A stretch of DNA of 64,000 nucleotides, from NCBI GenBank assembly GCA_041498295.1, contig JBGQIB010000002.1, forward strand, positions 1,101 through 65,100, in the 5' to 3' direction. Shown here piece by piece: positions 1-64,000 of the stretch. The notes under the pieces are model-generated. The model searched no databases. It saw only the letters and a list, made by a program, of their open reading frames with translations, and had not been told where the DNA came from. The position numbers and the translations under genes are program-made. This stretch comes from a bacterium (GTDB lineage: Bacteria > Myxococcota_A > UBA9160 > SZUA-336). How positions within the stretch are numbered: the stretch's first letter is position 1; each line of letters starts with the position of its first letter.

Positions 1-395
1 GCCTCGCGCAGCTCGCGGTTCTCCTGCGCGAGACGCGCGCGCTCCAGACCGTGGTCGATGCGCAGGAGCAGTTTGTCGTACGACAGCGGCTTTTCGAGAA
101 AGTCGTACGCGCCGAGCTTCGTGGCGCGCACCGCCGTCTCGATCGTGCCGTGCCCCGACATCATCACGATGGGGAGATGCGGGTGAGACGTGCGCAGTGA
201 CTCGAGCAGCTCGAGTCCGTCTCTGCCGGGCATCGCCACGTCGAGCAGCACGAGGTCGGGGGTCGACGCGCTGATCTCGCGGTCGGCTTCGTCGGCGCCC
301 GCGGCCAACACCGGGCGGTGTCCTTCGTCGGCGAGCACGTCGGCGATCGAGCGGCGCACGCTCTCCTCGTCGTCGACGATCAGGATCGTGGCCAC
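1..395 (-). CDS. response regulator, NtrX-like; 5' part only (receiver domain), gene runs off the window edge
   Basis: The minus-strand translation from GTG at 395 reads VATILIVDDEESVRRSIADVLADEGHRPVLAAGADEADREISASTPDLVLLDVAMPGRDGLELLESLRTSHPHLPIVMMSGHGTIETAVRATKLGAYDFLEKPL, a classic CheY-like receiver domain. A GAGG SD lies 5 nt upstream of the GTG. The start overlaps the stop of the upstream sensor kinase by 16 nt (operon). Not in the ORF track because it is truncated. Confidence 0.65.
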   Translation of the reverse strand, partial: MATILIVDDEESVRRSIADVLADEGHRPVLAAGADEADREISASTPDLVLLDVAMPGRDGLELLESLRTSHPHLPIVMMSGHGTIETAVRATKLGAYDFLEKPLSYDKLLLRIDHGLERARLAQENRELRE

Positions 396-2632
396 GGTGC
401 CTCGCTGCGGACGGGGAGCTCGACGATGAAGCGGCTGCCGCGCGGGCGGTTCGCCGCGACGCGGACGTATCCCGAGTGGTCGGAGACGATGCGCGACACG
501 ATCGCGAGGCCCAGGCCGGAGCCCGCGCGCTTGGTCGAGAAGCCCGCTTCGAACAGGCGCGCGCGGTCCTCGGGCCGGATGCCGCCGCCGGTGTCCGCCA
601 CTTGCAAGTGTATCGTGCCGACGCTCGCGTCGAGGCGCGTCGAGACACTGACCTTCCGCGGGCCCGGCCCCGCCTCGTCTATCGCCGCCACGGCGTTGTC
701 GCAGAGATTCAGGATCACGCGCCGGATCTGCTGGCGGTCGAGGTCCAACATCGGCACCGCGGGATCGAGCGCGGCGCTGAACTCGATCGTCGCATTGCCG
801 CGGTAGAGCTCCACGACTTCGGCGACCAGCTTGTTCAGATCCGTCGGCGCGGGGTCGGTCGCCGGCAAGCGCGCGAAGCTCGAGAACTCCGCGAGCAGAT
901 GCTTCATCGCCTCGACCTCGGCGGTGATCGCGTCGGTGCTCTCGCGCAGCAGCGCAGCCGACTCGGGGTCGGTGAGCTTCCCGGCCAGCTTGCGGCGCAG
1001 TCGCTGCGCGGACAGCTGGATCGGCGTCAGCGGATTCTTGATCTCGTGCGCGATCCGGCGCGCCATCTCGCGCCAGGCGGCCATGCGCTGCACACGCATG
1101 ATCTCGGTCACGTCGTCGACGACTACCACGAAGCCGGCCGCGGCGCCGCTCGCGTCGTGCATGCGCGACGCGGTCCAGTTGAGCGTGCGCACCTCGCCCG
1201 AGACCGCGATCGGCATTTGCCGGCGCAGGGTCTCCTGGGGACCCGACGCCAATCGGTGTAGCAGCGCCGACAGCGCGTCGAGCGCGGGACCGGTGAGCAG
1301 CTCGCCGATCTTCTTCCCGACCCAGTCACCGGAGGCGATGCCCAGCAGGCGCAGCGCCGGCGGGTTGATCGTGCCGACCGCGAAGTCCGCGTCGAGCGAG
1401 AGCACGCCCGCGCCGACGGCGCGCAGGATGATCTCCATCTGCGTGCGCCGCCGCTCCAGGTCCGCCCGGTTGCGCGCCAGGTCGGTGGCCATGCGGTTGA
1501 AGCCGTCGACGAGCGCGGAGATCTCGTCGTGCCCTCCCCGCTCCACACGCACGTCGTAGTTTCCGGCGGCGACCTCGGCCGTGGCGCCGGCGAGGCGCGC
1601 GATCGGCTCGGTGACTTGCTTCGCGAGCCGGAACCCGATCCACGACGAGAACAACACGCTCGAGAGCGTGATCATCGCGAGCAAGAGCAGCATGCTGCCC
1701 TCGAAGGTGCCCTTGCGCGGCTGGAGTCTCTCGTAGGCCGCGCGCGCCGCGCGGATGCCCGCGACGCGCGTGCTGATGTTGCGCGGCAGGAAACGGTTCA
1801 CGACCACGACGCCGACGATCTCGCGCGCCTGACCGGGGCCGCGCACGGGCACGACCGCGCGCACGAGCTCGCCGGGTCCGGCGCCCTGGATCACGCTGCG
1901 CTCCACGCCTTCGAGGCCCGCGCGGATCAGCGCCGAGGTCGGCGCCTCGAAGGCAATCACGGCCACCTCCGGGTGAGTCGCCGTCGCCAGCTCCTCGAGG
2001 TCGCGGTTGAACACCTCGACGACGCCGAGGTCGTACTCAGCCCGTTTCTCCGACACGAACTTCTTCAAACCGTCGAGCGCGCCCGCGCGCACGAGGTTCT
2101 TCTCTTCGAGCTGCGCCGCGATGCGCCGCGCGAAGAAGAGCGATGTCTCCTCCGCCTCGTTGTAGTACGCGTCCGCGACCTCGATCGATTGCCCCAAGCT
2201 GTCGGAGAGCTCGAGCTCGAACCACACGCTGACGGCGCGCGACACGAGCAGCGCGGAGAGCACGAACAGCGCCGTCGAAGACAGTGCCGTCGCGAACACG
2301 AACGAAGTCACGAAGCGCGTGTTCAGCTTCGAGCCGAAGCGGCCGGCGCGGCGGTCGACGATCAGCTTCACGACGTTGCGCGAGAGCAGGAAGACCAGGA
2401 GACCGATCAGGGCGACGCTCGCGTTCAGGAGCGCCAGAAGCACGGTGTCGCTCGCGAGCGGCAGCGAGTGGGCGCGGGTCAGCACCTCCTGCTCGACCGA
2501 CAACAAGAGCGCCAGCACCGCGAGCGCCAGCGCCGCCAGACGCCAATCGCGCCGGCGTCGCCGTCGTTCCTCGGTCGCGGTCTGCGCGCGCTCCTCGGGC
2601 GAGCCGCGCGTGGCTTTGCTCGCGGGTTCCAA
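380..2632 (-). CDS. ntrY: NtrY-like sensor histidine kinase (multi-TM N-terminus, HAMP, PAS, HisKA, HATPase)
   Basis: 750-aa ORF with N-terminal TM helices, a HAMP-like segment (IARLAGATAEVAAGNYDVRVE), an H-box (HEIKNPLTPIQLSAQRLRRK) and a C-terminal G-box (DTGGGI...GSGLGLAIV). Confidence 0.8.
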   Translation of the reverse strand: MEPASKATRGSPEERAQTATEERRRRRRDWRLAALALAVLALLLSVEQEVLTRAHSLPLASDTVLLALLNASVALIGLLVFLLSRNVVKLIVDRRAGRFGSKLNTRFVTSFVFATALSSTALFVLSALLVSRAVSVWFELELSDSLGQSIEVADAYYNEAEETSLFFARRIAAQLEEKNLVRAGALDGLKKFVSEKRAEYDLGVVEVFNRDLEELATATHPEVAVIAFEAPTSALIRAGLEGVERSVIQGAGPGELVRAVVPVRGPGQAREIVGVVVVNRFLPRNISTRVAGIRAARAAYERLQPRKGTFEGSMLLLLAMITLSSVLFSSWIGFRLAKQVTEPIARLAGATAEVAAGNYDVRVERGGHDEISALVDGFNRMATDLARNRADLERRRTQMEIILRAVGAGVLSLDADFAVGTINPPALRLLGIASGDWVGKKIGELLTGPALDALSALLHRLASGPQETLRRQMPIAVSGEVRTLNWTASRMHDASGAAAGFVVVVDDVTEIMRVQRMAAWREMARRIAHEIKNPLTPIQLSAQRLRRKLAGKLTDPESAALLRESTDAITAEVEAMKHLLAEFSSFARLPATDPAPTDLNKLVAEVVELYRGNATIEFSAALDPAVPMLDLDRQQIRRVILNLCDNAVAAIDEAGPGPRKVSVSTRLDASVGTIHLQVADTGGGIRPEDRARLFEAGFSTKRAGSGLGLAIVSRIVSDHSGYVRVAANRPRGSRFIVELPVRSEAPWPRS

Positions 2633-2719
2633 CCGGCCCCAACGCTAACGCACGCGGCTTTTTCGTTTCAAGCCTTCGGCGCGCATGGCTTCGCCGTAAG
2701 CCCATGAAAAATCGCCGGT

Positions 2720-5700
2720 TTGGGGCCTCTCGCGGTCAAGACGCCCCGCTCGCATTCCGAAACAGCCGAGATGCAGTCGCGCCCGCGCACCCGTCCTCCG
2801 GGCACTTCCCCGGAACAGGCCGAACGAATTCAGCGCTTGCTCCAGGGCTTCGCCACCAACCCGACCGATGCTCGGGCGTTCCGAACGCTCGAGGAGCACC
2901 TGTATCTCGCGGGCGCGTGGACCGAGCTCGCGAACGTGTACGACTGTCGCCTTTCGGTGTTGCCCGCGACCGGCCCCGAGCGCGCGGAAGTCCTCACCAA
3001 GGTCGCGGGAATCTACGGCGAACGGCTCGGCGACGTGCCGCAAGCGCGCGCGCGCTACGAAGAGCTACTGCGCTTGCGGCCGCAGAACGGCCCGGCGCTC
3101 TCGAGCCTGCGCCGCCTGGTCGCGAGCGCGGGCGATGTGACTTCGGCGCTGCAGCTCGCAGAAGCGGAGGAAGCGCTGCCGCTCGAGCCGCCAGCGCGCG
3201 CCCAGCTCTTCGCCGAGATCGGCCGGCTGTGGCGGGGTCTCGGCGACAAGGAGGAAGCCCGACGCCGCTTCGAGGCCGCGCTCGAGCTCGATCCGAAGTG
3301 CGATCCCGCCGTCCAAGGCGCGGCGCTGCTCGCCGAAGACGCCGGCGAGCGCGAGCGCGCGCTCGCGCTCCACGAGAGCCGGCTGTCCGCGCTCTCGGGC
3401 AATCCGCGCGCGGACGTGCTCGAGCGCATGGCGCGCCTTCTCCCGTCGACGGAAGCTTTGCGCAAGAAGGCGCTCCTCAGCGAGGTCGTGCGCTCGCACC
3501 CGGAGCGGCGCGGTCCGCTCGAGCGACTGATCGAGCTCGAGCGCTCGGCGGGTCGGCACGCGAGCGTCGACGAACTGCAGCGCGCGCTCTGGAAGTTGGT
3601 TCACGATCCGGTCGAGCGCGTCGCGCTCGCCAGCGGCGCGGCCGCGCTGCAGATGGACGAGGCGCAGAACGTCGAGGCCGCGGCGTACTGGGCCGAGCGC
3701 GCCGACGAGATCGCCTCCGACGACGCGGCGGTGCAGAAGCTGCGCCACCGCATCCACCGGCGCGCCGGCTCGACGAAGGGCGTGCTCGACTCGCTCGAGA
3801 AGCTCGCGAATATCGAGGGCGCGACCCCCATGCGCCTGCTCGAACTCGCGGTGCTGTGCGAGCGCGAGGGTCAGTCGGAGCGCGCGATCCGTCACCTCGA
3901 GCGGTCACTCGCCAACGATCCGTACGACGGCGAAGCGCTCGAGATCCTCGACCGCTGCCTCGCGCGTCTGGGGCGACACGCGGAACGCGCCGAGGTGCTC
4001 GAGCGGCGCATCGCCGCCGCGGCGAGCAACGAGGACGCTTCGGATCTGATCGTCGAGCTCGGCGACTTCTACGTGCAGGCGCTCAGCCAGAGCGCGAACG
4101 CCGAGGCCGCGTATCGGCGCGCGCTCGACCAGTTTCCCGCGCACGTGGCCGCCGCCGTGCAGCTGCGCCAGTTGCTGCGCAGCTCGGGCCGCAGCGCCGA
4201 GCTCTGTGCGCTGCTCGAGAGTCTCTCCGCCGCGGCGCCGCCCGGCCGCGGCCGGGCCGTTCTGCTCTGCGAACTGGCGCTGCTGCGCCTCGAGCACGGG
4301 GACTCACCTTCCGAGGCGCGCGTCGCTTACTCGCAGGCGCTCGAGACCGATCCGGCGTGCGCCCCGGCGCTGGCGGGCCTGCGCGAGCTCGCGGCCACCA
4401 CGCGCGAGCCTTCGGCGCTGCTCGAGGTTTCGGAGCGCGAGCTCGCGCTCGAGCCGCCGCCCGAGCGAGCTGCGCTGCTGTTCGCTGACATCGCGCAGGC
4501 GGCGCACGCGCTCGGCGACGCCGCGCGCGCGCGCAGCGCGGTCCAGCGCTGGCTCGAGCTCGCGCCGGCGCCCGAGGCGCTCGGCCTGCTCGCGGAGCTC
4601 GAGCGCGTCGACGGCGACTTCGGCGCAGAGGCGCGCGCGCTCGAGTCACTGGAGTCACTGGTCCAGGAACGCGATCGCGCTGCGCACGCGCTCGTCTGCG
4701 TGCGCCTAGCCGAGCTCGCGCTCGCGCGGCCCGAGCCCGAGGCGCTGGACGACGTCGAGCGTTGGTATCGCGCGGCGCGCGCGAGCGCGCCCGAGAACGA
4801 GGCGCTGCGCGCGCGGCTCGTCGAGCTCTACCGGCGCGGAAACAAGTTGCCCGAGCTCGCTCAGGAGCTGCGCGCGCAATTGGAGGCTGCGGGCGAGCGC
4901 GCGCCGCTCTCGCTCGCGCTCGAGCTGTCGCGCACGCTCGCGACGCTCGGCGATCTCGTGCAGGCCTCCTCCGTGCTGCAGCCCGCCTTCGAGCGCGAGC
5001 CCGATTCGACCGCCGCCGGCGATCTGCTCGAGAGCTTGCTGGCCGAGCAGGACCGCATCGAGGAGCTGTGCGACGTGCTGGCGCGCCGCTTGTCGCGCGA
5101 GCGCGATCCCGCGCGCCGCCGCGAGCTCGCACACCGGCAAGCGGGTCTCTTGCTCGAGGGACTGCGCCGCGCCGAAGACGCAATCGCGGTGCTGCGCGAG
5201 TTCGCGGACCCAACCCGCGACGGGCGACTCGAGCACCTGTTCGCCCGCGCCCTCGAGGCCGGCGGCCAGACGCGCGAGCTCGAGGCGTGGCTCACGATGC
5301 GCGAGAGCCATGTCGCTGGCACCGAACGCACGGAGCTCCTGCTGCGCCTCGCCGCGCTCCAGGAGCGCGACGGGCGCGTGAGCGAAGCGATCGAGTGTCT
5401 CAAGCGCGCGCGCGACGAGGTGTCGCCGTCGCTCGCCGCGACGGTGCGCAGCGCGCTGCTCGCGCTGCTGCGCACGCACGGAAGTCCCGAGGATCAGCTC
5501 GCGTTCCTGGAGCAGAGCATCGCGAGCGCGCCCGACGCGGCCGCGAGCGCTTCGCTGCTCGTCGAACGCGCTCGGCTCTACGCGGAGCGCCTGCGCGATC
5601 CGGCTCGCGCGCTGGCCGATCTCGAGCGCGCCCAAGCGCAGTCGGAGCTCGGCGCCGACGACCTGCGGCTCGTCGCGGAACTCTGCGCCGCGGCCGGTGC

Positions 5701-8700
5701 GCACGATCGGCGCATCCAAGCGCTCGAGAAGCTCGCCGAGTGCGCCCCCAGCGACGAGCTGCGCCGCGCGACGTGGCTCGAGCTCGCGCGCCTCGTCGGA
5801 GACGGGCCGGAAGAGGTGCGCGATCCCGCGCGCGCCGAGGCCGTGCTGCGCCGGCTGCTCGCGCGCGACGGCGCGGACCCTGACGCGTTCGATCGCCTGG
5901 CGGCGATCTACGAGCGCGACGAGCGCGGCGTCGAGCTGCGCCGTCTGTTCGGTGAGCGACTCGCCGAGAGCAATCTGCGCGTGGGCGAGCGAGCGTCGCT
6001 CGCGCTGCGCTTGGCGCGCTTGCAGCTGGCCGCGGGCGATGCGCGCCTCGCGGTCGAGACCTTGTCTGGCGCTCGTACACCGAACGGTGACGACCCCGCG
6101 CTCGACGAGCTCCTGTATTCCGCGCTCGGCAGCGCAGGCAACACCTCGGGGCAAATGCAGCTGTGCGCGGAGCGCTCGCGCGCGGCGGAGGAGCCCCCGG
6201 CTCGCGCGCGCTGGCTGCGCCGCTGGCTCAGCGCGCTCGAGAGCGCGAACCGGCCGACGGCGGAGCGCTTGTCCGTCATCGATGGCCTGTTCGCGGACGG
6301 CGTCGAGGACGCCGAGCTGTTCGCGCTGCGCCTGCCGCTCTTGCGCGAGGGCGCCGATCCCGAGTCACTCGCGGACGGACTGCGGCGCGCGCTCGAGCAG
6401 CCGGGGGTCGCATCGCCCGGCGCTCGCCGGCTCTGGGTGCGCGAGCTGCTCGCGCTCTACGAGGGTCCGCTCGGGCGACCCGAGAGCGCGCTCGCGCTGG
6501 TCGAGCGCGAGCTGCGCGACGATCCGGGTCTGCGCGACCGCGGGCTGCGCGCGGCACGCGCGCTCGGCGACGAGGCGCGCGAGCTGGCGCTGTTGCGGCC
6601 GCTGGCCGTCGGCGCGCTCGACGGCGGCCTTCCGCCCGCCGAGCTGCGGCGCCTCGGCCTCGCGCTCGCGCACGCGGGCGAAGCGGAGCAGGCCTACACA
6701 GTTCTGTGTCGAGCGCGCACGACCGCGCCGCTCGACCGCGAGGTGCTGGCCGCGCTCGAGGAGATCGTGCGCGCCAAGGACGACACGCGCGAGCTGCTCG
6801 GCATTCTCGGCGCGCGCTTCTCCGCCGAGGCGGGCGAAGCGCGCCTGCACGTCGCGCGCGAGGCAGTCGCGGCCGCGGCGCGCGCGCGCGATCCGAAGCT
6901 CGAGCTCTCCTGGCTGCGGAAGCTGCACGCGCTGCAGCCGTTGGCGCAGGACGGCCGCGTTCGCTGGCTCGCGCTCGAGCGCGAGGTCGGCGGCCCGGCG
7001 GGTCGCCTGGAAGCGGTGCGCTCACTCGTGGAGCTGGCGCGCGACAGCGTCGAGCAGGCCGAGCTCGCGGCGGCCGAGGGCGAGTTACTCGGCGAGCTCG
7101 GACAGCTGAACGAGGCGAGCGCCTGCTACGCGCGCGCGCTCGCGACCCAACCACGGCCGAAGCTCGCCTGGCTGCGCGCGCAGAGCGACCTGCTCGCGCG
7201 CCTCGGCCGCCCGAGCGAACGCGTCGATCTTCTGCGCGCGCTCGCGCGCCACCCCGAGGCCAGCGCCGAGGAGCGCACGCGCTACCAGCGCGAGCGCATC
7301 GAGCTGCTCGCCTCGCATCCCGAGCTGCGCGAAGAGGCGGCGCTCGAGCTGCGCATGTGGCTCGACTCCGACCCCGGTGCGTCGCGCTCCGCTCAGCTCG
7401 AGCGCATGCGCTCGCTCTTGCACCTGTACGCGAGCTTGGGCCGCGACGCCGATTGGTGTGGGCTCGCCGAGCGCGCGCTTCCGCTCGCGCCGGACTCGGA
7501 GCGAGCCGAGCTCGAGCGCCGCATCGCGGCGCGCCTCGGCAACGCGCTGGGCTCCACCGATCAGGCGATCGCGGCCTGGCAGCGCGTACTCACGCGCGCG
7601 CCCGCGGACCGCGAGGCGCTCACGGCGCTCTGTTCCCTCTTGCAGCGTCCCGGCGACGAGGCGCGCCGCGCCGACGCGCTCGAGCGCTTGGCCGCGAGCG
7701 AGCCCGAGGCGAGCGAGAAACTCTGGCTCGAGGCGGCGCGCCTCCGCTGGCAGTCACTCGGCGACGCGCACGCCGCGCTCGACGACGTCGACCGTGCGCT
7801 CGCGTTGGCCGCGCGCCTCGACGGCGCGCACGACCTGCGCTCGGAGCTCTGCGCGCATCTCGACCGCCACGACGACGAGGCGACTTCGCTGCGCGCGCTG
7901 CTCTCGGCCGAGCCCGACGGCGGCCTGGCGCCAGATCGCTGGCTGCGGCTCGCGCAGCTCGCGGCTGCGAAGCGCGAGAGCTGGACCGAGGCGATCGACG
8001 CCGCCGAGCGCGCGCTGGGTTTGGCGCGCGGGCAGATCACGATGGTGCGCGAGGTGCGCCGCGTCTTCGAGCGCGCGCACTCGTTCGAGCGCGCGCGCGA
8101 TCTCTTGTGCGACGAGATCGCGGCCGCGAGCGGCGAAGACGCGCTCGCGCTTCACCGTCGTCTCGCGCGCATCGCCTGGGACGAGCTCCACGACGAGGAG
8201 CTCGCGACCAAGTCACTCGCCGCGCTCGCCTCGAGCGACGCGCTGCGCACCGACGACCGCGAGCGCTACGCAGCCGCGCTCGCCGAACAGGGCCGCTTCC
8301 GCGAGTCACTCGAGCAGCGCGGCGCCGCGCTCAAGGACGTCGGCGACCTCGCCACGCCGGCGGCCTGGTTGGAGCTCGCGCGCGATTCGCTCGCCAAGCT
8401 CGACGACGCGGCGCGAGCGCGCGACGCCTGCGACCGCGCTCTCGCCAGCGAGCCGTCGCAGCGCGAGGCGCTCGAGCTTCGCGCGCTGCTACACAACCGA
8501 CTGTGTGAGCCCGCGCGCGAGTTCGAGGACGTGCTCGCGCTCGCCGAGCTCGAGAGCGACGCGGCGCGAGCGGCCGACCGGTTCACGCGCGCCGGCGCGA
8601 TCGCGCGCGACCGACTCGACGACCCGATGCGCGCCTGGGCGCTATTCCGCACTGCGCTGCGCCACGACGGCGCGCACCTTCCCGCGCTGCTCGGGGCCGG

Positions 8701-10537
8701 CGAGATCGCGCTCGCGCGTCACGAGTGGGCGGAGGCGGAGCGCGCCTTCGGACTCGCGGCGTCGCTTCTGCGCGGCTCCCCGGATGAGGACAAGCTCGCG
8801 GCGGTGGCTCGCTGCGCGGCGCAGGCCGCGCAGGCGCAGGAGCGCTTCGCGGAAGCGTTCCGCTATCTCGAGCTCGCGCTCGAGCGCGAGCCCGAGCACC
8901 CCGCGGCGCTCGACTCGATGGCCGGCCTGGCGCTGCGCCTCGGCGCGCACGCGCGCGCACGCGACTGTCTCGACACGCGGCTGCGCGCGCCCGAGCTCTC
9001 GCCCGACGAGCGCGCCGATCGGCTCGTGAAGCTCGCGCAGGCGTGCGAGGGACTGCAGCAGCTCGACCGCGCCGCCGCCGCGCTCGAGGAAGTGCTCGCG
9101 ATTCGCGCGAACGACGAAGTGTCTCGGGCGCGCGCGGTCGATTTGTTGGAGCGGCTCGGCGAGACGGAGCGCGCGGTGCTTCAGCTCGACGCATGGAGCG
9201 AGCACGTGCCCGCGGAGTTCGCGGCGCGCCTGCAGCTGCGCGCCGCGCAGCTCGAGCTGGCGCACGGCGATCGCGCGCGCGCGCGCCGGCGACTCGAGCA
9301 GATCACGGACGGCGAGTCGGTCCCGGACGACGCCTGGGTCGCGTTGCTCGAGCTGATTCGCGCCGACGACGGCGCCACGCGCGCGCTCGACTTCGCCGCG
9401 CGCGCGCTGGCGGTGGTCAAGCTGCCGAAGCCGCGCGCTTCGCTGCTCTGGAGCTCCGCCGAGGCATCGGCGTCGGTCGGGCAGAACGGACCGGCCGCGC
9501 GGCGCGCGATGGAGGCGCTGATGTTCGAGCCCGGTCACGTGGCGGCGGCGCGCATGCTCGCCGGGAACCTCGGCCAGCTCGAGGACTGGGGCACGGCGGT
9601 GAAGCTGCTCGAGAAGACACTCGATACGGCGCATCCCGATCGTCCGGTAGAGGCAGAGCTGTGGGAAGCAGTCGGCCGCGCGTACGCGGGGCCGCTCGAA
9701 GACATCGAGCGCGCGCAGCGCTGCTACCGCCGGGCGCTCGAGTGCAACCCGCTGCGGCAGAGCGCGCGCGAGGCGCTGGCCGACACGACCGCGTTCGATC
9801 CGGCGGCGCACCGCGAGTCCGTCGACGCGCATCGCTGGCTGCTGGAGCGACATCCGGGGCGGCGCAGCTCGTGGCGGTCACTCGAGCGAATCGCCGCCCA
9901 CTGGAAGCGCGAGCGCGCACAGAAGACCTGCGTCGCGGTGCTTCAGGCGCTCGGCCCCGCCGGCGCAAGCGCGCCCGTCGAAGGGCCGCTCCTGGTCGAG
10001 GCCGGCGCGCCGGCGGACGGGACGGTCGCGGCTGCGACCGAGCTCCTGCTCGCGATCTCCGAAGCGGGCGCGCTGCCCGCGCCAGGCGTTGCTCCTCCGT
10101 ACGGGACGTTGGCTCCGCCGCTCGAGCAGGCGCTGGCCGCGCTCGTCGGGCCGGCGTGGAAGCTGGGCGACGCGGCGCTGCGCGGGATTTGGAGTCAGCC
10201 GGGCGAAGACTCTACGCAGACCGGTGACGACGTCGGCCGGCGCGCGAAGCGCCGCCTGAAGAAGGCGCTGCGCAGCTTCGACACGGAGTTGCTCCGCGTC
10301 CTGACGCCCGACCTGTGGCGCGAGCAAGTGCTCGGTCACGCGGCTGCGCGCGTGCTCGGCTCGGGTCAGGTGGAGCTGCGCGAGCTCTTGCTCGAGCTGC
10401 TCGCTGTCTGGCCGACGACGTCGCGGCTCGAGCTGCGCGCCAGCGGCGACCTGGCCTCGGCCGTACAGCTCTGCCCGCCTGCGCGCGTACTGCTGCTGCG
10501 CGTGGCGTCCGCGGTGATCGGGTCGCTCGGGCTCTGA
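2720..10537 (+). CDS. giant (~2600 aa) TPR/tetratricopeptide-repeat protein; start uncertain (TTG 2720 or ATG 2771)
   Basis: Single uninterrupted 7.8-kb ORF. The translation is an Ala/Leu/Glu/Arg-rich helical repeat typical of TPR solenoids (e.g. AEAAYRRALDQFPAHVAA, ARCYRRALECNPLRQSARE). All long antisense ORFs across this span are Arg-rich artefacts. Confidence 0.8.
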   Translation: MGPLAVKTPRSHSETAEMQSRPRTRPPGTSPEQAERIQRLLQGFATNPTDARAFRTLEEHLYLAGAWTELANVYDCRLSVLPATGPERAEVLTKVAGIYGERLGDVPQARARYEELLRLRPQNGPALSSLRRLVASAGDVTSALQLAEAEEALPLEPPARAQLFAEIGRLWRGLGDKEEARRRFEAALELDPKCDPAVQGAALLAEDAGERERALALHESRLSALSGNPRADVLERMARLLPSTEALRKKALLSEVVRSHPERRGPLERLIELERSAGRHASVDELQRALWKLVHDPVERVALASGAAALQMDEAQNVEAAAYWAERADEIASDDAAVQKLRHRIHRRAGSTKGVLDSLEKLANIEGATPMRLLELAVLCEREGQSERAIRHLERSLANDPYDGEALEILDRCLARLGRHAERAEVLERRIAAAASNEDASDLIVELGDFYVQALSQSANAEAAYRRALDQFPAHVAAAVQLRQLLRSSGRSAELCALLESLSAAAPPGRGRAVLLCELALLRLEHGDSPSEARVAYSQALETDPACAPALAGLRELAATTREPSALLEVSERELALEPPPERAALLFADIAQAAHALGDAARARSAVQRWLELAPAPEALGLLAELERVDGDFGAEARALESLESLVQERDRAAHALVCVRLAELALARPEPEALDDVERWYRAARASAPENEALRARLVELYRRGNKLPELAQELRAQLEAAGERAPLSLALELSRTLATLGDLVQASSVLQPAFEREPDSTAAGDLLESLLAEQDRIEELCDVLARRLSRERDPARRRELAHRQAGLLLEGLRRAEDAIAVLREFADPTRDGRLEHLFARALEAGGQTRELEAWLTMRESHVAGTERTELLLRLAALQERDGRVSEAIECLKRARDEVSPSLAATVRSALLALLRTHGSPEDQLAFLEQSIASAPDAAASASLLVERARLYAERLRDPARALADLERAQAQSELGADDLRLVAELCAAAGAHDRRIQALEKLAECAPSDELRRATWLELARLVGDGPEEVRDPARAEAVLRRLLARDGADPDAFDRLAAIYERDERGVELRRLFGERLAESNLRVGERASLALRLARLQLAAGDARLAVETLSGARTPNGDDPALDELLYSALGSAGNTSGQMQLCAERSRAAEEPPARARWLRRWLSALESANRPTAERLSVIDGLFADGVEDAELFALRLPLLREGADPESLADGLRRALEQPGVASPGARRLWVRELLALYEGPLGRPESALALVERELRDDPGLRDRGLRAARALGDEARELALLRPLAVGALDGGLPPAELRRLGLALAHAGEAEQAYTVLCRARTTAPLDREVLAALEEIVRAKDDTRELLGILGARFSAEAGEARLHVAREAVAAAARARDPKLELSWLRKLHALQPLAQDGRVRWLALEREVGGPAGRLEAVRSLVELARDSVEQAELAAAEGELLGELGQLNEASACYARALATQPRPKLAWLRAQSDLLARLGRPSERVDLLRALARHPEASAEERTRYQRERIELLASHPELREEAALELRMWLDSDPGASRSAQLERMRSLLHLYASLGRDADWCGLAERALPLAPDSERAELERRIAARLGNALGSTDQAIAAWQRVLTRAPADREALTALCSLLQRPGDEARRADALERLAASEPEASEKLWLEAARLRWQSLGDAHAALDDVDRALALAARLDGAHDLRSELCAHLDRHDDEATSLRALLSAEPDGGLAPDRWLRLAQLAAAKRESWTEAIDAAERALGLARGQITMVREVRRVFERAHSFERARDLLCDEIAAASGEDALALHRRLARIAWDELHDEELATKSLAALASSDALRTDDRERYAAALAEQGRFRESLEQRGAALKDVGDLATPAAWLELARDSLAKLDDAARARDACDRALASEPSQREALELRALLHNRLCEPAREFEDVLALAELESDAARAADRFTRAGAIARDRLDDPMRAWALFRTALRHDGAHLPALLGAGEIALARHEWAEAERAFGLAASLLRGSPDEDKLAAVARCAAQAAQAQERFAEAFRYLELALEREPEHPAALDSMAGLALRLGAHARARDCLDTRLRAPELSPDERADRLVKLAQACEGLQQLDRAAAALEEVLAIRANDEVSRARAVDLLERLGETERAVLQLDAWSEHVPAEFAARLQLRAAQLELAHGDRARARRRLEQITDGESVPDDAWVALLELIRADDGATRALDFAARALAVVKLPKPRASLLWSSAEASASVGQNGPAARRAMEALMFEPGHVAAARMLAGNLGQLEDWGTAVKLLEKTLDTAHPDRPVEAELWEAVGRAYAGPLEDIERAQRCYRRALECNPLRQSAREALADTTAFDPAAHRESVDAHRWLLERHPGRRSSWRSLERIAAHWKRERAQKTCVAVLQALGPAGASAPVEGPLLVEAGAPADGTVAAATELLLAISEAGALPAPGVAPPYGTLAPPLEQALAALVGPAWKLGDAALRGIWSQPGEDSTQTGDDVGRRAKRRLKKALRSFDTELLRVLTPDLWREQVLGHAAARVLGSGQVELRELLLELLAVWPTTSRLELRASGDLASAVQLCPPARVLLLRVASAVIGSLGL

Positions 10538-10548
10538 GCGGGTTCTGG

Positions 10549-11481
10549 TTAGCCGCGGCCCTGTCGCGCGAGCGCCGGCTGAAACACGCCCGCTTCGGGC
10601 TGGAGCTCGCGCTCGCTGCCCGGCGTCTCGAGCGTCCAGCAGCTCGGATTCGCGCGGATCTCGGCGACGAGTGCCTGGTGCAACTGATGTCCGCCGCGCA
10701 CGGCCTTCACGTGGCCCTGGAGCGGAACACCGAGCAGCGCGAGGTCGCCGAGCAGGTCGAGCAGCTTGTGGCGCGCGAACTCGTCGCGGAAGCGCAGGCC
10801 TTCCGGATTCAGTACGCGCGTCTCGTCGAGCACGATCGCGTTCGCGAGTGAGCCGCCGCGCGCCAGGCCGATCGCGCGCAGGCGCTGTGTGTCCTTGAGG
10901 AAGCCGAAGGTGCGCGCCGGTGCGATCTCACGCGCAAACACTTCCGGAGAGAGCGCCAATCCATCGATCGTCTGCCGACCGATCGCCGGGTGCGGATAGT
11001 TGATCTCGACCGAGAGCTTCAGCTCGCGCGACGGCACGACGCGCACGTAGCGATTGCCGTCGCGGACTTCGATCGGGCGGCGGATGACGATGCGGCGGCG
11101 CATGCGCGCCTGCGCACGGATTCCGGCCTGCTGAATCAGATAGACGAACGAGGCGGCGCTGCCGTCCATGATCGGCAGCTCGGGGCCCGAGACACCGACC
11201 GTGCAGTTGTCGATGCCCATGCCGCGCAGCGCTGAGACCAGGTGCTCGATCGTCGACAGCCGCGAGTCCTCGTTCCCCAAGGTGGTGGCGAGGGTCGTGT
11301 CGGTCACCCACTCCGCACGCGCCGGGAAGCGGACCGGTTGCTCGCCGTCGTTGCGAACGAACAAGATCCCCGTGCCGGCGGCGGCGGGCTTCAAGGTCAG
11401 ATCGACGGGCTCGCCGGTATGGAGCCCTATTCCGTTGCACCCGACCGTAGTCGCGATCGTCTGCTCAACGCCTCTCAGCAA
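10549..11481 (-). CDS. lpxC: UDP-3-O-acyl-N-acetylglucosamine deacetylase LpxC
   Basis: Strong LpxC-like translation (IGLHTGEPVDLTLKPA, PIMDGSAASFVYL, ARTFGF, LRFRDEFARHKLLDLLGDL). Alignment to the E. coli LpxC N-terminus suggests the real start is TTG at 11481, preceded by a GGGGGGA SD, rather than the most upstream start at 11553. TAA stop. Confidence 0.85.
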   Translation of the reverse strand: MLRGVEQTIATTVGCNGIGLHTGEPVDLTLKPAAAGTGILFVRNDGEQPVRFPARAEWVTDTTLATTLGNEDSRLSTIEHLVSALRGMGIDNCTVGVSGPELPIMDGSAASFVYLIQQAGIRAQARMRRRIVIRRPIEVRDGNRYVRVVPSRELKLSVEINYPHPAIGRQTIDGLALSPEVFAREIAPARTFGFLKDTQRLRAIGLARGGSLANAIVLDETRVLNPEGLRFRDEFARHKLLDLLGDLALLGVPLQGHVKAVRGGHQLHQALVAEIRANPSCWTLETPGSERELQPEAGVFQPALARQGRG

Positions 11482-11743
11482 GGCATCCCCCCAAGAACTC
11501 GCTGAAGTGCCATTGAACTGTGATCCCCCCCACGGACGCTGCACTACGAGCAACCTGCGTGCCAGCTGCTCGATTCGGAAGGCTGAATCGGAAGAACTGG
11601 CGAAGTTCTGGATTCATCTTGTGATTTGGCGCACATCGGCAGCATACACGCCGTGGGGACGCCACCGCGTGCGGCCGCATGTCCGCTCGGAAGAGTGACG
11701 TTTCGATTACGCCGTGACCAGGCGATCACGAGCGGACGCCTTT

Positions 11744-14380
11744 TCAGGCGGGGGTTCGGCCGCTCTGCCGGTCGAGCTCGTCGAGCAGATCCTTGGCCGA
11801 CTGGAAGCGCTCCGCGGGCGCCTTCTGGAGGCACTGGAGGATGATCTTGGCGAGGCCTTCCGGGATGTCGGCCTTGATGCTGCGCGGATCGGGCGGGGCC
11901 GTGTGAACGTGGTGGTACGGCACGTTGCCCTTCTGAAAAGGCAGCTCGCCGGTCGTCAGCTCGAACAGCGTGACCCCCAGCGAGTAGAGGTCGGTGCGGT
12001 GGTCCACGTCGCGGCCCAGGGTCTGCTCAGGCGACATGTAGAACGGCGTGCCGGAGATCATGGTGGTCGCGTTGCGGACTTCCTCCATCAGCTTCGCAAG
12101 ACCGAAGTCCATGATCTTCACGTGCTTCTCGGTGGTCCACATCGTGTTCGCAGTCTTGACGTCGCGGTGCACGACCTTGCGCCCGTGCGCGTACTGAAGC
12201 GCCGACGCCATCTGGCGGAGGATGTACACCGCCGCGTTCGCCGAGACCGCCCCGCGCTGGCGCAGGATCTCCTTCAAGGTCGTGCCCTCGACGAGCTCCA
12301 TTGCCATGTAGAAGCCGTGCTCGGATTCGCCGGCGTCGTACACCGTCACGATGTTCGGGTGATTGAGCTGCGCGGCGGCCTTGGCCTCGCGCAAGAAGTT
12401 CTTCAGCGCGTTCGGATTCCCGCGCAGCCCTTCGGGGAGGACTTTGTAGGCGACCTCGCGCTCGAGCACGGAGTCGCGCGCGAGGTAGACCACGCCCATT
12501 CCGCCGCGCCCGAGCTCGCGCACGATCTCGTAGCGCTTCTGCACCGCCGGGATCCCCGAAGGCGACGTCTGCGGCGGCGCAGTCTCCTCGAGCTTCTGCT
12601 GCTTCAGGGACGCCTTGCAGCGCTCGAGGCAGGCCGCGACGTCGCTGAAGTGATAGTCGAAGCTGAGGATGCGCTCGTAGATCTCGATCGCGCCCGGCAG
12701 GTCTTCCTTGCGCTCGTGCGCGCGTGCGAGCTGATAGAACGCATCGACGTTCCCGCGAGTCACCGAGTCCGAGCCGGCCGCCTCCTCGAACTTCTTCACC
12801 GAGAGGCTGTGCATGCCTTTTTCCTGGAACATGCGACCCAGGATCGAGCACGCCTCGCCGTAGCGTGAGTCACTCGCCGGAATCAGCTGCAGCAGGCGGA
12901 TCGCCGAGTCGCTCTCGTTCAGCTCCGCGAACAGCTTGCCGGCCTCGAACGGGCTGCCCGCCTTCTCGAGCATCTGCGCTTGCTTGTCCTTCTTGCCGAC
13001 GGCGCCATAGCAGGTCGCGGCGTCGGCGAACTTCTGGCACTGCGCGAAGGCGTCGGCGGCGGGCTCGAGCTGCTCCGCCGCGCGGAACGCTTCGGCCGCC
13101 GCGGGAAAGTCCATGGCGCGCGCGTAGGCTTCGCCGGCCTCGCCGAAGCGCGCGAGCTTCCGGTACAGATCGCCGGAGGTCGCGTGCTCGCCGGCCTTGT
13201 TCAGATACTCGACGGCCTCGGCGTCCTTGCCCTGGTCGCGGAGAAACTCGCCCATCAGCCGCGCGGCGCCGATCTCGTCGCCGAGGCGCTCGAGCGCCTT
13301 CGAGGCAAGATCGCCGCGTTGCACGCGCAGGAACAGCTCCGCGGCGCGTTTGAAGTTGCCCGTCTGATACGCGATTTTCGCCGCGGGCCCGAACGACTCG
13401 GAGCGCACCAGAAGGTTCTCCGCCTCGTCGAAGCGCTCCAGCTTGGCCAGGATCTCGGCGGCCTTTCTGGCGATGCCGCGCATCTCCTTGGCCTTCTGGT
13501 CACTCTTCGCGCCGGCGACCCCGCCTTCCTCGTTGAACGCCTGAGTCAGGCTCTCGGCCGCGGCCGCCTCCGCTCCGCCTTTCAGGTAGGCCTGCGCGGC
13601 GTGTCGGTGGAAGCCGACCTTCGAGTAGCACTTGCCCGCTTCCTTGAAGTTCTCGGCGCGCTCGAACATCTCGCCGGCGATCGAGAACTTTTCGGCCTCG
13701 AGGTAGCACTGACCCGCCTCTTCGTGCTGCCCGATCTGCGCGAAGACCTTCCCGGCCTGCTCGTGCTTGCCGAGCTTCTTGTAGAGCTCGGCTGCCTCGT
13801 CGAAGCGGTTCTGGTCGTGGCGGATTTCGGCGGCGCGATGGAAGAGCTCGGCGCGCATGAAGACGTCCGCGGCCTCGTCCTTCATGTTGTGCCCGGCGAG
13901 AAACTCGCCGGCGGCCTCGGCGCCCTTGTCCGCTTCGATCTGCGCAGCTTGCTTGAGATACTTCTTGCCCTCTTTGTTCGAGGGCCCGGCCAGCGTTTCT
14001 TCTCGCTCCGCGTGCGCGGACTTCTTCGCGTGAGCGGCGGCTTCAGCCTTGGCGGGCGCTTCCTTGCCGGCCTTTGCAGCGGCCTTCGAGCGAGCCGGCT
14101 TGCGGCGACGTCCGCGCGGCAGGATCGAGTAGATCAGCAACAGCGCGCCGCCCCCGGCCAGGCCGATGTGCACGGGGCGCGCGCGCAGTGACTCGATCTG
14201 ACCCGCGAGCACGTCGCCGAGCACGCCGACCGCCCCGCCCTTCGACGCCTGCAAGCGCAGCTGCGCTCTCAGCTCGGCCGAAACCTTGTCGCCGCCGCGC
14301 TCGATGAGCGCGCCCGCCACTCCCCCGATGATCAAGGGGATGGCGAGGAGAAACGCGAGTATCCGCAGGCCCGTGCGCAC
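11744..14380 (-). CDS. Ser/Thr protein kinase with N-terminal TM segment, Lys/Ala-rich linker and ~20-aa helical (TPR-like) repeats; kinase domain C-terminal
   Basis: Hanks kinase motifs are present at the C-terminus: GRGGMGVVYLA (G-loop), VAYKVL, HRDVKTAN, MDFGLAK, SGTPFYMSPE. The N-terminus MRTGLRILAFLLAIPLIIGG is a TM helix, followed by a KK/A-rich segment and then periodic FxEAAExYxKxG repeats. GTG start at 14380. Confidence 0.85.
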   Translation of the reverse strand: MRTGLRILAFLLAIPLIIGGVAGALIERGGDKVSAELRAQLRLQASKGGAVGVLGDVLAGQIESLRARPVHIGLAGGGALLLIYSILPRGRRRKPARSKAAAKAGKEAPAKAEAAAHAKKSAHAEREETLAGPSNKEGKKYLKQAAQIEADKGAEAAGEFLAGHNMKDEAADVFMRAELFHRAAEIRHDQNRFDEAAELYKKLGKHEQAGKVFAQIGQHEEAGQCYLEAEKFSIAGEMFERAENFKEAGKCYSKVGFHRHAAQAYLKGGAEAAAAESLTQAFNEEGGVAGAKSDQKAKEMRGIARKAAEILAKLERFDEAENLLVRSESFGPAAKIAYQTGNFKRAAELFLRVQRGDLASKALERLGDEIGAARLMGEFLRDQGKDAEAVEYLNKAGEHATSGDLYRKLARFGEAGEAYARAMDFPAAAEAFRAAEQLEPAADAFAQCQKFADAATCYGAVGKKDKQAQMLEKAGSPFEAGKLFAELNESDSAIRLLQLIPASDSRYGEACSILGRMFQEKGMHSLSVKKFEEAAGSDSVTRGNVDAFYQLARAHERKEDLPGAIEIYERILSFDYHFSDVAACLERCKASLKQQKLEETAPPQTSPSGIPAVQKRYEIVRELGRGGMGVVYLARDSVLEREVAYKVLPEGLRGNPNALKNFLREAKAAAQLNHPNIVTVYDAGESEHGFYMAMELVEGTTLKEILRQRGAVSANAAVYILRQMASALQYAHGRKVVHRDVKTANTMWTTEKHVKIMDFGLAKLMEEVRNATTMISGTPFYMSPEQTLGRDVDHRTDLYSLGVTLFELTTGELPFQKGNVPYHHVHTAPPDPRSIKADIPEGLAKIILQCLQKAPAERFQSAKDLLDELDRQSGRTPA

Positions 14381-14475
14381 CCGCTAGAGATCGTCCGGAG
14401 CTCGAGTCTCGTTGAGCGCGCGCGTGCGCAGCCCGACGGCGAGCGCGGCGCGGCTGACGCGCCTGAGCACGCGTG

Positions 14476-15531
14476 TCAGAGCAGCTTGTCTTGTCGGTGA
14501 GAAGCGGCGTGCGACTCTGCGCCCGGCGTCACACCGAAGTGTCGGTATGCGCGCTCTGTCGCCACCCGCCCGCGCGGCGTGCGATCGAGATAGCCCTCCT
14601 GAATCAGAAACGGCTCGTAGATGTCCTCGATCGTGCCGCGGTCCTCGCCGATCGCCGCGGCGAGCGTATCCAAACCGACCGGACCGCCACCGTACTTCTC
14701 GATCAGCGCGCGCAGCAGCTGCCGGTCCATGCGATCGAAGCCCGCCTCGTCGACCTCGAGCCGACCCAGCGCGAAGCGCGCCAGCTCGAGCGTGACCGTG
14801 CGCGAGCCGTCGACCTCGGCGAAGTCGCGCACGCGGCGCAGGAGCCGGTTCGAGATGCGCGGCGTGCCGCGCGAGCGCGTCGCGATCTCCGCCGCGCCGT
14901 CGGGGGCGAGCTCGATGCCGAGAATGCGCGCGCTGCGCGCGAGGATGCGCTCGAGATCGGCCGACGGGTAGTAGTCGAGGCGCGCGATCACGCCGAAGCG
15001 ATCGCGCAGCGGCGACGTGAGTAGACCGGCGCGCGTGGTCGCGCCGATCAGCGTGAAGCGCGGCAGCTCGATCTTCACCGTCTGCGCGCTCGGCCCCTGC
15101 CCGATCACGAGGTCGAGCTTGCCGTCCTCCATCGCGGGATAGAGGATCTCTTCGACGACGGGGCTGAGTCGGTGGATCTCGTCGATGAACAGCACCGCGC
15201 CCGGCTCGAGGTTCGTGAGGATCGCCGCGAGGTCGCCGGCGCGTTCGATCACCGGCCCGGCAGTGACTCGCAGCGGCGCCCCCATCTCGCGCGCCACGAC
15301 GTGCGCGAGCGCCGTCTTGCCGAGGCCGGGGGGGCCGTAGAAGAGCACGTGGTCGAGCGGCTCGCCGCGCTCGCGCGCCGCGCGGATGAACACGCGCAGG
15401 TTCTCGCGCAGCCCGTCCTGCCCGACGAACTCGTCGAGCGAGCCGGGGCGGAGCTTCTCCTCGACGCCCCGGTCGAGGTCGGCCGAGTCTCCGCGCAGCG
15501 CCTCGCCGCGGCGCTCATCCGACTGCGGCAC
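14476..15531 (-). CDS. ruvB: Holliday junction branch migration helicase RuvB
   Basis: AAA+ Walker A GPPGLGKT and sensor motifs; full-length similarity pattern to RuvB ([12 protein letters not shown]...FIDEIHRL...[18 protein letters not shown]). Confidence 0.95.
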
Positions 15532-16108
15532 GCAGCGCCTCCTTGATCAGTGACTCGAGCGCCGGCGACTCGGGCAGAGACTCGAGCGCGCGGCGCACCG
15601 CCTTCTCCGCGTGTGCGCGCGGATAGCCGAGGTTCACGAGCGCGCTCTCCGCGGACGCCGACGCGTCGTCGCGCGGCGCGCTCGCGGACTCGGCGGAGAC
15701 CTCGATGGCGCCAACCCGATCGCGCAGCTCGACGACGATCCGCTCGGCCGTCTTCTTGCCGACGCCGGGAATGCCGACGAGCGCCGCGAGATTCCCCGCG
15801 CGCAGCGCCGCGACCAGCTTCTCGACCGGCAGCCCCGACAGGATCGCGAGCGCGAGCTTCGGCCCGACGCCGCTCGCGCCAATCAGGAGCCGAAACAGCG
15901 AGCGCTCGAGCTCCGTGCCGAAGCCGAACAAGTGGAACGCATCCTCGCGCACGTGCGTGTGCACGCGCAGGCGCACCAGCTTCCCCTCGTCGGGCAGCTC
16001 GAAGAACGTCGACAGGGGCACGCGCAGCTCGTAGCCGACGCCGTGCACGTCGAGCACCACCGCATCGGGGTTCTTCTCCGCGAGCACGCCCTCGAGCCGC
16101 GCGATCAT
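15515..16108 (-). CDS. ruvA: Holliday junction DNA helicase subunit RuvA
   Basis: MIARLEGVL...LFGF...[18 protein letters not shown]...[17 protein letters not shown] is a canonical RuvA. The gene overlaps ruvB by 17 nt and is ATGA-coupled to ruvC. Confidence 0.95.
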
Positions 16109-16662
16109 AGGCGCCGCTCCGCTTCGAGCGCGCGCCGCGTGTGCGCCAGCGCGCGCCGCGAGAGCCCGTGACAGACGGCGACCGCGAGCGCATCCGCTTC
16201 GTCGCTCGCGGGCGCAGCCGCAAGGCCAAGCAGCCGCTGCACCATGCGCATCACCTGCAACTTCTCCGCGCGCCCGTAGCCAGTCACTGCGACCTTCACC
16301 TGCGCCGGCGTGTACTCACCGGTCTCGAGCCCCGCGCATGCGCACGCCGCGAGCGCCACGCCCCGCGCGTGACCGAGCACGAGCGCGGAACGCACGTTCT
16401 TCGCGCTGAACACCGATTCGAGGGCCGCGGCTTCCGGCGCGAGCTCCGCGATCGCGCGCTCGAGCTCGCGCTGCAGATACGCGAGCCGCTCGCCGAGCGT
16501 GTCTCCACGCGCGCGAATCGTGCCACCGCCCAGCCGCCGCAGCGAGCTGCCCTCGACGGACACGACGCCGTAGCCCGTGGCGTTGGAACCCGGATCGATT
16601 CCCAGGATCCGCACCCGACCCCCCGGTCGACTGACGACCGTCGCCGAGTGTACCGCAGACAT
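16105..16662 (-). CDS. ruvC: crossover junction endodeoxyribonuclease RuvC
   Basis: ILGIDPGSNATGYGVV...GHARGVALAACA...AVAVCH resembles RuvC catalytic motifs. The likely start is the internal M (MSAVH..) or GTG just before RILGIDPG; the ORF-track N-terminus is probably over-extended. Confidence 0.85.
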   Translation of the reverse strand: MSAVHSATVVSRPGGRVRILGIDPGSNATGYGVVSVEGSSLRRLGGGTIRARGDTLGERLAYLQRELERAIAELAPEAAALESVFSAKNVRSALVLGHARGVALAACACAGLETGEYTPAQVKVAVTGYGRAEKLQVMRMVQRLLGLAAAPASDEADALAVAVCHGLSRRALAHTRRALEAERRL

Positions 16663-16680
16663 GCGTGCAGGCGAGCTAGC

Positions 16681-16733
16681 GCGCAAGCGGAACGCGAAGC
16701 GTGAAGCGCGCAGTGAGGCGAAGCCGAACGAAG
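16681..16733. repeat. copy 1 of a ~45-bp intergenic repeat family (GCGCAAGCGGAACGCGAAGCGTGAAGCGCGCAGTGAGGCGAAGCCGAACGAAG)
   Basis: 29/30 identical to 27262-27291 (plus strand) and ~40/45 identical to the reverse complement of 21784-21828. Lies in the yebC-ruvC intergenic spacer. Confidence 0.6.
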
Positions 16734-16767
16734 AGCGGGTGGCCGAGCTTCGCTCGGCCGGCCCCCG

Positions 16768-17523
16768 CTACGGGTTAGAGGACATGCTTTGCATGTCCTC
16801 GTCAGACATCTCGAAGTTCGAAAATACTTCTGACACATCCTCGAGCTCGTCGAGCGCTTCGTAAAGCTTCAGCATCTGCTCCGCGTTCTTCCCCGAGAGC
16901 TTGACCGTCGAGCTGGGAACCATCGCGAGCTTCGCGCTCGCGGCGGTGAACAACTTCGCCTCGAGGGCCTCCTTCACCGCGGCAAAGTCCTCGATGGCCG
17001 TCTGGACCGTGAGCGTCTCACTGTCCTCGACGATGTCCTTCGCGTTTGCCTCGATCGCCGCTTCCATGAGCAGGTCGGCGTCGACGCCAGCGCGGTCGAA
17101 CTCGAGCACGCCGAGCCGTTCGAACATGAACGCCACGCAGCCGGTCGCTCCGAGGTTCCCGGCGAAACGGCTGAAGATGTTGCGGACCTCGGCGCCGGTG
17201 CGGTGGCGGTTGTCGGTGGTGGCGTCGACGATCACTGCGGCGCCGCCGGGGCCGTAGCCCTCGTAGCGAACCTCTTCGTAGTTCTCGCCGGCGAGCTCGC
17301 CGGTCCCCTTCTTGATGGCGCGCTCGATGTTGTCGCGCGGCATGTTGACGCTGCGCGCCTTCAGCATCGCGAGGCGCAAGCGCGGATTCGCGTTCGGGTC
17401 CCCGCCGCCGATCCCCGCGGCGATGCTGATCTCGCGGATGACCTGCGTGAAGATCTTGCCGCGCTTGGCGTCAGCGGCGCCTTTCTTCCGCTTGATCGTC
17501 GCCCATTTCGAGTGACCGGACAT
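16768..17523 (-). CDS. yebC: YebC/PmpR family DNA-binding transcriptional regulator
   Basis: MSGHSKWATIKRKKGAADAKRGKIFTQVIREI... is the hallmark YebC N-terminus. The real start is at 17523, not the upstream 17628. TAG stop. First gene of the yebC-ruvCAB cluster. Confidence 0.9.
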   Translation of the reverse strand: MSGHSKWATIKRKKGAADAKRGKIFTQVIREISIAAGIGGGDPNANPRLRLAMLKARSVNMPRDNIERAIKKGTGELAGENYEEVRYEGYGPGGAAVIVDATTDNRHRTGAEVRNIFSRFAGNLGATGCVAFMFERLGVLEFDRAGVDADLLMEAAIEANAKDIVEDSETLTVQTAIEDFAAVKEALEAKLFTAASAKLAMVPSSTVKLSGKNAEQMLKLYEALDELEDVSEVFSNFEMSDEDMQSMSSNP

Positions 17524-17689
17524 TCGCGCGCCTCCTGGGGAATCGGCGAGGGCCTCGGGGATAACACCGTGCCCTGAGCGGGTCAATCGCTTCAGTCGGC
17601 TCGGTGGGCTTGCCGATGAAATGCGCACGGTCGCGTGGGACCGGCGGAGCGCGGGTAGGTGCCCGCGCGATCATGGGTCGGAGACTTGA

Positions 17690-19558
17690 ATGAGCAAGGA
17701 CGTCACGATCGGCATCGATCTCGGCACGAGCAACTCGTGCGTCTGCGCGATGCTCGACGGGAAGCCGACAGTGCTCGGCAACAAGAAGGGCGAACGCGTC
17801 ATCGCGTCCGTCGTCGCCTTCCATGAAGGCGGCAAAATCGAGGTCGGGAACAGCGCCAAGGCGCGCATCATCCTCGACCCCAAGCACACCGTCTCATCCG
17901 CCAAGCGCTTGATCGGCCGCTACTTCTTCAGCGAAGAAGTCCGCAAGGCGCGCGCGGTCTGCAAGTACGAGATCGTGCCCGGCGAGAACCACGGCGTCCG
18001 CATTAAGATCCGCGAAGAGGAGTTCTCGCTGCCCGAGATCTCCGCGTTCGTGCTGAAAGAGATGAAGGCGATCGCGGAAGGCGCGCTGGGTCGCCCCGTC
18101 TCGGGGGCGGTGATCACCGTGCCCGCCTACTTCAACGACAACCAGCGCCAGGCGACGAAGGACGCGGGCCGCATCGCCGGCCTCGAGGTCCTGCGCATCC
18201 TGAACGAGCCGACCGCGGCGGCGCTGTCCTACGGCTACGGCAAGGATCTGCGCCAGAAGGTCGCGATCTACGACCTCGGCGGCGGCACGTTCGACGTCTC
18301 GATCCTCGAGATCGGGAAGGACGTCTTCGAGGTGCTCGCCACCGCCGGCGACACGTATCTGGGCGGCGACGACTTCGACGACCGCGTGATCGACCTGCTC
18401 GCGGACAAGGTCCAGGCCGAGCACGGCGTGAACGTGCGCACCGATCCCTACTCCTACGCGAAGCTGCGTATGGCGGCGGAGGCTGCGAAGATCGAGCTCG
18501 CCGAGCGCGAGGAGTCCCACATCTCGATTCCCGATCTCGCCCAGCACGAGGGGAAGTCGATCGGGGTGCAGTACCGGCTCACGCGCAAGGACTTCGACAA
18601 GCTGATCCGCGACCTCATCCTGCGCACCTTCAAGGTGTGCGACGAAGCGCTGCAGCAGGCGAGCCTGACCACGCGCGACTTGAACGGCGTGATCCTCGTC
18701 GGTGGCCCCACGCGCCTGCCGTCGATTCGGAACGCGGTGCGCGACTACTTCCAGCGCGAGCCCGAGATCGACATCAACCCCGACGAAGTCGTCGCGATGG
18801 GCGCGGCCATCCACGCCGCCTCGCTCGCCGCGCCCGAAGCGGGCAGTTATCTGCTCGACGTCACTCCGCTCACTCTGCGCATGGGCATCGCGGGCGGGCT
18901 CTCCGAGCCGATCATCGAGCGCAACAGTCCGGTGCCGATCGATCACATGCGCGTCTTCACCACCGTGCGCGATCACCAACAGACGATCGCCGTGCGTATC
19001 TACCAGGGCGAGTCACGCCAGGCCGAGGGAAACACGCTGCTCGGCGAATTCGAGTTCTCCGGCTTCGCGCCCGGACCGCGCGGCGAGGTGAAAATCGAGG
19101 TCACGTTCTCGATCAGCACCGAGGGCATCGTGAAGGTGCAGGCACGCGACCCGAAGACCGGCGCCGAGGCCTCGACGACGGTGTCGATGTCGAGCGGTCT
19201 CTCCGAGGATCAAATCCAATCGATCATCGCGAAGGGCCGCACGGGCGACGTGGCGGCCGCCGCGCCGAGACCGAAGCGTGCCGGTATCGACAACGCGCCC
19301 GAACCGCTCGCCGCGCTCGAGGAGGCCGACGACGGCCTGCTCGACCTGCCAGCGCTCGAAGCGGACGTGCAGGAACTGAGCGAGAAGCCCGACGCCGAGC
19401 AGCCACTCTTCGGCCGCGTCGACGGCGACCTCGGCGACGAGCCGCTGGAGCCGACTCGTGACTCGCCCCCACTCGGCGGCACGCGCGTGATCGAGCTCGA
19501 CGAGACCGCGGAGGAAGCGGAGATCGAGGACGACGACCTGGTCCTCGGCGACGACTGA
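17690..19558 (+). CDS. Hsp70 family chaperone (DnaK paralogue) with acidic C-terminal tail
   Basis: IGIDLGTSNSCV, VITVPAYFNDNQRQATKDAG, DLGGGTFDVS, ILVGGPTRLPSIRNAV are Hsp70 ATPase signatures. GGAG SD before ATG 17690. Confidence 0.9.
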   Translation: MSKDVTIGIDLGTSNSCVCAMLDGKPTVLGNKKGERVIASVVAFHEGGKIEVGNSAKARIILDPKHTVSSAKRLIGRYFFSEEVRKARAVCKYEIVPGENHGVRIKIREEEFSLPEISAFVLKEMKAIAEGALGRPVSGAVITVPAYFNDNQRQATKDAGRIAGLEVLRILNEPTAAALSYGYGKDLRQKVAIYDLGGGTFDVSILEIGKDVFEVLATAGDTYLGGDDFDDRVIDLLADKVQAEHGVNVRTDPYSYAKLRMAAEAAKIELAEREESHISIPDLAQHEGKSIGVQYRLTRKDFDKLIRDLILRTFKVCDEALQQASLTTRDLNGVILVGGPTRLPSIRNAVRDYFQREPEIDINPDEVVAMGAAIHAASLAAPEAGSYLLDVTPLTLRMGIAGGLSEPIIERNSPVPIDHMRVFTTVRDHQQTIAVRIYQGESRQAEGNTLLGEFEFSGFAPGPRGEVKIEVTFSISTEGIVKVQARDPKTGAEASTTVSMSSGLSEDQIQSIIAKGRTGDVAAAAPRPKRAGIDNAPEPLAALEEADDGLLDLPALEADVQELSEKPDAEQPLFGRVDGDLGDEPLEPTRDSPPLGGTRVIELDETAEEAEIEDDDLVLGDD

Positions 19559-19573
19559 CCGAGGAGCGCGAGA

Positions 19574-20116
19574 GTGACCGCCTCCGAAACGAATCTCCAG
19601 GAGATCAAAGCGCTCGCGCGCGTGATCGACCGAGTCGACTACTACCGGCTGCTGAAGCTCGAGCAGGGCGCGAACGCCGATGCGCTGCGCAGCGCGTATC
19701 ACGACGCGCGCCGCCGCTTCCATCCCGACGCATACCTCGCTCAGCCCGACGACGTGCGCGACGCGGTCGACGTGATCGCTCGCCGCATCACCGAGGGCTA
19801 CATGGTGCTGCGTGATCGCACGCGCCGCGCGGCGTACGACTCCGCGCTCTCGAGCGGTCAGCTCCGCTACAACCCGGAGCTCGAGCAGGAGAAGCGCACC
19901 GAGGCCGACGCGGCGCGCGGCACCACGCCGAACGGTAAACGCTATTTCACCCTGCACGTCGAAGCCGAGCGCGCGGGAGATCTCGTGAAGGCGCACGCGC
20001 ACCTGAAGACCGCGGTCACGTTCGAGCCGAAGAACGCCGCGCTGCGGGCCAAGCTCGACGCGGTCGAGGCGCAGCTCAAAGAGATCCGGAAGAAGGCGAA
20101 GCCCACGATCGTTTGA
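19574..20116 (+). CDS. J-domain (DnaJ-like) co-chaperone, 180 aa
   Basis: DYYRLLKLEQGANADALRSAYHDARRRFHPDAY is a J-domain with an HPD motif. GTG start 16 nt after the Hsp70 stop, with a GAGGAG SD; likely co-transcribed with the Hsp70 gene. Confidence 0.8.
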   Translation: MTASETNLQEIKALARVIDRVDYYRLLKLEQGANADALRSAYHDARRRFHPDAYLAQPDDVRDAVDVIARRITEGYMVLRDRTRRAAYDSALSSGQLRYNPELEQEKRTEADAARGTTPNGKRYFTLHVEAERAGDLVKAHAHLKTAVTFEPKNAALRAKLDAVEAQLKEIRKKAKPTIV

Positions 20117-20173
20117 CCCGCCCATCGGCGGTGGCGCAGAATCGACGCCGTTTTCCTGTCGTCGAGGTGCGTC

Positions 20174-20608
20174 ATGAGCGAGGCTGTCGCGGCTGCGAAG
20201 AAGCCGCTTCCCGTAGTTCCTTTTCTGAAAATCCCCGAGAAGGGCGAGCCCTATCTCGAAGGCCTGCGCTGTAGCGCATGTAAAGCCGTGTTCCTCGGAG
20301 CACGCGACGTGTGCGCGAAGTGCGGTGCGCGCAAACAGCTCGATCCGCTCCGGCTCTCCAACAAGGGTGAGCTCTACGTGTACTCGATCACGTACCGCTC
20401 GTTCCCGGGCGTCGAGACACCCTACGTCTCCGCGGTGGTCGATCTCGACGGCGGCGGAACCGTGAAGGGCAATCTGATCGGCATCGAGCCCGACCCCAAG
20501 AAGATCAAGATGGGGATGAGGGTCGACGTCGTCTACCAGGTTGCCCCGCGCAAGGACCGCGAAGGCAACGAGTATCTCACTTACTACTTCCAGCCAGCCA
20601 AGAGCTGA
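20174..20608 (+). CDS. DUF35-type Zn-ribbon/OB-fold protein (thiolase partner)
   Basis: CSACKAVFLGARDVCAKCG (Cys4 zinc ribbon) followed by an OB-fold-like C-terminus; sits immediately upstream of an SCP-x-type thiolase. Confidence 0.75.
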   Translation: MSEAVAAAKKPLPVVPFLKIPEKGEPYLEGLRCSACKAVFLGARDVCAKCGARKQLDPLRLSNKGELYVYSITYRSFPGVETPYVSAVVDLDGGGTVKGNLIGIEPDPKKIKMGMRVDVVYQVAPRKDREGNEYLTYYFQPAKS

Positions 20609-20623
20609 GAGGGGGAAACGAGC

Positions 20624-21775
20624 ATGAGCGACGTCTACATCCTCGGCACGGACATGATCAAGTTCGGAAAGTTTCCGGACCGCAGCGTGCCGCAGATCGG
20701 CGCTGAAGCCGCCCTGCTCGCGCTCGACGACGCCGGCCTCACGATTCACGACATGGAGGCGCTCTACTGCGGCAACCTGATGCAGGCGAACGCGATGGTC
20801 GGCCAGCGCATCCTGCAGCAGATCGGCCAGACCGGAATTCCCGTCGTGAACTGCGCGAACGCGTGCGCGACCGGCGCGACCGCGTTCCGCGAAGGCTGGA
20901 CCGCGATCAAAGCCGGCCTGTATGACCTCGTGCTGTGCGTCGGCGTGGAGCAGATGGCCGGCGCCGGCTTGCTCGGTGGTGGCGGCGGCAGCGGAAAGGG
21001 CATTCCGACCGAGGGCCTGCTCGGCTCGGGCACGATGCCCGCCGTGTTCGCGGAAGCAGGCATGGAGCACGCGCGCAAGTACGGCACCACCTTCGAGCAG
21101 TTCGCGAAGGTGTCGGTGAAGAATCACTGGCACTCCACGATGAACCCGAAGGCGCGCTACCAGATCGAGACGCCGCTCGAGGAAGTCATGAACGCCGAGA
21201 TGATCTCGTACCCGAACACGAAGCTGATGTGCTCGGTGAACGTGGACGGCTCGGCCGCAGCGGTGCTCGCGAGCGAGAAGATGGCCAAGAAGCTCGGGCT
21301 GAAGCGCGCGGTGAAGGTGAAAGCGTCGATCCTCACGAGCGATCGCTTCACGCAGCGCGACCTCACCATGCCCGACGTCAACACCTGCACGCGCGAGGCC
21401 GCGAAGAAGGCCTACGAGATGTCCGGCGTCGGTCCCGAGGACATCAACCTGATCGAGCTGCACGACTGCTTCGCGACGGCAGAGATCCTCCACTACGAGA
21501 ACCTCGGCATCTGCAAGGACGGCGAGGCCGGACGCCTGATCGACGAGAAGCAAACGTACCTCGGCGGACGCATCCCGGTGAACGTTTCGGGCGGGCTCCT
21601 GTCCAAGGGACATCCGCTCGGCGCGACCGGCATCGCGAACATCTACGAAGTCACCACGCACCTGCGCGGTGAAGCCGGCAAGCGCCAGGTGCAGGACGCG
21701 CGGCACGGACTCACTCACGTGATCGGTCTGGGCTCCGCCTGCGCCATCCACGTGCTCGAGAAAGTCAGCGCCTGA
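20624..21775 (+). CDS. thiolase-like protein (SCP-x/nonspecific lipid-transfer protein type)
   Basis: VVNCANACATGATAF... thiolase fold with a catalytic Cys region; pairs with the DUF35 gene. Confidence 0.85.
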   Translation: MSDVYILGTDMIKFGKFPDRSVPQIGAEAALLALDDAGLTIHDMEALYCGNLMQANAMVGQRILQQIGQTGIPVVNCANACATGATAFREGWTAIKAGLYDLVLCVGVEQMAGAGLLGGGGGSGKGIPTEGLLGSGTMPAVFAEAGMEHARKYGTTFEQFAKVSVKNHWHSTMNPKARYQIETPLEEVMNAEMISYPNTKLMCSVNVDGSAAAVLASEKMAKKLGLKRAVKVKASILTSDRFTQRDLTMPDVNTCTREAAKKAYEMSGVGPEDINLIELHDCFATAEILHYENLGICKDGEAGRLIDEKQTYLGGRIPVNVSGGLLSKGHPLGATGIANIYEVTTHLRGEAGKRQVQDARHGLTHVIGLGSACAIHVLEKVSA

Positions 21776-21783
21776 TCGACTAC

Positions 21784-21828
21784 GCTCGGCTTCGCCTCGC
21801 TGCGCGCTCGCTTCGCGAGCTTGCGCGC
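21784..21828. repeat. copy 3 (reverse orientation) of the ~45-bp intergenic repeat family
   Basis: The reverse complement GCGCGCAAGCTCGCGAAGCGAGCGCGCAGCGAGGCGAAGCCGAGC aligns with copy 1. Located between the thiolase and ALDH genes. Confidence 0.5.
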
Positions 21829-21890
21829 CGGCCGCGAAGGCGGTTTCGCGTCCGGCGGTCCTACTAACCCGCGGCAGATAGGAGACGGAA

Positions 21891-23297
21891 ATGTCTGACT
21901 ACACGATGACGATCGATGGGAAGGCCGAGTCCGCTCAGGGGACGTTCGGCGTGATCAATCCCGCGACGGAGGACATCTTCGCGCGTCCGCCCGAGTGCAC
22001 GCGCGCGCAGCTCGACGCCGCGATGGAGTCGTCGCAGACCGCCTATCGCTCCTGGAGCAAGGACGAAGCGCGCCGGCGCCAGTCACTGCTCGACATCGGC
22101 GCCGCGATCCAAGCGCGCGGTGCGGAGATCGCCCCGCTTCTGACTCAGGAGCAGGGCAAGCCCGTCGACAAGGCGATGTACGAGGTGGTCGGCTCCTCGA
22201 TCTGGTTCCAGTACACCGCCTCGCTGCAGATTCCGATCGAGACAATTCAGGATAACGAGCAGAGCCGGATCGAGATCCACCGCCGCCCGCTCGGCGTCGT
22301 GGCGGCCATCACGCCCTGGAACTTCCCGCTCATGCTCGCGGTATGGAAGATCGCGCCGGCGCTGCTCGCCGGAAACACCGTCGTGATCAAGCCCTCGCCA
22401 TACACACCGCTCACGACCTTGAAGCTCGGGGAGATTCTGCGCAGCGTGCTTCCGCCGGGAGTCGTGAACGTGGTCTCGGGCGGGAACGAGCTCGGCGGTT
22501 GGATGACGAGTCACCCGGTGCCGCGCAAGATCTCGTTCACCGGCTCGGTCGCGACCGGCAAGCGGGTCGCGGCGGCGGCGGCACCCGATCTCAAGCGCAC
22601 CACGCTCGAGCTCGGCGGCAACGACGCGGCGATCGTGCTCGACGACGTCGACGTGAAGTCGACCGCGCAGAAGATCTTCTGGGGCGCGTTCGAGAACTCC
22701 GGCCAGATCTGCAGCGCGATCAAGCGCGTGTACGTGCCCGAGAACCTGTACGGCGCGCTCGTCAGCGAGCTGACGGAGATCGCGAAGACGGTGAAGGTCG
22801 GGAACGGCCTCGAGGCGGGCATGCAGCTCGGCCCCATCAACAACAAGATGCAGTTCGAGCGCGTGAAGGAGCTGATCGAGGACGCGCGCAAGTCCGGCGC
22901 GCGCGTCGTCACCGGCGGCCAGTCGCTCTCCGCGAAGGGCTACTTCATCGCGCCCACGATCGTGTCCGAGATCAGCGACGGCACGCGCCTGGTCGACGAG
23001 GAGCAGTTCGGACCCGCGCTGCCGGTGATCCCATACCGCAAGGTCGAGGACGCGATCGAGCGCGCGAACGCGACTCACTACGGGCTCTCGGGCTCGGTGT
23101 GGTCGGCGAACGCGGAGAAGGCGGCCGACGTCGCGCGGCAGCTCGAGTGCGGCACGGCCTGGGTGAACCAACACCTGGCGATCGCCCCGAACCTTCCGTT
23201 CGGCGGCGCCAAGTGGTCGGGAATCGGCGTCGAGAACGGACCCTGGGGCCTACTCGGCTTCACCGAGATTCAGGTGGTCAACATCTCGAAGGTCTGA
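21891..23297 (+). CDS. NAD(P)-dependent aldehyde dehydrogenase
   Basis: ITPWNFPL, ELGGNDAAIV, FENSGQICSAIKRVYV and EEQFGP are ALDH catalytic signatures. GGAGACGGAA SD before the ATG. Confidence 0.9.
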   Translation: MSDYTMTIDGKAESAQGTFGVINPATEDIFARPPECTRAQLDAAMESSQTAYRSWSKDEARRRQSLLDIGAAIQARGAEIAPLLTQEQGKPVDKAMYEVVGSSIWFQYTASLQIPIETIQDNEQSRIEIHRRPLGVVAAITPWNFPLMLAVWKIAPALLAGNTVVIKPSPYTPLTTLKLGEILRSVLPPGVVNVVSGGNELGGWMTSHPVPRKISFTGSVATGKRVAAAAAPDLKRTTLELGGNDAAIVLDDVDVKSTAQKIFWGAFENSGQICSAIKRVYVPENLYGALVSELTEIAKTVKVGNGLEAGMQLGPINNKMQFERVKELIEDARKSGARVVTGGQSLSAKGYFIAPTIVSEISDGTRLVDEEQFGPALPVIPYRKVEDAIERANATHYGLSGSVWSANAEKAADVARQLECGTAWVNQHLAIAPNLPFGGAKWSGIGVENGPWGLLGFTEIQVVNISKV

Positions 23298-23340
23298 AGC
23301 CAGTTCGCGCAGGTCAGGAATAGGCCGGGGCTTCGGCGGG

Positions 23341-23828
23341 CGCCTCCTCGTGGGTCCCTTCTCGCTCGCGGACTCGCTGCGAAACCCACTCGTCGGCATC
23401 CCGCCGAAGCCCCGGCCTATTGCTGACTCGAGCACGCGGTCACTCATGTCTAAGTGGGTATCGGCGGTTCTCATTGTTCAACTCGTGCCCGCCCTAGTCG
23501 TCCACGCGGACTCTCCCAGCCGTCCAGCGTTCAACTATCTCGTTTGTGCCAGGTCAACTGGTTCTGAAGATTTGGGCAGAAGCCTCCTCGCTCGGGATCT
23601 TCTCGACGGTCACCCGATGCAAAGGACCGCATCCGGCTACATCTGGGGACAGCCTCTGGGTTTCGATCCAACGCAGTCCTTGTGCCGATTCCATGATGTC
23701 GAGCAGAAGCTTGCGGCTGACTTTCCGATGCCGGCATCGCTGAGCCGCAGCTCGCGCGTCGGCCGGACACCGACGAGTGGGTCTCGCAGCGAGTCCGCGA
23801 GCGAGAAGGGACCCTCGAGAAGGCGCCG
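23341..23828. repeat. ~490-bp low-GC element bounded by ~57-bp near-perfect inverted repeats (MITE-like or structured-RNA candidate)
   Basis: 23341-23396 and the reverse complement of 23770-23828 match at ~54/57 positions (core GGGTCCCTTCTCGCTCGCGGACTCGCTGCGA[A/G]ACCCACTCGTCGG). The interior has clearly lower GC and no convincing ORF. The left repeat is itself embedded in a 20-bp perfect hairpin (ATAGGCCGGGGCTTCGGCGG at 23320-23339 and CCGCCGAAGCCCCGGCCTAT at 23401-23420). Confidence 0.45.
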
Positions 23829-23883
23829 GCCGGAGCGCGAGCGGCGAGTCACTACGAGGCCGCTCGAGGCTCGTGAAGATCAG

Positions 23884-23921
23884 CGCGCCTCGTGTGACTC
23901 ACCGAGGCGCGCTTCTCTTTT
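23884..23921 (+). terminator. plus-strand intrinsic-terminator-like hairpin (GCGCGCCTCG..CGAGGCGCGC) followed by a TTCTCTTTT run
   Basis: 10-bp GC stem followed by a T-rich tract, which is unusual in this GC-rich DNA. Overlaps the stop codon of the convergent hydrolase gene. Confidence 0.35.
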
Positions 23922-25078
23922 CAGCAACCGTAAAAGGCGTCCATGAGCGCCTGCGGGCGCTCGTCGACGGAAATGCTGCTGCTCATGCGGTTGGTGACGT
24001 AGCCGAAGCCGACGCGCGCGCTCGGGTCGGCGAAGCCGAGGCCGCCGCCGGCGCCGGGATGCCCGAACGCGGCGGGATTCGGACCGAAGGCGAAGCCGGC
24101 GACACCTTGCTGTGTCAGCCAGTAACCCAGCCCCATGCGGATCGGGACACCGAGCAGCGCGTCGGTTCCCTCGACCTCGAGCGCGCGCGCACGTTCGACG
24201 CCCGCGGGCGAGAGGACGCACAGGCCGTCGACCTCGCCACCCCGCGCGAGCGCGCCGTAGATGCGCGCAAGCGCCGCTGCGCTGCCATGGCCATTGATCG
24301 CGGGTATCTCGGCGCGCCGGTGCGCGGGAGTGTTGTGATCGCCGGTGCCGCTCGGGTTCACGAACGCGAGCATCAGCAGCGGCGGCTCGCCCGGCGACGC
24401 GCCGCTGAACGCCTTCGCGACCTCGGGCGGCGGCGCGAGCGGGGTGATGTCGGCGGCGCGCTTCTCCTCTGCGGGGCCGAGGCCGATGTGGAAATCCGCG
24501 CCCAGCGGCGCCGCGATCTCCTCGCGGAAGAAGCGGCCGAGGCTTCGGCCGTCGATCCGCCGCACGAGCTCGCCGACGAGCCAGCCGAACGTCATCGGGT
24601 GATAGCCGACCGTCCCCGGCTCGATCCACGGCTCGGCGGCAGCGAGCGCGCCACACATCGCGTTCCAGTCGTAGAGTGTCTCGGGCGGGAGCAGAGTCCG
24701 GAGCGCCTGCAGCCCCGCGCGGTGGGAGAGCAGCCAGCGCACGGAGATCGCGCCCTTCCCGGCTTGCGCGAACTCGGGCCAGTAGCGCGCGACCGGAACG
24801 TCGAGCTCGAGGGCGCCGCGATCCAGCAGCCGGTGCGCGCACAGCGCGGTCATGCCCTTGGTGACCGAGTACACGTGCGAGATCGTGTCGGCGGTCCAGG
24901 GGCGGCTGCGCGCGGGATCGGCCCAGCCGGCGAACAGGTCGACGACCGGCTCGCCGTCGACGCTGATCGCGACGGCGGCGCCGATCTCGCTGCCCAAGCG
25001 GAACTGCTCGGCGAAGACGTCCCGCACTTTGGCGTAGCGGGGATGGACGCGACCCTGGATCTCGACGGGGGTGGGCAC
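23921..25078 (-). CDS. serine hydrolase, beta-lactamase/EstB-like family
   Basis: SVTKG (SxxK active site) and YSVTKGMTALCAH. Preferred start is GTG at 25078, with a strong AAGGAG SD 4 nt upstream. The ORF-track start at 25132 would read through the AT-rich promoter-like palindrome region. TGA stop. Confidence 0.8.
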   Translation of the reverse strand: MPTPVEIQGRVHPRYAKVRDVFAEQFRLGSEIGAAVAISVDGEPVVDLFAGWADPARSRPWTADTISHVYSVTKGMTALCAHRLLDRGALELDVPVARYWPEFAQAGKGAISVRWLLSHRAGLQALRTLLPPETLYDWNAMCGALAAAEPWIEPGTVGYHPMTFGWLVGELVRRIDGRSLGRFFREEIAAPLGADFHIGLGPAEEKRAADITPLAPPPEVAKAFSGASPGEPPLLMLAFVNPSGTGDHNTPAHRRAEIPAINGHGSAAALARIYGALARGGEVDGLCVLSPAGVERARALEVEGTDALLGVPIRMGLGYWLTQQGVAGFAFGPNPAAFGHPGAGGGLGFADPSARVGFGYVTNRMSSSISVDERPQALMDAFYGC

Positions 25079-25086
25079 GGGGCTCC

Positions 25087-25112
25087 TTGGATATTGGATA
25101 GATTCACTATCC
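25087..25112. promoter_or_regulatory. AT-rich divergent promoter region with a TTGGATA TTGGATA direct repeat and palindrome GGATAG-ATTCA-CTATCC (candidate MerR-family operator)
   Basis: Only markedly AT-rich ~70-bp stretch for kilobases. It sits between the hydrolase gene (minus) and the MerR-family gene (plus). Perfect 6+5+6 palindrome at 25096-25112. Confidence 0.4.
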
Positions 25113-25161
25113 ATAAAGCGGATACTAGACATGTCCGAGGTCCAAGGTCAAATTTCGCGCC

Positions 25162-25899
25162 ATGCGATTGGCCGAGCTCTCCCGGCGCGCGGGCGTCCCG
25201 CGCTCCACCATCAAGTTCTACATTCGCGAGGGCGTCCTCTCCGCCGGCGCCACGCACGCGCGGAACCAGGCGAGCTACGGCACGCAGCACCTCGAGCGCC
25301 TCGAGCTGATCCGCGCGCTGCGCGACGTGGCGGGCCTGCCGCTCGAGGTCGTGGCCCGAGTCACTGCCGAGCTCGATCGCGGTTGGGAGGGCGATCCGTT
25401 CGCCGAGGCGATGTTGGCGATGTACGCCCTGCCCTCGCGCGCCGCAGCGGCGGGCGACGAGCCCGAGCGCAAGCGCGTCGCAAAGGAAGTGCGCGCCTTC
25501 CTCCGCGCTCTGCCTTGGACCACCGACAACGAACGTCTCTTCTTCGCCGACGAGATCGCCGCCGCGGTTCTGCAGGTGCGCCGCTACCTGTACGCCGACT
25601 TCCCCGTGGCCGGCCTCGCGAAGTACGCCGAGATCGCGTGGCTCCTCTCCGAAGCCGAGTTCGCGCTCGCGCCCGGCGGTCCGGGGGTCCCGATGCGCGC
25701 GCGCGGCGACGATCTCGCCGAGCCGACGCGCCGCGCGATCCTCGGCAGCGTGCTCTTCGAGCGCATCTTCGGCGCGCTGCGCCACTGCGCCAACGCGATG
25801 CGCTCTACGCGCATCTCCACGGGTGCGGCGGTTCCCCCGGCTGCGCCTCGTCGGCTTACACGGAAACGCGTAGCGCCGCGCAAGAAGGCGAAGCGCTGA
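25162..25899 (+). CDS. MerR family transcriptional regulator with C-terminal effector domain
   Basis: MRLAELSRRAGVPRSTIKFYIREGVL is the MerR-type HTH N-terminus. Confidence 0.85.
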   Translation: MRLAELSRRAGVPRSTIKFYIREGVLSAGATHARNQASYGTQHLERLELIRALRDVAGLPLEVVARVTAELDRGWEGDPFAEAMLAMYALPSRAAAAGDEPERKRVAKEVRAFLRALPWTTDNERLFFADEIAAAVLQVRRYLYADFPVAGLAKYAEIAWLLSEAEFALAPGGPGVPMRARGDDLAEPTRRAILGSVLFERIFGALRHCANAMRSTRISTGAAVPPAAPRRLTRKRVAPRKKAKR

Positions 25900-25900
25900 T

Positions 25901-26356
25901 CTAAGGGTTCGCGCCGAGCGCCTCCGCGAGCGCCTCCCACGCCAAGGTCGCGCAGCGCTGGCGCGACGGCAGCGACGCGACCCGGCCGAAGGCGCGCAGA
26001 CGCGGGTCGAGATCCGCGCGCGCCGGCTCCCCGCGCACCACGCGCGCAAGCGCATCGGCGCGCGCCAGCGCAGCGGCCGAAGTCTCTCCGCGCACGAGCT
26101 CCGTCATCACGCTGCCCGACGCCACGGCGATCGAGCAACCGCGCGCGCGCGAGGACACGGCCGCGATGCGCCCGCCCTCCAACTCCACCTCGACGTGAAC
26201 CTGATCACCGCAGATCGGATTCACGGCGCGCGCCTCGGAGGTCGCGTGGGCGAGCGGCGCGCGGTTGCGCGGGTTGCGGTAGTGCTCGAGGACCACGTCG
26301 CGGTAGAGCGCCTCGAGCGTGTCGCGCTCGTCCTGCGCTTCGCTCAGGTCGGGCAC
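25901..26356 (-). CDS. NifU/IscU-like (SufU-type) Fe-S cluster scaffold protein
   Basis: NPICGDQVHV and ARGCSIAVASGSVMTELVRG match IscU/SufU cysteine motifs. TAG stop. Confidence 0.8.
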   Translation of the reverse strand: MPDLSEAQDERDTLEALYRDVVLEHYRNPRNRAPLAHATSEARAVNPICGDQVHVEVELEGGRIAAVSSRARGCSIAVASGSVMTELVRGETSAAALARADALARVVRGEPARADLDPRLRAFGRVASLPSRQRCATLAWEALAEALGANP

Positions 26357-27216
26357 TTCGCGGACTCGAGCGGCCCCTCGGGCACCTCGACTCCAGCGTC
26401 GGTGATCTGCACGCCCTTCACCTCCATCAGCGGCCGGCCGCTCGTCCGCGCCCCCCGCGAGCGCTGGATGATCTCGGCGAAGATCGAGAGCGCAATCTCC
26501 TGCGGAGTCACTGCACCGATGTCGAGCCCGGCGGGCGCGGCCACGCGGCGCAGGAGCTCAAGCGGCACGCCGTCCTCGTGCAGTCGCTCGAGCACGAGCG
26601 CGCTCCGCTTCCGGCTCGCCACCAGCCCGACGTAGGCCGGCGACTGGCGCAGCACGCGCTGCAGGGCTTCGTAGTCGCTCTTGTGTTGCGTCGCGATCAC
26701 GACGTAGGTCTGCGCGTCGCACTCCGCCTTCGCGTAGTCGGGATCCTGCATGACGCGCACGTCCGCCTGCGGGAACGCCTCGGGCGTGGCGAGCGCGTCG
26801 TTGACGGTCGTGTGAAAGCCGAGCGCGTGCGCGAAGCCGATCAGCGTCTCCGCGATCACGCCGTGACCGAGCACGAGGAGCTTCGGAGCTTGCATCATGG
26901 CCTCGATGTAGATCTCCATGTAGCCGCCGCAGGGCATCCCGACGCCGAGCACTTCGTCGTCGAGGTCGAGCCGGATCAGGCGCGAGGACCCTTCCGCCAG
27001 CAGCTCGCGCGCCACGTCCCGCACCGTGGACTCTGCGCAGCCGCCGCCGATCCAGCCGAAGACGGTGCGCCCTTGGGCATCGATGATCGACTTCGCGCCC
27101 GGCTTCGCCGACGCGCTGCCTTCGATGCGCACCACGGTCGCGACCGCGACGTTCTCGCCCGCGCGCAGCCGCGCATCGAGAACGCTCGCGAATTCCTGGG
27201 CCGAGGCGGATCCCAT
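26344..27216 (-). CDS. XdhC/CoxI family protein (molybdenum hydroxylase accessory factor)
   Basis: N-terminal XdhC_CoxI domain (VAVATVVRIEGSASAKPGAKSI) and a C-terminal Rossmann-like domain (LLVLGHGVIAETL...YVGLVASRKR). ATG at 27216 preferred; a TTG at 27258 is possible. Overlaps the SufU-like gene by 13 nt. Confidence 0.75.
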   Translation of the reverse strand: MGSASAQEFASVLDARLRAGENVAVATVVRIEGSASAKPGAKSIIDAQGRTVFGWIGGGCAESTVRDVARELLAEGSSRLIRLDLDDEVLGVGMPCGGYMEIYIEAMMQAPKLLVLGHGVIAETLIGFAHALGFHTTVNDALATPEAFPQADVRVMQDPDYAKAECDAQTYVVIATQHKSDYEALQRVLRQSPAYVGLVASRKRSALVLERLHEDGVPLELLRRVAAPAGLDIGAVTPQEIALSIFAEIIQRSRGARTSGRPLMEVKGVQITDAGVEVPEGPLESAKCPT

Positions 27217-27251
27217 GGAGGCCAGTCTAGACGGAACGGTCAACGTCCGCG

Positions 27252-27291
27252 ACCGCAAGCGAAGCGCGCAGTGAGGCGTAGCCGAACGAAG
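27252..27291. repeat. copy 2 of the ~45-bp intergenic repeat family (shorter, lacks one GAACGCGAAGCGTG unit)
   Basis: CGCAAGCGAAGCGCGCAGTGAGGCGTAGCCGAACGAAG: 29/30 identical to 16704-16733. Lies in the divergent region between the xdhC-like gene and the cytochrome gene. Confidence 0.6.
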
Positions 27292-27311
27292 TAATTTAGG
27301 ATCGAGGAACG

Positions 27312-29216
27312 ATGCCGGCCAATTTGAAGTGGACTCACGTAGCGGCGGGCGCCGCGCTCGCCGTTGCGCTCATTTGGGCCGCGTTCTCGCTGGCGCCAGC
27401 CCAGGCTGCGGATGCGCCGCGCAGCGAGCAGTCACTGCCGCGCTTCGAGGGCCGCACGCTCGATGGCGGGCATGCGGGCACGGACCTGGTGCAGAAGCGG
27501 CGCGCGATCCTGCTCGTATTCTCCTCGGCCGATCCCGACGCGGGGCGCGCGGCCGCGCTGCTCGAGGGCATCCGCGCCTCGGCTCAGCGCGCGAACGTCG
27601 CGTTGCTCGGCATTACGCGCGACCGGGATCCGGTGCTCGCGAGTCACTTCCTGAAGCTGCACGGCTTCGACTTTCCGGTGATCGTCGATGCCGACGGGGC
27701 GATCTCGGCCAAGCTGCGAGTTCCCCCCGGCACCTCCTCGCTGGTCCTGGTCGACGCGCAGGGGTACATCCTCGAGGCGCTCTCGGGCCTCGCCGCGCAG
27801 CCGGCGGCCGAGGATGCGGCGCTCGGCGTCGGGCTGCGCCGCGTCCTCGATCTGCCACCCGAAGACACGGCGGCGACCCCGACGTTCGGCGTGCTGCCGG
27901 CGGCGCCCCCCTTCGAGGTCACCGACCTCGAAGGCCAGAAGTCGGTGAAGCTCGCGGACTACGCGGGCAAGGTGCTCGTCTTCGTGTTCTTCCTGCCGAC
28001 CTGCCCGCACTGCCACGAGATGCTCAAGTATCTCGATGCGCTCGCGAAGCAGCTCGCCAACCCCGAGCTCGCGATCGTCGCGGTCTCTGTGTCGGACAAG
28101 AAGTACGTGGTCGAGGAAATGGTGAGCGACTTGAAGCTCTCCTTCCCCGCGTACCTCGACCCCTCCGCGAAGGCGCAGGCCGCTTACGGCTTCCAGCGCA
28201 CCGTGCCCGAGGCGTTCGTGATCGATCGCCAGGGGCGAGTGGTGCAGCGCACCGCGGGCGCATCGCCGCGCATCGAGGCGCTGCTCACGCTGTCCATCAA
28301 GCGCGAGCTAGGCGGGCCGAATCCGATTCTGCTCGAGAAGGCGGCGTATTCCGGCGAGGAGTTCTGCTCGGTCTGTCACCGCGAGCAACACGCGACCTGG
28401 CTGCTGACGAAGCACGCGTCCGCCTGGGAGACACTCGTCGAGCACGGCAAAGACCGCGACCCCGAGTGTCTCAGGTGTCACACCGTCGGCTTCGGCCAGC
28501 CCGGCGGCTTCGATCCGCAGCAGCGGCAGGAGCACTTGCGCGGCGTCCAGTGCGAGAACTGCCACGGCCGCGGGGGGCCGCATCAGTCGCCCGAGTTCAC
28601 CCAGGCGGGCGACTTCGAGAAGACCTGCCTCGGCTGTCACGACCCGCAGCACTCCCTGCACTTCGTATTCGCGGAGCGCCTACCCCTGGTCTCGCACGCG
28701 GCGAACCGCCAGTTCGAGAATCTCTCCGTCGAAGAGCGGCGCAAGCTCGCCGAAAAGCGCGCGAAGCGCGAGCGCCAGTTCTTCGAGCCCAGCGATTTCG
28801 TCGGCTCTGCGGCCTGCGCGAGCTGTCACGCGAAGGAGCACGAGCTCTGGTCGAAGTCCGCGCACGCGGGCGCGTTCGCCACGCTCGAGCACAAGAGCGA
28901 GGCCAAGAACGCCGATTGCCAGCGCTGTCACACGACCGGCTTCAAGCAGCCCACCGGCTTCCCGAGCGGCGGCACGACACTCGCGGGTGTCGGCTGCGAG
29001 AGCTGTCACGGCCCCGGCAAGCGCCACGTCGAGGACAAGGGCGCGACGTCCGGGACGATCCTCGCGCTCACCGACAAGTGCGACAGCTGCGCGATCGCTC
29101 TGATCTGCGGCACTTGTCACGACGACGCGAACGACAAGGGCTTCGAGTTCGCGATCGACGCGAAGCTCGCGAAGATCAAGCACGGCTTCCGCGCGAAGAA
29201 GATGGCGGCGAAGTGA
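27312..29216 (+). CDS. secreted fusion protein: two thioredoxin-like (TlpA/ResA-type) domains plus an octaheme cytochrome c
   Basis: Signal peptide MPANLKWTHVAAGAALAVALIWAAFSLAPAQA. The second redoxin domain has CPHC (FFLPTCPHCHEMLKYL). Eight CXXCH heme motifs (CSVCH, CLRCH, CENCH, CLGCH, CASCH, CQRCH, CESCH, CGTCH). Confidence 0.85.
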   Translation: MPANLKWTHVAAGAALAVALIWAAFSLAPAQAADAPRSEQSLPRFEGRTLDGGHAGTDLVQKRRAILLVFSSADPDAGRAAALLEGIRASAQRANVALLGITRDRDPVLASHFLKLHGFDFPVIVDADGAISAKLRVPPGTSSLVLVDAQGYILEALSGLAAQPAAEDAALGVGLRRVLDLPPEDTAATPTFGVLPAAPPFEVTDLEGQKSVKLADYAGKVLVFVFFLPTCPHCHEMLKYLDALAKQLANPELAIVAVSVSDKKYVVEEMVSDLKLSFPAYLDPSAKAQAAYGFQRTVPEAFVIDRQGRVVQRTAGASPRIEALLTLSIKRELGGPNPILLEKAAYSGEEFCSVCHREQHATWLLTKHASAWETLVEHGKDRDPECLRCHTVGFGQPGGFDPQQRQEHLRGVQCENCHGRGGPHQSPEFTQAGDFEKTCLGCHDPQHSLHFVFAERLPLVSHAANRQFENLSVEERRKLAEKRAKRERQFFEPSDFVGSAACASCHAKEHELWSKSAHAGAFATLEHKSEAKNADCQRCHTTGFKQPTGFPSGGTTLAGVGCESCHGPGKRHVEDKGATSGTILALTDKCDSCAIALICGTCHDDANDKGFEFAIDAKLAKIKHGFRAKKMAAK

Positions 29217-30025
29217 CTCTCGACCCGGAACGAGCCCGAACCTTGGCGGCGATCCGCGACTCACTCCGCGACTTGGTCGCGGACGGCGTGGACTTCGTGC
29301 CCAGGGCCGCGGCCATGCGGAGCGTGGCCGCAACCGGGCGGCAGCACGCAGCGCCGCGACCCTCCAGCTCCGCTCCTCCCGCCCCTTCTCCCGCCTTCCG
29401 GCCGCGCGTCGCGCCGCTCACGGCCCCGACACAGGTCGCCGACGCGGCGGTCGCGAAGCTGGCGTTGCTCGACGCGATCCGCGCCGAGATCGGCGACTGC
29501 CGGCGCTGCGCCTTGTGCGAACGGCGCCGCAGCATCGTCTTCGGTGAGGGGAACCCAGACGCGCGCGTCGTCTTCGTGGGCGAGGGCCCGGGCGAGGAAG
29601 AGGACAAGAGCGGCCGGCCGTTCGTCGGGCGCGCGGGGGAGCTGCTCAACAAGATGATCGAGGCCGTCGGCTGGCGACGCGAAGATGTGTACATCTGCAA
29701 CATCGTGAAGTGTCGCCCGCCCGGGAACCGCGACCCGCAGCCGATCGAGGTCGCGACCTGCGAGCCGTACCTCCATCAGCAGCTCCACGCGCTCGCGCCG
29801 GCGGCGATCGTCACGCTCGGAAGGCCCGCGATCTCGGCACTGATCGGCCGACCCGTGGCGATCACGAAGCTGCGTGGCAGCTGGCTCGAGTGGCAGGGCA
29901 TGCCGGTGATGCCGACGTATCACCCCGCGTATCTGTTGCGGAACTACACGCGAGAGACTCGACAGGCGGTCTGGGACGACCTGCGGGCGGTGCGCGAACG
30001 TGTCGAGGGATCGAGTTCGAGCTAG
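29213..30025 (+). CDS. uracil-DNA glycosylase, family 4 (Fe-S type)
   Basis: CRRCALCERRRSIVFGEGNPDARVVFVGEGPGEEEDKSGRPFVGRAGELL and ICNIVKCRPPGNRDP are family-4 UDG signatures. GTG start overlaps the cytochrome stop (GTGA); an internal ATG start is also possible. TAG stop. Confidence 0.8.
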   Translation: MTLDPERARTLAAIRDSLRDLVADGVDFVPRAAAMRSVAATGRQHAAPRPSSSAPPAPSPAFRPRVAPLTAPTQVADAAVAKLALLDAIRAEIGDCRRCALCERRRSIVFGEGNPDARVVFVGEGPGEEEDKSGRPFVGRAGELLNKMIEAVGWRREDVYICNIVKCRPPGNRDPQPIEVATCEPYLHQQLHALAPAAIVTLGRPAISALIGRPVAITKLRGSWLEWQGMPVMPTYHPAYLLRNYTRETRQAVWDDLRAVRERVEGSSSS

Positions 30026-31319
30026 GCGCGCGGCCGCGGCGAGCGGATGGTGCGGCCTCGCCGTCGCGCTGCTCCTGTGCGCGCGCAGCGTCCACGCGGA
30101 CGAGCTGCGCGTCGGCTTCGGCGTGAAGCCGCTGCCGGCGCGCGTCGGCGAGCCGATGGGCGGCTACGGGGGACTCACTACGCGCCGCGCCGAGGGCGTG
30201 CTCGATTCACCCGAAGCGCGCGCGCTCGTGCTCGAGCAGGGCAGCCTGCGGATCGCGATCGTCGTGCTCGACGTCGTGATCGCGCGTCCCAACGTGCGCG
30301 ACTTGGTGCTCGAGGCAACTCACTCGCTCGACATCGGCTTGCTCATGCTGGTCGCGACTCACACGCACTCCGGTCCCGGCGGGTATCTTCCCGGTTGGTT
30401 GCCGGCGCGGCTGACGGCGGGCGAGTACGATCCGGAGATGCCCGCGCGCCTGGCCCGCGCCGCGAGCGAAGCGCTCGAGCGCGCGGTGGCCGATCTCGCG
30501 CCCGCGCGACTCGCGAGCGCCGTCGTGCCGCTTCACCTCGCGCGCAACCGCCGCTTCTCCGACGCTGCGGCGGACACGGAGCTCGCGCTCTTGCGCGCGG
30601 ACTTCGACGACGGTCGGCCGCCCGTCTTGCTCTTCGACTACGGCGCGCACGCGACCCTGCTCTCCGCCGATAACGTCGAGCTCTCGGCAGACTGGCCGGG
30701 CGCGGCGCGCGCCGCGCTTCTCGCCGCGGGGTGGCGCGCGGTCTTCGTGCCCGGACCGCTCGGCGATCAAGAGCCGGTCGTCGAGCTCGGCGCGTTTCCG
30801 AGCCTCGAGCGCGAGCGCGCGGTCATGAAGGAGTTCGGGCAGACACTGGCGAAGTCAGTCGACTCCGCGGCGCGCGCGCTAGAACCGAAGTCTCTTACGG
30901 AGCCGAGCCTGGCCGCGCTCGAGCGCTGGGTCGATACGCCGCCCGCGCAGTTTCGCCGCTTCTGCTCGCTCTGGTGGATCTCGCCGTTCGTGAGCTCGTC
31001 ACTCGACGCGTTCGTCTCGAAGCGCGTACCCTTCCAGGTCGTGCGCGTGGGCGACGCGGAGCTCGTCGCGGTGCCGGCCGAGCCGATCGCGGTCGTCGGT
31101 GCGGAGCTGCGCATGCGCGTGCCCTCGGGCCGCCACCGCTTCGTGGTCGCGCACGCGAACGACTGGCTCGGCTACGTGGTCGACGGGCCGACTTATACGC
31201 GCGGAGGCTACGAGTCCTGTCTGTGTCTGTTCGGTCCGCGCAGCGCCGCCTGGCTCGTGGACTCCGCGGCAGAGACTCTGCGCGAGCTCGACGCGCGCCC
31301 GCCCGGGAGCGCGCCGTGA
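30000..31319 (+). CDS. neutral/alkaline ceramidase-like secreted hydrolase
   Basis: Signal peptide; GYGG and HTHSGPGG motifs are typical of the N-terminal domain of the neutral ceramidase family. Start codon uncertain (GTG 30000). Confidence 0.65.
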   Translation: MSRDRVRARRAAAASGWCGLAVALLLCARSVHADELRVGFGVKPLPARVGEPMGGYGGLTTRRAEGVLDSPEARALVLEQGSLRIAIVVLDVVIARPNVRDLVLEATHSLDIGLLMLVATHTHSGPGGYLPGWLPARLTAGEYDPEMPARLARAASEALERAVADLAPARLASAVVPLHLARNRRFSDAAADTELALLRADFDDGRPPVLLFDYGAHATLLSADNVELSADWPGAARAALLAAGWRAVFVPGPLGDQEPVVELGAFPSLERERAVMKEFGQTLAKSVDSAARALEPKSLTEPSLAALERWVDTPPAQFRRFCSLWWISPFVSSSLDAFVSKRVPFQVVRVGDAELVAVPAEPIAVVGAELRMRVPSGRHRFVVAHANDWLGYVVDGPTYTRGGYESCLCLFGPRSAAWLVDSAAETLRELDARPPGSAP

Positions 31320-32122
31320 CGCGCGCGCTCTGCGGAATCGCGCTTCATCCCGCGGGTCACACGCTCTCGCCGGTATTACACGAAACTGCGTACGCCGCGC
31401 TCGGCCTGGACGCCTCCTTCAGCGTCCACGACGTCGCGCCCCCGGGATTCGGCGCGCTGCTCACGGAGCTGCGCGCGCGCGGACTGACACAGCTCTGTGT
31501 CTCGCTCCCGCACAAGGAGTCAGCGCTGCAGCTCGCCGACCGCGTCTCGGAGGCGGCCCGCGCGATCGGCGCGGCGAATACGCTGACCGCCATCGGCGGC
31601 GCCCTGGTCGCCGACAACACCGACTGGATCGGCGTCACGGCCGCACTCGAGCCGTACGGCCCGTGGACGAGCCGGCGCGCGACGGTGCTGGGCGCGGGCG
31701 GCGCCGCGCGCGCGGTCGTGTTCGCGCTGCGCCGTTTCGAGATGGACGTGTGCATCGTGAATCGCACGCGCGCGCGCGCGGAACGCGTCGCCGCCGATCT
31801 CGGCGCGCACGTCGGCTCGCTCGACGAGCCGTGGGATCTGCTCGTGAACGCGACCTCGCTCGGCATGTCACCGGATGCCGACTCGACGCCGGCTCCCGCC
31901 GCGAGTCTGCGTCCGGGAGCGCTCGTGTTCGACACGGTGTATCGGCCGCTCGAGACACGCCTCTTGCGCGAGGCGCGCGCTCGCGGCTGCCGGGTCCAAG
32001 ACGGACTCGAGATGCTCGTGCATCAAGCGGTCGAGCAGATCCGCCTGTGGAGCGGGAAGCGCGCGGACCCGGCCCGGCTGCGCCGCGCCGCGCTCGACGC
32101 GCTAGGCTCCGCGCCACGATGA
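31316..32122 (+). CDS. aroE: shikimate 5-dehydrogenase AroE
   Basis: SLPHKE and NTDWIGV substrate motifs with an NADP Rossmann fold (VLGAGGAARAVVFAL). GTGA overlap with the upstream gene. Confidence 0.85.
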   Translation: MTRALCGIALHPAGHTLSPVLHETAYAALGLDASFSVHDVAPPGFGALLTELRARGLTQLCVSLPHKESALQLADRVSEAARAIGAANTLTAIGGALVADNTDWIGVTAALEPYGPWTSRRATVLGAGGAARAVVFALRRFEMDVCIVNRTRARAERVAADLGAHVGSLDEPWDLLVNATSLGMSPDADSTPAPAASLRPGALVFDTVYRPLETRLLREARARGCRVQDGLEMLVHQAVEQIRLWSGKRADPARLRRAALDALGSAPR

Positions 32123-33387
32123 CTGAATCGACGCTCGAATGGGACACGCCGATGTACCGCCTCGCGGTCGCGCAGCTCGACCAGACCGCGGCGCTGATGC
32201 AGCTCGACGAGAACATCTGGGAGCGGCTGCGCACCCCGCAGCGCTCGTTGATCGTCTCGTTTCCGTTTCGCCGCGACGACTACAAGACCGTCGACACCGT
32301 CTACGGGTACCGCGTGCAGCACGTGCTCACGATGGGGCCGACGAAGGGCGGCGTGCGCTACGACGACGACGTGCATCTCGGCGAAGTCACTGCGCTCGCG
32401 ATCTGGATGTCATGGAAGTGCGCGCTGATCGGCCTGCCCTTCGGCGGCGCGAAGGGCGGCGTGCGCATCGATCCGACGCGTCTCTCGCGCACCGAGCTGC
32501 AGCGCATCACGCGCCGCTACACGATGGAGATCATCGAGATGATCGGCCCCGATCGGGACATTCCGGCGCCCGACATGGGAACCGACGAGCAGACCATGGC
32601 CTGGATGATGGACACGTACTCCGGGCAGAAGGGCTACGCCGTGCCCGGCGTCGTCACCGGGAAGCCGGTCGAGATCGGCGGCTCACTCGGCCGGCGCGAG
32701 GCAACCGGCCGCGGTGTAGTCACCTGTGTCACCGAGGCGTGTCACCACCTGCGCATGCAGATCCAGGGCGCGCGCATCGCCGTGCAGGGCTACGGCAACG
32801 TGGGAGCAAACGCGGCGCGCCTCGGGAGCGCCGCAGGCGCGCGCGTGATTGCGGTCTCCGACGTGAAGGGCGGCATTCACGACGCGCGCGGGCTCGATCT
32901 GACCAAGGTCGATCAGTGGGTGAAGGAGCATCGCTTCCTCGAGGGCTTCCCGGGTGCGGAGTCAGTCACGAACGCGGAGCTGCTCGAGCTCGACTGCGAC
33001 GTGCTGATCCCCGCGGCGCTGCAGAATCAGATCACCGAGAGGAACGCCGGCCGCATCCGCGCACGGCTGGTCGTCGAGGGCGCGAACGGGCCGACCTCGC
33101 TCGAGGCCGACTCCATCCTTCGCGAGCGCGGCATCTTCGTCGTGCCCGACATCCTCGCGAACGCCGGCGGAGTCACGGTCTCGTACTTCGAGTGGGTGCA
33201 GGACGCGCAGCAGCTCTTCTGGACCGAGGACGAGGTCAACGAGCGACTCACGAAGATCATGTCGCGCGCCTTCCGCGAGCTGCTCGCGTTCGCGCTCGAG
33301 AAGAAGGTCGATCTGCGCACCGCCTTGCTCTGGCGCGGCATCGGACGAGTGGCGGCCGCGAAGCGCCTGCGTGGAGTCTTTCCCTAG
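32119..33387 (+). CDS. gdhA: NAD(P)-specific glutamate dehydrogenase
   Basis: GLPFGGAKGGV catalytic-Lys region and GYGNVG Rossmann motif. ATGA overlap with aroE. TAG stop. Confidence 0.9.
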   Translation: MTESTLEWDTPMYRLAVAQLDQTAALMQLDENIWERLRTPQRSLIVSFPFRRDDYKTVDTVYGYRVQHVLTMGPTKGGVRYDDDVHLGEVTALAIWMSWKCALIGLPFGGAKGGVRIDPTRLSRTELQRITRRYTMEIIEMIGPDRDIPAPDMGTDEQTMAWMMDTYSGQKGYAVPGVVTGKPVEIGGSLGRREATGRGVVTCVTEACHHLRMQIQGARIAVQGYGNVGANAARLGSAAGARVIAVSDVKGGIHDARGLDLTKVDQWVKEHRFLEGFPGAESVTNAELLELDCDVLIPAALQNQITERNAGRIRARLVVEGANGPTSLEADSILRERGIFVVPDILANAGGVTVSYFEWVQDAQQLFWTEDEVNERLTKIMSRAFRELLAFALEKKVDLRTALLWRGIGRVAAAKRLRGVFP

Positions 33388-33404
33388 GAAGCACGTCCGT
33401 CGAC

Positions 33405-33926
33405 GTGGGCAGCGTCGTCCAGCTGAGCGCCACCGTGGTATCCAGCGCAGCCCTCGGTTTCCTCTACGGCACGCACTTCGACTGGCGAGGCCGAATCGAC
33501 TGGGTCGCGTGGGGCACACTCGGATCGGTCGCAGTAGTCATCGTGGCTGTAGTGCCGATTTTCAGCGAGCAGCAGCGCCGACGCCGGCAGACTCGTGCTG
33601 CTCGCGACCATGTGTCGGCACTGCTCATTCAGATCGAGAGCCTCCTCGGCCTCAAGGTGACCGTGCCTATCCTAGGAGCGATCAGTCCGACCGAGGCCGC
33701 ACCAATCCATGAGCTATTCGCTCTCATTCGCCAGCTCGGGCTCCTCGACGAACCTGAGTCTCGCCATGTGATCGTTGCGGCGGGCAAAGCCCGGATGCTC
33801 GTTCTTCTTGCAGCGGATCCGATGCCGAACCAACAGGGTCAGGACTTTCAGAGTGCGAACACAAAGGTGACTCGCGCGCGCGAGGTAGTCGATGCTCGGA
33901 TTCGGCCCTCCGAACGCGAAGCATAG
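33405..33926 (+). CDS. hypothetical small membrane protein (two predicted N-terminal TM helices plus a ~110-aa charged helical domain), first gene of the low-GC island
   Basis: Only coding-like frame here. VVQLSATVVSSAALGFLYG and WVAWGTLGSVAVVIVAVVPIF are TM-like, followed by SEQQRRRRQTRAARDHVSALLIQIESLLG.... AGGAAG lies 13 nt upstream of GTG 33405. GC is much lower than in flanking genes. I cannot assign a family from sequence alone. Confidence 0.5.
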   Translation: MGSVVQLSATVVSSAALGFLYGTHFDWRGRIDWVAWGTLGSVAVVIVAVVPIFSEQQRRRRQTRAARDHVSALLIQIESLLGLKVTVPILGAISPTEAAPIHELFALIRQLGLLDEPESRHVIVAAGKARMLVLLAADPMPNQQGQDFQSANTKVTRAREVVDARIRPSEREA

Positions 33927-33973
33927 GTCGCTGCCACGCGCTGCATCTGATAGGCCGCCGCCCAGCGGCCCAT

Positions 33974-33989
33974 TGGCACCGTCGGCGCA
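33974..33989 (+). promoter_or_regulatory. possible sigma-54 (-24/-12) promoter TGGCAC-N5-gcGCA in the island spacer
   Basis: TGGCACCGTCGGCGCA matches TGGCAC-N5-TTGCA at the GG and GC(A) core positions. It lies ~270 bp upstream of the protease gene. Weak, pattern only. Confidence 0.2.
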
Positions 33990-34260
33990 GCTGAGGGCCG
34001 AAGCGTTAGACGGCTCAGTACTCCGGACACCAGAGATCTGCGGGACGAGTGACTCCGGCGGGTTCGGAACGGGAGGGCGATCTCGCGGCCGGTCTCCCAG
34101 GTCACCGAGCGCCTTCTCTGCCGCCCGCCTCGAGTGAGTCGAAGAGTGCGATGGACGTCGAAAGCTTCCATGCTTCCCTAAGATCTCCCGGCGGTGCTAC
34201 GCTGCTAAGAAGCGACTCACGGGGAGCCGCTCACTCCACTGTTGGCGGACAGGAACACGT

Positions 34261-35013
34261 GTGGAAGAGTGGCAGAGACGAGAACTCGACCGACTCGCCG
34301 CCGCTGGTTACCTACCGACAATTCAAGAGCTCGCGAAGAGCCATTCTGCTCCCTTCTGGTGGCACGACGCGAGACGCGCAATCGGAACGCACATCGAGCA
34401 CAACGGCACAGTCTCTTTTGTTCGGACAGACACAGACCTCCTCGGTGTCTCCTGCGCCCACGTTCACGAAGGATGGCTTAGGGACAAAGCGGCCAATCCG
34501 GACCTCGTATGCCAGGTAGGTGGAATCACTTTCGATCCCTCTAGGCACTTGATCGACATTGACGAGCGCCTCGACCTGGCGACGTATGGCCTATCGGATG
34601 TTGTGGTCAACGGGTCGCGGTCAGTAGTCCATTCGCCGTCATGCTGGCCACCCGCTGACATTGATGAAGGCGGCTTGGTGATCCTCGGCGGTTGGCCAGG
34701 CCTCTTACGACAAGAGAAGCTGGGTAGAACAGACTTCTACTTCTCGTCGTTCATCAGCCGAGTTGACCAGGCTTCGTCTGAGCATCTCGCGGTTCATCTC
34801 AACATCACCGAAGCACATGGACCCGCAGGATTGCTGATACCGGAGAGCCCGGACCTCGGTGGCGCGAGCGGCGGCCCCGTGTTCCGGATACGCGAGGAAC
34901 CTCTCGTCATGTTGGAGCTCGTCGGAGTCATCTACCAATACAGCGCGGCCTTCGAGCTCGTCCGCGCGCGACGCGCTTCGAGCATAAGCTCGAACGGGAC
35001 ACTGATTCGCTAG
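34261..35013 (+). CDS. cytoplasmic trypsin-fold (chymotrypsin-like, Trypsin_2-type) serine protease, second gene of the low-GC island
   Basis: Catalytic triad in canonical order and context: His in VSFVRTDTDLLGVSCAHVHEGW, Asp in IDIDERLDLATYGL, Ser in GGASGGPVF (GxSGGP). No signal peptide. Good SD (AGGAA, 7 nt) before GTG 34261. A sampled 60-bp stretch is 53% GC. Confidence 0.7.
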   Translation: MEEWQRRELDRLAAAGYLPTIQELAKSHSAPFWWHDARRAIGTHIEHNGTVSFVRTDTDLLGVSCAHVHEGWLRDKAANPDLVCQVGGITFDPSRHLIDIDERLDLATYGLSDVVVNGSRSVVHSPSCWPPADIDEGGLVILGGWPGLLRQEKLGRTDFYFSSFISRVDQASSEHLAVHLNITEAHGPAGLLIPESPDLGGASGGPVFRIREEPLVMLELVGVIYQYSAAFELVRARRASSISSNGTLIR

Positions 35014-35148
35014 GCGCCCGCCCGCCGCTCATCCAGGCGTTGCAGCTGACGCGCCACAGGCCGACGGCGTTGGTGGTACTCTTGGCATCACCATCGGGCG
35101 CGTGGTTGAGTCTTGCGGCGAATTGCCGCGCAGCTGACCGCCGATCGG

Positions 35149-36219
35149 CTAGCCGGGCGGCTTCGGCGGACGCCACAGGTCGACGGGAAGAGTGACTCCC
35201 GTAGGACGGAACGGCAGCGCGATCTCGCGGCCGCCCTGCCCGGCCGAGGCGTAGGCGGCGAGCAGGATCTCGAGCACGGCGCGCCCGTCCTCGCCAGTCT
35301 CCTCGACTTTGGCCCCGCCGACGCCCGCGATGAAGTGCGCGAGCTCGCCGACGTAGCCGTGCTCGAGCAGTGGATCGACGGTCGGGCGAGTCACTGCGCC
35401 GGCGCGTTTCGTCAGACTCAGGCCCGTTTCGCCCATGAGATCGAGAAACAAGCGTCCCTCGGTGCCGTGTATCTCGAGCGTGCTCTGCATGCCCGTGGTC
35501 ACGGCCCACGAGCTCTCCGAGACGAGGGTGACTCCGCTCGCGAGCTCGAGCCGCACCTCGGCGTCGTCATCGAGATCGGTCTTGTCGCCGTGCAGCACCG
35601 TCGCGAGTCGCGCCGAGACCGCGCGCACCGCGGGCCGATCGAACACGAAGCGCAGCGCCTCGATCCCGTGACAGCCCATGTCCATGAGCGCGCCACCGCC
35701 GGCCTCGGTGCGGTCGAAGAACCACGGTGAGTACGGCCCGCCGTGTTTCTCGACCTGCCGCGCCCAGAGGACGCGCCCGACCACGCCCTCGCGCACGAGC
35801 TCGCGCGCGCGCCGATAAAGCGGAGCGAAGCAGAGATTCTCGGCGTAGCCGAGCGTGACACCGTGGCGTGTCGCCGCGGCGCAGAGTGCGTCCGCTTCGT
35901 CGAGCGTAAGACACAGCGGCTTCTCGACGACCACGTGCTTGCCCACCTCGAGCGCCGCCAGTGCGTGCGCCGCGTGCAGCCGATTCGGCGAGTTCACGCA
36001 CACGAGCCGCACGTTCGGGTCAGCTAGCAGCGCCGGCAGCTCGTCGAACGTGAACGGCTTCGCGCTCGCAAAGCCACTCGTCAGCTTCTCCGCCGCCGCG
36101 CGCGTGCGCGAAGCGACTGCCGCCAGATACGCGCCGCCCGCTCGCGCGAGCGCCGCGAGGTACACTCGCGAGATCCAGCCCGCGCCCAGCAGCGCAATTC
36201 CGGGCAGCTCTCCTGTCAG
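35149..36219 (-). CDS. Gfo/Idh/MocA family NAD(P)-dependent oxidoreductase
   Basis: N-terminal Rossmann (IALLGAGWISRVYLAALA) and a C-terminal GFO_IDH_MocA_C-like region. No ATG/GTG/TTG lies within reach of the Rossmann motif, so the start may be CTG at 36219 or otherwise undefined. The region overlaps the acyl-CoA dehydrogenase stop. Confidence 0.7.
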   Translation of the reverse strand: MTGELPGIALLGAGWISRVYLAALARAGGAYLAAVASRTRAAAEKLTSGFASAKPFTFDELPALLADPNVRLVCVNSPNRLHAAHALAALEVGKHVVVEKPLCLTLDEADALCAAATRHGVTLGYAENLCFAPLYRRARELVREGVVGRVLWARQVEKHGGPYSPWFFDRTEAGGGALMDMGCHGIEALRFVFDRPAVRAVSARLATVLHGDKTDLDDDAEVRLELASGVTLVSESSWAVTTGMQSTLEIHGTEGRLFLDLMGETGLSLTKRAGAVTRPTVDPLLEHGYVGELAHFIAGVGGAKVEETGEDGRAVLEILLAAYASAGQGGREIALPFRPTGVTLPVDLWRPPKPPG

Positions 36220-37337
36220 AGCTTCAAGAGCTGCGCGACGCGCTCCCGGTGCTCCGAGGGATCGCCGTAGGTGACTTCGATCGCCTTCGCGCGCTTGAAG
36301 TACAGGTGGCAGTCGTACTCCCACGTGAAGCCGACGCCGCCGTGAATCTGGATGTTCTCGGCGGACGTAGCACGGTACGCGTCGCTCGTGTACGCCTTGG
36401 CCATCGAGGCGGCGAGCTCCGCCTCGGCGGTCTTCTCGGCCACCGCCCAGGCGGCGTAGTAAGTGATCGACTTCGAGGACTCGACCTGAATCAACATGTC
36501 GGCGCACTTGTGCTTGATCGCCTGGTTCACGCCGATCGGCTTGCCGAACTGCACCCGCTCCTTCGCGTACTTCACCGAGTCCTCGAGCACCTTCTGCGCG
36601 CCGCCCAGGGCCTCGGCCGCGAGGTGCACGAGCGCGTGATTGCGCACCGTCCGCCACGTCGCCCAGCCGGATTCGGGCGCGCCCAAGAGCTGCGCGGGCG
36701 TGCTCGCGAACTTCACCTCCGCGATGCGCCGCGTCTGATCCATCGAGAGCAGCGGCGTGATGGTCATGCCGGGCGCGCCCCGCTCCACGGTGAACAGCGC
36801 GATGCCCGCCTCGCCGGGACCGCCGGCACGCGCCGCGACCACGATCAGGTCGGCGTTCTGCGCGTCCGGAACGAACAGCTTTGTGCCGGTGAGCGCGAAG
36901 CCCGCGCCCTGCTTCTCGGCGCGCGTCGCGAGCTCATAGGGATTCTCGTTGCCCGAGTCCTCGGTGATCGCGAAGCTCGCGATCTTCCGGCCCGCCGCGA
37001 TGGCGGGCAGGAATTCCTTCTTCTGCGTCTCGGTGCCGCCGTGCAGAATCGCGAGGGCGCCCTGGAAGCTGGCAAAGAAGGGCGACGGCGTGAGCGCGCG
37101 GCCGAGCTCCTCCGCGATCACGATCTCGTCGACGAGAGTGAGACCGGCGCCGCCGTACTCCTCGGGGAGCAGCAGCCCGAGCCAGCCGAGCTCGGCCATC
37201 TTGGCGTACACAGCGGGTTTGAAGCCGCGCGGATCGTCCATCAGCTCGCGCACCGCGCTCATGGGGAGCTCTTTGGCGAGAAACTCACGGGCGCTGTTGC
37301 GCAGCAGCTCTTGTTCTTCCGAGAAGCCGAAGTTCAC
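36216..37337 (-). CDS. acyl-CoA dehydrogenase
   Basis: Full ACAD architecture with a C-terminal YGDPSEH-like tail. MNFGFSEEQELLR start. Confidence 0.9.
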   Translation of the reverse strand: MNFGFSEEQELLRNSAREFLAKELPMSAVRELMDDPRGFKPAVYAKMAELGWLGLLLPEEYGGAGLTLVDEIVIAEELGRALTPSPFFASFQGALAILHGGTETQKKEFLPAIAAGRKIASFAITEDSGNENPYELATRAEKQGAGFALTGTKLFVPDAQNADLIVVAARAGGPGEAGIALFTVERGAPGMTITPLLSMDQTRRIAEVKFASTPAQLLGAPESGWATWRTVRNHALVHLAAEALGGAQKVLEDSVKYAKERVQFGKPIGVNQAIKHKCADMLIQVESSKSITYYAAWAVAEKTAEAELAASMAKAYTSDAYRATSAENIQIHGGVGFTWEYDCHLYFKRAKAIEVTYGDPSEHRERVAQLLKL

Positions 37338-37458
37338 GGCGGCGATTCTATCCCTCTGTTTTTTCGAGGGTCAAACCCGCCGATTGCGAGCTTCGAAGCG
37401 CCTAGCGTAGGGTGGCGTCCGACATGGCGTTGACGGCCGATCTGCAGAGACATCTCAC

Positions 37459-38190
37459 ATGAGCGCCAAGATCGAGGCGCAGCGCGTCTGCAAGCGCTTT
37501 GGCTCCGTGGTGGCGCTCGACGAGCTGTCGCTCGAGATCGCGCCCGGGGAGGTGTTTGGGCTCATCGGACCGAATGGCGCGGGCAAGACGACTTTCCTGC
37601 GCATCCTGACCGGCTACTGGCTCGCGTCGGACGGCGACGTGTTCGTCGACGGCCTCTCGGTCACGCGCGAGCGCTTCCGCGTGCAGGCGCGGCTCGGCTA
37701 CGCGTGCGAGCAGCCGAAGCTGTACGCGGATCACCGGGTCGACACGTTTCTCAAAATGATGGGCGAGCTGCGCGGTCTCTCGGGCGCGCGGCTGCGCGCA
37801 GCGACGGCGCTCGCGGTCGAGCGACTCGGGCTCGAGTCCGTCTTGAAGCGACGCATCGGCGTGCTGTCGAAGGGCTTCCGGCAGCGCGTCGCGCTCGCGC
37901 AGGCACTGCTGCACGAGCCCGCGTTGCTGGTGGTCGACGAGCCCACCGTCGGCCTCGACCCCGCGCAGCAGATCGAGCTGCGCCGCATCCTCGCCGGCTT
38001 CCGCGGGCAGCACACGGTGATCCTGAGCACGCACCAGCTGCACGAGGCCGAGATGCTCTGCGACCGCGTCGCCCTACTGGATCGCGGGCGGCTAGCCGCC
38101 CTTGCGACCGCGGATGAGATCCGCTCTGGCGGGAGCCTCGAAGCGCTGTTCCTAGCCAAGGTCGGGAGCCACGCCGGAGTCGCGCCGTGA
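37459..38190 (+). CDS. ABC transporter ATP-binding protein (GldA-like)
   Basis: Walker A GPNGAGKTT, signature LSKGFRQRV, Walker B LLVVDEP. Confidence 0.9.
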   Translation: MSAKIEAQRVCKRFGSVVALDELSLEIAPGEVFGLIGPNGAGKTTFLRILTGYWLASDGDVFVDGLSVTRERFRVQARLGYACEQPKLYADHRVDTFLKMMGELRGLSGARLRAATALAVERLGLESVLKRRIGVLSKGFRQRVALAQALLHEPALLVVDEPTVGLDPAQQIELRRILAGFRGQHTVILSTHQLHEAEMLCDRVALLDRGRLAALATADEIRSGGSLEALFLAKVGSHAGVAP

Positions 38191-38984
38191 CTCGGCGGCT
38201 GTGGGCGCTCGCGCGCAAGGAGCTGCGGCAGCTGTTCGCGTCGCCGATCGCGTACGTGGTGCTCACGGTGTACGTCGCGCTCACGGGTATCTACTTCTTC
38301 CAGCACCTGGTCAGCTACAACCAGCTGCTCTTCGTGTACCAGTCCGAAGGGATGACCGCGGGCGGCTTCGATCAGGGCACGGTGCCGAGTCAGATCAACG
38401 TGTTGAACGAAGTCTTCGTACCCTCGGCGGAGGACTTCGGCCTCTTCCTGCTCGTCGTGCTACCGCTGGTGACGATGCGCGTGTTCTCGGAAGAGCGCGC
38501 GAACGGCACCGACGAGCTGCTGCTCACGAGCGGATTGCGGCCGTACGAAGTCGCGCTCGCGAAGCACGGAGTCACTTACCTGTTCGTCATGCTGCTCTTG
38601 CTCGGCAGCGCGATCTACCCCGCGGTGGTGGTGCTGCGCGGCGGGCTCGGCTTCGAGCATCTCGTCGCGCTCTACTCGGGGCAGCTCTTCTACGGCTGTG
38701 CGGTCGCGTCGATTGGACTCGCATGCTCGTCGTTCACGTCGAGTCAGATCGTCGCCGCGGTGCTCGGCTACGCGATCCCGTTCGTGCTGCTCGACTTCGC
38801 GTGGCTCTCGAACACGGTGTCGGAGCACACGGCCGCGATCCTGCGCGAGGCCGCCCTGCTCTCGCACTACGGCTCGTTCGCGCGCGGCGTGATCGAGCTG
38901 CGCAACGTGGTGTACTTCGCGGGCATCACTGCGCTGGGCTGGCTCGCTTCGGTCGCGTCGCTCGAGCTTTCGCGGGCGCGCTAG
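38187..38984 (+). CDS. ABC-2 type transporter permease (GldF-like)
   Basis: Six hydrophobic segments. GTGA overlap with the ATPase gene. Confidence 0.85.
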   Translation: MTRRLWALARKELRQLFASPIAYVVLTVYVALTGIYFFQHLVSYNQLLFVYQSEGMTAGGFDQGTVPSQINVLNEVFVPSAEDFGLFLLVVLPLVTMRVFSEERANGTDELLLTSGLRPYEVALAKHGVTYLFVMLLLLGSAIYPAVVVLRGGLGFEHLVALYSGQLFYGCAVASIGLACSSFTSSQIVAAVLGYAIPFVLLDFAWLSNTVSEHTAAILREAALLSHYGSFARGVIELRNVVYFAGITALGWLASVASLELSRAR

Positions 38985-40541
38985 ATGGCTTTCCTGCCCG
39001 CCGCCGGCCTCGTGATGATCCTCGTCGGCGTGGGGTCGTACTACGCGACCCGCTCGCTGCACGGCCTCTCGGCATTCTCGAGCGCGAACCTCGCGCTCGG
39101 CCTGCTGCTGGTCGTGATCGGCGCGATCGCGCAGGCGCGCCGCTTCCGCGGCTTCTCGGGCACGGAGTCGCGGCGCGTGGTGCTGCGCTGGACGGCGATC
39201 CTGGTCGGCGCGTTGGCGCTCCTGGTCGGCGTCGACGTCTGGGCGAGCGCACTCACTGCGCGCATCGATCTCACCATCGATCGCCTGTACACGCTCTCGG
39301 AGCAGACGGTCGCGCTGTGCCGCGACCTGGAGCAGAGGCACGGCCCGCCCGTGCAGCTCGTGTTCTTCGAGGACGCGCTGCTCGCGAAGGACGTTCGGCT
39401 GCTGGTCGACGCCTACACAGATTCGTGTTCCCCGGTCGAAGTGCGCGACGCGAGCCGGCGCGAGCCACCCCAGGCCGCGCGCGACATCTATACGACCACC
39501 GCGACGACGGTGATCGCCTGCCGCGGCGACGTCTGCGATCCGGTCGGCTACCCGTCGGAGCGCAACATCACGAGCGCGATCGCGCGGCTCGCACGCGAGC
39601 ACGCGATTCGCGTGTACTTCACGATCGGGCACGGCGAGATCGACCTCGCGAGCGAGGCGGACACCGGTTACTCCGGCGTCGCGGCGCTGCTGCGCGACCA
39701 GGGGTTCGACCCGCAGGCGTTCGTCGGCCCCGCCTCGTCGGACGTTCCGGAGGACGCCGACCTGGTGGTCGTCGCGGCGCCCGAGCGCGACCTGATGCCC
39801 GAGGAGCTCGCGGTGCTCGACCGCTATCTCACGCGCGGCGGCCGCATGCTGGTGCTCGCTGACGCGGGCCAGCGTTCGAACTTCTACAGGGAGTTCCTGC
39901 CGAAGTGGGGTTTCTCGCTCGAGGACGCCGTCGTTCTGGACCGCGCCTCGAGCCCGCTCTTGAAAGACCCCAAGCCGGTGAACCTGCTCGTGCACCTGTT
40001 CGCGCCTTACAACCCGGTGACGCGCAATCTGTCGCAACGCACGATGGTCTTGTTGCCGCGCGCGCGTCCCGTCGCGCTCGGGCGCAAGCCGCAGCCCGAC
40101 GACAAGCTCGACCGCGCGGCGTTCGCGAGTCAGCGGGCGTGGCTCTCTCACGACGTGCCGCGCGCGCTCGCGGGCATCGAGAACTCGCCGCCCGACGGCG
40201 CGGATTCGCAGGAGATCTCGGTCGTCGCCACCGGCCGCTACCCGCGCGGCGGCGACGAGGACAAGGCGCAGCACGAGGCGCGCATCGTCGTGATCGGCAA
40301 CCGCGACTTCGCCTCGAACCGACTGCTCGAGGCGCTCTACAACCGCGATCTGCTCTTGAACGCAGTCCGCTGGCTCGGCAACGACGAGCAGCACATTGCC
40401 ATGTCCGACAAAGCCTGGACCCCGAACCAGGACCCGCTGACCCTGCAGCAGACGGTCGCGTACTTCTACTTCCTCGCCTTCGCGCTGCCCGAGTCGCTGT
40501 TGCTGCTGGGAATTTTTGCTTGGTGGCGGCTGCGCGCCTGA
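38985..40541 (+). CDS. GldG-like ABC-transporter-associated protein
   Basis: N- and C-terminal TM anchors with a large central domain, immediately after the permease (TAG-ATG juxtaposition). Confidence 0.75.
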   Translation: MAFLPAAGLVMILVGVGSYYATRSLHGLSAFSSANLALGLLLVVIGAIAQARRFRGFSGTESRRVVLRWTAILVGALALLVGVDVWASALTARIDLTIDRLYTLSEQTVALCRDLEQRHGPPVQLVFFEDALLAKDVRLLVDAYTDSCSPVEVRDASRREPPQAARDIYTTTATTVIACRGDVCDPVGYPSERNITSAIARLAREHAIRVYFTIGHGEIDLASEADTGYSGVAALLRDQGFDPQAFVGPASSDVPEDADLVVVAAPERDLMPEELAVLDRYLTRGGRMLVLADAGQRSNFYREFLPKWGFSLEDAVVLDRASSPLLKDPKPVNLLVHLFAPYNPVTRNLSQRTMVLLPRARPVALGRKPQPDDKLDRAAFASQRAWLSHDVPRALAGIENSPPDGADSQEISVVATGRYPRGGDEDKAQHEARIVVIGNRDFASNRLLEALYNRDLLLNAVRWLGNDEQHIAMSDKAWTPNQDPLTLQQTVAYFYFLAFALPESLLLLGIFAWWRLRA

Positions 40542-40556
40542 TCTAAGCTCCGCGCG

Positions 40557-41288
40557 ATGAAGACTCGCGCGCTCGCCGTTCTGTGTGTCTGGTTCGTCGC
40601 CTCGCTGGCCGGCTGCTCCAAGCAGGCCGAGAAGGATCTCGCCGAGATCCGCGCGAAGCAGGACGAGATTCTCGCAAAGCTCGGCTCGATCGAGGAAGGG
40701 CAGAAGAAGCTCGCCAGCGCGCAGCGACCGCAGGGCCCGGCGTCCGAGGACTTCGACAAGGTCTACGCGATCGGCATCGACACATCGCCGGTGCGCGGCG
40801 ACGCGAACGGACCGGTCACGATCGTCGAGTTCTCCGACTTCCAGTGCCCGTTCTGCGCGCGCGCGGCGCCGCTGCTCGAGGAGGTTCTGAAGAAGTACCC
40901 GAAGGGCGTGCGCTTCGTGTACAAGCAATTCCCGCTGCCGATGCATCCGGTGGCCCGGGCCGCGGCCCACTGGTCGATGGCGGCGCAGGAGCAGGGGAAG
41001 TTCTGGGAGATGCACGACGTGCTGGTGCAGAACCAGCCGACGCTCGACGCGGCGAAGGCCGAGGCCTACGCGAAGCAGGCGGGCCTCGACGTGAAGCGCT
41101 TCAAGAGCGACCTCGAGAAGAACAGCGCGGCCTACGACAAGCGCATCGACGCGGAGATACAGCTCGGCACCACCGTGGACGTGCGCGGCACGCCGACGCT
41201 CTTCATCGGCGGCAAGAAGGTGCGCACGCGCACGCTCGATGGCATGAGCGCGATGATCGACGGCGAGCTCGCGAAGCCGCCGAGCTGA
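40557..41288 (+). CDS. DsbA-family thiol:disulfide oxidoreductase lipoprotein
   Basis: Lipobox LAGCS. CPFC active site (FSDFQCPFCARAAP). Confidence 0.85.
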   Translation: MKTRALAVLCVWFVASLAGCSKQAEKDLAEIRAKQDEILAKLGSIEEGQKKLASAQRPQGPASEDFDKVYAIGIDTSPVRGDANGPVTIVEFSDFQCPFCARAAPLLEEVLKKYPKGVRFVYKQFPLPMHPVARAAAHWSMAAQEQGKFWEMHDVLVQNQPTLDAAKAEAYAKQAGLDVKRFKSDLEKNSAAYDKRIDAEIQLGTTVDVRGTPTLFIGGKKVRTRTLDGMSAMIDGELAKPPS

Positions 41289-41295
41289 TCCGCGC

Positions 41296-42006
41296 CTAAC
41301 TCGCCTTCACGAGCTCCGCTTCGAACGCGCGAATGCGCGCCGCGTTCGCGCCGAGGTCGCTCTGGCCGACGCGCGAGCGCGAGCGCAGATCGACGCGCGA
41401 GCCCGCGCCGTCTGGCCGCACGCGAATCACGATGTCGTCGACGAAGTGAAAGAGCTTCGAGGTCGCGATCGCCTCGATGCGTCCGCTCTCTAGGTCGGCA
41501 TTCGTCACGTTCCAGCCGGGCAGCTTCTCCGCCACCGCCTTGGCGCGCGCGAACGCTTGTTCCGGCGGCACGTCGAGAACGACGGGCGCGATGTCCGGGT
41601 AGCCGCTCTTCTGCAGCCCCTCGACGACCTCGCGCTGCTCGGCCGGCGGGTCCTGATTCGATGATGCAGCAGCTACATCGGGCGTGAACTCAATCCGATC
41701 CGCGAGGTCGGTGGAGATGTCGTGGATGGCCGGGACCTTCGACAGGCTGGCCAGCGCGAGTACTGGCAGGCCAACCAGCAGGGGCACGATCGCGGCGCGC
41801 ACAGCGCGCGGGCGCCACGGCTTGTTGGCCACGGTTGCGTACGCGGAAGCGGCGGCCAGCCCGATCCCGAACACGACTCCGACGAGAACCGCGAGCAGCA
41901 CCAAGCTGAAACCCACGAGACCGGGCAAGACGTGAAAGAACGCCAACAGCGGACCGAGGATCAGCAGAGACACGATGACGAACGTCGGCGCGGACCAGAG
42001 TCGCTC
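41296..42006 (-). CDS. DUF1499-like membrane-anchored protein
   Basis: Real start is MERLWSAP at 42006. The upstream part of the ORF-track entry is an Arg-rich extension. Confidence 0.6.
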   Translation of the reverse strand, partial: ERLWSAPTFVIVSLLILGPLLAFFHVLPGLVGFSLVLLAVLVGVVFGIGLAAASAYATVANKPWRPRAVRAAIVPLLVGLPVLALASLSKVPAIHDISTDLADRIEFTPDVAAASSNQDPPAEQREVVEGLQKSGYPDIAPVVLDVPPEQAFARAKAVAEKLPGWNVTNADLESGRIEAIATSKLFHFVDDIVIRVRPDGAGSRVDLRSRSRVGQSDLGANAARIRAFEAELVKAS

Positions 42007-42075
42007 CATGGGACTTCCCTCCTGGCTCGCGATTGTACCGTGCGGCAAGCTGGACGGTGGAGATCCGTCCCTGAA

Positions 42076-42969
42076 GTGACCCACGATCACAAGCACGCGC
42101 ACGGCTCGGACTCGCTCGCGCTGTGGCGCGCGTTCGCGCTGACGGCGGTGGTGCTCGTGGTCGAGGCCGTGGGCGGGTGGCTCACGGGCTCGGTCGCGCT
42201 GCTCGCGGACGCAGGTCACATGCTCACGGACGCCGGTGCCCTGGGGATCGCGCTGTTCGCCGCGTGGGCGGCGAATCAACCGCGCGGCCGTCGACACAGT
42301 TTTGGGTACGGCAGAGCCGAGGTCTTGGCGGCGCTGCTGAACGGGCTCCTGCTCGGGGGCGTGTCGGTCGGCATCGCAGTCGAGTCGTTCACGCGGCTCG
42401 GCTCACCCCACGACGTGCACGCGGCCACGATGTTGGCAATCGCCGCGCTCGGCCTCGCCGCCAATCTGGTTTCCGGTTCGCTCCTGTTGCGCGGCGCGCG
42501 CACCAGCTTGAACGTGCGCGCCGCGCTGGTTCACGTCGGTGGCGACGCGCTCGGCTCCGTCGCGGCCATGGCCGCGGCCGCCGCGATCCTGGCGTTCGGC
42601 TGGGACAAGGCGGACGCGATCGCGGGTCTGGCGATCGCGCTGCTCCTGGTCGTCTCTGCGCTGCGCCTGATCCGCGACTCCGTCGACATCCTGCTCGAGG
42701 GCGCACCGCGGCACCTCGACCTCGACGAGATCGCCGAGTGCGTCCGCGCCGTACCCGGCGTGGCGCGCATCCACGATCTGCACATCTGGACGGTCGCCAG
42801 CGGCTTCCCGGCCATGAGCGCGCACGTCGACCTCCAGCATGGCGCGGATCCAGAGGCGGTCCGGCGCGCCGTTCACCGCCTGCTTCACCAGGAATACGAG
42901 GTTGCGCACACGACAATTCAGACGGAGTCTGCGCCGCCCCTGCTGCAGGTCGACGGTCCGCGGCTATAA
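42076..42969 (+). CDS. cation diffusion facilitator (CzcD-like) metal efflux transporter
   Basis: His-rich N-terminus (HDHKHAHGS), six TM helices and a C-terminal cytoplasmic domain. GTG start at 42076. Confidence 0.85.
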   Translation: MTHDHKHAHGSDSLALWRAFALTAVVLVVEAVGGWLTGSVALLADAGHMLTDAGALGIALFAAWAANQPRGRRHSFGYGRAEVLAALLNGLLLGGVSVGIAVESFTRLGSPHDVHAATMLAIAALGLAANLVSGSLLLRGARTSLNVRAALVHVGGDALGSVAAMAAAAAILAFGWDKADAIAGLAIALLLVVSALRLIRDSVDILLEGAPRHLDLDEIAECVRAVPGVARIHDLHIWTVASGFPAMSAHVDLQHGADPEAVRRAVHRLLHQEYEVAHTTIQTESAPPLLQVDGPRL

Positions 42970-42981
42970 TGCCGCCGCTCG

Positions 42982-43251
42982 ATGTCCAAAAAAGATCTGA
43001 TCACAGTCAGCGGTGCGATCGCGAAAATCCTCGGCGGCGGGCGCTATCTCGTCCGGCTCGAGAACGGCAGCGAGATCACCGCGCAGCTCTCGGGCCGCAT
43101 GCGGCGCTTCCACATCCGCGTGATCCAGGGCGATCGCGTGCAATGCGGCGTGTCCCCGTACGACCCATCGCACGGGTTCATCACGTACCGCGAGCCGCCC
43201 GGCGGCGCGCCCCGCCCCGAAGGCGCGCCCGGCAGCCCCGCGAAGACCTAG
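42982..43251 (+). CDS. infA: translation initiation factor IF-1 with a ~17-aa Pro/Gly/Ala-rich C-terminal extension
   Basis: MSKKDLITVSGAIAKILGGGRYLVRLENGSEITAQLSGRMRRFHIRVIQGDRVQCGVSPYDPSHGFITYRE is the IF-1 S1 fold. Confidence 0.85.
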   Translation: MSKKDLITVSGAIAKILGGGRYLVRLENGSEITAQLSGRMRRFHIRVIQGDRVQCGVSPYDPSHGFITYREPPGGAPRPEGAPGSPAKT

Positions 43252-44375
43252 GCGGTCGCGCGCAGCGCGCGGCCGATCTTCTTCCGCCCGCGGTTGAGCT
43301 CGGACAGCTCGACCATCGCCGCGTCGGCGACTTCCTGCCCGACGACCTCGTCGCGCTCGCGCGCGAGCTCGTCCATGTCGACCCACAGCGCGTAGGTCGA
43401 GCGCGTGCGCTCGGTGATGATCCCGGCCTTGAACAGGGTCTTGATCAGGACGCGGAAGATGTTGGTGCTGCGGGTCATCGCGGAGCGGCGGTCGGCGTCC
43501 GTGAACGCCTCGAGCACGGCGCTGCGCACCCACTGCCAGTCGAGGCCGAAGCGCGTGTAGATGTGCTGCTTCTGCTCCGAGTTCACGAGGTTGAAGAGCA
43601 GCGTCTGGAAACACTTCGCGGCCCACGCCTCGACCCGCTCGTGCTCCTCCTCGCTGAGCTTCGGCACGGTGCGCTCGGCCCAGATCTTCCCGAAGCGGTG
43701 GTGAAACGCTTCGTCGGTCATGACGAGCTGCACGGTGCGGCGCAGCAGCGGATCTTCGGTGAGCGAGTGAATCGTCGCGAAGGCGCCCATCGCGAGCCCT
43801 TCGACGAGCATCTGCATGCCGACCAGCTTCTTGTACACCTCGGGCGCGAGCACGAGCTCGTTCAAGAGACTGCCGAGCGTGTTCCCGACGGGAAGCGGCG
43901 TGCCCCAGCGCGCCTGCACGTAGCGCGAGAACGCGGTCACGTGGCGCGCCTCCTCGCGCGCCTGATTCGCGGCATATTCCTGAGCGCCCGGATCGCGCAG
44001 GATCTGACACAGCGAGACGGAGAGCGAGAGCGCGCCCTGCTCGCCGTGAAGGATCGACGAGAGCGCGAAGCGCGTGCTCTCGTTCGCGAGCTCGATCTGC
44101 TGCTGGTTCGTCAATCGATCCGCGACCGCGCAGTTCAGCTCGACGGTGAACTCGCGCGGCATGAGCAGTCGCTCGCGCACGTCGAAGGGCGTCGAGAAGT
44201 CGACGTACGCGGGGTCCAGCGGATCCCAGAAGTGGTCCTCGGTGGCCGAGATGATCTGGTCGAAGGCGTCGCTGCGTTCGCCGTAGCGCTCGACCTCGAT
44301 CATCGAGAGAAAGTCGTCGCGCTCGACGGTGTTGTACGCGGCGTTGTGCGTGATGTGACTCGACGGGTTCATGGC
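43248..44375 (-). CDS. ferritin-like diiron oxygenase, AurF-like (p-aminobenzoate N-oxygenase family)
   Basis: Two ExxH diiron motifs (QAREEARHVTAF and DEAFHHRFG). Start at MNPSSHITH (44375). Confidence 0.65.
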   Translation of the reverse strand, partial: AMNPSSHITHNAAYNTVERDDFLSMIEVERYGERSDAFDQIISATEDHFWDPLDPAYVDFSTPFDVRERLLMPREFTVELNCAVADRLTNQQQIELANESTRFALSSILHGEQGALSLSVSLCQILRDPGAQEYAANQAREEARHVTAFSRYVQARWGTPLPVGNTLGSLLNELVLAPEVYKKLVGMQMLVEGLAMGAFATIHSLTEDPLLRRTVQLVMTDEAFHHRFGKIWAERTVPKLSEEEHERVEAWAAKCFQTLLFNLVNSEQKQHIYTRFGLDWQWVRSAVLEAFTDADRRSAMTRSTNIFRVLIKTLFKAGIITERTRSTYALWVDMDELARERDEVVGQEVADAAMVELSELNRGRKKIGRALRATA

Positions 44376-45067
44376 GGCCCTCCTCGGATGCCCGAGAGTT
44401 GGAGATCGACCAAGGTCTCGAGAACCACGGCGCGCGGCGCGCGCCCCGGAGTTTCCGCCCACCAGGTGACGACGCGCGCCCACATGCCGACGATCGCTTG
44501 GGCCATCACCGCGGGGTGTGGGCCGGCCTTTCCCTTGCCGCGCTGCGCGCTGATCTCGCGCTCCAGGCGCGCGACCAGTTGGTCGAGCGCGTCCGCGCCG
44601 ACGCCTAGCGCCTCGGCACCGCGCCCGAACGCCAGGCGCACGAGCTCGCCGTGCTGCTCGGCGAAAGAGAGCAGCACCTCTGCGCGCGCGCGCGCCGCCG
44701 CTTCCGGGCGCTCGCGCAGCGGATGCACGGCGCTCTCGAGGCGCGACTCGAGCTCCGCGACCGCCTCGAAGACGAGCTCGCGGAACAGCTCTTCCTTGTC
44801 GCGGAAGTGCAGGTAGAACGTGCCCGCGGCGACTCCGGCCGCGTCCGCGATGTCGTGGCTGGTGACCGAATGCAGCCCGCGCGCGGCGAGCAGCTTCTGT
44901 CCGCTCGCGCGCAGCCGCGCGCGCGTCGCCGCGCGGGCGCGCTCCGCCGCGCGGCCGCCACGTGAATCCGCCGCGCGACCGCTGCCCTGGGCGCGACCGC
45001 CCGTCGCCGACGCGCGGCGCGGGCTGCGACTGCGCGATCGACTGACAGCCATGTCAGTGGATGACAT
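44369..45067 (-). CDS. TetR family transcriptional regulator
   Basis: HTH region LLAARGLHSVTSHDIADAAGVAAGTFYLHFRDKEELF. Confidence 0.8.
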   Translation of the reverse strand: MSSTDMAVSRSRSRSPRRASATGGRAQGSGRAADSRGGRAAERARAATRARLRASGQKLLAARGLHSVTSHDIADAAGVAAGTFYLHFRDKEELFRELVFEAVAELESRLESAVHPLRERPEAAARARAEVLLSFAEQHGELVRLAFGRGAEALGVGADALDQLVARLEREISAQRGKGKAGPHPAVMAQAIVGMWARVVTWWAETPGRAPRAVVLETLVDLQLSGIRGGPP

Positions 45068-45113
45068 TACCGTCAGTCGCCTCCCGGGGTCAAGCCGGTG
45101 CTAGAGTCGGCGC

Positions 45114-45476
45114 GTGTCCGGGGAAGCGAACAAAGCCGTCGCCCGGCGCTACTTCCAGGCGATCGAGGCCGCCGACTACGCGGCGATCGAAGGCCTGCTC
45201 GCCGACGAAGTTCGCTTCCGGCTCCCGCCCTCGGTTCCCGATTTTGCTCCGCTCGCGAACCGGCACGACGTGTTGGGCAACCGGGGCCGCGCGAAGGCGA
45301 GCGCCGCGGACTACGAGAATCACTACCACTTCCCGTTCGTGATTCGCGCTCGGAAGATCGCCGCGTTCCACGAGCACCTCGACGCGCTGTACGCGGTTCG
45401 CGCGCTCTTCGAGCCGGCCGGGATCGTCGCGCCCGAGGACGTGACCTGGCTGCCCGAAGCGAGCGGGTCGGGCTGA
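45114..45476 (+). CDS. SnoaL-like/NTF2-fold protein
   Basis: NKAVARRYFQAIEAADYAAIEGLLADEVRF is a typical SnoaL_2 N-terminus. Confidence 0.6.
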   Translation: MSGEANKAVARRYFQAIEAADYAAIEGLLADEVRFRLPPSVPDFAPLANRHDVLGNRGRAKASAADYENHYHFPFVIRARKIAAFHEHLDALYAVRALFEPAGIVAPEDVTWLPEASGSG

Positions 45477-45480
45477 CTCG

Positions 45481-46692
45481 ATGCGCGTCGCGATCGTCGG
45501 CGCGGGTCCGGCTGGCGCGGCGCTCGCGTTCATGCTCGCGCGCCGCGGCATCGCGGTGACTCTGGTCGAGCGGCAGAGCGACTTCGCGCGCGAGTTCCGC
45601 GGCGAGGGCCTCATGCCGGGCGGCGTGGAGGCGCTCGCTCAAATGGGGCTCGGCGCCGATCTCGAGTCACTTCCGCAGGCGCGCATCGAGGCGCTGGACG
45701 TCTACCTGAACCGACGCCACCGGCTACACATCGATGCGTCGGCGCTTCCGCCGGAAACTCCCCTGCCCCGATTCGTGTCGCAGCCGGCGCTGCTGGAGAT
45801 GCTCGTGGCGCAGGCGGGGAAGTACGCGGGCTTCGAGCTGCTGCGCGGTGCGAGCGTGCGCGACCTGATGCACGGCGCGGGGCGAGTCACCGGCCTGCGC
45901 GTCGACGGGGCGGGCGGAACGCGCGAGCTGCCCGCCGACTTCGTGATCGGCTGCGACGGCCGCGCGTCGCTCGTTCGCAAGCGCGCGAATCTGGAACGCC
46001 CGCGCGAAGCGCAGGGGTTCGACGTCGTCTGGTGCAAGCTGCCGCTGCCGCCCTTCATGCGCGGGCGCCTGCGCGGCTGCGTCGGTCGCGGCCACCTCGC
46101 GATCGTCTTCGAGGCGCCCGACGGCCTGCTTCAGCTCGGCTGGGCGATCGACAAAGGAACCTACGGCGACATTCGCCGCGCCGGAATCGAGCACTGGATC
46201 GAGGAGCTCGCAGCGACCGTGCCCGACGACCTCGCGGGCTGGATCCGCGGGCACGCGCGCGAGGTGAGTCAGCCATTCGTGCTCGACGTCGTCTGCGATC
46301 ACCTCGACGTGTGGAGCGCCCCGGGTGTGCTCTTGCTCGGCGACGCGGCGCACCCGATGTCGCCGGTCGGCGCGCAGGGCATCAACATCGCACTGCGCGA
46401 CGCGGTGGTCGCCGCGAATCACTTGGGCCCCGCCCTGCTGCGCGGCGACACGCCCGACGAGCTCGACCGCGAGGCGCGGCGCATCAGCGAAGAGCGCTTG
46501 CCCGAGGTGAAGGAGATTCAGGCGCTGCAGAGGGGCGCGCCGGCCGTGCTGTTCCAGCGCACGCTCGGCGCACGCCTGCTGATGGGCATCGTCGTGCCGT
46601 TCGCGCTGCGCACGGGCCTCGCGCGCCTCGCCGTCGCGCGCGTCTTCCCGCGCTTCGCGCGCGGGACCCGAGCCGTCCGCCTGGAGTTTTGA
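45481..46692 (+). CDS. FAD-dependent monooxygenase (UbiH/aromatic-ring hydroxylase-like)
   Basis: GxGxxG (VAIVGAGPAGAALA), DG motif (VIGCDGRASLVR) and GD motif (LLGDAAHPMSPVGAQGIN). Confidence 0.85.
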   Translation: MRVAIVGAGPAGAALAFMLARRGIAVTLVERQSDFAREFRGEGLMPGGVEALAQMGLGADLESLPQARIEALDVYLNRRHRLHIDASALPPETPLPRFVSQPALLEMLVAQAGKYAGFELLRGASVRDLMHGAGRVTGLRVDGAGGTRELPADFVIGCDGRASLVRKRANLERPREAQGFDVVWCKLPLPPFMRGRLRGCVGRGHLAIVFEAPDGLLQLGWAIDKGTYGDIRRAGIEHWIEELAATVPDDLAGWIRGHAREVSQPFVLDVVCDHLDVWSAPGVLLLGDAAHPMSPVGAQGINIALRDAVVAANHLGPALLRGDTPDELDREARRISEERLPEVKEIQALQRGAPAVLFQRTLGARLLMGIVVPFALRTGLARLAVARVFPRFARGTRAVRLEF

Positions 46693-46706
46693 GCTCGCGG
46701 CCGCCC

Positions 46707-47663
46707 TCAGTCGCCGCGGGCGACGAAAGCGGGGGTCGTGATGCGCGTGGGCACGCCGATGCGCTTCTGGCCGGCGCGCTCGACGAGCGCCCAGTCGATG
46801 CGCTTCGCCTGTTTGCCGGCGGCGCGCGTCACCAGCTCGCGCAGCCCCGTGGCCGGGCGCACGGCAGCGAGCTTGCCGTTCTCGTCGAGCTCGAGTGACT
46901 GGTCTTGGTCGGGATTCACTTCGAGGTAGAGCTCGCCCGCGATCCAGCCGAGCTTCACCGGCTCGTTCACGACGCGCACCGGCGTGCCGAGCGCGACGCT
47001 CGCGTAGAGCGCCGCGATGTCGTCCGGGTAGAGGCGAATGCAGCCACGGCTCGAGTGCCGCCCCACGCCGGCCGGCAAGTTCGTGCCGTGGATCAGATAG
47101 GACGGCCAGCCGAGATACAGCGCGTACTCGCCCAGCGGGTTCGCGGGCCCGGGCGGAATCGCGTTCGCCAAGGTCGGGTCGTCACGGTGGGCCGATTCGC
47201 CGGGCACCCAGGTGGGCTTTTCTTTCTTCGCCTTCACCATGGTGACACCGAGCGGTGTCGCGTAGCCGTCCTTCGCGATGCCGATCGGATAGGCGCGCGG
47301 GGCTCCGCCCTTCGCGAAGTAGTAAAGGTGCAGGTCGCCGGTGTTCACGACGATGCCCTCGCGCTTCCCGCTCGGCAGAAGGCGCGCCGCCGGCACGGTG
47401 AGCCGCCTCTCGCCCGGCAGCCAAGGGTCGACGCCGGGGTTCGCGGCGAGCAGCTCCACGTAGCCGACACCGAGCTCGGGCGCGAGATCGATCAGCGTGT
47501 CTTCCGCGCGTGTCTCGCGAAACGAGAGCTTGCCGACCAGGTCGGGCGATGCGGGCGGGCGCTCGAGCAAGTAGTGCGGCGGCTCCGGCGCGCGCGCGCA
47601 CGCCCAGACGAACAAGAGCACGAGCGCCGCGCTAGCGACGGATCTCGATCGGTGTTCCGTCAT
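46707..47663 (-). CDS. L,D-transpeptidase (YkuD domain) with signal peptide
   Basis: HGTNLPAGVGRHSSRGCIRL catalytic His/Cys motif. Confidence 0.8.
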   Translation of the reverse strand: MTEHRSRSVASAALVLLFVWACARAPEPPHYLLERPPASPDLVGKLSFRETRAEDTLIDLAPELGVGYVELLAANPGVDPWLPGERRLTVPAARLLPSGKREGIVVNTGDLHLYYFAKGGAPRAYPIGIAKDGYATPLGVTMVKAKKEKPTWVPGESAHRDDPTLANAIPPGPANPLGEYALYLGWPSYLIHGTNLPAGVGRHSSRGCIRLYPDDIAALYASVALGTPVRVVNEPVKLGWIAGELYLEVNPDQDQSLELDENGKLAAVRPATGLRELVTRAAGKQAKRIDWALVERAGQKRIGVPTRITTPAFVARGD

Positions 47664-48415
47664 CCACGAGCTCCCAGATCTCGTCCATCTCGTCGTCGCT
47701 CACGGCGATGCAGCCGTTCGTCCAGTCGTAGTCACTCTGCACGCCGCCTACCCAGTGCGCGCCGCTCGGCAGGCCGTGAATCATTACGCCGCTGCCCACA
47801 TCCAGTCCCGCGCGGTGCGCGAACTCGAGGTCGCGCTCGTTCGGATACGAGACGTGGATCGCGCGGTGGAACTTGCTGTCGTCGATTCGCCAGTCGAGCT
47901 GGTAGCGCCCCTCCGGCGTGCGCCCGTCGCCGTGGTTCCGCTTCGGCCCGCTCGGATTGCGCCCGAGCGCGACCTCGTATTCGCGCAGCACGTGGGCGCC
48001 CCGCAAGAGCAGCATGCGCCGCGCGCCTTTCAACACGAGGACGAAGTCCGCTTTGCCGAGCGGCTCCGCTTGCTTCTCGGTTGGCTCAGGCGCGGCCAGG
48101 TCGCCCGCGCGGACCGAATCTGATTCGGCGCTACTTGTGGAGCGAGCGCTGGAAGATTCGGTCGCTTTTCTCGCTGGCTTTGCGCGCTTCCTCCGCGGCG
48201 GCGTCGGCGGCCGCGCGGGCGGCGGCGGCATCCGCGGCCGCTGCCGTTGCCTTCGCATTCGCCTCGTTCGCGACGCGAAGCGCTTCCTTGGACTCGCTGC
48301 GCGCGGCGTCAATGTCTCCGCTCGTGGCGCAGCCCGAAGCCACGAGACCCAAAATCAGGGACGCCGTCACGACGCCCTTCGCTGCCCACCGATTCATGCG
48401 AACTCCTTCTTCCAC
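47632..48415 (-). pseudogene. Ala-rich lipoprotein (48131-48415) and L,D-transpeptidase catalytic domain (47632-~48128) in adjacent frames; apparent -1/+1 frameshift splitting one lipoprotein-LDT gene
   Basis: The lipoprotein ORF has a signal peptide, lipobox LVASGCA and an Ala-rich coiled coil, and stops at 48131. The YkuD domain (MIHGLPSGAHWVGG...DWTNGCIAVS) continues in the next frame from a linker (SAESDSVRAGDLAAPEPTEKQAEP) and has no start codon or signal peptide of its own before M at 48015. Confidence 0.45.
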
Positions 48416-48513
48416 GGGCGACGCTACGGAATCGCAGCGCGTTCACTCTGTGACCGGGCGCACTCTATCGCAGGAGTTGACGCGAAAGCTGGGCGAGGCT
48501 CCAATTCCCCGGC

Positions 48514-49041
48514 ATGAAATCGCCCTCGCCCTCCGTGCTGCTGGTCTGCGGAAGTCCGAACGACCTCGACCTCGTGCTCGATTGCGAGGATGCCCTCGGC
48601 GAGCTCGAGATCGGCTCGCTGGTGCGCGTGCTCTCCTCGCACCGCACGCCGGACGAAGCGGCCGACGCGGTGAAGAACGCCGAGAAGGAGGGCTTCCGGG
48701 TCGTGATCGCGTTCGCGGGAATGTCCGCGGCGCTTGCCGGCGTGTCCGCCGCGCACACCTTGTTGCCCGTGATCGGCGTGCCGGTCGCCGGCGGCGCGCT
48801 CGGCGGCATCGACGCCGCGCTCGCGACCCTGCAGATGCCGCCGGGCACGCCGGTCGCCGCGGTCGCGGTGAACGGCGCGCGCAACGCGGCGCTGCTCGCG
48901 GCCCGCATGCTCGCGCTCTCCGACACCGAACTGCGTCAGCGCCTTGCGCGCCGCGCGGCCGAGGACAAGCAGCGCTACGCGCCCGAGGCGATCGAAGCCG
49001 AGCTCGCGAAGCGGCGCAAGGCGCGGAAGAAGAAGCCGTAG
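48514..49041 (+). CDS. purE: 5-(carboxyamino)imidazole ribonucleotide mutase PurE
   Basis: VLLVCGSPNDLD..., SSHRTPDE, VIIAFAGMSAALAGV are PurE motifs. Confidence 0.9.
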   Translation: MKSPSPSVLLVCGSPNDLDLVLDCEDALGELEIGSLVRVLSSHRTPDEAADAVKNAEKEGFRVVIAFAGMSAALAGVSAAHTLLPVIGVPVAGGALGGIDAALATLQMPPGTPVAAVAVNGARNAALLAARMLALSDTELRQRLARRAAEDKQRYAPEAIEAELAKRRKARKKKP

Positions 49042-49048
49042 CGCCGTT

Positions 49049-50290
49049 TCACACGTCTTCGAGGTCGAGCAGCTCGTCGATCGTCTGGCGGCGGCGGATC
49101 TCGCGCACGTGGCCGCCGTCGAGTAGCAGCTCGGGCAGATGCGGGCGCGAGTTGTAGTTGCTGGCCTGCGACGCCGCGTAGGCGCCCGCGTCGTGCAGGA
49201 CGACGAAGTCAGCCACGGCTGCGGCGGGCAGATCGCGAGTCACGACGACGCCGCCCTCTTCCTGCGTGAACACGTCCCCCGACTCACAGAGCGGTCCCGC
49301 GACGACGGTGGGCTCGAGCGCGCCGCTCGCCATTTCGCCACGCGCGCGCACGACGGAGATCTCGTGGTAGCTGCCGTACATCGCCGGGCGCATCAGGTCG
49401 TTGAAGCCGGCGTCGACCAGCAGGAAGCGCGTGCCGTCCATGCGCTTCGCCGCGAGCACGCTCGACACGAGCACGCCCGACTCTGCGACGAGGAAGCGCC
49501 CGGGCTCGATCTCGAGTGACACGCGGTGACCGAGCGCGGCCTCGATCTCGCGCCGCGCCCCGTGCCACAGGGAGTGCAGCGCGGCCGTGTCGAACTGCGG
49601 CTCGCCGGGACGATACGGGATCGGCAGGCCGCCGCCACCGGAGATCGCGCGCAGGTCGAGACCGAGCGCGCGCACCTGCGCGACCATCGCGTCGCACACG
49701 CGCCGCAGGTGCTCGAAGTCCGCGCCCGAGCCGATGTGCATGTGCAGCCCGACCAGGTCGAGCCGGTATTTCTCGACGAGCCGCAACGCCTCGTCGAGAT
49801 TCGCATGCCAAATGCCGTGCTTGCTCCACGGGCCGCCGGTGTTCGTCTTGCGGCTATGGCCGTGACCGAAGCCCGGGTTCACGCGCAGCCAGACGCGGTG
49901 CCCGGCCTTGCGTTGCCCGACCTGCTCGAGCATGTCGGCCGAGCCCGCGTTCACCGGCACGTCGAGCGCGATGACACGGTCCAGTGTCGCCGCATCGATG
50001 ACGTCGGCGGTGAACACGACTCCGGCCGGCTGGCCGGCGCCCGTGTAGCCCGCGCGCAGCGCGCGTTCGAGCTCTCCCCCCGAGACCGCGTCGACGAGCG
50101 CGCCTTCCGCCTTCATCAGGCGCAGCACGTGGATGTTCGAGAGCGCCTTCTGCGCGAAGCGAATCACGTCGAAGGCGCGCAGCTTCGCGAGCTGCGCGCG
50201 GATCACGGCCGCGTCGTACAGGAAGAACGGCGTTCCGTACTCGCGCGCGAGCCGGACGCAGAGCTCGGGGTCGATGCGCTTCTCGGTCAT
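49049..50290 (-). CDS. lysA: diaminopimelate decarboxylase LysA
   Basis: Fold-III PLP decarboxylase (YDAAVIR, HIGSG, EPGRFLVAESGVLV, CESGD). Confidence 0.9.
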   Translation of the reverse strand: MTEKRIDPELCVRLAREYGTPFFLYDAAVIRAQLAKLRAFDVIRFAQKALSNIHVLRLMKAEGALVDAVSGGELERALRAGYTGAGQPAGVVFTADVIDAATLDRVIALDVPVNAGSADMLEQVGQRKAGHRVWLRVNPGFGHGHSRKTNTGGPWSKHGIWHANLDEALRLVEKYRLDLVGLHMHIGSGADFEHLRRVCDAMVAQVRALGLDLRAISGGGGLPIPYRPGEPQFDTAALHSLWHGARREIEAALGHRVSLEIEPGRFLVAESGVLVSSVLAAKRMDGTRFLLVDAGFNDLMRPAMYGSYHEISVVRARGEMASGALEPTVVAGPLCESGDVFTQEEGGVVVTRDLPAAAVADFVVLHDAGAYAASQASNYNSRPHLPELLLDGGHVREIRRRQTIDELLDLEDV

Positions 50291-50393
50291 GCAGCGCCAT
50301 TCTACAAATTCGCCGCGTTCGCGACGCCTCCACGGCGCCGGCCGCGCCGCGCCTGGTACACGGCTTGCTTCTCAGTCCGCCGGAGGCCCGGAG

Positions 50394-50918
50394 ATGAAGC
50401 CACTCGTCCTTGCAGCGGTGATCTTGCTCGGTTTCGCGGCGTGCGCGCACGACGCCACCCAGGAGGAGACCGAGGGCGACTTCGCGCAGAACGCGGCCAG
50501 CGTCGGCATGCTCGAGGGGCAACTCGCGGCCGGCGCGCTCAGTCACGCGGTCCGCGAGGACGTGCGCGAGTTCGCGTACGGCATGATCGACGACCACCGG
50601 CGAGCCTACCGCGGGCTGGAGAAGGCCGCGGAGCAGGCGGGCCTCGAGCTGCCCAACGGCATGATCTTGGAGCACCAAGAGGCCTACATCCGCCTCACGG
50701 CTCTGCGCGGCGAAGAGTTCGACCGCGCCTACCTGCAGGCCACGATCGAGGCGCAAGAGCAGGCGATTGCCGCGTGCAAGACCGAGGTCGCGCGCTCGCA
50801 CTCCGACGTCGGGAAGTGGGCCGCGGAGACGTTGCCGACCCTCGAGAAACACCTGGCGCGCGCGCGCGACCTGGCCGCGCGCGCAGCCACGGTCGCTTCG
50901 ACGCTGCCCGAGCGCTGA
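50394..50918 (+). CDS. DUF4142-like lipoprotein
   Basis: Signal/lipobox MKPLVLAAVILLGFAAC, then a helical domain. ATG at 50394. Confidence 0.65.
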   Translation: MKPLVLAAVILLGFAACAHDATQEETEGDFAQNAASVGMLEGQLAAGALSHAVREDVREFAYGMIDDHRRAYRGLEKAAEQAGLELPNGMILEHQEAYIRLTALRGEEFDRAYLQATIEAQEQAIAACKTEVARSHSDVGKWAAETLPTLEKHLARARDLAARAATVASTLPER

Positions 50919-50954
50919 CTCGCTCGCGAACCGGCGCGGTGTCATGATGGCGCC

Positions 50955-52277
50955 GTGATGCCCGGCCCCACCGTCGCCGAACTCGACCGCGCCAGCTGGC
51001 TGCATCCGTTCAGCTCGCTCGCCGACCAGGCCACGCGCGATCCGCTCGTGATCACGGAAGCGCGCGGCACGCGTGTGCGCGATGCGTCGGGGCGCGAATA
51101 CCTCGACGCGATGGCGGGCCTGTGGTGCGTGAACGCCGGCTTCGGCCGGCACGAGATCGCGGAAGCGATGGCCGAGCAAGCGGGCCGGCTCCCGTACTAC
51201 CACGGATTCGCGGGCGCGGTGAACGAGCCCGCAGTGCGACTCGCCGCGAAGCTACTCGAGCTCGCGCCCGTGCCGATGGCGCGCGTGTTCTTCGCGAGCT
51301 CCGGCTCGGAGGCGAACGACACGCAGATCAAGCTGATCTGGCACTACAACAACCTGCGCGGGAAGCCAGCGAAGAAGAAGCTGCTCGCGCGGCGGCGGGG
51401 CTATCACGGCTCGACCGTGGCGGCCGCATCTCTCACGGGTCTCCCGTACGTGCACGCCGGTTTCGATCTTCCACTCGCCGGCTTCTCGCACGTGTCACCC
51501 GCCCATTGGCCGAGCGAGGCACTCCGCGGTGAGAGCGAGGCTGCGTACGCGGAGCGACTCGCGCGCGAGCTCGAAGAGACGATCCTGCGCGAGGGACCGG
51601 ATACCGTGGCCGGCTTCTTTGCCGAGCCAGTGATGGGCGCGGGGGGCGTGCTGGTCCCGCCGGCGACTTACTTCGCGAAGATCCAACCCGTGCTGCGGCG
51701 CCACGATGTGCTGCTGGTCGCCGACGAAGTGATCTGCGGCTTCGGCCGGACCGGGCGCTGGTTCGGCTCGCAGCGCTTCGGCATCGCGCCGGATCTGGTC
51801 ACGGTCGCGAAGGGACTCACCAGCGGCTACGCGCCGCTGTCTGCCTGTCTCGTCTCGGAACCGATCGTCGAGGTGTTGCGCGCGGCGTCGCGCGACGTCG
51901 GCGCGTTCAATCACGGCTACACGTACTCGGGTCACCCGGTCGCGGCCGCCGCGGCGCTCGCGAACCTCGCGATCTTCGAGCGCGAGCGGCTCGTCGAGCG
52001 CGCGGATCGCATCGGCGCGCTGCTGCAGCGGCGGCTCCGCGAGACCTGCGCCGCGCACCCGAAGGTTCGCGACGTGCGCGGCGTCGGCATGATCGCGGCA
52101 GTCGAGCCGCGCGATCCCGACGACGCGAAGCGCTTGCAGGCGCTGCTCTTCGCCGACGGCGTGCTCACGCGCGCGGTCGGCGGAGCCGTGGCGATGTCGC
52201 CGCCGCTGATCCTCGACGAGGCCGAGGTCGACGAGCTCGTCGGCGCGCTGCAGCGCGCGCTCGAGAAGCTGGCCTAG
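50955..52277 (+). CDS. class III (omega) aminotransferase
   Basis: Full-length PLP fold-I class III pattern (FASSGSEANDTQIKL, ADEVICGFGRTGRWFG, TVAKGLTSGY). Confidence 0.9.
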   Translation: MMPGPTVAELDRASWLHPFSSLADQATRDPLVITEARGTRVRDASGREYLDAMAGLWCVNAGFGRHEIAEAMAEQAGRLPYYHGFAGAVNEPAVRLAAKLLELAPVPMARVFFASSGSEANDTQIKLIWHYNNLRGKPAKKKLLARRRGYHGSTVAAASLTGLPYVHAGFDLPLAGFSHVSPAHWPSEALRGESEAAYAERLARELEETILREGPDTVAGFFAEPVMGAGGVLVPPATYFAKIQPVLRRHDVLLVADEVICGFGRTGRWFGSQRFGIAPDLVTVAKGLTSGYAPLSACLVSEPIVEVLRAASRDVGAFNHGYTYSGHPVAAAAALANLAIFERERLVERADRIGALLQRRLRETCAAHPKVRDVRGVGMIAAVEPRDPDDAKRLQALLFADGVLTRAVGGAVAMSPPLILDEAEVDELVGALQRALEKLA

Positions 52278-52285
52278 CGCGCGCC

Positions 52286-53443
52286 ATGAAGCCCGCATAC
52301 GAGTCACTCGACGAGGTCCTCGAAACGCTCGCGCCCTTCGGCCCCGACCTGCGCAACGGGAACACGAGTCACGCGCCCATGGCGGTCGAGGCGCTGTGCG
52401 CGCTCGGCCGAGACGATGCCGTGGTCCCCTGGCTCGATCGCTACCGCGCGGAGCTGTTGCCAATGCCGGCGCGGCGCGAGCGGATCAGCGCCGAGAACTG
52501 GCGCGGCGCGCTCGCGCGCCCCGAGCGCGCCGGTGACTGGAGCGCGTTCTTCGCGGAGGAGCTACTCGGCGCGGCCTGGCGCGAGGTGCTCGACCGCTGG
52601 ATCGGCCGGCTCGCTCCCGCCCTCTGCGCTTCGGCCACGCACGGCGTGATTCGCGTGGGTCACGCGGTGCGCGCGCTCGCGCTCGCGGAGTCATCCGCGC
52701 GCCTCCGCGAGCTCGCCGACGCGCTCGCGTCTTGGGCGTTCGCCTATCAGGAGCTGCCGACGGCGGCGCGCTCGGACGGCGGCACCCAGTCTGATGGACG
52801 GGCGCTGGCTGCGCGGTCCGATGAACGCGCGCTGGCTGCGCGGTCCGATGAACGCGCGCTGGCTGCGCGGTCCGATGAACGCGCGCTGGCTGCGCGCTTA
52901 GCCATTCATCAGGTGCCGATCGTCCCGAAGGAGCGGCGGCGCTTCTCGGGCACGATCGTATCGTCGCTCGAAGCGCTCGACCAATTCCCCGAGTTCGCAC
53001 CCGCGATCGACTTGCTCGAGATCGGCGCCGATCCCGCCGCGCAGCTCGCCGAGCTGACCCAAGTATTCGCGCGCGTCTACGTCGCGAACGCGCACGACAC
53101 ACTGACCTCGATCGTCTTCATCCACGGCATCACGAGCGCGACGGCTCTGGGTCACCTGCTCCCGCACCTCTCGCCCTCGAATCAGCGCGCCGGAATGCGC
53201 TTCGCGTGGCAGGCCGGCGCCGCGTTGTACGCGGCGTTCGGCACCCTCCCCGAACCCGCGCGCGAGGTCGAGCCTCCGCGCGATTCACCCGCCACGCTCG
53301 TGGAGCGCGCCGTCGCGCACGGCGACGAGCACGCGATCAAGCTCGCCGAGGCCTGTCTCGCGCGGAACGCGATCCGGCCCGATCCGGCCTATCTCGCCGC
53401 GATCGAGAGCGCGCTGCAGCTCCTGCCGCCCGCCCACCACTGA
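52286..53443 (+). CDS. DUF4243 (questin-oxidase-like) family protein containing an in-frame 27-bp tandem repeat
   Basis: HGVIRVGHAVRAL core. Repeat (ALAARSDER)x3.5 encoded at 52802-52897. Confidence 0.65.
   Translation: MKPAYESLDEVLETLAPFGPDLRNGNTSHAPMAVEALCALGRDDAVVPWLDRYRAELLPMPARRERISAENWRGALARPERAGDWSAFFAEELLGAAWREVLDRWIGRLAPALCASATHGVIRVGHAVRALALAESSARLRELADALASWAFAYQELPTAARSDGGTQSDGRALAARSDERALAARSDERALAARSDERALAARLAIHQVPIVPKERRRFSGTIVSSLEALDQFPEFAPAIDLLEIGADPAAQLAELTQVFARVYVANAHDTLTSIVFIHGITSATALGHLLPHLSPSNQRAGMRFAWQAGAALYAAFGTLPEPAREVEPPRDSPATLVERAVAHGDEHAIKLAEACLARNAIRPDPAYLAAIESALQLLPPAHH
52802..52897 (+). repeat. 3.5 perfect tandem copies of the 27-bp unit GCGCTGGCTGCGCGGTCCGATGAACGC, in frame within the DUF4243 gene
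   Basis: Directly visible. The copies are identical, which suggests recent expansion or a slippage-prone tract. Confidence 0.9.
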
Positions 53444-53467
53444 CTCGTTCGGTGATACAATCGGCCG

Positions 53468-54653
53468 GTGAGACTGCCTTCCCTGGTTGCGATCGGCCTC
53501 CTCTCACTCGCGGGCTTTGCGCGGGCCCAGGGCACCGAGCCGAGCGCGCCGACCTGCGCGGTGGCGCGCGACCCGCAGTGGATCTCGCCCGCGGGCGTCC
53601 TGCACGTGCTCGATGGTGCAGGGTCGGCCATACCGCGCCGGAGTCTCTCCACGGGAGCGGCCATTGCTCCCCTCGCGATCGGCCGCGGCGCACTGGCCTT
53701 CGCGTACTTCCCGGCGCGCGACGCGCTTGTGATCGAGCACTCGGATCCGCCGCGCCTGAGCCTGCGGCCGCTCTCGCCGCGCGCACCTGAGCAGCCCTTC
53801 GCTGCGCTCTAGGGTGCGCCCTGCGGGCTGGCCGCGACCAACGAATATGTCATCGCCTGCGTCGATCACAATCACTATGTCGTCTTCAACTCGACGGGAA
53901 GTCTAGTCAGCGAGGCCGACGTCGGGGGCGTGTCGGCGACGACTCACAGCTGGGACGGCATGGCGTGGGACGGTGAGACACGCACGCTGTACGCAACGCG
54001 AACCCAGGGGACGTTTCTCGGCGCGATCGCCCTGCCCGTCACACCCCAACGAGTCGGTCGACAGTGACTCCGACCGCGTCTGCGACGAGAGCGACGCATT
54101 CCCGTTCGATCCCCTCGAGAAGAGCGACACCGACGGCGACCAGATCGGCGACGTCGGCGACGCGTTCCCCGCCGACGCGTCGCAATCGATCCAGCCATTC
54201 GGCCAACCGATCGGGACAATCGCCATCGCGGTCACGCGACGCGCCAGACTCTCTGGGTTCGCGCCCGGCGCGGTCGCTTCTTCGCAGTTCCTGACGCTCT
54301 TCGACGACGACCGCTTCAAGATGTGCGCCGTTCCGAACTGCGTCACCGGAACCTTCGCATTCGCACGCGGGAACAAGCTCGCGCTCCACCTCGACATCGC
54401 GTCGCTCAGTCAGCTCGAACGCGAGTTTTCGGCCGAGGCCGCGGAGATCGTCGCGAACGACGACGCAGATCCGCCCTCGCCCGCGCTGACCTTCTACCCG
54501 AAGTCCGTCTCCTTCGACGGAGTCGCGAAGCTGACGAAGAAGGGGGGCACTCTGGCCCTGCGCGTCCGCTTCGGATTCAAGCGCGCCACGCGCGGAGCGC
54601 GCGGCTCATTGGGTGCCTTCGTGTACCGCGCGAAGGGCACACCGGCGCAGTGA
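53468..54653 (+). pseudogene. secreted protein with thrombospondin-type-3-like Ca-binding repeats, interrupted by an in-frame TAG (53810-53812) and a +1 frameshift near the C-run at ~54040
   Basis: Signal peptide MRLPSLVAIGLLSLAGFARAQG. After the TAG, the same frame continues to read as protein (GAPCGLAATNEYVIACVDHNHYVVFNSTGSLVSEADVGGVSATTHSWDGMAWDGETRTLYATRTQGTFLGAIALPV). Then the +1 frame carries DSDSDRVCDESDAFPFDPLEKSDTDGDQIGDVGDAFPAD (DxDxDG repeats) to a stop at 54653. Confidence 0.45.
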
Positions 54654-54700
54654 GCGCCCTTCCCCGTTCGGGGACCGAATCGGCGCGCGAGCAGCCCGAC

Positions 54701-55465
54701 TTACTCGACGAGCGCGAAGGCCGCCATGACGGCGATGCCGGCCACGATGAGGCTGGCTTGAGCGAGCAACCCCCGTAGAGTCCGGTCGTGCTGTAGCTCG
54801 GGGATGAGGTCGGCGGCGGCAATGTAGACGAATCCGCCGGCGGTCACCGGAACGAGGATTTCGCCGACGATGGGCCCCGCCGCCGCTCCGACCAGAAGCG
54901 TCAAAACGGCTCCGAGGATGGCGACGCTCGCCGACGCGAGGTTCAGCACCACGGCTTCGCGCACGGAAAGCCCGCTGTGAATGAGCACTCCGAAGTCGCC
55001 GAGTTCCTGCGGGATCTCGTGCAAGACCACCGCGATCGTCGTGGAGAAGCCGAGCTCCGGCGACACCAGGTAGCTCGCAGCGATGAGCGCGCCGTCGATG
55101 AAGTTGTGAACGGCGTCGCCGAAGAGGTTGATGGCCGCGAGTTCCGGCCGGCGATTCTCCTCGGGATGGTAGTAGTCGTGCAACGGGCCGTGTCGATGTC
55201 GCAGGAGTTTCTCCACCACGAAGAACGTCACCATGCCGCCGAGAACGAGGAGAGGAGGCTCGAGGCGCGGCGCGCCAGTCACAGCGAGTGCCTCCGGAAT
55301 GAGATGAATGAACGCGTCGCCGAGCAAGGTCCCCACGGCGAGGCTCACGAGAAGCTCGGCCACCCGTCTCATGCGCGCCGGGCTCGCGGACACGGTCGTG
55401 AGGCCCACGAGCGATACCAGACTGACTCCCACGACGCTGAGCATGCTGAGAATCCAGGTCGTCAT
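54701..55465 (-). CDS. ZIP family metal (zinc/iron) transporter
   Basis: Eight TM helices with HNFIDGALIA and HEIPQELGDFGVL ZIP signatures. Confidence 0.85.
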   Translation of the reverse strand: MTTWILSMLSVVGVSLVSLVGLTTVSASPARMRRVAELLVSLAVGTLLGDAFIHLIPEALAVTGAPRLEPPLLVLGGMVTFFVVEKLLRHRHGPLHDYYHPEENRRPELAAINLFGDAVHNFIDGALIAASYLVSPELGFSTTIAVVLHEIPQELGDFGVLIHSGLSVREAVVLNLASASVAILGAVLTLLVGAAAGPIVGEILVPVTAGGFVYIAAADLIPELQHDRTLRGLLAQASLIVAGIAVMAAFALVE

Positions 55466-55515
55466 CTAACTCGGTCCACCACCCCAGTCGGCAGTCGACG
55501 GGCCCCGTAGCTCGC

Positions 55516-55541
55516 GGCTTCGCGCGGAGGCTTCGCGCGGA
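55516..55541. repeat. exact tandem duplication of the 13-bp unit GGCTTCGCGCGGA in the ZIP-transporter upstream region
   Basis: Seen directly. Lies between the bfr stop and the ZIP start. Confidence 0.7.
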
Positions 55542-55584
55542 GTCGCGAACGGTTCAGGATCGCGGGAGAGGCTCGGAGGCGGCG

Positions 55585-56055
55585 CTACTCTTTCATCTGC
55601 TCCGCGAGATAGCGCTCGGCGCCGATCGTCTCGATGATGCCGAGCTGCGCCTCGTGCCAGTCGACGGACTCCTCTTCGCCCTTCAGGAGGTGCTCGAGGA
55701 TCTCGCGCGTGCCGGCGTCGTTCTTGGTGCCCGCGAGCGCGATCGCCTCGTTGTACCGCTTGACCGCGTCGAGCTCCATCGCGAGGTCGAGCTTGAACTG
55801 CTCGACCACGCTCTCGCCGAGGCGCACGGGCATGTAGCGCTGCATGTTCGGCAAGCCGTCGAGGAAGAGGATGCGCTCGATGACTTTGTCGGCGTGCTTC
55901 ATCTCGTCGATGGATTCGTCGTAGTTGTGCTTGTAGAGGCGCTTGAAGCCCCAGTTCTGGCACATCTTGGCGTGGACGTAGTACTGGTTGATGCCGGTCA
56001 GCTCCGCCGTCAGGATGCCGTTCAGGGCCTCGATCACTTGAGCATCGCCGCGCAT
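55585..56055 (-). CDS. bfr: bacterioferritin
   Basis: MRGDAQVIEALNGILTAELTGINQYYVHAKMCQNWGF... with Bfr heme/diiron-site residues. Start at 56055. Confidence 0.9.
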   Translation of the reverse strand: MRGDAQVIEALNGILTAELTGINQYYVHAKMCQNWGFKRLYKHNYDESIDEMKHADKVIERILFLDGLPNMQRYMPVRLGESVVEQFKLDLAMELDAVKRYNEAIALAGTKNDAGTREILEHLLKGEEESVDWHEAQLGIIETIGAERYLAEQMKE

Positions 56056-56101
56056 CTCGCCTCCTCCGCGCCCGCGGGGACGCGCGGCCATCATCTCGGA
56101 G

Positions 56102-56677
56102 GTGCACGTGCGCCGCAAGCCGCTTCTCGCACAACTCGAGAGCTATCTCGCGCGGCACCCGGACGAGCGCCTCGCGCTCGACCACGTGCGCCAGTTCGTG
56201 CGCGCGAACTCGGACTGCTTCGAGCGCAGCTGCCCCGACGGTCACGTCACCGGCTCGGCGTGGATCCTCTCGCACGACCGCTCGCAGTTCCTGCTGACCC
56301 ATCACAAGAAGCTCGGGCGCTGGCTGCAGCTGGGCGGGCACGCGGATGGGAACCCGGATCCGGCAGACGTGGCGCTGCGCGAGGCGCGCGAGGAGTCGGG
56401 GATGACGGACTTCGAGCTCGCCGTGCTCGGCCCCGAGCGCCTGCCCTTCGACGTCGACGTACACGTGATTCCTGCGACGGACGGCGAGCCCGCGCACCTG
56501 CACTACGACGTGCGCTACCTGCTCGTCGCCGCCCCGGGTCAAGAGCTGTGCATCTCGAGTGAGTCGTACGATCTGCGCTGGTTCCCGTGCGCGCGGGCGC
56601 TCGACGTGCTCGACGAGGAGAGTCAGTGGCGCATGGCGCGCAAGGCGAGCATCTGGCTGCGCGGCGGCGCTAGCTGA
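56102..56677 (+). CDS. NUDIX hydrolase
   Basis: Nudix box GGHADGNPDPADVALREAREESGM. Confidence 0.85.
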   Translation: MHVRRKPLLAQLESYLARHPDERLALDHVRQFVRANSDCFERSCPDGHVTGSAWILSHDRSQFLLTHHKKLGRWLQLGGHADGNPDPADVALREAREESGMTDFELAVLGPERLPFDVDVHVIPATDGEPAHLHYDVRYLLVAAPGQELCISSESYDLRWFPCARALDVLDEESQWRMARKASIWLRGGAS

Positions 56678-57407
56678 TGCGCTCCGTGCCAGCGGAAGCC
56701 GGCACGTCGGGACGGCACGCGAAGCGCAGGCGCGGCAGAGTCACGTCGCAGAGCGCGACAAATGCCGCGACCGGGTACGCGAGCGTCGCCCCGGGAATGC
56801 CGAAGGCGTCCGCGGCGAAGTGAATCAGTCTCGGCTCGGCGCGCTCCGCGCGCGTCACGTGAACTTCCGTGTCGACCTGCAGCAGACGCAGGCCCTTCGC
56901 CGTCTCGGCCGCGTGCATGCTCGAGAAGAACTGGACGTCACCCGGCGCGAGCGGCAGCGGACCGCGGGCGGTGACGTCGAGCGCGCTCGCGCCGTCGACG
57001 TCGACCCCGCCCTCGACCCGGTCGTAGAAGCGATCGAGCCGGATGCGCGCGCGCCGCGCGCCGAAGCCGAAGCGCTCGTTCAGCGCGGCGCGCGCGAGCT
57101 CACCGTCGGCGAAGCTCGCGACCAGGAGCTGCCGCGGGCGCACGCCGCTGCGACACGAGAGACGCAGCTGCGCGAGCGCGAAACGGCCGAGCGGACCGGC
57201 GTCGGCGCGCCACAGCGCGAGCACCGCGAGCACGGGCAGGGTCGGGTGCAGCGCCGGCGGGAAGAACGACTCGGGCGCGCCACCGCCGAGCTCGTAAGTC
57301 ACTTGTAGGAGCTCGACACCGGGAAGTGTCAGCGCCGGCGCATCGAAGCTCGCGAGCTTCCCCGCGCTGCGCGCGAGCGCGTCGAGGTCGCGCGTTCCCG
57401 CGAGCAC
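56670..57407 (-). CDS. hypothetical protein (~245 aa)
   Basis: C-terminal third of the 671-aa ORF-track entry. Only this part reads as protein (e.g. LTLPGVELLQVTYELGGGAPESFFPP...DVQFFSSMHAAETAKGLRLLQVDTEVHVTRAE). GTG at 57407. Family not recognised. Confidence 0.45.
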   Translation of the reverse strand: MLAGTRDLDALARSAGKLASFDAPALTLPGVELLQVTYELGGGAPESFFPPALHPTLPVLAVLALWRADAGPLGRFALAQLRLSCRSGVRPRQLLVASFADGELARAALNERFGFGARRARIRLDRFYDRVEGGVDVDGASALDVTARGPLPLAPGDVQFFSSMHAAETAKGLRLLQVDTEVHVTRAERAEPRLIHFAADAFGIPGATLAYPVAAFVALCDVTLPRLRFACRPDVPASAGTERIS

Positions 57408-57505
57408 TACGGACCGCCCTGCTTGCGAAAGCGCGGCATCACCTCGCGCGCAAACAGGCGCAGGCTCGCGAGCACCTTCTCCTGTGGAATCACTTCCAGC
57501 GCGTT

Positions 57506-58495
57506 CTATAGGAAGTTCACGCCGTCGACGCCGATCGACTCCCACTCCTTGATCGCGCGCACGATGCGCTCGGGGTCGCCGATCGCCATGCCCTCGGGCA
57601 CGCCGCTCGCGTCGCCCGGGCTGCCTTCCCGACGCACGGGCGCGGGCGCCAGATTCGCGAGTGACCCGTAGGCGCGCGTCGGGTACGCCTCGCGCGTGAA
57701 CAGGAGCTGCGCGTTCTCCTGCCCGAAGAGCCCGAGCATGCCGAGCCCCGTACGCGCCGCCTCGTTCGCGTCTTCGTGGCAGTAGAGAAAGTTCAAGGTC
57801 GCGACCTGTGAGTTCAGCGCGCCGATCGGCGTGCAATTCGCGATGCGGCGCCGGTACTCGGCGGTGCGCCGCTCCTGCTCCTTGAAGCTCGCGGCCGCGA
57901 CGCCGAGACAGCCGATGCCGCGCTCGGCCGCGTCGAGCTCCGTGCCCGGCGAAGTCACCGTGACCCAGAGCGGCGGATGCGGCTGCTGCACCGGCTTGGG
58001 GAGGATCGCGCGCTCGGGCACCGAGAACGACGTGCCCTGCCACGAGAAGCGCTCCTGGGTCCACATTCTCGGCAGCGCGCGAATCGTCTCGTCCCAAGTC
58101 TGCTTCGTCGTGTCGGGGTCGATCTCGAAGCCGCCGAGCTCGCTCCACGTCGACGAGCGCGCGGTGCCGAGCTCGAGTCTCCCGCCGGAGAGGATGTCGA
58201 GCACGGCGGCCCGCTCGGCGATTCGAACCGGGTGATTCATCGCGGGCACGCAGACCACTGCGCCGTGCCCGACACGGATCTGTTTCGTCTGCATCGCGCA
58301 CGCGGTGAGAAACAGCTCGGGCGCGGAGCAGTGCGAGTACTCCTCGAGGAAGTGGTGCTCGACGGCCCAGACGGTGTCGAAGCCGAGCTCGTCGGCGAGG
58401 CGCACCTGCGCGAGTGCGTTCTCGTAGACCGCGCGCTCGACTCCCGGTGCGAACGGCCGCGGCACGGACAGCTCGTAGAAGATCCCGAAACGCAT
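57506..58495 (-). CDS. luciferase-like monooxygenase (LLM, flavin/F420-dependent oxidoreductase class)
   Basis: MRFGIFYEL start; TIM-barrel LLM motifs (FDTVWAVEHHF, LDILSGGRLELG). Confidence 0.85.
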   Translation of the reverse strand: MRFGIFYELSVPRPFAPGVERAVYENALAQVRLADELGFDTVWAVEHHFLEEYSHCSAPELFLTACAMQTKQIRVGHGAVVCVPAMNHPVRIAERAAVLDILSGGRLELGTARSSTWSELGGFEIDPDTTKQTWDETIRALPRMWTQERFSWQGTSFSVPERAILPKPVQQPHPPLWVTVTSPGTELDAAERGIGCLGVAAASFKEQERRTAEYRRRIANCTPIGALNSQVATLNFLYCHEDANEAARTGLGMLGLFGQENAQLLFTREAYPTRAYGSLANLAPAPVRREGSPGDASGVPEGMAIGDPERIVRAIKEWESIGVDGVNFL

Positions 58496-58515
58496 CAAAG
58501 CAATCGTAGCAGGAC

Positions 58516-59430
58516 GTGCCATTACATGATTTGACCGTCAACGCCGATCGATGTAATATCGCCACGATGATCCCGAGCCCCAAGAGCGCGCTCCTCGACC
58601 TGCTGCAGACGACGCGCGGTCGTTCCCTGCCCGTGCGCGCCCTGCTCGAGGCCGGGGCGCTCTTCGGGCTGCAGGAAAACGGCATGCGCGTCGCGCTCGC
58701 GCGGCTGGTCGCGCGCGGCTTGGTCGAGCGCGATGGGCCTGGGCGATATCGACTCGCGGCAGGCGCGCAGCCGATCTAGCGGCGTGTCGGCGGCTGGACG
58801 AGCGCGGACCAACGCGCGGTTCGCTGGGATGGCGCTTGGATCGGCGTGCTCACACAGGGGCGCGCGAACGGCGACCGCGCGACACGCCGCGGTGACGCGC
58901 GCGCCCTCGCCTTCCTCGGCTTCGCGCGGCTCGCGCCGGGTCTCTGGATCCGCCCCGACAATTTGCGCGGCGGAGTCGAGGCCACGCGCGAGGCGCTGCA
59001 CGAGCTCGGGCTCGACCCACACGTTTCGGTGTTGCGCCTCTCGGAGCTCGACCCGAAGACCGAGATGCGCGCGCGCCGGCTCTGGGACGCGGACTCACTC
59101 GTCGCCGCGCAGCGCCAGGCGCGCGAAGCGCTCGAGCGCAGCGCGGCGAAGCTCGCGCGACTCTCGCCCAGCGCGGCGATGGTCGAGACGTTTCTGGTCG
59201 GCGGCCGGGCGATTCGCCAGATCGCCCTGGACCCGTGTCTGCCCGAAGCGATCGCGCCCGAGAAGGAGCGACGCGCGCTGCTCGCGGCCATGCGGGAGTA
59301 CGACCGCGCCGGGCGCGCCTGCTGGCGGGACTTCATGCGCGCGCACGACGCGCCACACCGCGCGGCGCCCGCGAACCTCGCGGGCTTGTCGGGCGAAGCG
59401 CGCGCCGCCGCAATGGGGAGTCTGTCATGA
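58516..59430 (+). pseudogene. PaaX-family transcriptional regulator interrupted by a single in-frame TAG at 58777-58779
   Basis: The N-terminal wHTH (LLDLLQTTRGRSLPVRALLEAGALFGLQENGMRVALARLVARGLVERDGPGRYRLA) and the C-terminal domain (WDGAWIGVLTQGRANGDRATRRGDARALAFLGFARLAPGLWIRP, the PaaX hallmark) are in the same frame, separated only by the TAG. The 3' end is ATGA-coupled to the desaturase gene. Confidence 0.55.
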
Positions 59431-60398
59431 GCTCGAGCCCGGAGACCTGGGAAGCCTGGAACTGGCGCGAGGCGCTGTCGGTCGAGGAGCGGCGCGAGCT
59501 GCTCGAGGTCGACGACCTACACGGCTTCGCGTCGATCGCGCTGAATTGGGCGCTGGTGTTCGGCGCGATGGCGCTGGTCGCGTGGGCGCCGAATCCAGTC
59601 ACGATCATCTTCGCGCTGTTCGTGATCGGCGCACGCCAGCTCGGCTTCGCGATCCTCATGCACGAGGCCGCGCACCGCTCGCTCTTCGGCACGCGCTGGC
59701 TCAATGACTGGGCCGGTAACTGGCTCGCCGCGTACCCGGTCTGGGCCGAGGTCGCGCCGTATCGCCGCTATCACCTGGTCCATCACGCGAAGACCGGCAG
59801 CGCGGGAGACCCGGACCTCGGCCTCATCACGCCATTCCCGATCACGCGCGCGAGCTTCGCGCGAAAAGTGTTTCGCGATCTCTCGGGGCAAACCGGCGGG
59901 AAGCAGGCCAAGGCCGTATTTCTGCGGGACATCGGCTGGGGCGCGGGCCGCTCACAACGCGATCTCGGCATGAACCGCGGAGAACAGCCGGACATCGGCT
60001 GGCGCAAGCTCGCGCCCGTCGTGCTCACAAACGCGGTGCTCCTCGGCATCCTGACGCTCGCCGGTCACCCCGCGCTCTATCTCCTCTGGGTCGCGTCCTG
60101 GCTCACGACTTACCGGCTCGTGACTCGCATCCGCTCGATCGCCGAGCACGCGCTCACCCCCGACGCGAACGACGCGCTGAACAACACGCGTACGACGATC
60201 GCGCGTTGGTGGGAGCGCCTGCTGATCGCGCCGAACCGCGTGAATTACCACCTCGAGCACCACCTGATCATGACCGTCCCGCACTACAAGCTGCCGCGCT
60301 TCCACCGCATGCTGCGCGAGCGCGGCGTGCTCGGCGACGCGTGCGTGGCCTATGGCTATCTCGGCGTGCTGAAGTTCGCGGCGTCGAAGTCAGGCTGA
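59427..60398 (+). CDS. membrane fatty-acid desaturase
   Basis: Three His boxes (HEAAH, HLVHH, HLEHH) and TM segments. Confidence 0.9.
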   Translation: MSSSPETWEAWNWREALSVEERRELLEVDDLHGFASIALNWALVFGAMALVAWAPNPVTIIFALFVIGARQLGFAILMHEAAHRSLFGTRWLNDWAGNWLAAYPVWAEVAPYRRYHLVHHAKTGSAGDPDLGLITPFPITRASFARKVFRDLSGQTGGKQAKAVFLRDIGWGAGRSQRDLGMNRGEQPDIGWRKLAPVVLTNAVLLGILTLAGHPALYLLWVASWLTTYRLVTRIRSIAEHALTPDANDALNNTRTTIARWWERLLIAPNRVNYHLEHHLIMTVPHYKLPRFHRMLRERGVLGDACVAYGYLGVLKFAASKSG

Positions 60399-60499
60399 GC
60401 AACGCTCGCGCCATTTGGGCTCGTCGCGCAACTGTGTATGCCAAGCCGGCGGTACGCCGAAGCGCTCGTGCCTCGCCTTTGAGCGCAGGGATCCGGGAG

Positions 60500-60730
60500 T
60501 CAGGGCCAGCGCGGTGACTCCGCAGGCGCGAGCTCCATGGCCGTCGCGAACGCCAGTCGATTCGTGCGGACGTGCGTGCGGACCGCCGTGCGGGCATCTC
60601 GAAGCCCTTGGCGAGGTCGAGCGTCCAGAACGGATGCCACTCGCTGACACGCGATTCCCCGACCCGCGCCGCGCGTCGCGCCCGCGACCAGCGCGACCTT
60701 CCCCGCCAACGGCTTCGCTCGATCAGTCAT
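60500..60730 (-). pseudogene. N-terminal remnant of a short-chain dehydrogenase/reductase (SDR)
   Basis: MTDRAKPLAGKVALVAGATRGAGRGIA matches the SDR TGxxxGIG cofactor motif, but similarity is lost after ~27 aa in all frames. Confidence 0.3.
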
Positions 60731-60787
60731 GCGTGGTCGCCATTCGCCATCGACTCAGCCTACACTGCCCGCACTCGGAGGGTCGCC

Positions 60788-61207
60788 ATGCGCTTCATCG
60801 TGCGTCTCGTCGTTCTGCTGCTGCTGCTCGGGGTCGCGTTCTTCGCCTCGATCTACATCGCGTCCGAGTACGGGGGCGAGGTCGTGGTGCTGCGCACACA
60901 CGACGGCGACGCGGAGCGGGCGACTCACCTCTGGGTGGTCGACGACGGCGGCTTCGCGTTTCTGCGCGCGGGACAGCCGACGTCGGGCTGGCTCGCGCGC
61001 ATCGAGGCGAACCCGGACGTCACGGTCGAGCGCGGCGGTCAGACGTACCACTTCACCGCCGTGCCTGTGCACGAGCCGGTGGTGCGCGACCGGATTCACG
61101 CGCTGATGCGCGAGAAGTACCCGCTCGCGGATCGGCTGATCAGCGTGATTCGCGATCCGGACTGCTCGGTGCCCGTCCGGCTCGACCCGCTGCGCAGCGG
61201 CCAGTGA
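60788..61207 (+). CDS. hypothetical membrane-anchored protein (139 aa)
   Basis: MRFIVRLVVLLLLLGVAFFASIYIASEY N-terminal TM, followed by a beta-rich soluble domain. Start at 60788. Confidence 0.5.
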   Translation: MRFIVRLVVLLLLLGVAFFASIYIASEYGGEVVVLRTHDGDAERATHLWVVDDGGFAFLRAGQPTSGWLARIEANPDVTVERGGQTYHFTAVPVHEPVVRDRIHALMREKYPLADRLISVIRDPDCSVPVRLDPLRSGQ

Positions 61208-61209
61208 CT

Positions 61210-62508
61210 CTAGGCCGCGAGCTCTCGCGCGCGCAGCGCGAGACCGCTCGCGACCGAGACGAGCTCGTCGCCGGAGCGGATGCGCTCTTCCCCGAAGCGC
61301 TGGGCGAAGAGCGCGCGCACCGCGGGCACGAGCGACGACCCGCCGGTGAGAAATACGCGGTCGACGTCGCCGCGCGCGACCCCGCAGTCGGCGAGCAGCG
61401 CGTCGACGCACGCGGAGATCGCCGCGAGCTCGGGCGCGATCCAGCCCTCGAAGGACGCGCGCGCGACGGGCGCCGCGATCTTCACGGGCCCGTGCTCGAA
61501 GACGAGCTCCGCCTCCGGACCGCGCGTCAGCGCGAGCTTCGCGCGCTCCACCGCTCGGTGTAGGGGGAAGCCGAGATCCTCTTGCACGACGTGCACGAGC
61601 GCGGCGAAGCGCTCCGGCTCGAGCGCCTCGCGCTGCAGGTCGAAGAGCAGCTGCAGGGTGCGCGGCGAACGCAGGAACGAGAGGTGATGCCAGCGCTCGA
61701 GGTGACCGTAGATCCAGCGCGGCACCGGCAGCACACGCCCAAAGATCGAGCGGTACTCGGCGCCCATTCCGAGCGCGGGGGCGATCAGCGCGCGCACCAT
61801 GCGCCCGTCGAAGACGTCTCCCGCGACGGGTACGCCGGCGTTGCCGAGCACCGGGCGCGCGCCGCCGGCATCGCGTTCCGCGCGGGCGCGGGGCCCGACG
61901 CGGATCAGCGAGAAGTCACTCGTGCCGCCGCCAAAGTCGCCGATCAGGACCAGCTCGTCGTGGTCGAGCGAGCGCTCGTAGTGATACGCCGCCGCGACCG
62001 GCTCGTACTCGAAGACGATGTCTTCGACTCCCGCGGTCGCGAACGCGGCGCGCAGACGCGCGAGCGCGAGCTCCTCGTCCTCGGCCGAGCGCGCCGCCAC
62101 GAAGCGCACGGGCCGGCCGACGACGACCGTACCCGAGACCTCGCCGACGTCGTCGGTCGCCTCGCGGAAGAGCGCGCGCAATAGGACGGCGATCAGCGCC
62201 TCGAGGCGATACTCCCGCTCGAAGATGCGCGTCGCCGAGAAGTCGCGCGCCGCGAGAAACGACTTCAGTGACTGTACGAGCCGGCCCGGCTCCTCGGCGG
62301 CGAGATAGCGGGCGATCGCGCGCGGCCCCGCGAGCTCGCGCGCCGGCCCCGGCGCCTCCGCGTCTCGCTCGAAATAGACCACCGAGCGGAATGTCTGCGT
62401 GAGCTTCCCGCCGCCGCGTGCGAAGCGGGCGACGCGCGCAGGTCCATCCGAGTCGGCGCGCGCGAGCGCTGAGTTCGTCGTCCCGAAATCGACGCCGAAG
62501 GCAGTCAC
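61210..62508 (-). CDS. Hsp70-family ATPase, truncated YegD/HscC-like paralogue (no substrate-binding lid)
   Basis: FGVDFGTTNS, GDFGGGTSDFS and FLTGGSSLVP are actin/Hsp70 ATPase motifs. ~430 aa, GTG start at 62508. Confidence 0.75.
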   Translation of the reverse strand: MTAFGVDFGTTNSALARADSDGPARVARFARGGGKLTQTFRSVVYFERDAEAPGPARELAGPRAIARYLAAEEPGRLVQSLKSFLAARDFSATRIFEREYRLEALIAVLLRALFREATDDVGEVSGTVVVGRPVRFVAARSAEDEELALARLRAAFATAGVEDIVFEYEPVAAAYHYERSLDHDELVLIGDFGGGTSDFSLIRVGPRARAERDAGGARPVLGNAGVPVAGDVFDGRMVRALIAPALGMGAEYRSIFGRVLPVPRWIYGHLERWHHLSFLRSPRTLQLLFDLQREALEPERFAALVHVVQEDLGFPLHRAVERAKLALTRGPEAELVFEHGPVKIAAPVARASFEGWIAPELAAISACVDALLADCGVARGDVDRVFLTGGSSLVPAVRALFAQRFGEERIRSGDELVSVASGLALRARELAA

Positions 62509-62624
62509 GGTGGTCCCCCCGTGTCCCGGCGCCCCGCGCGGGTCTCGCGCGGGAGCGGGCGGCGCAGGATGCGCTGACACTTCGGCTCGCGCAAGGGCCG
62601 GACGAGACGCGGTAGCATTCGACG

Positions 62625-63956
62625 ATGTCGCAGCTTCGTCTCGATGTAGATCCAAAGCTCGAGCTCGATCGCAAGCGGATGTCCGCGGAGCAGGCCGCCG
62701 CGCTCGTGAAATCTGGCGAGCAGCTCTGGATTCCGAGCACCCACGCGCCGCTCTCCATCTTGGCGGCGCTCGCCGCGCGCGGCAGCGAGCTGCGCGGCGT
62801 GAAGCTCCGCAGCACGATCCTCCCGGACTTCGGCTGGTTCCGGCGCGAGGCGATGGACTCGTTCGACGTGCAGATCCAGTACGCCGTGCAGCCCGACGCG
62901 CGCCAGGCGCTGGCCGAGCGCGTGATCGACTTTCATCCGCTCTCTATGATCATGCAGCACAAGGCGATCGACGCGGGCCGGATCGAAGCGCAGCCGATCG
63001 ACAAGTTACTCCTCACGGTGTCGCCGCCGGACGAGCGCGGCTGGAGCAGCGCCGGGAACGCGTGCTGGGACGCGGTGTCGAGCGCAAAGCGCGCGCGCAT
63101 GGTCGTGGCCGAGATGAACGAGTCGGTCGTGCGCATGTGCGGTGACAGCTGGCTGCACGTCTCGCAGTTCGACGCGCTGGTCGCGAATCACCGGCCGCGC
63201 GTGGTCGCCCCGACCCCGACCGAGTTCGACGCGGTGGACCGCGCGATCGCCGGCCACGTCAAGGGCCTGATCCCCGACGGAGCCACGATTCAGATCGGCC
63301 TCGGGTCACACACGGGTGTGTTGCTATTGCTCGGCGCGTTCGACGATCGAAACGACCTGTCGTACTTCGGCGAGCTCACCGTGCCAGGCCTCGTCGGCCT
63401 GGCGCGCCGCGGCGTGATCAACGGCCGGCGCGCGGCGCTGCACCCCGGCAAGTTCGTGGCCGCGCACATCGGCAACTCACTCGAGGACCTCGACTTCATC
63501 GAGCGCAATCCCGCCTTCGAGGTGCACTCCTACGAGCACACCAACGACCCGCGTGCGATCGCCGCGCACGACGACATGGTCGCGATGAACGGCGCGCTCA
63601 TGGTCGATCTCACCGGCCAGATCGGCGTGTACGCGTTCGGCCCGCAGGTCTACACGGGTCTCGGCGGGCACCTCGGCTTCGCGCTGGGCGCGTTCCTGGC
63701 GAAGCGCGGGCGCTACGTCACGGTGTTGCCCTCGACCGCGCGCGGCGGAAAGGTCTCGACGATCGTGGCGTCCTTCGACAAGGGTCAGATCATCTCGATC
63801 CCGCGCGAGCTCGCGGACACGATCGTCACCGATCAGGGTGTCGCCCGCCTACTCGGCAAGTCCGTGCGCGAGCGGACCGAGGCCATGCTAGAGATCGCGC
63901 ACCCGGATTTCAGAGAAGATCTCCGAAAGGCCGCGCGCGCGCTCTACTGGCCCTGA
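62625..63956 (+). CDS. acetyl-CoA hydrolase/transferase family protein (4-hydroxybutyrate CoA-transferase-like)
   Basis: Both N- and C-terminal AcetylCoA_hydro domains are present (GLGSHTGVLLLLG, GGHLGFALGA). Confidence 0.85.
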   Translation: MSQLRLDVDPKLELDRKRMSAEQAAALVKSGEQLWIPSTHAPLSILAALAARGSELRGVKLRSTILPDFGWFRREAMDSFDVQIQYAVQPDARQALAERVIDFHPLSMIMQHKAIDAGRIEAQPIDKLLLTVSPPDERGWSSAGNACWDAVSSAKRARMVVAEMNESVVRMCGDSWLHVSQFDALVANHRPRVVAPTPTEFDAVDRAIAGHVKGLIPDGATIQIGLGSHTGVLLLLGAFDDRNDLSYFGELTVPGLVGLARRGVINGRRAALHPGKFVAAHIGNSLEDLDFIERNPAFEVHSYEHTNDPRAIAAHDDMVAMNGALMVDLTGQIGVYAFGPQVYTGLGGHLGFALGAFLAKRGRYVTVLPSTARGGKVSTIVASFDKGQIISIPRELADTIVTDQGVARLLGKSVRERTEAMLEIAHPDFREDLRKAARALYWP

Positions 63957-64000
63957 CCTGAGCTAGGCGGCAAGGCGCCGCGAGCGGCGGCGCGCAGCGA

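Follow-up and report, generated by a model that had tools for sequence, protein, structure and literature searches.

Integron cassettes are moved singly by the integrase IntI, for which the folded bottom strand of an attC site is the substrate and attI, a second attC or a loose genomic site the recombination partner, and cassette arrays routinely juxtapose unrelated genes. In the classes of IntegronFinder, a cluster of attC sites without an integron integrase is a CALIN and a single such site is a SALIN. RefSeq has been found to contain 3400 SALINs and 2961 CALINs, with two-cassette CALINs being the commonest; IntI catalyses cassette insertion at genomic attG sites, and an inserted cassette is expressed when a resident promoter is close by (Loot et al., bioRxiv 10.1101/2022.09.11.507474). 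Bacteriophage-resistance integron cassettes (BRiCs) have also been described (Kieffer et al., bioRxiv 10.1101/2024.07.02.601719), and many compact one-gene cassettes prove to be defence genes. Term searches in the main text of two integron-cassette papers, the BRiC paper among them, revealed no protease cassette.

The window analysed here, a 64,000-nt stretch of bacterial DNA, contains between the gene for glutamate dehydrogenase (gdhA) and an oxidoreductase gene a short block (33389–35154) that is very probably a two-cassette remnant of integron activity, holding two unrelated cassettes and no partner system. Each gene would be a self-contained cassette, comprising one ORF with its own attC directly 3′ (Table 1). 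As IntI moves cassettes singly, unrelated genes can come to lie side by side and no integrase is needed nearby. The absence of any IntI-like match in the 64-kb window makes the block a CALIN when both attC sites are counted and a SALIN when only the significant one is, and an integrase-less cassette cluster of this sort is a known phenomenon.

Table 1. Features of the block and its flanks (positions within the 64,000-nt window)
Feature	Position	Strand	Basis or remark
gdhA (glutamate dehydrogenase), left flank	32131..33387	+	NCBIfam GdhB/GdhA matches, E 1e-151
Gene 1, small membrane protein, 173 aa	33405..33926	+	ORF list and gene calls
attC1, degraded, of the gene-1 cassette	33927..34011	+	First base past the gene-1 stop; L″...L′-R′ motif
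Pseudo 3′ end of the oxidoreductase gene	34012..34101	-	Frameshifted duplicate of 35155-35243
Spacer, 159 nt	34102..34260	.	Contains the gene-2 ribosome-binding region (GGACAGGAAC)
Gene 2, stand-alone cytoplasmic PA-clan serine protease (S1C/HtrA-like core), 250 aa	34261..35013	+	
attC2, of the gene-2 cassette, 128 nt	35027..35154	+	Covariance-model match; homology to the L009-array attC family
Gfo/Idh/MocA-family oxidoreductase, right flank	35149..36165	-	Pfam GFO_IDH_MocA domains; NCBIfam matches

The island is the lowest-GC 1700-nt block of the window (0.62 compared with a mean of 0.697, sd 0.028), and in 300-nt windows the GC content dips at 33.4–35.05 kb to 0.58–0.65, compared with ~0.70 around it. 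Third codon positions are similarly depressed, with GC3 values of 0.69 (gene 1) and 0.665 (gene 2) compared with 0.86–0.92 in five neighbouring genes. An earlier note on this DNA had recognized the low-GC island correctly, but its contrast of 53% with 78% came from a cherry-picked 60-mer, the real difference from the surroundings being ~8–10 points. Its two same-strand genes are genuine: the ORFs lie on the + strand at the coordinates given in the note, independent gene callers made the same calls on metagenome contigs, and both are under purifying selection, with dN/dS of 0.17 for gene 1 relative to its nearest homologue (P0016, 70%) and 0.06 for gene 2 relative to its own. The two genes are separated by 334 nt, described in that note as a 330-bp non-coding spacer, which is not featureless and is made up of the attC1 remnant, the pseudo 3′ end of the oxidoreductase gene and 159 nt with no homology to any fetched locus. 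The possible σ54 promoter placed there (33974–33989) carries two mismatches and falls within the attC1 remnant, and nine such sites occur in the window compared with 16.4 expected by chance, which puts it at chance level. Scanning the island for Rfam families, promoters, and terminators gave no match. From a three-way alignment and translations, the pseudo 3′ end reads ..TGREIALPFR / AGVTRPADLWCPEY followed by a stop codon, and together with the 3′ end of the oxidoreductase gene it forms a direct repeat with 1142/1143-nt spacing and 71–84% identity.

L009, a foreign locus with a 77%-identical gene-2 homologue, is a same-strand array of small ORFs, including Imm40, YxiG_2, and AAA_33, that are separated by 9–10 copies of a ~130-nt imperfect inverted repeat. 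The ends of the repeat carry GCCTAAC or GCCCAAC (RYYYAAC) and GTTAGCC, GTTAGGC, or GTTGGGC (GTTRRRY), enclosing a 7-bp R stem, an unpaired spacer, and an L stem with bulged bases, and the consensus hairpin has 15 pairs with compensatory changes and folds at z −3.7. Judged by their core boxes and fold, these repeats are attC sites, and the reference sites in L009 and L179 have canonical core boxes. A covariance model (R2) placed attC sites in 20 further loci with gene-2 relatives, in at least 12 of which they sit immediately beside the stop codon, with L172 being a 13-site array. Moreover, L146 is a complete integron, in which an IntI homologue, 47% identical to an IntI1 probe across 320 aa, is divergent from three cassettes, the third of which is the protease. 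Besides the window, the loci in which gene-2 relatives adjoin attC sites number at least 22 (L009/L097, the 20 loci hit with R2, and L146); in the loci of the close relatives L182 (72% identical), L007, L012, and L013, no attC was found with these models. With the same IntI1 probe, nothing in the 64 kb of the window was matched at E ≤ 1, and an intI gene and attI beside the array are therefore not found within it; the earlier reading that neither an integrase nor a transposase is nearby is upheld. Validation of the probe consisted of its full-length 47% match in L146 and of Pfam Phage_integrase matches to three ORFs in an alignment (A3) of which the L146 ORF is part.

Within the window, attC2 begins 14 nt past the gene-2 stop on the same strand and aligns with every inter-gene repeat of L009/L097 (BLASTN). 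A covariance model built solely from eight L009 sites (R1) matched attC2 over its full length at 58.6 bits (E 6.5e-12), the sole significant match in 64 kb, and R2 matched it at 42.2 bits (E 1.5e-8). The core boxes of attC2 are mutated away from the canonical form, to GCTCATC in R″ (AAC to ATC) and GCTAGCC in R′ (GTT to GCT), and its predicted fold retains the L-box hairpin with a broken R stem and a z of −0.9, no better than shuffles. Lacking both the canonical AAC/GTT triplets and a significant fold, attC2 is recognized by homology and not by structure. The attC1 site is degraded, with an L″ box of GCGCTGCATCTG and an L′-R′ end of GCAGCTGAGGGCC-GAAGC-GTTAGAC; its R′ box, GTTAGAC, is canonical (GTTRRRY), R″ is no longer recognizable and is lost, and L′ and R′ GTTAGAC are held in common with the attC behind the gene-1 homologue in L179. 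Its L″...L′-R′ motif, a pattern written post hoc, has one match in 64 kb and none in shuffles, and the site was not significant with the covariance models (R1, 11.9 bits, E 0.88; R2, no match) and gave no fold signal. Thus, gene 2 is followed on its own strand by a full-length model match and gene 1 by a remnant only, and the cassette status of gene 1 at this position is drawn from that remnant together with its homologues. The core-box mutations in the two sites are read as decay after insertion, and as both have lost either the AAC/GTT triplets or the R″ box, the cassettes are probably fixed in place.

Were the repeats ordinary intergenic palindromes of non-integron origin, the block would be a generic acquired island, either the stump of a prophage or ICE or an import by recombination. 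The lack of an integrase in the window and of a significant attC2 fold is compatible with such an origin, as is the left edge of the island, where CCCTAGG is followed by AAGCAC without the TTRRRY remainder expected of an IntI crossover, and the duplicated oxidoreductase end resembles the attL/attR duplication produced by an element targeting the 3′ end of a gene. Against this origin, the repeats show the layout and core boxes that define attC and separate single small ORFs in long one-directional arrays, and in L146 a member of the protease family is one of the cassettes of a complete, IntI-bearing integron. The island is also just 1.7 kb in length, with two genes that each end at such a site, and phage genomes and viral contigs contained no gene-2 relatives, leaving the generic island improbable. 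A 117-nt direct repeat was considered as the attL/attR of an element specific for the oxidoreductase 3′ end and was rejected; the left part of each copy is the L′-R′ end of an attC and gene 1 lies outside the repeat.

Gene 2 encodes a stand-alone cytoplasmic protease with an intact catalytic triad, belonging to a sizeable family that is repeatedly integron-borne. It has a chymotrypsin-type double β-barrel fold, and His67, Asp105, and Ser203, along with the GGxSGGP motif, are invariant in 62/62 near-full-length family members. No hydrophobic N terminus was detected (maximum KD19 of 1.41, internal), nor a signal peptide or transmembrane segment, which upholds the previous description of an intracellular trypsin-fold enzyme. 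Likewise, no PDZ domain or export signal was found and the chain ends with the protease barrel, showing that the protein is not a fragment of a housekeeping HtrA/Deg enzyme; its relatives are similarly ~250 aa in length and stand-alone. An N-terminal two-helix extension precedes the barrel, and a PFWWH motif is invariant in the close subfamily only. The family comprises ~1,800 clusters at 50% identity, mostly from soil metagenomes. Pfam Trypsin_2 (PF13365; gathering threshold 27.6 bits) had no match to the window protein at E < 1 and weakly matched 12 of the 14 close relatives (best E 2.3e-5, under the cutoff). Neither the protein nor the family profile matched any PDB sequence, and identity to solved structures is 11–17%. 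In a plasmid collection, the lone match to gene 2 was a distant and uninformative one from Paraburkholderia, which has an integrase and an ATP-binding protein as neighbours.

Gene 1 encodes a small membrane protein of a rare family that is integron-borne too. Of the two N-terminal transmembrane helices previously assigned to it, one is a strong segment (residues ~33–53) and the other is a weaker N-terminal hydrophobic helix. The C-terminal domain is helical with a conserved TRDH motif, and the structure model was of low confidence (pLDDT 51), too poor for a fold search. Besides its own, eight clusters of homologues were found (P0016 and P0168–P0174). SLATT_1 was weakly matched across the transmembrane region by six of the nine family members (best E 1.2e-4, under the cutoff), and the score of gene 1 against SLATT NF033634 was 15.4 bits (E 0.013), below the 41-bit cutoff for membership. 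In two independent lineages (L179/L180 and L181), an attC site lies 8 nt past the stop of the gene-1 homologue, with scores of 49.6 bits (E 1e-10) and 29.9 bits (E 1.6e-5). Scans of both window proteins against Pfam, NCBIfam, PHROGs, and PADLOC returned nothing over threshold, with weak matches to SLATT_1, holin, and LmuA only; in PADLOC-DB 2.0 these were just LmuA (E 0.02, over a 68-residue stretch surrounding the Ser motif) and Unk_04 (E 0.29), which are noise.

The earlier note had seen in the pair a candidate abortive-infection, defence, or toxin module of an undescribed kind. In such a two-component conflict module, the protease would sense or be activated by infection and, with or on the membrane protein, kill or arrest the cell, by analogy with protease-activated pore-forming effectors. 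The adjacency of the genes on one strand of a single acquired island, the intact triad, the capacity of integron cassettes to encode defence systems, and the weak resemblance of gene 1 to SLATT, a predicted membrane-perforating effector domain, would all suit such a module. Nevertheless, the pair occurs together nowhere else, an outcome that the note itself had taken to speak against a system: no gene-1 relative was present in the loci carrying a gene-2 relative (0/86) and no gene-2 relative in the gene-1 loci (0/5 independent contexts). No neighbour family is common to the loci beyond near-identical contigs and neither family has a conserved partner; the proteins encoded upstream of gene 1 homologues (a RES protein and proteins of 220, 234, and 121 aa) are mutually unrelated. 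In L014, the gene-1 homologue has an AAA_21 gene in its vicinity, and the 234-aa protein beside that gene was considered as a hidden protease relative and proved not to be one. The 334-nt gap with its attC remnant and pseudogene fragment, the separate attC of each gene, and the failure to match PADLOC further count against a module. Given the lack of co-occurrence, the two-component module is close to refuted and has a very slim chance of being correct. Gene 1 and gene 2 are not partners; with its own attC, each is a separate mobile unit, and their juxtaposition results from the stacking of separate integron cassettes in one array.

The presence of the block as an insertion was assessed against the one related genome with a syntenic locus, a Myxococcota MAG (L016), in which gdhA directly abuts the oxidoreductase gene, their stop codons overlapping in CCCTAGG, and the island is absent. 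The amino acid identities of the flanking proteins are 82% for GdhA and 75% for the oxidoreductase, with 87% for a putative acyl-CoA dehydrogenase-like neighbour (window 36216–37337). The gdhA stop occupies 33385–33387 and the DNA alignment with L016 stops at 33388. The block is therefore a true presence/absence island, and the empty site in L016, the low GC3, and the attC sites together bear out the horizontal acquisition proposed earlier; the closest further gene-2 relative (P0003, 72% identical) sits elsewhere than between gdhA and the oxidoreductase gene. That both genes were instead ancestral at this site and deleted in L016 is allowed by the comparison with a single syntenic genome and yet is highly improbable, as the L016 site is seamless with overlapping stops and no scar, the GC3 of the island is ~0.2 under that of all neighbours, homologues of both genes occur in unrelated contexts and arrays elsewhere, and the oxidoreductase C terminus is extended here into attC.

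Returning to the two-cassette remnant, the cassettes would have landed at the junction of the convergent gdhA and oxidoreductase genes. This would have rewritten the last codons of the oxidoreductase, leaving its stop in the R′ box of attC2, and left a dead duplicate of its 3′ end; the duplication suggests that at least two successive events took place. In the DNA, the final codons and stop of the oxidoreductase are found inside the attC2 R′ box, and its C terminus (..DLWRPPKPPG) is four residues longer than that of the empty-site relative (..DLWRRA). Simple IntI recombination would not predict the duplicated 3′ end, and an import from a sister strain, whether through homologous or illegitimate recombination, is just as possible. 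Both genes are oriented as gdhA and start 18 nt past its stop with no terminator between, a layout in which read-through from the gdhA promoter would most likely replace the integron Pc promoter.

With low confidence, each protein may act alone in conflict or stress, as cassettes without an assigned function commonly do, where the protease would cut one specific intracellular target and the membrane protein would be a SLATT-like two-helix effector. A bolder reading, which is unlikely though less so than the alternatives above, is that the gene-2 family is a new single-gene conflict or defence protease spread by integrons, acting in BRiC-like abortive infection and latent until a phage or toxin cue, and that the locus is a snapshot of cassette domestication. 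On such a cue, the enzyme would cleave one essential protein of the host or invader, much as the Lit protease cleaves EF-Tu, and domestication would be seen in the decaying attC sites, in the stop supplied to a housekeeping gene, and in expression through gdhA read-through. Phage-defence genes have lately turned out to be frequent among integron cassettes of unknown function, which makes the protease a reasonable candidate for single-gene functional screening, without gene 1. Collectively, the analysis removes a false lead, with the pairing of membrane protein and protease arising from integron stacking and not from a new system, and gives an orphan island a concrete, checkable annotation. It also draws attention to intracellular stand-alone serine proteases that form a sizeable, unannotated family and travel as integron cassettes, and indicates that cassettes reach high-GC Myxococcota-like chromosomes, decay there, and reshape the C terminus of a neighbour.

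Among described proteins, gene 1 is most reminiscent of the SMODS- and SLOG-associating 2-TM effectors (SLATT, NF033634) in having an N-terminal hydrophobic pair followed by helices, but it differs in scoring 15 bits against a cutoff of 41 and in having no nucleotide-signalling partner nearby, and the similarity could stem from transmembrane composition alone. Gene 2 shares with HtrA, DegP, and DegS (MEROPS S1C; Pfam Trypsin_2, PF13365) the His-Asp-Ser order and GGxSGGP around the nucleophile, whereas it has no PDZ domain, signal peptide, or membrane anchor, bears the N-terminal two-helix extension, falls below the Pfam threshold, and is accessory and mobile instead of housekeeping. Both genes resemble BRiCs as compact one-gene integron cassettes (Kieffer et al., bioRxiv 10.1101/2024.07.02.601719), although they reside in an uncultured soil bacterium, Myxococcota-like, and not in a mobile clinical integron. 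Compared with CALINs and SALINs, both attC sites of the window are decayed (AAC/GTT mutated in attC2, R″ lost in attC1), the left junction has no crossover footprint, ~90 nt of the 3′ end of a flanking gene are duplicated between the cassettes, and the R′ box of attC2 supplies the stop codon of the neighbouring gene. In its overall organization the block is nevertheless like them, consisting of one or two single-gene cassettes that have no promoter of their own, end in an attC on the 3′ side, have no IntI or attI nearby, and lie beside a resident promoter-bearing gene in the same orientation.

The block between gdhA and the oxidoreductase gene is the lowest-GC 1700-nt stretch in the 64 kb (0.62, against a mean of 0.697 and a standard deviation of 0.028), with GC dropping from the window mean of 69.7% to 58–65% in 300-nt windows across 33.4–35.05 kb. 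The actual difference is 8–10 points, and the contrast of 53% with 78% given in the earlier note was exaggerated. GC3 is 0.69 in gene 1 and 0.665 in gene 2, against 0.86–0.92 in the neighbors compared: gdhA, the oxidoreductase gene, an ABC ATPase gene, one upstream gene, and an acyl-CoA dehydrogenase-like gene (labeled from the Pfam match of a weakly similar gene on contig L007, not from its own scan). The two reading frames described previously were recovered at the same coordinates, and independent gene callers made identical calls on six metagenome or MAG contigs with the same sequence. Against the nearest homologue, dN/dS is 0.17 (gene 1) and 0.06 (gene 2); both are therefore translated. 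The σ54 promoter proposed between them did not hold up, as it carries two mismatches and nine such sites occur in the window against 16.4 expected from shuffles. The only −24/−12 consensus in the window with zero mismatches (TGGCACGCAGGTTGCT) lies elsewhere.

A Myxococcota MAG contig, L016, shares the gene order of the window; no other close syntenic relative was present in the genome collection, and the comparison revealed an empty site. Amino acid identity between the two is 75% for the oxidoreductase, 82% for GdhA, and 87% for the acyl-CoA dehydrogenase-like neighbor. In L016, gdhA and the oxidoreductase gene are convergent with overlapping stop codons (CCCTAGG) and zero intergenic DNA. Homology ends at 33388 and restarts within the oxidoreductase 3′ end, so that ∼1.76 kb of the window is absent from L016. 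This empty site, together with the low GC3 and the attC sites described below, bears out the horizontal acquisition suggested earlier, for which gdhA abutting the oxidoreductase gene elsewhere had been the proposed check. The oxidoreductase of the window ends in ..DLWRPPKPPG, four residues longer than the ..DLWRRA of L016, and its stop and last codons lie within the R′ box of attC2, the integron recombination site (attC) of the gene-2 cassette; the insertion thus rewrote the C terminus of a housekeeping gene. No IntI footprint was found at the left edge of the block and, in agreement with the absence of an integrase reported before, no IntI is encoded within the 64-kb window.

An inverted repeat with RYYYAAC and GTTRRRY ends and with R and L stems is the textbook anatomy of attC. 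The reference array was L009, a contig with a gene-2 homologue (77% identical), where small ORFs on one strand, among them Imm40, YxiG_2, and AAA_33/zeta-like genes, are separated by 9–10 copies of a ∼130-nt imperfect inverted repeat. The copies begin with GCCTAAC, GCCCAAC, or GGCTAAC (mostly RYYYAAC, with GGCTAAC off at one position) and end in GTTAGCC, GTTAGGC, or GTTGGGC (GTTRRRY). Their consensus fold has R and L stems, the former of 7 bp and the latter with bulged bases, plus an unpaired spacer and a variable tip; compensatory changes are seen at 15 pairs, and z is −3.7 for the fold of one copy. L009 is an integron cassette array. Around the protease homologue it holds polymorphic-toxin immunity-type genes (Imm40 and YxiG_2) and an AAA_33/zeta-toxin-like kinase, and such content is the usual conflict cargo of soil integrons.

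The ∼130 nt after gene 2 match this repeat, which recurs between every gene of L009. R1, a covariance model with eight L009 sites as its only input, gave a single significant match in the window, attC2, at full length (58.6 bits, E = 6.5e-12) and starting 14 nt past the gene-2 stop; a broader model from 35 sites in 12 loci (R2) gave E = 1.5e-8 for the same site. attC2 is decayed: both R boxes are mutated, pairing is kept in the L stem only, and z is −0.9. The site after gene 1 (attC1) was not significant with either model in the window scan. It has a recognizable L″ (GCGCTGCATCTG) and an L′-R′ end reading GCAGCTGAGGGCC-GAAGC-GTTAGAC, in which R′ is canonical, whereas R″ is lost; its motif pattern, written after the site was seen, is unique in the window. 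Taken together, each gene has its own attC at its end, on strong evidence for gene 2 and as a remnant for gene 1.

Coordinates of features in the window and in the loci compared
Feature	Locus	Position	Strand	Remarks
Perfect σ54 consensus	window	11549-11564	−	
Gene 1	window	33405-33926	+	
attC1 remnant	window	33927-34011		begins at base after gene-1 stop; shorter than attC2
Proposed σ54 promoter	window	33974-33989		
Frameshifted oxidoreductase copy	window	34012-34101		
Gene 2	window	34261-35013	+	250 aa
attC2	window	35027-35154	+	
attC2 R″	window			GCTCATC, mutated AAC>ATC
attC2 R′	window			GCTAGCC, mutated GTT>GCT
Match to L009 repeat	window	35035-35161		
Oxidoreductase end	window	35148-35172	−	stop and last two codons within attC2 R′
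Array around protease homologue	L009	2287-4567		
Complete integron	L146	351-3765		
Two-ORF cassette	L179	5620-6962		also in L180
HEPN-RES gene and gene-1 homologue	L177	428-4112		
HEPN-RES gene and gene-1 homologue	L178	218-3351		
Tandem repeats	L014	813-2216		
Direct repeats	L014	467-564 / 4106-4203		
Possible fusion	L128	2848-4467		
Possible fusion	L135	4374-5372		
Plasmid-borne protease relative	L096	117558-118319		NZ_CP041744.1

Scanning with R2 revealed 20 further loci with an attC on the strand of a gene-2 relative, and in at least 12 loci (L118, L172, L109, L126, L119, L116, L011, L171, L133, L132, L166, and L102) an attC directly adjoins the stop of the relative. Sites are often found on both sides of it, L172 being a 13-site array. 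The AT-rich contig L146 contains a complete integron with a family member 25% identical to gene 2: an IntI homologue, which shares 47% identity with an IntI1 probe sequence across 320 aa, is divergent from three cassettes, each closed by a long inverted repeat, with the protease as the third, and an attI-like GTTAGAA is present. For gene 1, an attC starts 8 nt past the stop of the homologue in L179/L180 (49.6 bits, E = 1e-10) and in L181 (29.9 bits, E = 1.6e-5), and the L179 site ends in GTTAGAC, as does attC1. Both families are integron cassettes in other loci too. In L179 and L180 what is apparently one cassette has two ORFs before a single attC, the second being the gene-1 homologue; the first encodes a 220-aa secreted protein whose Gly-Pro-X (collagen-like) run starts near residue 56. 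A 315-aa ORF spanning the attC was also called there.

The earlier note had read the two genes as a candidate defense or toxin system, to be refuted if the pair never co-occurred elsewhere. No gene-1 relative was found in any of 86 gene-2-relative loci (phmmer, E ≤ 10), nor any gene-2 relative in the gene-1 loci (family HMM). All-against-all clustering of 2089 neighboring ORFs gave no family in more than three loci, those loci being near-identical contigs. Pfam scans of 198 neighbors showed housekeeping and mobile or conflict genes mixed (integrases, resolvases, HEPN, TIR, RT, and HTH) with no recurrent family, and the upstream neighbors of gene-1 homologues bear no relationship to one another. 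As the pair co-occurs in none of the other loci compared, the two-gene reading is refuted by that criterion; the underlying observation was correct and careful, but the genes are most likely independent cassettes. Integron arrays set unrelated genes side by side.

A word-indexed search for gene-2 relatives returned 14 clusters only, and an exhaustive profile search (E ≤ 1e-3) returned 1797 representatives at 50% identity, nearly all stand-alone and about 250 aa long. The gene 2 protein itself has zero Pfam matches, and Trypsin_2 is matched weakly by 12 of the 14 close relatives. Its AlphaFold model, from the family alignment, has a pLDDT of 82.6 and a pTM of 0.83. His67, Asp105, Ser203, and GGxSGGP are unchanged in all 62 near-full-length relatives (25–100% identity), and neither a signal peptide nor a TM segment nor a PDZ domain was found in gene 2. 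On this evidence it is a cytoplasmic trypsin-fold protease and not an HtrA fragment, as first proposed. Two relatives lie in longer ORFs, one of 540 aa with an N-terminal HNH_5 endonuclease motif and the protease at residues 303–534 (L128), the other with integrase N-terminal domains in frame with the C-terminal half of the protease (L135); either may be a genuine fusion, a read-through ORF, or a pseudogene. The sole plasmid-borne relative (L096, Paraburkholderia megapolitana; 29% identical) carries a hypothetical annotation; its neighbors are an "ATP-binding protein" on one side and a calcium-binding protein on the other, with a 762-aa site-specific integrase nearby.

The gene-1 family is rare, with nine clusters after profile search. 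In the protein, a hydrophobic helix at the N terminus is weaker than the strong TM segment at ∼33–53; a GTxFDxR loop is conserved, and the C-terminal part is helical and contains a TRDH motif. Six of the nine members match SLATT_1 below threshold, and the structure model (pLDDT 51) is too low for use. In L177 and L178 a homologue immediately follows a HEPN_RES_NTD1-RES gene (NAD-targeting toxin-like) and lies beside a tyrosine recombinase, with no attC detected around it. The L014 homologue lies in an island that also carries STAND and AAA_21 genes. A STAND (AAA_16-TPR) gene of L014 contains nine tandem 138-nt repeats and is flanked by 98-nt direct repeats (89% identical), which makes this gene a possible mobile unit in its own right.

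The last ∼90 nt of the oxidoreductase gene occur twice, as a functional copy 3′ of attC2 and a frameshifted copy between the cassettes, beginning right after the attC1 R′ box. The dead copy resembles the oxidoreductase of the window more than that of L016, which places the duplication in this lineage or a sister strain. The duplication suggests two or more events at the junction. Simple IntI recombination does not predict the duplication; one-sided homologous plus illegitimate recombination of a sister-strain fragment (spacer, gene 2, attC2, and oxidoreductase) is a candidate origin that would. The 159-nt spacer matched nothing compared.

As is established, and supported by Loot et al. (bioRxiv 10.1101/2022.09.11.507474), IntI moves cassettes one at a time, recombining a folded attC bottom strand with attI, attC, or loose genomic attG. 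In the same study, both singletons (SALIN) and small clusters (CALIN) lacking an integrase were common, two cassettes being the commonest size, and such cassettes were expressed when behind a resident promoter. Here, the cassettes would have been captured at the gdhA/oxidoreductase junction, and subsequent attC decay would have fixed them in place. Both genes are probably transcribed by read-through from gdhA, since orientation is shared, gene 1 begins 18 nt past the gdhA stop, and a scan of the block found no terminator. As a working guess of low confidence, each gene may have a role of its own in conflict or stress; cassettes whose function is unknown often prove to be defense genes (Kieffer et al., bioRxiv 10.1101/2024.07.02.601719). 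The fairly large, unannotated family of integron-borne intracellular serine proteases is worth single-gene screening, and the absorption of a decaying attC into the end of a housekeeping gene adds modest interest. Collectively, these data indicate that the block most likely consists of stranded integron cassettes of the CALIN/SALIN type, a fresh example of a known phenomenon.

Follow-up and report, generated by a model that had tools for sequence, protein, structure and literature searches.

Trypsin_2-type proteases of MEROPS clan PA, family S1 (HtrA/DegP/DegS, V8/Esp, and Spl), are built as a double β-barrel with the catalytic residues in the order His-Asp-Ser. They typically carry a signal peptide, a PDZ domain, or a propeptide, and HtrA/DegP (S1C) combine a C-terminal PDZ domain with export to the periplasm. 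FAM111A and the viral 3C/S39-type proteases are cytoplasmic or nuclear forms of the chymotrypsin fold that lack a secretion signal and occur within larger proteins or polyproteins. Intracellular trypsin-like proteases are also common components of prokaryotic immunity (PMC12799240, PMC12642450). They are found as trypsin-MBL in Hachiman, Avs, and Argonaute systems, with Pepco/EACC1, and as LmuA in Lamassu. In these systems, sensors and pro-effectors are fused to the protease or encoded next to it. In the published pore paradigm, Pepco and EACC1 are each switched on by the associated protease (PMC12642450), and the logic of proteolysis-gated effectors has been published (PMC12642450, PMC12799240, 10.1101/2025.09.03.673762). 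Integron cassettes, both chromosomal and mobile, frequently carry anti-phage systems of compact size (10.1101/2024.07.02.601686; 10.1101/2024.07.02.601719), and these integron-defence papers did not mention protease cassettes. A cassette consists of a single same-strand ORF and, after it, an attC-type imperfect palindrome with R''-L''...L'-R' boxes and extrahelical bases, and clusters of attC sites lacking an integrase are called CALIN (Cury et al. 2016, PMC4889954).

Here, we analyzed a protease gene in a 64-kb stretch of bacterial DNA (the window) and showed that an integron-type cassette carries it as cargo, with one promoterless ORF followed by an attC site. The ORF was present exactly as the first-pass annotation had called it. 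A Shine-Dalgarno-like AGGA was located 4 nt 5' of its start codon, and the product had a mass of approximately 28 kDa. The ORF was not a chance reading frame, since 13 homologues had 39-77% identity to its product, 1,129 clusters matched it at E ≤ 1e-10 in a search of 1.84 billion representatives, and dN/dS against its 72-77% homologues was 0.06-0.08. The identical protein was found in an unchanged arrangement on contigs from four other samples. The first 30 residues contained 4 K/R and 5 D/E, and this charged N-terminus was followed by no hydrophobic signal-like or transmembrane segment; across the family, such segments were almost absent. The protein was therefore leaderless, as had been described, and its location is probably cytoplasmic. 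The accompanying statement that chymotrypsin-fold proteases are normally secreted was too strong, because intracellular ones have been documented in antiviral systems (PMC12799240, PMC12642450). The coordinates of all features are collected in Table 1.

Table 1. Features of the protease locus, in positions of the 64-kb window.
Feature	Position	Strand	Description
Whole inserted island	33388..35148	.	1.76 kb: gene 1, attC1, pseudo-fragment, protease, attC2
Island gene 1	33405..33926	+	173-aa membrane protein
attC1	33927..34011	+	Weaker attC-like site in decay, lying between gene 1 and the protease cassette
Oxidoreductase 3'-end pseudo-copy	34012..34092	-	Last ~25-30 codons of the Gfo/Idh/MocA gene, frameshifted, GREIALPF...GVTRPADLW
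Protease ORF	34261..35013	+	GTG start, 250 aa, without signal peptide, predicted PA-clan (Trypsin_2-like) serine peptidase
Predicted catalytic His67 codon	34459..34461	+	CAHV motif; reads CAC; aligns with His of TNNHV in M. tuberculosis HtrA1
Predicted catalytic Asp105 codon	34573..34575	+	LDLAT motif; aligns with DLAVL of M. tuberculosis HtrA1
Predicted catalytic Ser203 codon	34867..34869	+	GGASGGPV motif; aligns with GNSGGP of M. tuberculosis HtrA1
attC2	35027..35154	+	128-nt attC-type imperfect palindrome, starts 14 nt past the protease stop
Flanking core gene	35149..36165	-	338-aa Gfo/Idh/MocA oxidoreductase

The protease had the chymotrypsin/trypsin double β-barrel fold of clan PA. Its AF2 model (pLDDT 82.6, pTM 0.83) gave 184 PDB matches at E ≤ 1e-3, led by HtrA1/3, Esp, SplA, uPA, and UmbB. 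At the same threshold there were 192 viral-protein matches, and the named ones were S39, 3C-like, or trypsin-like proteases. Sequence identity to the fold-matched solved structures was 12-15%. FAM111A and viral 3C/S39-type proteases were among the sequence and fold matches, and their likeness was at the level of the fold only. The first-pass annotation had claimed a complete catalytic triad of His65, Asp107, and Ser203. The triad was complete, its order was right, and Ser203 was correct; however, residue 65 was Cys and residue 107 was Ala, and the other two positions had to be renumbered to His67 and Asp105. These three residues occurred without exception in 14 close and 82 diverse sequences. 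G201 and G204 were also invariant in the 82 sequences, as were the GxSGGP and DLA motifs. The protein is probably catalytically active.

Profile searches were less uniform. The suggested Pfam check failed on the window protein alone, for which PF13365 gave no match at E ≤ 10. No other Pfam family matched it at this threshold either, and NCBIfam, PHROGs, and PDB sequence searches were likewise empty. In the family, Trypsin_2 (PF13365) matched 12 of 14 members weakly (E ≤ 1), with a best E of 2.3e-5. HMM support for the S1 fold was thus obtained for the family members but not for the window protein. The 14-sequence family profile found no match in the PDB, and such profile matches to the PDB as appeared were weak (E 0.03). 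The family profile placed TaaHV, DLA, and GxSGGP on the catalytic motifs of M. tuberculosis HtrA1. Together with the structure matches, these results upheld the trypsin-like fold that had been proposed. The window protease is within the clan and fold, yet it is not a recognized member of the curated PF13365 family.

The family had the TxxHV, DLA, and GxSGGP motifs in common with the Trypsin_2/S1 proteases. It differed from them in a two-helix N-terminal module, in its own invariants, and in the window protein falling below the Pfam threshold. Residues W129-P-P and G246 were invariant in the family, and the close clade added C84-Q85 and PFWWH. The window protease had no signal peptide, PDZ domain, or propeptide, and it was a single 250-aa domain in contrast to HtrA/DegP. 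The N-terminal extension of the first-pass annotation was retained in part. Approximately 27 N-terminal residues formed two helices in the AF2 model, whereas the PFWWH stretch (29-36) was predicted as the first barrel strand.

The protease family is large and unnamed, and its members are nearly all stand-alone proteins of approximately 250 aa. Nearly all of the best 150 of 1,797 clusters were 240-275 aa long and matched over the full length, which agreed with the earlier description of a stand-alone protease. The family was scattered patchily over many phyla. No phage record matched the protease and the one plasmid match had 29% identity, so a phage or plasmid gene was rejected. When the neighborhoods of homologues were compared, as had been proposed, an all-against-all search of 25 loci gave no recurrent neighbor family except for synteny between two Methylotenera genomes. 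In Pfam, the family architecture, and the 25 loci, no sensor domain, substrate, or partner of the protease was found.

The cassette was recognized by attC2. A covariance model built from the attC sites of L007 alone, a foreign metagenomic array, gave attC2 a score of 58.6 bits (E 9e-12), and no other match in the window had an E below 0.1. L007 contained 10 attC sites in 6.9 kb with RYYYAAC and GTTRRRY cores, each after one same-strand ORF, and 15 pairs in their alignment covaried through compensatory changes. The 77% protease homologue was a 911-nt single-gene cassette within this array. By blastn, window positions 34262-35154 were homologous to L007 1387-2274, which is exactly the ORF plus attC as one unit. 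A protease cassette of the L007 type had an attC on either side in L008, and attC sites bracketed a 41% homologue in L009. A canonical attC was located upstream of a 43% homologue, and the 5' half of an attC directly followed the stop of a 47% homologue. The 5' end of the cassette was common to several lineages. A scan for the protease cassette gave no sigma-70-like promoter or terminator.

The window cassette shared the single same-strand ORF and the imperfect palindrome of integron cassettes, and it differed from typical cassettes in its sites. In attC2, the L boxes and the overall hairpin were retained, and R'' and R' were mutated. The R boxes read GCTCATC and GCTAGCC against the consensus RYYYAAC and GTTRRRY, and 3 of 7 R-box pairs were broken. 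The attC1 site was marginal, with 11.9 bits and E 0.055 in 4 kb under the same model, whose alignment covered 33960-34011. It had a perfect R' core (GTTAGAC) and a decayed R'', an L''-like GCGCTGCATCTGA was present at 33940-33952, and by blastn it was 83-84% identical to the 3' halves of L007 attC sites. The 11-mer GTTAGACGGCT at attC1 occurred nowhere else in the window (0.01 expected), but it was present again in L009 and L116/L117, just 5' of the protease homologues there. Both R boxes of attC2 and the R'' of attC1 had thus decayed, whereas the RYYYAAC/GTTRRRY consensus was matched by the related cassettes of L007, L009, and L116. The window cassette is probably no longer recombinogenic and is probably fixed in place.

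Among more distant homologues (25-46% identity), most of 21 GTDB genomes/loci had no convincing attC nearby when the model and a home-made hairpin scanner were used. Near the Vibrio pectenicida homologue there were no repeated attC-like elements, and it was therefore apparently outside a cassette array. For these reasons, the cassette lifestyle was shown for the clade close to the window protease only.

The island carrying the cassette was wedged between convergent glutamate dehydrogenase and oxidoreductase genes. Two related contigs (L032 and L033) were syntenic on both sides and lacked the island, so that the flanking genes abutted, and L031 had different content at this position. GC3 was 0.66-0.69 in the island and 0.86-0.92 outside. 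The empty sites and the GC3 contrast with the flanks showed that the island was inserted into this genome. The protease ORF itself had a GC of 0.59 and a GC3 of 0.66, compared to a GC of 0.68-0.70 in the flanking genes. The low-GC island of foreign origin seen in the first-pass annotation was thereby confirmed, but its integron-type cassette nature had been missed. Absence of the gene from the related contigs and its patchy distribution also agreed with the view that it is not a housekeeping gene.

The 5' region of the window cassette held a duplicated fragment of the neighboring chromosomal gene, unlike typical cassettes. This oxidoreductase pseudo-copy was in direct repeat with 35128-35243 at 71-84% identity, and it was 86.8% identical to the L031 oxidoreductase orthologue; the L031-like closest relatives had 89% oxidoreductase identity. 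On the other side, the 3' end of attC2 overlapped the oxidoreductase stop codon on the opposite strand, and the last 5 codons and the stop of that gene read into attC2-derived sequence. The 117-bp direct repeat was considered as attL/attR of a small integrative element, and this was dropped because the repeat consisted of an attC half and the oxidoreductase end. The duplicated 3' end is unlike the product of a simple IntI insertion.

No integron integrase was detected by tblastn with a single IntI1 sequence as the query in the 64-kb window or in the contigs analyzed, including the cassette-bearing ones. One recombinase match, in L014, was Xer-like, and a complete integron was rejected on these grounds. 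In addition, the window cluster was located between two core genes and not by attI/intI, as in a complete integron. With two attC-like sites and no integrase found within 64 kb, the locus fits the CALIN definition.

Based on the above results, we consider it likely overall that an active cytoplasmic clan PA protease, carried as the cargo of a decayed integron cassette, cleaves alone and has a role in conflict. The protein would be a serine endopeptidase with the triad His67-Asp105-Ser203 and two short helices before the barrel. Its gene lies in a two-unit, integrase-less CALIN-type attC cluster inserted between the two convergent core genes, and decay of the cluster after insertion has probably fixed the cassette. 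The protease would most likely act solo, cutting one or a few intracellular proteins, and it would serve as an accessory factor in conflict between genomes, such as phage defence or toxin handling, and not as a housekeeping protease. The mobility of the gene, its patchy distribution, and its neighbors suggested this role. In L007, the cassettes adjoining the protease homologue encoded Imm40, YxiG_2, and a zeta-toxin-like kinase, and other homologues were near DUF4365, an integrase, or ATPases. The role of an effector or processing protease, which had been proposed earlier, is a putative one. The published logic of proteolysis-gated effectors makes such a mode of action plausible.

A narrower possibility is a single-gene anti-phage system acting by abortive infection, in which a latent protease, perhaps held by its N-terminal helices, cuts essential host or phage proteins on infection. 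The window protease resembled the antiviral trypsin-like proteases in being intracellular, leaderless, and located on mobile or variable DNA, and the patchy spread, the defence-like neighbors of some homologues, and the missing conserved partner were consistent with such a system. PADLOC gave a single weak match, to one LmuA model (E 2e-4 to 0.02), which is presumably that of a protease-type Lamassu effector. This match was not convincing, and membership in a known defence system was rejected. Known defence proteases have sensors and pro-effectors fused or adjacent to them, whereas the window protease travels alone, with no fused STAND, Hachiman helicase, or SMC-like LmuB/C and no adjacent MBL, hydrolase, Pepco, or EACC1 pro-effector. 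In favor of such a system, streamlined defence systems are overrepresented among integron cassettes (10.1101/2024.07.02.601686; 10.1101/2024.07.02.601719), and trypsin-like proteases recur in defence systems (PMC12799240, PMC12642450). We regard abortive infection as possible but rather unlikely.

A bolder form, which we consider rather doubtful, is that the family is a one-protein immune or addiction module. Its 250 residues would both sense a trigger and cleave host or invader proteins, and the module would pass from phylum to phylum as an integron cassette of one gene. In this one-protein reading, the trigger might be sensed, for example, via the conserved N-terminal helices and the PFWWH strand.

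The decay of the locus could also mean that the window gene is a relic, a fixed and unexpressed cassette without present function. Both attC sites were degenerate, neither an integrase nor a promoter-like site was found, and related copies were frameshifted in L016 and truncated in L021. However, the ORF was intact with all invariant residues and identical in the contigs from the four other samples, the Shine-Dalgarno-like AGGA was present upstream, and strong purifying selection acted on the family, with a dN/dS of about 0.06. A relic is improbable in view of these results. The immunity genes of polymorphic toxins (Imm40 and YxiG_2) beside the closest homologue, and UmbB, a trypsin-like subunit of umbrella toxin particles, among the fold matches, raised the idea of an exported or injected protease. 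It would be a leaderless effector of a specialized secretion system or a component related to polymorphic toxins. Adjacent cassettes of an integron array are functionally independent, which weakens the first of these points. The protein had no signal peptide and no recognizable secretion or trafficking domain, and neither the window nor the other loci had secretion-system or toxin genes nearby. Export is quite improbable.

Island gene 1 was located directly 5' of the protease on the same strand and had a TM-like segment with weak SLATT and holin-like matches. Its sole homologue (70% identity) was in an unrelated context without a protease, and gene 1 is a separate module; a conserved partnership with the protease was rejected. 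It is very improbable that the protease cleaves gene 1 into a pore-forming or holin-like death effector in the manner published for Pepco and EACC1 (PMC12642450), as gene 1 matched no Pepco, Trypco, EACC1, or MBL family in Pfam, had no homologue near other members of the protease family, and was separated from the protease by an attC-like site, and the 77% protease homologue was a cassette of one gene.

The new finding here is that the protease gene is an integron-type cassette. It links two recent themes: the part that trypsin-like proteases inside the cell play as switches of antiviral immunity in bacteria, and the storage of compact defence genes in integron cassettes. The context suggests a possible role of the family in conflict or defence. 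If the role of the protease were mundane, the result would be a better annotation for a family of hypothetical proteins and no more. If the one-protein module were true, the family would be the smallest, sensor-less member of the proteolysis-based immune systems of prokaryotes. The locus is also an example of cassette fixation, with decayed attC sites, no integrase found, and empty sites in related contigs, and its duplicated attC-to-gene junction is relevant to how cassettes are taken up and become established where there is no complete integron. The analysis defined a large, unnamed family of probably cytoplasmic proteases that have no conserved partner, with more than 1,100 clusters; in one clade at least, the gene moves as a cassette of its own. 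Its members are small and easy to synthesize, and they are ready for phage-challenge or toxicity screens.

The first-pass annotation had proposed a Trypsin_2 profile search to verify a trypsin-like protease. On the protein alone this failed, with no Pfam match at E ≤ 10, and the PDB sequence search, NCBIfam and PHROGs also gave no match. At the family level, the evidence for a trypsin-like protease was clear. Thirteen homologues (39-77% identity) were easily aligned with the window protease, and H67 (xAHV), D105 (LDLAT), and S203 (DLGGxSGGPV) were invariant in this alignment. Trypsin_2 was matched by 12 of the 14 sequences at E ≤ 1, the best at 2.3e-5. An exhaustive family profile search of 1.84 billion representatives returned 1,797 clusters at E ≤ 1e-3, of which 1,129 passed E ≤ 1e-10 and 210 passed E ≤ 1e-30. 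Across 82 diverse members, the sole invariant residues were H67, D105, W129, G201, S203, G204, and G246. The profile of these 82 sequences weakly matched (E 0.03-2) M. tuberculosis HtrA1, HTRA3, DegQ, glutamyl endopeptidases, SplE, and FAM111A, and aligned TaaHV, DLA, and GxSGGP with the catalytic motifs TNNHV, DLAVL, and GNSGGP of M. tuberculosis HtrA1. The AlphaFold2 model computed from the alignment was confident (pLDDT 82.6, pTM 0.83). Foldseek gave 184 PDB matches at E ≤ 1e-3, of which those listed were chymotrypsin-fold proteases, and 192 viral-protein matches, of which the named ones were S39, 3C-like, or trypsin-like proteases. Based on the family alignments, the HtrA profile alignment and the AlphaFold2/Foldseek evidence, the catalytic triad is His67, Asp105, and Ser203. 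The earlier reading of a complete triad with Ser203 was thus retained; its approximate His65 and Asp107 are Cys and Ala and were replaced.

The N-terminus was charged and contained no signal-like or transmembrane stretch, in agreement with the leaderless protein described at first, and such stretches were missing from almost all of the 82 relatives. In the model, two helices (residues 3-14 and 18-27) were followed by the SAPFWWHD stretch (29-36), which formed the first barrel strand. Therefore, the true N-terminal extension comprises approximately 27 residues. It was conserved throughout the close clade. Nearly all of the best 150 of the 1,797 clusters were 240-275 aa with full-length matches, and only a handful of family members carried extra N-terminal sequence.

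The ORF had been delimited exactly, and an AGGA motif lay 4 nt upstream of its start codon. Its GC content was 0.59 in a window of 70% GC, and its GC3 was 0.66 versus 0.86-0.92 in the flanking genes for glutamate dehydrogenase, the oxidoreductase, and acyl-CoA dehydrogenase, which bore out the proposed low-GC island. Four other samples yielded contigs that matched the window at 99.96-100% identity and carried the identical protease in the same arrangement. Against the 72-77% homologues, dN/dS was 0.06-0.08 with saturated synonymous sites, and the protease is therefore under strong selection.

The island is an insertion. Orthologues of the flanking Gfo/Idh/MocA oxidoreductase were present on metagenomic contigs, including L031, L032, and L033. 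In L032 and L033 (75-76% protein identity; both flanks approximately 80% identical in DNA), the genes for glutamate dehydrogenase and the oxidoreductase were convergent and abutting, and window 33388-35148 had no counterpart. The two stop codons overlapped inside CCTAGG in L032 (5541-5580), and a 145-bp spacer occupied the junction in L033 (581-725). Neither empty site contained an attC. The closest relative, L031 (89%), had unrelated reverse-strand genes at the junction (2757-3565). This junction is a variable spot in the lineage.

The closest non-identical homologue, P0002 (77%), was located on metagenomic contig L007, a textbook attC array. All of its genes were on the same strand, each followed by a repeat of approximately 130 nt that started with GCCTAAC, GGCTAAC, or GCCCAAC and finished with GTTAGCC, GTTAGGC, or GTTGGGC. 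These ends fit the core-site consensus of integron attC, RYYYAAC and GTTRRRY. The repeats formed a long, imperfect hairpin in which a spacer stayed unpaired and some bases bulged out, with compensatory changes at 15 base pairs. Cassettes near the protease cassette encoded Imm40, YxiG_2, and a zeta-toxin/AAA_33-like kinase, and several unknowns were also in the array. An inverted attC half was observed at L007 109-167. The same protease cassette was flanked by attC on each side in L008, and a 41% homologue in L009 lay between sites at approximately 3053-3122 and 3930-4009. A canonical attC ending in GTTAGAC directly preceded a 43% homologue in L116/L117, and an attC 5' half directly followed the stop of a 47% homologue in L115. 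Sites of the L007 type were near the homologue in L016 and L025. In L016, the family member was approximately 530 nt 3' of the attC (9176-9304). In species-representative genomes, several members were frameshifted or truncated (L016 9839-10472, L021 4093-4302, L029 9893-10667), which suggests that decay often follows acquisition.

Features of the island and of the homologous cassette array
Feature	Coordinates	Strand	Description
Island gene 1	window 33405-33926	+	173 aa, transmembrane-like segment at residues 31-56
attC1	window 33927/33960-34011		between gene 1 and protease; covariance model, 11.9 bits, E 0.055 in 4 kb
Protease ORF	window 34261-35013	+	GTG start, 250 codons
attC2	window 35027-35154	+	14 nt past protease stop; L007 covariance model, 58.6 bits, E 9e-12
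L007 array	1-6942		ENA ERZ27267809 k141_2632818; 10 attC sites in 6.9 kb

A covariance model trained on eight L007 attC sites only had attC2 as its single window match below E 0.1. In blastn, window 34262-35154 matched L007 1387-2274, with homology from the first codon through the last attC base and no further; this span is precisely one cassette. The weaker attC1 ended in a perfect GTTAGAC. The 11-mer over its core and the cassette start, GTTAGACGGCT, was unique in the window (expected 0.01) and occurred elsewhere among the 119 fetched loci solely beside protease homologues. Two strong GC-rich palindromes passed a crude attC-hairpin scan, GGCCAAC...GTTGGCC at 41769-41830 (-37 kcal/mol) and GCCGAAC...GTTAGAG at 16723-16780. 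They did not match the covariance model and are probably terminators or chance. Both R boxes of attC2 were mutated (GCTCATC and GCTAGCC), and no integron integrase was found in the 64-kb window or the cassette contigs in a search with an IntI1 probe. The single recombinase match was Xer-like. Because of the mutated boxes and the missing integrase, the locus fits the CALIN category (attC clusters lacking an integrase) defined by Cury et al. (PMC4889954), here in a decayed state, and the cassette is probably immobile now.

A direct repeat linked window 33985-34101 and 35128-35243 (71-84% identity). Each copy consisted of an attC L'-R' half (approximately 13-18 nt) and the final 70-80 nt of the oxidoreductase gene, and the switch between them occurred at the same point in both. 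The right copy was the live gene end, whose last five codons and stop read into attC2; the left was a frameshifted relic. Homologous or homology-facilitated recombination with DNA of a related strain carrying protease-attC2 at that junction would fit this arrangement, as would a composite cassette that arose in a sister lineage. Simple integrase-mediated insertion fails to explain the repeat, because no second copy of the flanking DNA is made when IntI simply inserts a cassette.

Island gene 1 gave weak matches to SLATT_1 (E 0.013) and to a holin PHROG (E 0.04). Among 5.8 billion proteins it had one other homologue, P0163 (70%), found in L118 with AAA_16/TPR, AAA_21, DUF5677, and HTH genes, a defence-island-like context unlike that of the window. 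Gene 1 was therefore rejected as a partner of the protease. A faint attC-like 3' half preceded the P0163 gene (L118 5853-5983).

No recurring neighbour family was found at 25 protease-family loci from approximately a dozen phyla. No phage record contained a member of the family, and hardly any plasmid did. A 29%-identical member on Paraburkholderia megapolitana plasmid NZ_CP041744 (112687-123277) directly followed a site-specific integrase, a hypothetical protein, and an 'ATP-binding protein', which may represent a different, multi-gene context. PADLOC gave only weak matches to one LmuA model, presumably a protease-type Lamassu effector. New here are the recognition of the island as an integron-type cassette, the empty sites as evidence that it was inserted, the odd duplicated attC/oxidoreductase junction, and the size and autonomy of the protease family.

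Compact anti-phage systems are often carried by integron cassettes (10.1101/2024.07.02.601686; 10.1101/2024.07.02.601719), and trypsin-like proteases inside the cell serve as switches by cutting latent effectors (PMC12799240; PMC12642450; 10.1101/2025.09.03.673762). The published protease-switch immune systems pair a sensor with a pro-effector, whereas the window protease has neither a fused sensor nor an adjacent pro-effector. For this reason, the best-supported statement is structural and evolutionary: the protein is predicted to be an autonomous serine endopeptidase of the cytoplasm, and its gene moves as a single-gene cassette. The initial observation was confirmed and its interpretation supported, with the corrections described. 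A role in conflict or defence would be a reasonable, if rather unlikely, reading. If the protease were truly a one-gene immune module, its interest would be sharply higher.
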